Source: an uncultured virus (IMG/VR IMGVR_UViG_3300024999_000010) (Duplodnaviria; Heunggongvirae; Uroviricota; Caudoviricetes). Taken from it: DNA of 20,000 nucleotides. The translations under genes and the position numbers were made by a program. Within the stretch, counting starts at the first letter, position 1; each line of letters opens with the position of its first letter. Below are positions 1 through 20,000 of this stretch, piece after piece. Where the stretch lies: IMG/VR virus record IMGVR_UViG_3300024999_000010; one strand, written 5' to 3'. The notes under the pieces were generated by a model. The model saw nothing but the letters and a program-made list of their open reading frames with translations, was not told where the DNA came from and ran no database searches.

Positions 1-132
1 AATACATTTCTTGGTATTAATACTTATTTGTGGCCGGTATATTCTGAGATTTGGACAATATCAACTTCTGGCAATGCCGTTTCTGGTTCGAAATTTTATT
101 TGAAGTTTTATGGATTGTATGCGGATAGATAA
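1..132 (+). CDS. 3' end of a truncated upstream gene (probable late/structural protein)
   Basis: Frame 1 is open from base 1 (NTFLGINTYLWPVYSEIW...YGLYADR) to TAA at 130-132, on the same strand as downstream genes. Confidence 0.6.
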   Translation, partial: NTFLGINTYLWPVYSEIWTISTSGNAVSGSKFYLKFYGLYADR

Positions 133-141
133 AAATAAAAT

Positions 142-190
142 TTAGAAATATAAGAGTTTTAGGATATAATAAAGCAGAATATAAAGGAGG
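142..190 (+). promoter_or_regulatory. Putative sigma70-type promoter and strong RBS
   Basis: Perfect TATAAT at 165-170, weak -35 TTAGAA at 142-147 (17-bp spacer), AGGAGG at 185-190 ahead of GTG 201. Confidence 0.45.
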
Positions 191-200
191 TTGATAAATT

Positions 201-746
201 GTGAAGAAATTAATAATTGTTTTATTTATATCATTATTTTATTATTCAATTGGGATAGCTGCTGGCCCCCCTGGTTCACCCCCGCAATCTGCGGTCACCA
301 TTGACGACTCCCCCAGCGATGGCAACACGACCGAGGCGGCAAGCTCCAACTCGGTGTATGACCATACGGTTAGCACAACGGCACACGGTCTGAATGCAAC
401 GGTCAACGTTACCGGGACTTCTTCATTATCTGATGCCAACGTGATTGGGACCGTAGTTTCAAATTACGGAATGGGTTCAGGCGGAGATACTACTTTACCG
501 GCTTACAGTGGGAATATCAAGTTTACCATACTGGTCGAGGCGGCAACTCAGGCGTGGAGTTTAAAACCTCCATCTGGCGAGATATTTGTATTAGATGGAG
601 CCGCGCTTGACGCTAATGATGAAATTGATATAGGCCAAACAGTAGGAAATAGTGCCGTGTTGATAAGATTAAGAACCGGGGCAAGTTCGTATCAATGGTA
701 TTTTTACAGCGTTCAGGGATCGCATACAGACGGAGGTGCAAGTTGA
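201..746 (+). CDS. Hypothetical protein with Sec-type signal peptide and S/T/G-rich beta-strand body (possible virion/surface protein)
   Basis: MKKLIIVLFISLFYYSIGIA signal-like N-terminus, AGGAGG RBS, 181 aa ORF. Confidence 0.75.
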   Translation: MKKLIIVLFISLFYYSIGIAAGPPGSPPQSAVTIDDSPSDGNTTEAASSNSVYDHTVSTTAHGLNATVNVTGTSSLSDANVIGTVVSNYGMGSGGDTTLPAYSGNIKFTILVEAATQAWSLKPPSGEIFVLDGAALDANDEIDIGQTVGNSAVLIRLRTGASSYQWYFYSVQGSHTDGGAS

Positions 747-2503
747 TTTTTATAAGGCTTTCTCTCCTCTTCTTTTTAGCATTGATTATATCAACGCCTG
801 TAAATGCAACGAATTATTATGTGCGCTCTGATGGCAGTGTAAGCACATGCTCTGCAGAAAATTTATCGAGTAATACCGCAGGTGGGGATGCTGCTGCGAC
901 TTCATTTAATTTGGAGGGGCTAGACATCTGCTTAGAAACAGATGTTTTTGTTGGTGGTGATATCGTTTACCTGTCGGGGACAGGTGGAGATTTTACTGTT
1001 GCTGATATCCCGGCTGATAATACTGGGTATTATATAATTGTGCCTGACAACTCAGGGGGGGCATCTAGTTCTAGCAGGTTAACTTTTCAAGGGTTGCCCG
1101 GTGCGTTGCCAACACTGGAAGGGATAAATAGTTATTCGGGATCGTGGACCGATGAGGACGCAGAAAATGCAGCATGGGTGTCTGACTCAACTATAACGGC
1201 TGGTGTAGCTCGTGCATTATATGATTCAGGACTACTAAGTTATGGTGATGGGCTACCATCAACAAATTTGGCTGATTGTCGGGCAACAGATGGCAGTTGG
1301 TACTATGATAGTACAAGCGATCTTCTTTATGTTAATCCAGTAGGGACGGCTGACCCTAATACGGCAGCAGTGACATATATAGATTCTACTGCACAAGGTA
1401 TCAACGTTGTTGATAGCTATATAAAAATAGAAGATATTACTTTTAGTAATATGAAATCATTCGGGGGTCAAAATAGTTCTCTGGATGTTTATTTTGATAC
1501 AGTTACATTTGATTCATACTCTGACCAGGCATGGGAAACAAGCGAATGGGGGACAACCTATTTTAAAGATTGTACATGGGTAGGTAATACTTTTACAAGC
1601 GCAACAAGTGCAACAAAGACTTCATCAGATGGAGATATGATATCAATACATGCTGATGATGAAAACGCTGTTACAACTGTTATTGTTGATGGGGGGAGTG
1701 TAACTAACAGCTATGGGCCTGGGTCGCTTGCTGGAGGTATTATATACTTGCACATTCGTGGAGTCGTACATGACAGGGTTTATCCTCAAACTATAAGCGT
1801 GTCTGATAATAACATAGCACTAGGGGGGATGATGCTTACCGACGCTTCATATTTTAAGGCATCGTCGCCGACTACAGGAAAAAATGCTGTTGTAGCCGGG
1901 TCTTATTTATATTCTCCAAGCGCAGACATAGCAGGTAAAAATTTAGGGACTACTAGCGTTACAGTTCCGAATCATGTGATATACCTAAATGATACAATAT
2001 ATTTTAATTCGACTCAGTATCTTAGTACTTACGGTGCTGACGGGTCTGGGGAAATAGTTAATAGCATAATGATATATCCATGGACAGGGTATAGATTGCA
2101 ATCTGGTCATACTTTAAACATTTGGCGGTCAATCATATATGGGTATGCGGCACAGGTTATCAATAGCGGGGGGATATTGAATAATTATTCTCCAGCCGCC
2201 TGGACCGGCTCAACTAATCCTACAATCACATTAGATACAGATAATAAAAAGTATAGCCTAGATGTTGGTAGCCCTGCCATCAACTCGGCTAATGATGCCT
2301 CAGCAAACGTGAATATTGAGTTGCTGCTAAAAACAAATCTAGCGAATATGATTGGTGGAATTAATCTTTATTCATGGAGCGGTACAGATAGTAGTATGCT
2401 TCAAATAGTGTCAGGCGGGGTTTATGGGTATAATGCAGATGTTGGTGCAATTCAAGTCAACGACATCGTATTTAGGCACCCTGGGATAGCTTTAATGCAA
2501 TAG
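743..2503 (+). CDS. Secreted right-handed beta-helix (pectate-lyase-like) protein with choice-of-anchor-Q-like C-terminus; possible tailspike/depolymerase or adhesin
   Basis: Likely TTG start at 743 (TTGA overlap with the upstream stop, GGAGGTG at 732-738) rather than 695. Signal peptide then ATNYYVRSDG, GGDIVYL, YIKIEDITF; C-terminal YSLDVGSPAINSA...ADVGAIQ. Confidence 0.7.
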   Translation: MIFIRLSLLFFLALIISTPVNATNYYVRSDGSVSTCSAENLSSNTAGGDAAATSFNLEGLDICLETDVFVGGDIVYLSGTGGDFTVADIPADNTGYYIIVPDNSGGASSSSRLTFQGLPGALPTLEGINSYSGSWTDEDAENAAWVSDSTITAGVARALYDSGLLSYGDGLPSTNLADCRATDGSWYYDSTSDLLYVNPVGTADPNTAAVTYIDSTAQGINVVDSYIKIEDITFSNMKSFGGQNSSLDVYFDTVTFDSYSDQAWETSEWGTTYFKDCTWVGNTFTSATSATKTSSDGDMISIHADDENAVTTVIVDGGSVTNSYGPGSLAGGIIYLHIRGVVHDRVYPQTISVSDNNIALGGMMLTDASYFKASSPTTGKNAVVAGSYLYSPSADIAGKNLGTTSVTVPNHVIYLNDTIYFNSTQYLSTYGADGSGEIVNSIMIYPWTGYRLQSGHTLNIWRSIIYGYAAQVINSGGILNNYSPAAWTGSTNPTITLDTDNKKYSLDVGSPAINSANDASANVNIELLLKTNLANMIGGINLYSWSGTDSSMLQIVSGGVYGYNADVGAIQVNDIVFRHPGIALMQ

Positions 2504-2516
2504 CGGGAGTGGTGAA

Positions 2517-2618
2517 ATGCTAAAGTTCATCCTCGCTTGCAGCGTAATAATCTTCCTCCTAGCCGTCTTGCTAACTTGGGGGCTATGGGACTCTCAACGA
2601 GATCGGAGAAAAAGATGA
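2517..2618 (+). CDS. 33-aa single-TM peptide with basic tail (possible lysis accessory)
   Basis: MLKFILACSVIIFLLAVLLTWGLWDSQRDRRKR*, with GGAG/GGTG upstream; below the ORF-track cutoff. Confidence 0.6.
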   Translation: MLKFILACSVIIFLLAVLLTWGLWDSQRDRRKR

Positions 2619-2734
2619 AACAGCGGCCCCGGGCACAGCAGCCACTGAACCGGGGGGCCTGACCATATCACCACCTACTGATACAGGAGGTCTCATGGCT
2701 AAGGCCACAATACAATTTTGGTGGAAAAAATCAA
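2607..2734 (-). ncRNA. Putative cis-antisense sRNA (sar/symR-like) with its promoter, covering the RBS/ATG at 2695
   Basis: Minus-strand TTGATT (2734-2729)-16 bp-TATTGT (2712-2707) inside the ORF 5' end. GC-rich hairpin 2625-2659 is followed on the minus strand by a U-rich tract. Confidence 0.45.
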
Positions 2735-2748
2735 TGCGGAGGTGTGCG

Positions 2749-3246
2749 ATGATCAAGGGAGTATTTTGTCTAGTGGTAGCGGGGATGCTGACGGGGTGCG
2801 CGGGGCTGGGCTTTGACGATTACGAAAAATACGCTGAAACACTGGCCAGCCATTCACAGGCTGAATCTGTGCGGATTGCGTCACAGTCAAACGCGATCAG
2901 GGACACGGTAAGCAGGGCCGGGGCGACCGACAACGAGCGGCTCTTGCTGGCGGTCATCGGCTCCATGCAGATTGAGCGGCTGTCTCCGGTTAAGCTCGAT
3001 ATTACCCCGCCGGTTACCGGGATGCAGGTCTTGAATACATTGTCAGGACAGGCCACGGCAATCATGGGCTTTGGCGCTCTGGGCTACCTCGGGGCAAAGG
3101 CGGTTGAGGGTGCTGGCCAGGTCACGTTCAACGGTGACTCGAACAGCTACGCCCCATTTGAGAGCCATATCACCGGCAGCTCTCAGGCGTCCATGTCGAT
3201 TCCTTATCAGTCACCGACAACCACCACGACCGGGGGGATGGAGTAG
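2749..3246 (+). CDS. Lipoprotein with C-proximal hydrophobic/Gly-rich segment (spanin-like candidate); alternative in-frame start at 2695
   Basis: GGAGGTG 2738-2744, MIKGVFCLVVAGMLTG-C lipobox, hydrophobic ATAIMGFGALGYLGAKAV; located next to holin/hydrolase genes. Confidence 0.7.
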   Translation: MIKGVFCLVVAGMLTGCAGLGFDDYEKYAETLASHSQAESVRIASQSNAIRDTVSRAGATDNERLLLAVIGSMQIERLSPVKLDITPPVTGMQVLNTLSGQATAIMGFGALGYLGAKAVEGAGQVTFNGDSNSYAPFESHITGSSQASMSIPYQSPTTTTTGGME

Positions 3247-3249
3247 GCT

Positions 3250-3408
3250 ATGAACCATCTTGACAACTACAAAACATACATCGTATCAGCGGCACAAATT
3301 GCCTGTGGAATTTTCTTTTTCTACAATGGCGATAAGGAACTCGGCACCTTGCTGATCCTTTCGGGGCTAGGGCAGGCAGCTTTGCGGCATGGGGTCGGCA
3401 AGAAATGA
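3250..3408 (+). CDS. Putative holin (52 aa, two TM segments, basic C-terminus)
   Basis: MNHLDNYKTYIVSAAQIACGIFFFYNGDKELGTLLILSGLGQAALRHGVGKK*; YKTY...LRHG pattern typical of small phage holins; GGAG RBS; ATGA overlap with next gene; missing from the ORF track. Confidence 0.7.
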   Translation: MNHLDNYKTYIVSAAQIACGIFFFYNGDKELGTLLILSGLGQAALRHGVGKK

Positions 3409-3965
3409 TCCTGCTCAACATTCAGCCCGGTGATATCTTCGCCGTCCGCACGGATGCTCTGTTCGGCAAGCTGATACGGCTCAGGGACCGGCTACGCTCA
3501 ACGGACGGCGAGGCCGAATACAACCACTGCGGAATAATTATTAACTCAGATGGCACCACGTTTGAGAGCAGGCGAAGAATAGGGCGCTACAACCTGTTCG
3601 AGATGTACGCGGGGCAGAGGGTGATTATTGCCCGCCCGCTGGCACAGGACTTCAGCAAGAAGGCCGCGGTCAAACGGCTGGTCAATAAATACAATGGCCG
3701 CGCTTATCCCTGGTATCGGATTTTTCTGCACGCTATAACGCCGACCCTTGCCCGGTATCTGCACCATTCAGGTGTCCCGGTATGCTCTGAACTGGCCGGG
3801 GAGTATCTGTATCTGATAGGCGTTCGGCACTCTAATTTTTGGGGCACGACTCCCGACATGTTGTCCGATGAGTGGCGGCACTGGCGGGAGTACGAAATCA
3901 TCTACGATGGAATTTTACCGCCTGTGAGCCGGGCAAAGGATGGGAATGATGGCAGTAGATGCTAA
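3405..3965 (+). CDS. Permuted papain-like NlpC/P60 enzyme (YaeF/YiiX, peptidase C92 family)
   Basis: QPGDIF...YNHCGII (His before Cys)...VCSELA...TPDML. Confidence 0.85.
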   Translation: MILLNIQPGDIFAVRTDALFGKLIRLRDRLRSTDGEAEYNHCGIIINSDGTTFESRRRIGRYNLFEMYAGQRVIIARPLAQDFSKKAAVKRLVNKYNGRAYPWYRIFLHAITPTLARYLHHSGVPVCSELAGEYLYLIGVRHSNFWGTTPDMLSDEWRHWREYEIIYDGILPPVSRAKDGNDGSRC

Positions 3966-4401
3966 GATGATTGAGTGCCCAGAAAAAGGATGTGTCAATC
4001 ATCAGTTGCTGGAGCAGCTCGTTAGGGAGAGAATGGACACTCTTTCTAAAGAAATGGGGGACACCATAGAAGAAGCCACTACATGTGTCCAACGTATGAC
4101 TGAGGCCAGTGAACGATTACTTGCCGAGCATCATAAGTTGGAATACGCTCATGGTGAGATTAAGCAGACAATGCGTAGTGTTGAGGCATTACTTAGGTCA
4201 ATGTCTGAGGGGTACAATCAACGACTTGCAGAAGGCAACATACGATTTGTTAGTATAGAGCAAAAAGTTGCAAATGTAAGTGACGAACTGATACGTCTCA
4301 AAGCAAGCTCAGTATCAAATGGAAGTGCCAGCGGGATATCCACCAGCATCTCCATGATAATTGTCGCTGTTTGGGAAATCATCAAGAGTATTGGGAAATA
4401 A
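3940..4401 (+). CDS. Coiled-coil protein with C-terminal TM anchor (lysis-cassette membrane protein)
   Basis: Heptad-rich body and C-terminal ISTSISMIIVAVWEIIKSIGK. Start may be 3946 or 3949. Confidence 0.7.
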   Translation: MGMMAVDAKMIECPEKGCVNHQLLEQLVRERMDTLSKEMGDTIEEATTCVQRMTEASERLLAEHHKLEYAHGEIKQTMRSVEALLRSMSEGYNQRLAEGNIRFVSIEQKVANVSDELIRLKASSVSNGSASGISTSISMIIVAVWEIIKSIGK

Positions 4402-4410
4402 GCGCAATGT

Positions 4411-4593
4411 GTGAGTGTTGTGAAGGACGGTGAGTTCGGGCCATGCAGACTCTGCGTAGTTTGTTCATGGGACATCTGGATTCCAGTTCTACGAAATAAC
4501 AACCCGGACTTTCCATGGACGATGTGGTACTACCGCGGGGTGCATGTTCAGGAGTTGCACAAGCCGATAGCAGCAAAACGGATGGAGCTGTGA
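4411..4593 (+). CDS. Small Cys-containing hypothetical protein
   Basis: Fills the gap between genes, and its TGA overlaps the ATG of the hydrolase (TGATG). Start uncertain. Confidence 0.45.
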   Translation: MSVVKDGEFGPCRLCVVCSWDIWIPVLRNNNPDFPWTMWYYRGVHVQELHKPIAAKRMEL

Positions 4594-5024
4594 TGGAATA
4601 CCGACACGATGAAATAACCTTTCTGGCGCTGACCGCATGGCGTGAGGCACGGGGGCAGAGTGAAGAATGTATTGCCGCAGTGGTGCATTCAATAATGAAC
4701 CGGGTGAACCGTCCGAAGTGGTGGGGGGATGATATTCTCTCGGTAATCTTCAAAAAGTGGCAGTATTCAAGCACAACAGACCCGAAGGACAAACAGCTTA
4801 CAACTTGGCCCGAGAAAAAGCCAAGGGTCTCCTGGGATAAATGTATGCGAATCGTTGAGGGGGTGCTTAACGGATGTATCCCCAATCCGGCCCCAGGCGC
4901 AGACAGCTATTTCGATGACTCAATTAAGCCACCGTATTGGGCAGAGCCGGATAAATTCGTGGTGAAGATAGGCAGGGTCTATTTTTACGACTTGGATCAG
5001 GACTATGAAAGAGAAGGTGCCTGA
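4593..5024 (+). CDS. Cell wall hydrolase, SleB/Hydrolase_2 family (endolysin)
   Basis: LALTAWREARGQ (catalytic Glu), AVVHSIMNRV, WQYS, GADSYF, PYWA, KIGRVYFY. True start is likely ATG 4593 (GGAG at 4584-4587), not 4515. Confidence 0.9.
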   Translation: MEYRHDEITFLALTAWREARGQSEECIAAVVHSIMNRVNRPKWWGDDILSVIFKKWQYSSTTDPKDKQLTTWPEKKPRVSWDKCMRIVEGVLNGCIPNPAPGADSYFDDSIKPPYWAEPDKFVVKIGRVYFYDLDQDYEREGA

Positions 5025-5130
5025 AAAGAAAAAGCCCTGCAAGGTAATAAACCTCGTCCCCGTAATCGCACGGCGCAAGGAAGAACAGCGCAAGCGGCTG
5101 ATGAAGGCATTGAAAGAAATGAACGACTGA
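5005..5130 (+). CDS. Small basic hypothetical protein (41 aa; alternative GTG start 5017)
   Basis: MKEKVPEKKKPCKVINLVPVIARRKEEQRKRLMKALKEMND*; ends immediately before the terminator. Confidence 0.5.
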   Translation: MKEKVPEKKKPCKVINLVPVIARRKEEQRKRLMKALKEMND

Positions 5131-5132
5131 AT

Positions 5133-5197
5133 CCGTCCTACCCCTCCTCGGGACGGTTGCCCCATGCTGGACCTCCCTCCCGGCGTGGGGCGTTTTT
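5133..5197 (+). terminator. Double-hairpin Rho-independent terminator at the convergence point, with CCUCC-rich loops
   Basis: Stem1 5133-5139/5150-5156, loop ACCCCTCCTC. Stem2 5159-5170/5180-5191, loop ACCTCCCTC. TTTTT at 5193-5197. G-U pairs form only on the + strand. Confidence 0.8.
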
Positions 5198-5709
5198 ATT
5201 CCGTAGGTGGTTCGGGTAGCGGTTGCCAGTGGGTAACTTCGCCCTCAACTATTTCACACCCAGAAAAATCACCCCAATTATCTACTATCTCATGCCATGA
5301 TTCAGTAACGTATTCATGCTCTCCAGCCTCGTCCCATTCGGTGCCGCCTTCCGCGTCCTGGTCAAAATAATCTTTGACAAGCACGGTGAACCTGGGGATA
5401 TATTCTGCCATTACCTCCCGGCCCTTACCTTGATTGTTTCGATAAAAAGCAATTACCTTTTTCCGTGCTTCCGGCGCCCTATCCTTTACGCTTATCCACT
5501 GAGAGGCGCGGGCGTTCCATGCCTCAATAGCTTTTCCCGCCGCATCATTTTTTGTTGATCCCTTTCCAAACTGATGGGCTTTGAATGTATGCCCCCCCGC
5601 AAAAGCAAAAAACAAAACAGATAAAACTTGTACTTTCGCTCACCATCGCAGCGCGAATAGTTATGCCTGGTTCACTTCCGCAGAACGGGCAGGATTTAAG
5701 GTTTTTCAT
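5196..5709 (-). pseudogene. Lar-family (restriction alleviation) Zn-ribbon fused to DUF551-like domain, with one extra base in a G7 run
   Basis: ATG 5709 gives MKNLKSCPFCG...CFCGG; removing one G from 5592-5598 joins ...AIEAWNARA-SQWISVKDR...VTHWQPLPEPP. Span is 514 nt (3n+1). Confidence 0.7.
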
Positions 5710-5893
5710 TCAACGCCTCCCTGGCCTTGTCGGCTATATCCATAAATTTTGTCAATATAGCAAGGGTTTCTATCTCCATCAGCACCTCATCCTTCCGCGC
5801 AAGTTCGGCTTCGAGCTGCTGGATGCGGTTCGCTGCAATGACGCTCTTGGCTTCTTCGGCTCTTACTAACTGATTTCGCAATCTATATGTCAT
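5696..5893 (-). CDS. Small coiled-coil hypothetical protein
   Basis: AAGGAGG RBS; AANRIQQLEAEL heptads. Confidence 0.75.
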   Translation of the reverse strand: MTYRLRNQLVRAEEAKSVIAANRIQQLEAELARKDEVLMEIETLAILTKFMDIADKAREALNEKP

Positions 5894-6096
5894 ATCCCCT
5901 CCTTAAAGTGCAGAGACAACCCACATGCCACTGCAGCGCTCTTTTCCATCCTTGACAACACACTCTGCCAGCACCCTTGCCGGAATGTTTCTTATTTCTG
6001 AAATCTTAGAAGAATCCCCTTCCCAAAAAATATGGTCGCCTAGTATCTCGTTTTTCACTTCAACTCTTATGGTGCTCATATTCCCTCCTTAAAGTG
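5890..6096. repeat. 21-bp direct repeat carrying the RBS and start codon (5890-5910 and 6076-6096, 1 mismatch)
   Basis: Minus-strand CACTTTAAGGAGGG(G/A)ATATGA at both positions. Confidence 0.85.
5903..6079 (-). CDS. 58-aa hypothetical protein
   Basis: MSTIRVEVKNEILGDHIFWEG...SGMWVVSAL* with AAGGAGG RBS; below the ORF-track cutoff. Confidence 0.75.
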   Translation of the reverse strand: MSTIRVEVKNEILGDHIFWEGDSSKISEIRNIPARVLAECVVKDGKERCSGMWVVSAL

Positions 6097-6186
6097 TACG
6101 GCGGGCAGGATTTGAACCTGCACTGGCTGTCGGGCCTTTCGGCATTCCGATCCAGAATATCAGCAATACCATTATGCCACCGCCGT
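6097..6186 (-). ncRNA. tRNA-like RNA 1 (90 nt) lacking a canonical anticodon arm
   Basis: Acceptor ACGGCGG/CCGCCGT+A, D-arm GCA-TAATGGTAT-TGC, T-arm GCAGG-TTCAAAT-CCTGC. The centre is an interrupted hairpin capped by GAAA. No encoded CCA. Confidence 0.8.
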
Positions 6187-6192
6187 ACTTGT

Positions 6193-6834
6193 TTACAAAC
6201 ATTTTACTTTTGTTTCTCTATTTTTTATTGTAAATTCGAATATCTTATCCGCAACCGCTTCAATATCTTCTCTCGATGCTCGTTCATCTGCAATCATTAT
6301 AATTTGTAATCCCGGCCAATTTTGTTCTGGTCTTGGTTTGCAAATCTCTTTTAACATCGCCAAGGCTCTGATATTTGTTTCTTGCCCTTTCAAATGTTTA
6401 AATGGTTCATCCAAAAATATAATTGGCCTATTCCTTGGCTTTTTTAAACTCCATAATGCTGCCCTTAATGCCGTTCCGGCAATATCTACAGAACCAAGGC
6501 CGGTTGATTTTTTAGGATTCAATCTTTGCCCATCCCGGATAAACCAAAAATCTGCTTCGGTTTTCCCCCTTCTCAATTCAATAGCAACTTCAAAATCATA
6601 AGGATCATCAAAAACCCCTTGTAATGCGAGTTTAGGAAGTTCTGATAATTGATATTTTAATTCTTCCTGAGTTTGTTGGGCAACCGTTTGAATAAGGATT
6701 TTGGCCCGTTCCGCTGATCGGTGTTCCCTTCTGAGTTTTTGAGATTCCAAACGGGTAGAATCAATTTGATTTTGGATTTGATCTCGTTTGCCCTTTCTCT
6801 GGTCAATTGCCGATCTGAATTGTTGGATATTCAT
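6193..6834 (-). CDS. SbcC/Rad50/gp46-like ATPase, C-terminal half
   Basis: Short coiled coil, degenerate signature STGLG, Walker B/D-loop IIFLDEPFKHL, QIIMI, ADKIF; no Walker A. Confidence 0.8.
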   Translation of the reverse strand: MNIQQFRSAIDQRKGKRDQIQNQIDSTRLESQKLRREHRSAERAKILIQTVAQQTQEELKYQLSELPKLALQGVFDDPYDFEVAIELRRGKTEADFWFIRDGQRLNPKKSTGLGSVDIAGTALRAALWSLKKPRNRPIIFLDEPFKHLKGQETNIRALAMLKEICKPRPEQNWPGLQIIMIADERASREDIEAVADKIFEFTIKNRETKVKCL

Positions 6835-7262
6835 TTTATATTTCTTGCCAATTCTTTAAGAGCTTCAAATATTTTTACTCTACATTCTTTATTTTTAATC
6901 ATAAATACTGGAAGAAAATTCATCCATTTTGTTGCTGTTTCCCATGCCTTAAACTCTTCTTTGGTCCACACCATTATTATATTAAAAAGATATTCACCAT
7001 TTATTTTATATGAACGAAATAAATTATCTTTACAATCATAAACTTCTATATCTGTTTTAATAAAAATCGGTTCATTATAAGTTTTATATGGATTATCAAA
7101 ATGAAATAAAATATTTTTTTTATCCATTTCCTTACGAAAATCTTCAAATAAAACAATATAATCCCAATCTGAATCGTCATGATATACGCCCCATGATCTT
7201 GATCCAGTAAGAATTCCTATTTTTTCAATTATTGATAATATTTTTTCTTTCGTTGTTTTCAT
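6831..7262 (-). CDS. Minimal nucleotidyltransferase (Pol beta superfamily)
   Basis: LTGSRSWGVYHDDSDWDYIV matches GS-x-G...SDxD. Start 7262 or 7274. Very AT-rich. Confidence 0.7.
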   Translation of the reverse strand: MKTTKEKILSIIEKIGILTGSRSWGVYHDDSDWDYIVLFEDFRKEMDKKNILFHFDNPYKTYNEPIFIKTDIEVYDCKDNLFRSYKINGEYLFNIIMVWTKEEFKAWETATKWMNFLPVFMIKNKECRVKIFEALKELARNIK

Positions 7263-7267
7263 CTTAT

Positions 7268-7489
7268 TTACCACTCATATTCTATTTCAAGTTGTTCAAG
7301 TTTTTTATCAAATTCTTTCTGGAGTTTACCGGCTTTTGATTCTTCTTTTTCAATTTCCTTTTCAGCTTCTTCGATTGTTTTACATCCTTCCTCGGTAAGC
7401 CGTTTAATTTGTGAAGCCTTTTCCCCCCGGAGTTCAGCGGCTCTTTCCTTTTTCTGTTCCAGTTTTTTGGTCATTTCATCAAGTGTCAT
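7268..7489 (-). CDS. 73-aa charged coiled-coil protein
   Basis: E/K-rich heptads over the whole length; abuts neighbouring genes. Confidence 0.75.
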   Translation of the reverse strand: MTLDEMTKKLEQKKERAAELRGEKASQIKRLTEEGCKTIEEAEKEIEKEESKAGKLQKEFDKKLEQLEIEYEW

Positions 7490-8080
7490 TTATATACTCT
7501 CTCTTAATTTTTGAATCCATTCTGTTCGTTTATTTACCCTATCAATTTCCTTTTGATTTTCTTCTGTATAATATTGAATATTTTGTATTGTTTCAGACAG
7601 GGAAGAATTGTAATATTCAATTATCGGTGTTTCAATAGCTATTTTTAATGAATTTTTTGTATATTCTAATTTATGCATACTAATATCAATTTGTTGTAGC
7701 ATAAATTTTTTTAATTCTATATGATCTTTTGTTGGTGGATTCCACTTTCTAACTTGTGCTGCCATATCTAAAAGACGGCTATTTTGTTGCATATATTCTT
7801 CAAGATATTTTTCATATCTTTTTATTTCTGTTTCTTTCTTGGAATCCCCAAAAATTTCTTTTTCATCTCCAGTCATTGCCTTTAATAATTTCAATTTTTC
7901 TTTTGTTTCGACAAGTTTTTCAGCATAATAATTTGATGGTTCAAATTTATCGGGAATTTTAGCATCAATAGGAGAATCTCTCATTTCAATAAGAACATCA
8001 AATGCACGGGCACAACCCATAATAAATTCTTGAAATGTCTGCCCCTTTTCAACTAATGTTGCAGTATATCCAGTTGGCAT
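7490..8080 (-). CDS. Helical phage hypothetical protein (MPTGYT N-terminus)
   Basis: AGGAG RBS; 196 aa ORF. Confidence 0.75.
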   Translation of the reverse strand: MPTGYTATLVEKGQTFQEFIMGCARAFDVLIEMRDSPIDAKIPDKFEPSNYYAEKLVETKEKLKLLKAMTGDEKEIFGDSKKETEIKRYEKYLEEYMQQNSRLLDMAAQVRKWNPPTKDHIELKKFMLQQIDISMHKLEYTKNSLKIAIETPIIEYYNSSLSETIQNIQYYTEENQKEIDRVNKRTEWIQKLRESI

Positions 8081-8092
8081 AATTTTCTCCTA

Positions 8093-9013
8093 TTATTTTT
8101 GTTCGACATATCCCCAAACCTTATCTTTTACAGGTTGAGGAATTTCTTTATTATCCGTTGCTGTTTCCAAATTCTTTAAAAAATCAATCCCGTGTTCAAC
8201 AGTATCCCCTAATTTTTCCACAAATGCATCAAGCCTTGTTTCTCTTGCATTCGCTTCTTCGATATGCTCCCGGCTGATTACTCCTTTTCTAATCGGGACA
8301 AATACTTGTTCAATTTCATTTGTTTCCGCATACCAAAGAAATACAGATGGCTTATGATCAATTTGGTCTGCATCATTTCGCATTAATGAGCCTGGATTAA
8401 CAAGGATTCGATTTCCAATCTTATGGGTAAATGTTTGATGATTATGTCCTGAAACAATTAAATCAAAATCAGGAAGAAGATTCATTAATTCCTTTGCAGA
8501 ATATCCTTCACATCCCGGGAATGGGGGAGAATCTTTGTAAACCATTGTGTGGATGAGGGCAATACTAGAAAGTATTCCAGAAGGTTGAATAATTTCCTTT
8601 CCCCACGGAAATCCTATTATTTCATATTGTCCATATCTATTTTCAACCATTTTTATATCAACAAATTCTTTATTTACATATGTTAAAATTCCAGCCTTTT
8701 CCAAAACGGCCATTGCCGAATTCTGATAATTTTCAATTGATTTTCCCGGAAGATCATGATTTCCTGGAACAGTATAAAATGGCCTTGGCAAATTTTCTAT
8801 TGCCCAACCCAATAATTCATGGGAAGGATTTACTTTATATTTCTTGTCAAACAAATCTCCGGCATCAAGAATGGGAATCATGTCATGTTTCTCTTGTAAT
8901 TCCCTGAGCCATTTGATTTTCCGTTCTTGGGTTTTCCAATGATCATCAGTTCGACACAAAGGGGCATAGGCCCTAAGTTCGATGTCTGCCGTAAGTATTG
9001 CCGATGCTTTCAT
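8093..9013 (-). CDS. SbcD/Mre11/gp47-like metallophosphoesterase nuclease
   Basis: Motifs TADIE, AGDLFD, PGNHD, IHTM, SGHNH, NPGSLMR. Confidence 0.88.
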   Translation of the reverse strand: MKASAILTADIELRAYAPLCRTDDHWKTQERKIKWLRELQEKHDMIPILDAGDLFDKKYKVNPSHELLGWAIENLPRPFYTVPGNHDLPGKSIENYQNSAMAVLEKAGILTYVNKEFVDIKMVENRYGQYEIIGFPWGKEIIQPSGILSSIALIHTMVYKDSPPFPGCEGYSAKELMNLLPDFDLIVSGHNHQTFTHKIGNRILVNPGSLMRNDADQIDHKPSVFLWYAETNEIEQVFVPIRKGVISREHIEEANARETRLDAFVEKLGDTVEHGIDFLKNLETATDNKEIPQPVKDKVWGYVEQK

Positions 9014-9018
9014 TTTGT

Positions 9019-9240
9019 TTATTTATTAGAAATTTTTATTTCATCAGCAGGCACATACCCCGCTTCCTTAAATTTATTCACACAATTGTTATGAGCAACT
9101 AAAGCTACCGGTACCCCAATCCAACCAAATCCCCATGCATGACATGGTTGTGTTTCGTTTGTTGTTGGATTAACCATCATTGTATTCATACTTACACAGC
9201 CAGAAAGAAAAAGCAGACAGATAATTATAATTGTTTTCAT
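9019..9240 (-). CDS. Small lipoprotein
   Basis: Start 9240 (ATGA overlap), MKTIIIICLLFLSG-C lipobox, two further Cys. Confidence 0.75.
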   Translation of the reverse strand: MKTIIIICLLFLSGCVSMNTMMVNPTTNETQPCHAWGFGWIGVPVALVAHNNCVNKFKEAGYVPADEIKISNK

Positions 9241-10304
9241 GATTTCACTTCCTGTCCACATGTTGGACATTTTTTAGGTTGTTTCTGTTTCTCAATTACA
9301 ATTTGTGATACAAGCAATTTTATCTGATCATCATTTTCACTTTCTTTTTTCTCTATTATACTGATTTCCGAACAAATCCTTCGTAACTTTTTTATTTTAT
9401 TTTCACTCTTATCAATCTTCCCAGAAATCCCCTTTAGCTCAGAAATTTTCTTTTCTCTTTCTGGCAGGTCATTTAATTCACTCAGCAAGGCGTCTGTTCG
9501 CCTGATCCTGCGATTTATTCCCTGAATCCTATCTACCCTACCTAAAATCTCAGAAATCGTTTTACGGGCCGTTTCCGCCTCTTTAACGAGGGGTTCACAT
9601 TTTAGGAAATTATTCAGGGGTTCTAATTCAATATCAACTTGTTTTACCTTCTCAATAATTCCTTTTAGCTTCTTTGATTTATTCCAAGAATTCTGAATAT
9701 GTTTTTCTAATTGTTCACAAACAATTAATTTCTGTTCTCTTGCTTCAATATCGTTAAATTGTTCAATCTCTTTTTCAAGATCAATCAATAATGCCTTTTT
9801 CGCTTGATAATCCCTATTTAATCGTAATTCATCAGATTTTGCATTACTCATTACCCTGTCAATATCATCCAGGCCAGCAATCTTGTTTAAAATCCTACCC
9901 CGTTCCCCAGGGGATTCAAACATTAAAAAGGCTCGATCAACTTGCGTTTGAAAATTTACTTCATCCATCCCAATCAATTCCGAGATATTTCCAGGAGGAA
10001 GACCAGCACCGGCATTAATTGGTTCATTATTGTCAACTTGATAATGATTTAATCCCTTTCCTTTCAGTCGGGAAATAACACAACCTGGATTGGAAAATTT
10101 GCCAGTGATTCGCATATCTCCTTTCCAAAACAGTGGCAACATGGAATCCCCAAGAGGATCATTAAAAAACAATAGATTAGCTGCCCTGAAAGCAGATGAT
10201 TTTCCTGCATCAGTTGCACCAATAAAAACATTCAATCCAGGGGAGAAATTAAGGATTGTGTGTTTATGGGATTCATGATTGATAATTTCAAGTTGTTCTA
10301 TCAT
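9237..10304 (-). CDS. SbcC/Rad50/gp46-like ATPase, N-terminal half ending at the zinc hook
   Basis: MIEQLEIINHESH, Walker A GATDAGKS, Q-loop NFQTQ, long coiled coil, terminal CPTCG. Confidence 0.85.
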   Translation of the reverse strand: MIEQLEIINHESHKHTILNFSPGLNVFIGATDAGKSSAFRAANLLFFNDPLGDSMLPLFWKGDMRITGKFSNPGCVISRLKGKGLNHYQVDNNEPINAGAGLPPGNISELIGMDEVNFQTQVDRAFLMFESPGERGRILNKIAGLDDIDRVMSNAKSDELRLNRDYQAKKALLIDLEKEIEQFNDIEAREQKLIVCEQLEKHIQNSWNKSKKLKGIIEKVKQVDIELEPLNNFLKCEPLVKEAETARKTISEILGRVDRIQGINRRIRRTDALLSELNDLPEREKKISELKGISGKIDKSENKIKKLRRICSEISIIEKKESENDDQIKLLVSQIVIEKQKQPKKCPTCGQEVKS

Positions 10305-10312
10305 TTGTAAAC

Positions 10313-10864
10313 CTATTGTTTTGTCATTCTTGCCCATTCGGCAATTAAAATTCCGTCTGCATCACCTTTATATTCAAAATTAGGAAATAATCTTTTCCCG
10401 ATATCAAGACTTGCCTTTTTCAATTCAGGGGCACCTTTTATCCCGGATGGAAGCATTATTTTCTGCCATTCTTTTGAATCAATAAACTTATAAGAAATAC
10501 CACACCATTCAATAGCAATTAAAGTTGATTCTAACGCTCTTAATGCGCTTGTTGTTGCTTGAAATCTTCTTGGATTTACCATTGGTCTTTCAATTAGCGC
10601 GACACAATCCCCATTCTTTTTTATATCATAGAGCAAATATCTTAATTTTTTGTTGTTGATTCTTGTTCTATTCTTTTTTGTTTTTGTATAATCTTGTTCT
10701 GAAATGGTAGGAATGTGATAAAATCCATTTTGAGTCCCAAGATTGTTTATCCAGCCAATTGAACCAGAAACACCGTTGTCAATTCCGATATAGATTTTTA
10801 AAATTTGATTTCTAATTTTTGGGATTTTAGAACTTGTTAATTGAATATTCTTTGATCTTTTCAT
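10313..10864 (-). CDS. RuvC-like Holliday junction resolvase
   Basis: YIGIDNG...ALIERP...WQK...DADGILIA acidic catalytic set. Start likely 10864 (ATGA overlap). Confidence 0.8.
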   Translation of the reverse strand: MKRSKNIQLTSSKIPKIRNQILKIYIGIDNGVSGSIGWINNLGTQNGFYHIPTISEQDYTKTKKNRTRINNKKLRYLLYDIKKNGDCVALIERPMVNPRRFQATTSALRALESTLIAIEWCGISYKFIDSKEWQKIMLPSGIKGAPELKKASLDIGKRLFPNFEYKGDADGILIAEWARMTKQ

Positions 10865-11088
10865 TTTCCTTCCGGTGGAAAAGGTTGACACCAATGAGTG
10901 AAAAATCTATCGTTTGTTATCGATCCATTTTCAAGTATTACTTTTGTTGCTTCATGAGCGATATATGATTCAATTGTAAATGATCTTTTCCAGATAGGAT
11001 TCCATACAAGAACATCATCATCACATCGGGGAGGAATCCTCTTCTTTATCGGAATCCATATCACTTTCCAAAATTCTGATTTGTTCAC
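10861..11088 (-). CDS. DUF551-like small protein
   Basis: WIPIKKRIP...VLVW...THWCQPFPP. Confidence 0.65.
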   Translation of the reverse strand: MNKSEFWKVIWIPIKKRIPPRCDDDVLVWNPIWKRSFTIESYIAHEATKVILENGSITNDRFFTHWCQPFPPEGK

Positions 11089-11317
11089 GTTTCACCCTTA
11101 CCCTGAATAATGTCCCGGAAACAGCAATCACTTTTACTTGAATATCATCATTTACCGTAAATTGATCTTTCTTTTTTAATCTTGTTGGAAAAACTTCTTT
11201 TTCTTTTTCCCATGGTCCTTTCCATTGCAAGGTAAAAAATGGGCCTGATCCCCGGATGACTTCATACAAATATCCAGCAACAGAAATCTTTTGACCAATA
11301 CGAAGTATTTCATCCAT
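11021..11317 (-). CDS. Small beta-rich protein with two similar units (second unit CsrA-like)
   Basis: LRIGQKISVAGYLYEVIRGSG and LKKKDQFTVNDDIQVKVIAVSG units. Confidence 0.6.
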   Translation of the reverse strand: MDEILRIGQKISVAGYLYEVIRGSGPFFTLQWKGPWEKEKEVFPTRLKKKDQFTVNDDIQVKVIAVSGTLFRVRVKREQIRILESDMDSDKEEDSSPM

Positions 11318-11535
11318 TATTCTCTATCTCCACAAACAGGACATCTTTCACCTGCCGGGATTTTTGCCCCGCAGCAGGCCCAAGGTAGATTTTTTAACAT
11401 TGGATCTTCTTCAAGTTCAGCTTTTTCAAAATCAAGAATACAAAAATCGTGGCAAACCGGACAAAGTAATTTAGGCTTAATTATATTTGTAATTATTTTA
11501 ACATCACATTTTTTATTTTTACAATTATAATCCAT
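11317..11535 (-). CDS. Double zinc-ribbon small protein
   Basis: CKNKKC...CPVC...CC...CPVC. Confidence 0.7.
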   Translation of the reverse strand: MDYNCKNKKCDVKIITNIIKPKLLCPVCHDFCILDFEKAELEEDPMLKNLPWACCGAKIPAGERCPVCGDRE

Positions 11536-12382
11536 AACCAATCCTAAAATGATTTTGCCATTCGCTTGCTTGCGCGGCTAAATGATGCATTCCGTAAGTC
11601 TTACAAACTTCAAGAAATGAATCAATACTGAACTTATTTTCTTTCAATTTAATTTCCTCTGTTCCTGGATATGGCAAGGAAACAAGTTTTTCATTTCTCT
11701 TTCTTAACCATCTTCCTTTTGTACTCTCAATTTTATTATACCTGATTGAATCAGATTTCATCTCATTTTTTAGGTATTGAATTGCGTATTTTTCCCCAAT
11801 TCCAGAAATGCCCGGTACTTTATCAGAACTACAACCGGCCAATGCCTTGACATCTCTCCATTGTTTTGGTTCAATTCCATATTTCTTTCTGAATTCTTTT
11901 CCATTAATCAATAATTGTTTTGAGGGAGAATACCAGGAACAATAATCAACAAGTTGTAAAAGGTCTTCATCATTTGTTAAAACTACTGATTGATTAGGAT
12001 TATCAATTACAAATTTTGCTATTAAATCATCCGCTTCATATCCAGTCTGAATAAAATTGTTTTTGAATCCAATGGCCGGAAGGATTTCTGTTCTAAGAAT
12101 TTCCATTTGATGAAAAAGTTCTTTTCTGGCTTCTTTTTCATCATCTGTCATTTCCTCTTGTTGCCTGTCCTTATACCCTGCATAAATTTGTTTTCTGATT
12201 TTCTTCTTGGAATCCCAAAAGAAAACAGGAAACGTTAAACCAAAATTCCGGGAATGGATTAATACTTGAACAAGAAATGAATGAATAATACCTGTCCCAA
12301 AATCTTCATAAGAAAGATTTCCGGCAGGAGTATGAAAAGCCCGCCAACAGAAATAATTGGAATCAAAGAGAAGGTATTTCAT
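11525..12382 (-). CDS. 5'-3' exonuclease / flap endonuclease (PolI N-domain, T5 D15, T4 RNase H family)
   Basis: LLFDSN, YKDR, GYEADDLIA, NDEDLLQL, helix-3-turn-helix LAGCSSDKVPGISGIGEKYA. Confidence 0.92.
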   Translation of the reverse strand: MKYLLFDSNYFCWRAFHTPAGNLSYEDFGTGIIHSFLVQVLIHSRNFGLTFPVFFWDSKKKIRKQIYAGYKDRQQEEMTDDEKEARKELFHQMEILRTEILPAIGFKNNFIQTGYEADDLIAKFVIDNPNQSVVLTNDEDLLQLVDYCSWYSPSKQLLINGKEFRKKYGIEPKQWRDVKALAGCSSDKVPGISGIGEKYAIQYLKNEMKSDSIRYNKIESTKGRWLRKRNEKLVSLPYPGTEEIKLKENKFSIDSFLEVCKTYGMHHLAAQASEWQNHFRIGYGL

Positions 12383-12595
12383 TTATGGCTCGTGACGTTC
12401 CCAGGCAGTAGAAACAAGACTTGTAATATCACAAGCAACCGTTTCAGCTTCAGACAATGTCATGTTTGGCGGTAAACGAGTCCATAAAAACGAATTTAAT
12501 TCTGGCTTAATATTATCAAGAACCTCAATCCTTTCCTTTTCATATGAATCTCTTGTTATCGCCTCTTTATCTACAGCCTGTATATTATACATCAT
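12383..12595 (-). CDS. Hypothetical protein
   Basis: AGGAG RBS; ATGA overlap with the RecA stop. Confidence 0.65.
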   Translation of the reverse strand: MMYNIQAVDKEAITRDSYEKERIEVLDNIKPELNSFLWTRLPPNMTLSEAETVACDITSLVSTAWERHEP

Positions 12596-13641
12596 ATTCT
12601 CCTTTTTGGCATTCTATCCTGAATGAATTGAGCTTGTATTTCTTCCCACAATTCAATTACTACTTCTTTCAATTCCTCTTCCATCCCATTTTCTTCCACA
12701 TAAGAAATTGCCCCATCAAGGCTATTTGACAATATTTCTTCCCCATCAATGGAATATTTTTTATGTTGTGAATTCTGCTTCAGGAAAACAAGATTGGCCC
12801 GTATATCATCAATCCCATAATTATCCATAATATAAATGTCGGCGGATCGGTACCCCTTTCCAACTGAGGATTTGACAACATCTATATGGGATAATATGCC
12901 AATTGATTCTTTGTGTTCTTTCCCATATAAACTTCTTTCAGCTTTGATTACTTGCTTTTTGACAATCTCTAATCTCAAAGAAGCATAAAATTTCGGAGCA
13001 TGTCCGCCTGTTGCCCTCGTCTTTTTAGCAAATGGCATAGTGGCCATGGTATCCCTGATTTGATTTGAAAATACCATAAGCCAGCCCCTTTGTTTCAGCA
13101 TTCTACATGTACGCCTGAATCCCTGACTGAAATCATTTGCCCTCTTTGCCCCATCATAGCCCTTGGCATCCTTCATTTCTTCTTCAGTACAAAGAGCGGC
13201 AATTGAGTCCGCAATTATGGCATGAGGCGGATCACCTGCAGGCTTCCAGGAGTCAAATAAATTAAATACTTCCGCAATTGTATCTGGTTCTTTTATTGTT
13301 TTATCAGTAATGGAAAAATCAAAAAGGGCAGCAAATTCTTTATTCAATCTTGCTTCAGGATCATTGAATATTACATCTCCGCCTTTTCGTTGAATAGCCC
13401 CAGCAATCTCACACATGAGGACGGTTTTACCTGCTGAGGAATCCCCGAATATTTCAACAGCTATCCCGGTTGGAATCCCACCTCCATGGATAATTTCCCC
13501 AGATATGGCAAGATCAAGAAGGGTTGAACCAGTGGAAATAGTATTGTTAAAATCCCCGTCATAAGTTATTTCTGATTTTTGATGCTTCTGAGAAAGTGCG
13601 GTCTTGACCCTTTCAACTGTTTTGCTTTTTGTTCTTTCCAT
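12592..13641 (-). CDS. recA: RecA/UvsX-like recombinase
   Basis: ISTGSTLLD, GGGIPTG, Walker A GDSSAGKT, DPE, IIADSIAAL, SNQIRD, TGGHAPKFYASLRL. Confidence 0.92.
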   Translation of the reverse strand: MERTKSKTVERVKTALSQKHQKSEITYDGDFNNTISTGSTLLDLAISGEIIHGGGIPTGIAVEIFGDSSAGKTVLMCEIAGAIQRKGGDVIFNDPEARLNKEFAALFDFSITDKTIKEPDTIAEVFNLFDSWKPAGDPPHAIIADSIAALCTEEEMKDAKGYDGAKRANDFSQGFRRTCRMLKQRGWLMVFSNQIRDTMATMPFAKKTRATGGHAPKFYASLRLEIVKKQVIKAERSLYGKEHKESIGILSHIDVVKSSVGKGYRSADIYIMDNYGIDDIRANLVFLKQNSQHKKYSIDGEEILSNSLDGAISYVEENGMEEELKEVVIELWEEIQAQFIQDRMPKRRI

Positions 13642-13653
13642 TATTAATAACCG

Positions 13654-13899
13654 TCAATAAATTGCAAAAGTAAAAACACATATATCATTAGGTAATCCAA
13701 ATGTTCCAGGCTGAGTAATATTATAAATAACCGCCCTTATTTCTCTTCCGGTATATTCTTCTAATTTCGGATTATATTCTTGTAATATTATATAATCGCC
13801 TTGTTGATAATTTCTGTCATTTCTTCGTACTTTATGTCTTTTATCTCCATCCAATACTGATTGAAATTCTTTTGGCCAACTTTTTATTTTATGAAGCAT
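13654..13899 (-). CDS. ASCH/DUF3850-family (PUA-like) protein
   Basis: HKIKSWPKEFQSVLDGDKRHKVRRNDRNYQQGD. Confidence 0.8.
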   Translation of the reverse strand: MLHKIKSWPKEFQSVLDGDKRHKVRRNDRNYQQGDYIILQEYNPKLEEYTGREIRAVIYNITQPGTFGLPNDICVFTFAIY

Positions 13900-13918
13900 G
13901 TTTCACCATTAAATTAAT

Positions 13919-14035
13919 TGGGATAGGCAGGGCTCGAACCTGCACGCCGTCTACGCAACTGCAGCTTTGGAGGCCAAATCTCATCCTATTTATAGGATCG
14001 TCCGGCTGTGCGTCTACCAATTCCGCCACTATCCC
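13919..14035 (-). ncRNA. tRNA-like RNA 2 (117 nt), tRNA-Leu-like ends with an expanded multibranch centre
   Basis: Acceptor GGGATAG/CTATCCC+A, D region TGGCGGAATTGGTAGACGC, T-arm GCAGG-TTCGAGC-CCTGC. No 5-bp/7-nt anticodon arm; no encoded CCA. Confidence 0.82.
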
Positions 14036-14045
14036 AAACTTTAAA

Positions 14046-15254
14046 TTACAATTTTTCCTGAGCTTCCATGCAGGAATCCCAAACCTTACAAACATCGCAT
14101 TGCTTATGTTTATCGCAATCTACAGCAAACACAAATCCATGAGGACAATCGCCTTTCGGTTTTGTCGTTTTCTTATTCCTGGTTTGGGTTGGTTCCGGTT
14201 CTGGATCTTTCTCTTTTTCGTCCCCATCTTCCGGCAGGGCATCAAATGCTTCTTCGCAATCATCCTTAATTTCGCACTTCCGGCAAATTTTCTTGGAATT
14301 AAAATCAACTGCAAATGTCAGGTCATGAGGACATTCAGGCTCATTATCTTCTTCCTCTTCCCCAACATTAAGCGGCACATCATCACCAGTTCCTTCATCT
14401 TCTTCCGGCTCAGGTTCAGGTTTCGCTGTTTTCCGCTGTCGTGTCTGTTTTGCCGGTTTCTCTTCCGGTTCTTCTTCGGCTTCTTCCCCGGAGTCCACTT
14501 CCAGGAAAATATTGTTCAATTCATCATAGGACTTAATAACCAATACATCATCAAGATTAATTACCTCATCCAGAATAGATTCATCAATATCATCCCTTTC
14601 AACAAAGGAAATACTGTCGGCATTTGAATAATCATTTCCTGCAAACTGCTCTTTCTGAAAACGTACCCGCAAATCATAGCCGCCAACCAAATCCATAAAG
14701 GTTGCATATTGATCATTATCTGGGTCAAGCAATTCCTTCTTCAGCCGTTTCTCAAAACAGGCATATGAAAACCACCAGAACATAATCGGTCCAGGTTCGC
14801 CTTTCTCGATTACCTGGACATTATACATCACGCAATCCTGAGCCTTGAATTTATTCGCTTCGGTATCAGGAATAGAAGGATCGGCTTTTGCCTTGATGTA
14901 ATATTCATTGATCGGGCAAGCCTTCCCAATGGAAAGAGGGCTGATATATGATTTCTTGTCAACCCCAACCTGCCGCACCCGTTTGAAAGGACGTTTATAC
15001 CATAATTCACCTTCAGGGGCAATATTCTGTCCGTCCGGGTGTTTGGGGTCGGAAACGATATATGGCAACAGTCGCAGGGTATATTTTACCTCAGTCTTGC
15101 CCTTGGGAATATCGACATTAAAAAATTCTGTTCCATCCCCGAGATTTTTAAACATCGTCCCGCTACCACCTTGCGGGCCAGCAACAGCTGCCCCTGCCTT
15201 GGCCCTGTCTGCCGCTGATCCGTATTTTCTGGTTGATTTACTTCTTGTTGCCAT
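14046..15254 (-). CDS. gp32-like single-stranded DNA-binding protein with acidic tail and two Cys-rich repeats
   Basis: LRLLPY, CPINEY, YNVQVI, DLVGGYDLRV pattern; very acidic C-terminal part; located between recA and a UvsY-like gene. Confidence 0.72.
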   Translation of the reverse strand: MATRSKSTRKYGSAADRAKAGAAVAGPQGGSGTMFKNLGDGTEFFNVDIPKGKTEVKYTLRLLPYIVSDPKHPDGQNIAPEGELWYKRPFKRVRQVGVDKKSYISPLSIGKACPINEYYIKAKADPSIPDTEANKFKAQDCVMYNVQVIEKGEPGPIMFWWFSYACFEKRLKKELLDPDNDQYATFMDLVGGYDLRVRFQKEQFAGNDYSNADSISFVERDDIDESILDEVINLDDVLVIKSYDELNNIFLEVDSGEEAEEEPEEKPAKQTRQRKTAKPEPEPEEDEGTGDDVPLNVGEEEEDNEPECPHDLTFAVDFNSKKICRKCEIKDDCEEAFDALPEDGDEKEKDPEPEPTQTRNKKTTKPKGDCPHGFVFAVDCDKHKQCDVCKVWDSCMEAQEKL

Positions 15255-15408
15255 CTTTGTTCTCCCTTATTTGTTTTGTTGATAAGATTTTTTCAATTAT
15301 CCGAGTTATTGTTATAATCAGCCCGGAATGCCATAATCTTGATGCTATATAAACCCAAATTAATGAGCCAAAAAAGAAATATATCCAATGTTGAATAGTC
15401 CAATCCAT
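15238..15408 (-). CDS. 56-aa membrane peptide
   Basis: MDWTIQHWIYFFFGSLIWVYIASRLWHSGLIITITRIIEK...KK*; fills the gap; not in the ORF track. Confidence 0.55.
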   Translation of the reverse strand: MDWTIQHWIYFFFGSLIWVYIASRLWHSGLIITITRIIEKILSTKQIRENKDGNKK

Positions 15409-15409
15409 T

Positions 15410-15913
15410 TCATTTCTTACTCCTTGTCCTGGTTGCTGCTCTAATTTTTTCGTTTACCGATCTTGATTCATATTCCTCCATTTTTGCTGATAATTGCTCA
15501 AAAGATTTTGGGGCAACCGGAACAGAAGTCCAGCCCATTGCCGCCAATTTTACAAAATTTTCAAGGGCTGATTTCTTCATATAAATTGATGATTTCCCAC
15601 CATTAATAATATCCCGTTCATATTCAGCCTGGAATAATTCTTCTTTTGCTTCTTGGTGTCTTGGGTGAGTACGATAATATGCCTCACGAGCAGCATCGTT
15701 CTTTGCTCCGGCATTATTGGCTTCAAGAATCAATTCGGAACGAATTACCTTGAGATTTTCATGCGCTCTTTTTACAGCAAGTTCACAATCAGCAGCAGCT
15801 TTTGAATATTTCAGGAAAAGACCGGATTGCCGCAGCCATTCAACATCCAAATCTTCTGGAGTTGTATTGATATCATTTTCCGGGTCAAGATCATAATTTT
15901 CGTAATGATTCAT
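15410..15913 (-). CDS. UvsY-like recombination mediator (helical)
   Basis: LDVEWLRQSGLFLKYS...AYYRTHPRHQEA...KKSALE helical pattern; neighbours SSB and RecA. Confidence 0.6.
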   Translation of the reverse strand: MNHYENYDLDPENDINTTPEDLDVEWLRQSGLFLKYSKAAADCELAVKRAHENLKVIRSELILEANNAGAKNDAAREAYYRTHPRHQEAKEELFQAEYERDIINGGKSSIYMKKSALENFVKLAAMGWTSVPVAPKSFEQLSAKMEEYESRSVNEKIRAATRTRSKK

Positions 15914-16143
15914 TCAACAGTCCTCCAAATAATTTTAACATCATTGTTGTTTATTCTTTCTTGAAATAATACAAAAAGAGCTTCTTCTAAAGAATCTCCA
16001 TCATGGATTAATTTCCATTCAAATTGTTGAAGATGACTATTCCATTCATAGTCATCTTCAACAATTTCTTCATCTGAAAATAATTTTAAATCATCAATTA
16101 TTTCCCAACGGTAAATTTTAATATTCATTTTGTTTATCTCCAT
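15910..16143 (-). CDS. Acidic hypothetical protein
   Basis: ORF overlaps both neighbours in operon fashion. Start 16143 or 16128. Confidence 0.6.
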   Translation of the reverse strand: MEINKMNIKIYRWEIIDDLKLFSDEEIVEDDYEWNSHLQQFEWKLIHDGDSLEEALFVLFQERINNNDVKIIWRTVE

Positions 16144-16375
16144 TTAAAATTAAATCAACAAATGCTTCTCTTATTTTCATTCCTTGCCCTTTTGCAAGAC
16201 AATTCCCGCAAATTACTTTTTTTGGCGGATATTCCTTGTCAATTGATTCAACAAGTTTCCCCGTTTTGCAATGAGGACATTTCCCGGATAATACCAAAAA
16301 TAACAATTCTCGATCAACATCATCAGGAAGTATTATTTTTGGTATTGATGGACCGCTATATTCTTTCCAGGTCAT
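16118..16375 (-). CDS. Zinc-ribbon hypothetical protein
   Basis: CPHC...CGNC. Confidence 0.65.
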   Translation of the reverse strand: MTWKEYSGPSIPKIILPDDVDRELLFLVLSGKCPHCKTGKLVESIDKEYPPKKVICGNCLAKGQGMKIREAFVDLILNGDKQNEY

Positions 16376-16413
16376 TTATATTATACTCAGAAACGGCTAA
16401 AACCTTCTGAAAA

Positions 16414-18261
16414 TTATTCTTGAGCATGAGCTGCCTTAAAACAGGCCAATGTCAATCCTGGTTTCCCGGTATTATAAAATGGCTCTGAAAATTCATCCAT
16501 CACAATAAATGCCTGAAAATCTTCTTTCTTCAACAGGATTGTATTGCAATATGATAAAATCATCCTTCTCAATTTTTCCTCATCTTCATTTATTAATCCA
16601 CTCAATATTGAAGAAATCTTTTTCCAGGGAGATTTCTGGATTAATGCCCTTGCAAGATCAATTGCTGCATTCTGTTTTGCCGCTTCCTCAAAAATAACTT
16701 CAGCCATTTCTTCAGGATTCAAGCCGGCCACCCTTTCCAATAATTTGAGGGCATTCCGGGGATGGCCAAATGATTGTTCATAAATCAATTCCCTAGCTTC
16801 ATTTGGCAATGTTATCTTTTCCGCCCTGCAAACCTTTCTGAGCAATACACTCATTTCCCCTTCGTTTAAAGGAGACATCACAAAATGGGTACATCTGCCC
16901 TGTATGGTCGGCAAGAGCTTCTGAGGGTCGGTAGTACAGAGGATAAAATAAACGTGCCCAGGGGCGTCCTCCAGAGCTTTTAATAAGGCATTCTGACCAT
17001 CCTTGCTGATAGAGTGGCATTCATCCAGTAGCCATACCCGGCAAGAGCTTTTTGGGTCTTGCGGCTTGAGTCGGACCTGCTTTCTGATTTCTCGTATTGT
17101 ATCAATTCCCCGGAAATCAGCAGTATCAATTTCCCGAAAATCTGCTTCTTTTGCTCCAAGGACATTTGCAATAATCCGGCCTACGGTTGTTTTTCCGCAA
17201 TTTCCTGTGGCAAAAATATTTCCTTCTCTTCTTAAAATTAAATAAGAACTTGGTACTTCAAAACAATATTCATAACCATCTTTTGTTTTATAATTGTTAA
17301 TTTTTACTTTATTTAATCCTTGTATACTTGTAAATTTTTTATTTGTTGCACAAACATCATAATAAATTTTATTTTTTGTTCTTGTATCCTTATAAACAGA
17401 ACTTCTTAACCCACAGGATGCTAATGCATATTGAATAAAATCTTTTGTTTCTTTTATAGATGTACAAAATTTTAATTTTCCATATTCTCCATCCCAATAA
17501 AAAATTTCATCAACAATAATTTTTAATTGTTCTAATGAACAACTATAATATTTTGAATCAAAAATTTTATCTTTATATGGTGGTATAAAATAAAATCTTA
17601 TATATCCATTTCCCATTATATATTTGTCAAATTGTATTTTTGCATTTTTTAACAAATATTCGGCCCTTTTTATTTTTCTTTCCTTTTTTAGATTGATACA
17701 GATTTTTTTTCTATTTTCAGTAAAACTGCCATCAGCAATACACATAACCTGAATTCTTAATTCATCTATTGTTATTGGCAATTTTGTATTAATTATTGGA
17801 GTAAACGTAGTTATAAATTTACCAGAAAATCCGTATTTTGTATTTAAATGTTGATTATGTATTTCCTTAAATGTTTTAACATAATGTTTTTTTTGTTTTT
17901 CTAAATAATATAAAACTCTATGATCTGCACTTAAACATTGATTTATTCCGTATTTTGTTTTTATATGAAATAAATTTTCAGATTTTCTTTTTATAAATTT
18001 GTTTGGTTTAACAAATTCCGCAGTTCCATCTAAATTATATTGCATTACTAAATCATCATTCCATTCAGCAATTCTTTTCCATCCGAATGGTGATAAAAAT
18101 TCAGTATCACAATCCACGCAACCTGTCGGGCCGGTCAAAAGAATAGCATGAGGAAATTTATCTGCTCGATTATCAAATAATGATTTTATCCCCTTGATTG
18201 TTCCTTGGTTGCCAATTACTTCATCAAATGTTCGAGGGCGATGATCTATTGCAAGGCTCAT
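16414..18261 (-). CDS. dnaX: DnaX-like (Pol III gamma/tau) clamp-loader ATPase, intein-containing; 308 aa after splicing
   Basis: HRPRTFDEVIGN, PHAILLTGPTG/CGKTT, GIDTIRE, LLDECH, NALLKALED, FILCTT, TIQGRC. Confidence 0.88.
   Translation of the reverse strand: MSLAIDHRPRTFDEVIGNQGTIKGIKSLFDNRADKFPHAILLTGPTGCVDCDTEFLSPFGWKRIAEWNDDLVMQYNLDGTAEFVKPNKFIKRKSENLFHIKTKYGINQCLSADHRVLYYLEKQKKHYVKTFKEIHNQHLNTKYGFSGKFITTFTPIINTKLPITIDELRIQVMCIADGSFTENRKKICINLKKERKIKRAEYLLKNAKIQFDKYIMGNGYIRFYFIPPYKDKIFDSKYYSCSLEQLKIIVDEIFYWDGEYGKLKFCTSIKETKDFIQYALASCGLRSSVYKDTRTKNKIYYDVCATNKKFTSIQGLNKVKINNYKTKDGYEYCFEVPSSYLILRREGNIFATGNCGKTTVGRIIANVLGAKEADFREIDTADFRGIDTIREIRKQVRLKPQDPKSSCRVWLLDECHSISKDGQNALLKALEDAPGHVYFILCTTDPQKLLPTIQGRCTHFVMSPLNEGEMSVLLRKVCRAEKITLPNEARELIYEQSFGHPRNALKLLERVAGLNPEEMAEVIFEEAAKQNAAIDLARALIQKSPWKKISSILSGLINEDEEKLRRMILSYCNTILLKKEDFQAFIVMDEFSEPFYNTGKPGLTLACFKAAHAQE
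17200..18120 (-). mobile_element. Intein (307 aa) with LAGLIDADG homing endonuclease, inserted in Walker A
   Basis: Starts CVDCDTEFLSPFGWKRI, block B SADHRV, MCIADG and FYWDG motifs, ends YCFEVP...ATGN followed by +1 Cys. Much more AT-rich than the exteins. Confidence 0.92.
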
Positions 18262-19185
18262 AAATTAAATCCTTTTAGTTTAAATGGTTCATAAGGAATT
18301 TTCATATATTTCAAAACTTCTTTTAGTCCTAAATTTTCCATACAAAATTTATATTGTAAAGGATGAGTTATTGACATTCTTTGAAATCTGTTTTCTCCTT
18401 TTTCAAGATGAACACCGAACATGCAAAACATGCAACCCGTTCTTTTGTATAATGTTGTGGTATATTTTTTTCTATAATTTTGAACTATTTCACCATAAAT
18501 TGGAGATATTTTTAAATTGTATTTAATTATATATTTAAAAATATCTTGTTCGTTCCAATTTTTAAATGGCCTTGAAATAGGGCGTCTTGAGTCATATAAA
18601 TTACAAGGTTGATCTTTTAAAACAAATTTTCTTCGTTGTCCATCAGATGGCATTATTCCAATAATCGGAGATGAACGATTTTGCTTTTCGTATCTGTGAA
18701 ACGGTTCTTTTTTTTAATATATCACAACACCGGCTTGATATTTTAAAAGGGGCATTAATTAATGGATAATATTTTTTTGACAACAAATAAGCAGTACATT
18801 TATTGCCATTTGTTGTAACACCATTGACAATAAGCTCTCTCATATTTTTATTTTTATCGGTTGGATTTTGTAAATATCCAATAAACATTGCTTGTTTTTT
18901 ACTTATTACCGGATATCCAACATTTTCAATTACCCATTTGAAATTCTTCTTTGGTCTAATTATATCAACATTATCGAATGTTTTTACAAATAAAACTATT
19001 TCAGGATATTCGAGGCCCGTATTGACAAATACGGCCTTGATATTTGGATACATTGTCCGTGCAATATGAAGCAAAACAGTGCTATCCTTCCCTCCAGAAA
19101 ATGAAATATAAACAGCCCCATCCCAAGCCTCATAAAAACAGGAAATTGCGTCTTGAGCTTGTTTAATTTTATCCTCTAAATTCAT
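18258..19185 (-). pseudogene. PAPS-reductase-family (PP-loop) protein split by one extra A in an A8 run
   Basis: SFSGGKDS, NTGLEYPE, CCDILKK; deleting one T from 18708-18715 gives KKEPFHRYEK...IGIMPSDGQRR...RTGCMFC. Span is 928 nt (3n+1). Confidence 0.82.
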
Positions 19186-19454
19186 TTTGATATTCCTGGG
19201 CAGATTACCCGTTTATAATTATTTCCATGATTCAATAAGTTTACTGTTGGCCTCGTTGGCTTCTGTTCAGAACACCAAAATAATTGAATATATCCATCAT
19301 CAATTATTTTCTCCAACCATGTTTTAGGAACTTTTGATTTAATCCTTTTCTCTTCCAGAAATTTCAATAAATCATTTTCATTTCTAAATATCTTTGTTTT
19401 ATTGTTGAAACATTCAATACATTGTTTCCCCTTTTTAATCATTTCAATCACCAA
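19182..19454 (-). CDS. Hypothetical protein
   Basis: ATGA overlap with the PAPS-reductase start. Start uncertain (ATG near 19442 possible). Confidence 0.55.
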   Translation of the reverse strand: MVIEMIKKGKQCIECFNNKTKIFRNENDLLKFLEEKRIKSKVPKTWLEKIIDDGYIQLFWCSEQKPTRPTVNLLNHGNNYKRVICPGISK

Positions 19455-19465
19455 ATTCTATATTT

Positions 19466-19984
19466 TTAAAATTGCCCAACAAATGATTCAGGGTAAAATC
19501 CATGCTCATTATAAAAAGCAACATCCTCCGCTGGATATCGGGTATACAGGTCTTCGGCAATAGCCACTAACTCATGCGCCAGTTGAGACTTTGAAGACTT
19601 ACCCTCGGCCAACACCGTAAGTAAGGTTAATACCCAAGCCCGCTTGATACGGGTATCAACATACCCTTCTTTTCTTTTACGTGGTTTAGTTCTATTACTT
19701 GGGTATTTGGCACATAATTTTTTATACCATTCTGGATTCTCAGATACCTTAACCTTAATTTGGCATCCTGATTGTTCTCTATCTTCAAACTCGGGAAGAT
19801 TCGGTGCCTTAATTACTTCTAACCGTTGACCTTGCAATTCCCCTAACATCATTTGAAAATAAGGAATTAAAGTCCTTATTTTGGCATCCCATACCGTAAG
19901 TTGTCCCGCCTTACGTTGAGCCTTCTTAATATCCTGACGATTCCGCCTATGTACCGCCTCATAGTTCTCAATTGGGGTTCGCAT
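19466..19984 (-). CDS. Basic hypothetical protein
   Basis: 172 aa ORF co-oriented with the operon. Confidence 0.7.
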   Translation of the reverse strand: MRTPIENYEAVHRRNRQDIKKAQRKAGQLTVWDAKIRTLIPYFQMMLGELQGQRLEVIKAPNLPEFEDREQSGCQIKVKVSENPEWYKKLCAKYPSNRTKPRKRKEGYVDTRIKRAWVLTLLTVLAEGKSSKSQLAHELVAIAEDLYTRYPAEDVAFYNEHGFYPESFVGQF

Positions 19985-20000
19985 TATTAAATGGGCAGGA

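What the first reader, a model, noticed from the sequence alone, without database searches (positions are those of the whole stretch)
13919..14035. tRNA-like RNA 2: Leu-type scaffold with a multibranch insert instead of anticodon and variable arms
Seen: Leu-like D region (GGCGGAAUUGGUAGACGC), A discriminator, perfect acceptor and T stems. The roughly 65-nt centre is closed by GCCG/CGGC and ACG/CGU and holds hairpins AUCCUAU/AUAGGAU and UUUGG/CCAAA, too short for a group I intron. Known: bacterial LeuRS relies largely on A73 and elbow shape rather than the anticodon. Inference: it could be processed and even leucylated while unable to decode. It lies directly upstream of an ASCH/PUA-like gene, a putative RNA-binding family.
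Basis: partly seen in the sequence, partly recalled or inferred. Interest (0 to 1): 0.72.

Follow-up and report, generated by a model that had tools for sequence, protein, structure and literature searches.

The report
Anticodon-less leucine-tRNA-shaped phage RNA gene
A groundwater phage carries a small RNA gene that keeps the upper body of a leucine tRNA but has a 66-base folded insert where the anticodon arm should be; it belongs to a large, uncatalogued phage RNA family of unknown job, and a sister strain has the same frame with a different insert.

Summary
On the minus strand (14035->13919) lies a 117-nt RNA gene with a perfect 7-bp acceptor stem, A73, a Leu-type D arm, a perfect T arm and a 66-nt centre with no anticodon arm. 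Rfam's tRNA model scores 37.1 bits through the frame alone. It is not an intron-bearing tRNA: ARAGORN's "Trp(cca)+32-nt intron" call also arises in 345 of 500 shuffled-centre controls, there is no BHB motif, and the insert is too short for a group I intron. This scan found the class before on other DNA. New here: a sister strain carries the same acceptor and T arm at the same locus with a different centre (158 nt) and no ASCH gene, and other relatives lack both. The ASCH link is therefore not supported. Most likely it is a non-decoding RNA cut out of the replication operon by tRNA-processing enzymes, with the frame as chassis and the centre as exchangeable cargo. Processing, charging and function are untested.

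The parts
13919..14035 (-). 117-nt tRNA-Leu-framed RNA gene (whole)
   Evidence: Rfam RF00005 37.1 bits; sequence read
14029..14035 (-). acceptor stem 5' strand GGGAUAG (RNA 1-7); U8 G9 follow at 14028-14027
   Evidence: pairs 7 of 7 with 13920-13926
14010..14026 (-). Leu-type D arm GCGGAAUUGGUAGACGC (RNA 10-26) with G18G19
   Evidence: the commonest D arm of the family (42 of 95 distinct members; the pattern used fixed its 3' part)
13944..14009 (-). 66-nt centre (RNA 27-92): no anticodon arm; hairpins AUCCUA/UAGGAU and UUUGG/CCAAA; ends in U48
   Evidence: constrained folds; replaced by other sequence in sister allele L131; no diverged relative found
13927..13943 (-). T arm GCAGG-UUCGAGC-CCUGC (RNA 93-109)
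   Evidence: 5 of 5 pairs, GGUUCGA T loop; 100% identical in L131
13919..13926 (-). acceptor 3' strand CUAUCCC and discriminator A73; no encoded CCA (AUU follows)
13900..13918 (-). 19-nt spacer with GGUGA ribosome-binding site for the next gene; its first 14 nt are identical in L131
13654..13899 (-). 81-aa DUF3850/ASCH gene: neighbour only, absent from the sister allele
   Evidence: Pfam PF12961 E 3e-21; phrog_986; L131 and the joint
14046..15254 (-). upstream 402-aa gene (weak match to phage ssDNA-binding protein); its stop codon lies 10 nt before the RNA 5' end
   Evidence: phrog_224 E 2.5e-4
12592..13641 (-). UvsX/RecA-like recombinase, the next gene of the same operon
   Evidence: PF00154 E 4e-34, phrog_97 E 1.4e-43

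Best explanation
It is a non-decoding small RNA gene built on the upper body of a class II leucine tRNA, and a member of a widespread phage family that includes phage T5 RNA1. It has no room for a promoter or terminator of its own: it starts 10 nt after the stop codon of the upstream gene and ends 19 nt before the next start codon. It is therefore most likely transcribed as part of the replication/recombination operon. Host RNase P would cut it out at the 5' end, and tRNA 3'-processing and CCA-adding enzymes would finish the 3' end. These enzymes recognise the intact acceptor/T-arm stack and the D/T elbow (inferred). The tRNA frame would serve as a processing and stability chassis, and possibly as a LeuRS handle. 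The 66-nt centre would be a strain-specific, exchangeable folded cargo domain that carries the actual activity, probably binding a host or phage factor (inferred). Shown: frame integrity, absence of an anticodon arm, family membership, replacement of the centre between strains. Inferred: excision, stability, cargo function.
For: Frame: perfect acceptor and T stems, U8, G18G19, U48, A73; RF00005 37.1 bits. No decoding arm: ARAGORN without introns does not call it. With introns it calls Trp(cca)+32 nt, but it also calls a tRNA in 345 of 500 controls in which only the centre was dinucleotide-shuffled. Of 119 matches, 102 have at least 6 of 7 acceptor pairs and at least 4 of 5 T-stem pairs. ARAGORN of the 118 matches an ordinary tRNA. 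Among 95 distinct members, positions the pattern did not fix are conserved: U8G9 in 91, U48 in 89, A73 in 76, while centres are unalignable. As a population the centres fold better than their shuffles (90 distinct centres, mean z -0.91, 76 of 90 below 0, Wilcoxon p 1e-11). T5 RNA1, annotated 'tRNA-like stable RNA with unknown functions' (144 nt), has the same D-arm motif, a T arm and a centre of about 90 nt. This is a precedent for accumulation of the unspliced RNA. Exchangeable centre: L131 has the same RNA positions 1-19 (one change), and a 40-nt stretch covering the T arm, the acceptor 3' strand and the spacer is 100% identical. In between lies unrelated sequence (158-nt RNA), while the flanking genes are 93% and 87% identical. 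The joint 13944->14017 is seen in two runs. No promoter-like or terminator-like site lies between the flanking genes on the minus strand.
Against: There is no RNA evidence for this phage: no listed holder run is RNA, so expression, ends, CCA and charging are all unknown. The centre of this member is not significantly more stable than shuffles (z -0.87). It has several near-isoenergetic folds and no diverged relatives, so no covariation test of any structure was possible. No target or partner of the centre was found: within the 20-kb window only one 10-nt complementary match, about what chance gives by my own estimate, not a shuffle control. A function that needs only the frame (rivals 2 and 3) would explain the conservation pattern equally well.
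Confidence: 0.55

Rival explanations
1. Frame-as-decoy: the active part is the tRNA-Leu upper body itself. The RNA would soak up or mislead a host factor that recognises class II tRNA shape, for example a tRNA-cleaving defence nuclease or LeuRS. The centre would only have to lack a cleavable or decodable arm and would drift or be swapped freely.
For: U8, U48, A73, the Leu D arm and the T loop are strongly conserved while the centre is not. The locus is an accessory hot spot with three alleles in one population: RNA-A+ASCH, RNA-B, and a 49-aa membrane ORF. That pattern is typical of conflict genes (inference). Passages read in PMC13096335 report that Septu and retron-Eco7 cleave the variable loop of class II tRNA-Tyr and that phage tRNA-Tyr supply overcomes this, so tRNA-shaped counter-measures exist.
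Against: Centres are long (49-79 nt in the set, 66 here). As a population they are more structured than shuffles, which a mere filler need not be. No defence system that targets tRNA-Leu was identified here. The analogy is to tRNA-Tyr.
Confidence: 0.2
2. mRNA punctuation: the tRNA-like fold exists only to make RNase P and RNase Z cut the polycistronic transcript between the upstream gene and the ASCH/UvsX genes, setting different mRNA stabilities. The excised RNA would be a by-product.
For: It is tightly embedded between genes (10 nt and 19 nt spacers) with no promoter- or terminator-like sites. The 14-nt 3' spacer is conserved 100% in L131. 93 of 118 family loci have no ordinary tRNA within 300 nt (25 do), so most are not in tRNA clusters.
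Against: An acceptor/T-arm minihelix would suffice for RNase P (established knowledge, recalled). Yet the D arm, U8 and U48 are conserved and a large centre is always kept. Close relatives do without any such element at this position (L005/L006).
Confidence: 0.1
3. Intron-bearing tRNA: a 32-nt insert between positions 32 and 33 is removed to give a class II tRNA with anticodon CCA (or another splice gives a Leu anticodon), which then decodes.
For: ARAGORN -i proposes exactly this. The insert's 3' end can pair with the would-be anticodon (UUUGG/CCAAA).
Against: The same program makes an intron call in 345 of 500 shuffled-centre controls, and in 66 of 119 family members with scattered anticodons. 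No BHB motif is present (0 found; 20% of shuffles have one). No group I intron or other Rfam hit appears at E up to 10. The sister allele L131 gets no call even with introns allowed. A Leu-identity body with a Trp anticodon would miscode. T5 RNA1 is annotated as a stable 144-nt RNA.
Confidence: 0.05
4. Decaying tRNA-Leu gene or recombination scar with no function.
For: Present or absent among close relatives. The centre is unique. Individual fold statistics are unremarkable.
Against: All frame helices are perfect. No variant positions were listed inside 13919-14035 in four runs, whereas flanking genes show many (36 rows were not shown). The same frame is kept around a different centre in L131. 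The family-wide conservation of U8, U48 and A73 argues for selection.
Confidence: 0.1

Closest known systems
Phage T5 RNA1 (AY543070 30501-30644, annotated 'tRNA-like stable RNA with unknown functions')
   Same: Leu-type D arm motif (CCGGAAUUGGUAGACGG), U8G9, U before the T stem, a GGUUCAA T arm, an acceptor-like stem, and a centre of about 90 nt without an anticodon arm. It is phage-encoded and its function is unknown. Rfam sees it only as a weak tRNA hit (24 bits).
   Different: It lies in the T5 tRNA cluster next to tRNA-His and two other stable RNAs. Its acceptor pairs 6 of 7, its discriminator is not A, and its centre sequence is unrelated. The window RNA sits alone inside a replication/recombination operon.
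Phage T4 species 1 and species 2 stable RNAs (rnaC, rnaD)
   Same: Small stable phage RNAs of unknown function. rnaC ends in a tRNA-type T arm (CCGGG-UUCGAAU-CCCGG) and an acceptor-like 3' strand.
   Different: Neither has a Leu-type D arm motif (one search found none in the T4 stretch). They are analogues rather than members.
Canonical bacterial class II tRNA-Leu
   Same: Acceptor stem, A73, U8, D arm, U48 and T arm. That the D-arm sequence matches bacterial tRNA-Leu is recalled, not tested.
   Different: No 5-bp anticodon stem with a 7-nt loop, and no recognisable variable-arm hairpin. 66 nt occupy the place of about 31.
Engineered 'tRNA scaffold' for expressing recombinant RNAs in E. coli (Ponchon and Dardel; recalled, not read here)
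   Same: The design principle: the anticodon arm is replaced by a cargo RNA, and the tRNA body gives processing and stability.
   Different: That is a laboratory construct. Here the arrangement is natural, widespread and on a Leu frame. Whether it works the same way is inferred.
tRNA-like domains of tmRNA and of bacterial Y RNAs (YrlA) (recalled)
   Same: Non-decoding RNAs that keep an acceptor/T-arm (and D-like) tRNA module recognised by tRNA enzymes.
   Different: Different topology and partners. No tmRNA or Y RNA model matches the window RNA.

Membership tests
Canonical tRNA (Rfam RF00005) / tRNA-Leu | 7-bp acceptor stem with discriminator, D arm with G18G19, T arm with GUUCRA loop | tested here: met
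   Read from the sequence; RF00005 37.1 bits against gathering 29
Canonical tRNA (Rfam RF00005) / tRNA-Leu | Anticodon arm: 5-bp stem and 7-nt loop with U33 directly after position 26 | tested here: not met
   ARAGORN without introns finds nothing here. The Rfam alignment skips 43 nt. A loop appears only after removing 32 nt, which shuffled centres also allow in 345 of 500 cases
Canonical tRNA (Rfam RF00005) / tRNA-Leu | Class II variable-arm hairpin | tested here: inconclusive
   Only a weak GCGU/GCGU pairing with G-U pairs is possible; it does not appear in the best constrained folds
Phage Leu-framed scaffold RNAs (unnamed; T5 RNA1 type) | U8G9 + Leu-type D arm + U48 + T arm + intact acceptor stem around an enlarged centre without an anticodon arm | tested here: met
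   All are present in the window RNA. The same set in the family: 102 of 119 intact frames; among 95 distinct members U8G9 91, U48 89, A73 76
Phage Leu-framed scaffold RNAs (unnamed; T5 RNA1 type) | Encoded by a phage | tested here: met
   The window is a phage replication/lysis module: clamp loader with intein, UvsX, FEN, SbcCD, endolysin. Identical copies lie on IMG/VR contigs
Phage Leu-framed scaffold RNAs (unnamed; T5 RNA1 type) | Accumulates as a stable, unspliced small RNA | not testable with these tools
   No RNA run holds this DNA. Known only for T5 RNA1, through its GenBank annotation
tRNA gene with group I intron | Self-splicing intron of about 200 nt or more with a P1-P9 core in the anticodon loop | tested here: not met
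   The insert is 32 nt (ARAGORN model) or 66 nt (whole centre). No intron family among Rfam matches at E up to 10
tRNA gene with archaeal/eukaryal endonuclease intron | Bulge-helix-bulge motif (3-nt bulges around a 4-bp helix) at the splice sites | tested here: not met
   0 BHB-like arrangements in the centre; 20% of shuffled centres have at least one
   L131 has the RNA frame but no ASCH gene. 0 of 118 family loci have a homologue within about 300 nt (phmmer E up to 0.01). The reverse test was impossible because only the two identical contigs came back

The most novel reading that the evidence does not exclude
The Leu-tRNA frame is a universal phage 'chassis' for displaying fast-evolving RNA cargo. 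The conserved frame ends would act both as processing signals and as short homology arms, letting phages swap centres as cassettes, as seen here between two co-existing strains at two separate loci. The centres would be aptamer-like inhibitors or decoys aimed at host defence or host translation factors, which would make this a large, unrecognised class of RNA-based counter-defence genes.
Probability: 0.2. Interest if true: 0.85.

Novelty: new member of a known kind. Interest (0 to 1): 0.6.

Why it matters
Phage T5 RNA1 is annotated in its GenBank record as a 'tRNA-like stable RNA with unknown functions'; my recollection that such RNAs were first seen decades ago comes from no call. This window shows that the same design is not a T5 oddity. 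A Leu-tRNA upper body carrying an unrelated folded insert recurs in at least 118 viral contigs, and no dedicated Rfam family covers it. I found no description of it in six literature searches. The window adds a population-level observation: the frame stays and the centre is replaced between co-existing strains, at two loci of one phage. That points to modular, rapidly exchanged function, the signature of host-phage conflict genes. Members in T5 and SPP1 make the question directly testable in laboratory strains.

Tried and rejected
Expression: the look-up of sequencing runs listed no RNA holder, so nothing can be said on expression, ends or splicing. Read laying used DNA contigs only.

Relatives of the centre:
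- An exact 20-mer across the D-arm/centre junction returned only the two identical IMG/VR contigs.
- A degenerate two-hairpin pattern returned the same two contigs.
- blastn of the 801-nt region against 50,697 phage records found nothing.
- No covariation test was therefore possible.

Nearest record: G001 does not cover this region.

ASCH tie: the search for related loci with the 81-aa protein gave only the same two contigs.

Antisense target: no complementary match of 11 nt or more anywhere in the 20-kb window.

Intron models: rejected; see rival 4.

The 68-aa ORF 13889-14095 (-) and the 251-aa antisense ORF 13872-14627 (+) that overlap the RNA were taken as spurious. They were not tested further.

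Strand of flanking open frames in family loci: a crude count gave 48 same-strand against 37 opposite upstream, and 62 against 22 downstream. This is too crude to use.

Allelic swapping elsewhere in the family: the group with the GGTATCG acceptor has three different centres, but the flanks are not homologous beyond about 24 nt upstream and 10 nt downstream. These are different loci, not alleles.

Literature: six searches found no paper describing the family. Passages read in PMC4810235 mention only T5 tRNAs. In PMC6316719 the word 'tRNA' occurs 0 times in the main text. Subscription-journal papers on T5 stable RNAs are not in the library.

Only 37 pass the frame test, and several of those are tandem ordinary tRNAs or long-variable-arm tRNAs. 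This was not analysed further.

Full report
WHAT IS THERE

The finding lies on the minus strand. Read from 14035 down to 13919, the RNA is 117 nt. In RNA numbering its parts are:
- 1-7 GGGAUAG, pairing 7 of 7 with 110-116 CUAUCCC;
- U8 G9;
- D arm 10-26, GCGGAAUUGGUAGACGC;
- a 66-nt centre, 27-92;
- T arm 93-109, GCAGG-UUCGAGC-CCUGC (5 of 5 pairs);
- discriminator A117; no CCA is encoded.

Rfam's tRNA model scores it 37.1 bits (gathering 29) when the region is searched alone, aligning only the frame and skipping 43 nt. The default whole-window scan and standard ARAGORN both miss it.

An alternative long arm (GCCGGA/UUUGGC around the AUCCUA hairpin) is within 0.4 kcal/mol. Neither the whole RNA (z -1.62) nor the centre (z -0.87; 90 of 500 shuffles fold as well) stands out statistically.

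CONTEXT

The window is part of a phage genome with 38.6% G+C. It encodes:
- a clamp loader with a LAGLIDADG intein;
- a UvsX/RecA-like recombinase;
- a FEN-type exonuclease;
- SbcCD-like proteins;
- a Holliday-junction resolvase;
- a Hydrolase_2 endolysin.

The holder runs are groundwater and soil metagenomes, all DNA.

The RNA gene begins 10 nt after the stop codon of a 402-aa gene (weak match to a phage ssDNA-binding protein). It ends 19 nt before the start of an 81-aa DUF3850/ASCH gene, which is followed by the UvsX-like gene; all are on the minus strand. No promoter-like or terminator-like site lies in these spacers. The RNA must therefore be made as part of the operon transcript and cut out of it.

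NOT AN INTRON-BEARING tRNA

ARAGORN with introns allowed proposes a class II tRNA with anticodon CCA after removal of 32 nt between positions 32 and 33. Five results argue against it.
- When only the centre is dinucleotide-shuffled and the frame is kept, the same program still calls a tRNA in 345 of 500 cases. The call carries no information.
- The centre holds no bulge-helix-bulge arrangement, whereas 20% of shuffles have one.
- No intron or other Rfam family matches at E up to 10.
- A Leu-identity body with a Trp anticodon would miscode.
- The sister allele described below gets no tRNA call even with introns allowed.

A LARGE FAMILY

- Of 119 matches, 102 have at least 6 of 7 acceptor pairs and at least 4 of 5 T-stem pairs. 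94 are perfect.
- ARAGORN of the 118 matches an ordinary tRNA. 25 of the 118 have an ordinary tRNA within 300 nt.
- With introns allowed it of 119, with anticodons scattered over the code. This is no better than the shuffled control.
- Among 95 distinct members, positions the pattern did not fix are conserved: U8G9 in 91, U at the position before the T stem (U48) in 89, and discriminator A in 76. The 49-79-nt centres cannot be aligned.
- As a population the centres fold better than their own shuffles (90 distinct centres, mean z -0.91, 76 below zero, p about 1e-11).
- In a sample of 20 loci the only Rfam family that hits these RNAs is the generic tRNA model, so there is no dedicated family.
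Only 37 pass the frame test, and several of these are ordinary tandem or long-armed tRNAs.

This scan has met the class before on other DNA (e1-5954164, e1-4035489, e1-5354315). I tested three of the leads in those notes.
- Phage T5 RNA1 is annotated in AY543070 as 'tRNA-like stable RNA with unknown functions', 144 nt. It does have the Leu-type D arm motif, U8G9, U48, a T arm and a centre of about 90 nt, so it is a member.
- T4 rnaC and rnaD are only analogues. rnaC has a T arm and an acceptor-like end, but neither has the D arm motif.
- SPP1 carries a member at about 6648-6768. The 2018 re-annotation paper does not use the word tRNA in its main text (PMC6316719, passages searched).

WHAT THIS WINDOW ADDS

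The locus is polymorphic in the source population.
- Two IMG/VR contigs and two of the four metagenome contigs found carry the window's allele unchanged; a third covers only its 3' end.
- Relatives with 91-96% identical flanking proteins have neither the RNA nor the ASCH gene. A 49-aa membrane ORF takes their place (joint 13654->14034).
- A third allele, L131, keeps RNA positions 1-19 with one change. A 40-nt stretch covering the T arm, the acceptor 3' strand and 14 nt of spacer is 100% identical. Between them lies unrelated sequence, giving a 158-nt RNA, and the ASCH gene is absent. The flanking genes are 93% and 87% identical. The corresponding joints (13944->14017 and 13649->13905) are seen in contigs of two runs.

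So the frame is retained and the centre is replaced between co-existing strains, and the ASCH gene is not an obligatory companion. In line with this, none of the 118 family loci has a homologue of this protein within about 300 nt.

The second tRNA-like gene of the window (6096-6186) behaves the same way. Its T arm, acceptor 3' strand and spacer recur with two different bodies on other contigs, neither of them callable as a tRNA.

HOW IT MOST LIKELY WORKS

Shown: an intact tRNA upper body and core, no decoding arm, family membership, embedding in an operon, and an exchangeable centre.

Inferred from established knowledge of tRNA processing (recalled): RNase P and the 3' processing and CCA-adding enzymes recognise the acceptor/T-arm stack and the elbow. 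They should therefore release and stabilise the RNA. The T5 RNA1 annotation shows that such an RNA can accumulate unspliced.

I therefore favour a chassis-plus-cargo reading, with the centre as the active, strain-specific part (confidence 0.55). Two frame-only rivals remain open: a decoy for a factor that recognises class II tRNA shape (0.2), and pure mRNA punctuation (0.1). Passages in PMC13096335 show that defence nucleases do target the variable loop of a class II tRNA (Tyr) and that phage tRNA supply counters them. This makes a conflict role plausible, but only by analogy.

Leucylation is possible on paper, since A73, U8, A15/U48 and the D loop are present, but it is untested. An intron-bearing tRNA (0.05) and a dead gene (0.1) are unlikely.

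LIMITS
- No RNA data exist for this phage.
- The centre has no diverged relatives, so no structure could be tested by covariation.
- Older T5 literature is outside the searchable library.

VERDICT

Noticed in passing
window 6096-6186 (-): A second odd tRNA-like gene. It is 91 nt and is called tRNA-Arg(tct) by ARAGORN and RF00005 (42.9 bits), but it has a weak non-Leu D arm and a 25-nt variable region. Its T arm (GCAGG-UUCAAAU-CCUGC) resembles that of the finding. The same T arm, acceptor 3' strand and downstream spacer occur on two other viral contigs (L140, L142) around quite different bodies that ARAGORN does not call as tRNA. So this locus also shows 'frame kept, body swapped'.
   Followed up: partly
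window 16414-18261 (-): The clamp-loader (DNA pol III delta'-like AAA+) gene carries a LAGLIDADG_3 match and a large N-terminal extension matching a PhoH-like PHROG. This suggests an intein or homing-endonuclease insertion.
   Followed up: no
L005 3798-3947 (and L006): In relatives with 91-96% identical neighbours, a 49-aa predicted membrane ORF occupies the place of the RNA and the ASCH gene. The slot between the ssDNA-binding-like gene and uvsX is therefore an accessory-gene hot spot with at least three alleles.
   Followed up: partly
L138 (SPP1, X97918) about 6648-6768 (+): Model phage SPP1 carries a family member (acceptor AACACGG/CCGUGUU, D arm GCGGAAUAGGUAGACGC, 57-nt centre, T loop UGCAAAU). 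It overlaps the doubtful 'gene 10' of the old annotation and is unannotated as RNA.
   Followed up: partly
L033, L025, L037 and their copies: Members with the acceptor GGUAUCG share about 24 nt upstream (a CCCG-GAAAGA-CGGG hairpin) and CAAACUAAAA downstream. They sit in otherwise unrelated flanks and have three different centres, as if a small module including its immediate flanks were mobile or multi-copy.
   Followed up: partly
L024, L025, L068/L082/L018 centres: By eye, several family centres can form H-type pseudoknots (for example AGGUUA/UAACCU interleaved with GAUAAC/GUUAUC in the L068 group, which is conserved across three diverged copies). Not tested formally.
   Followed up: no
L134 (T5) 485-701 (-): T5 RNAI and RNAIII, two further 'stable RNAs with unknown functions', lie directly downstream of RNA1. 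They showed no tRNA-model hit at E up to 1.
   Followed up: no
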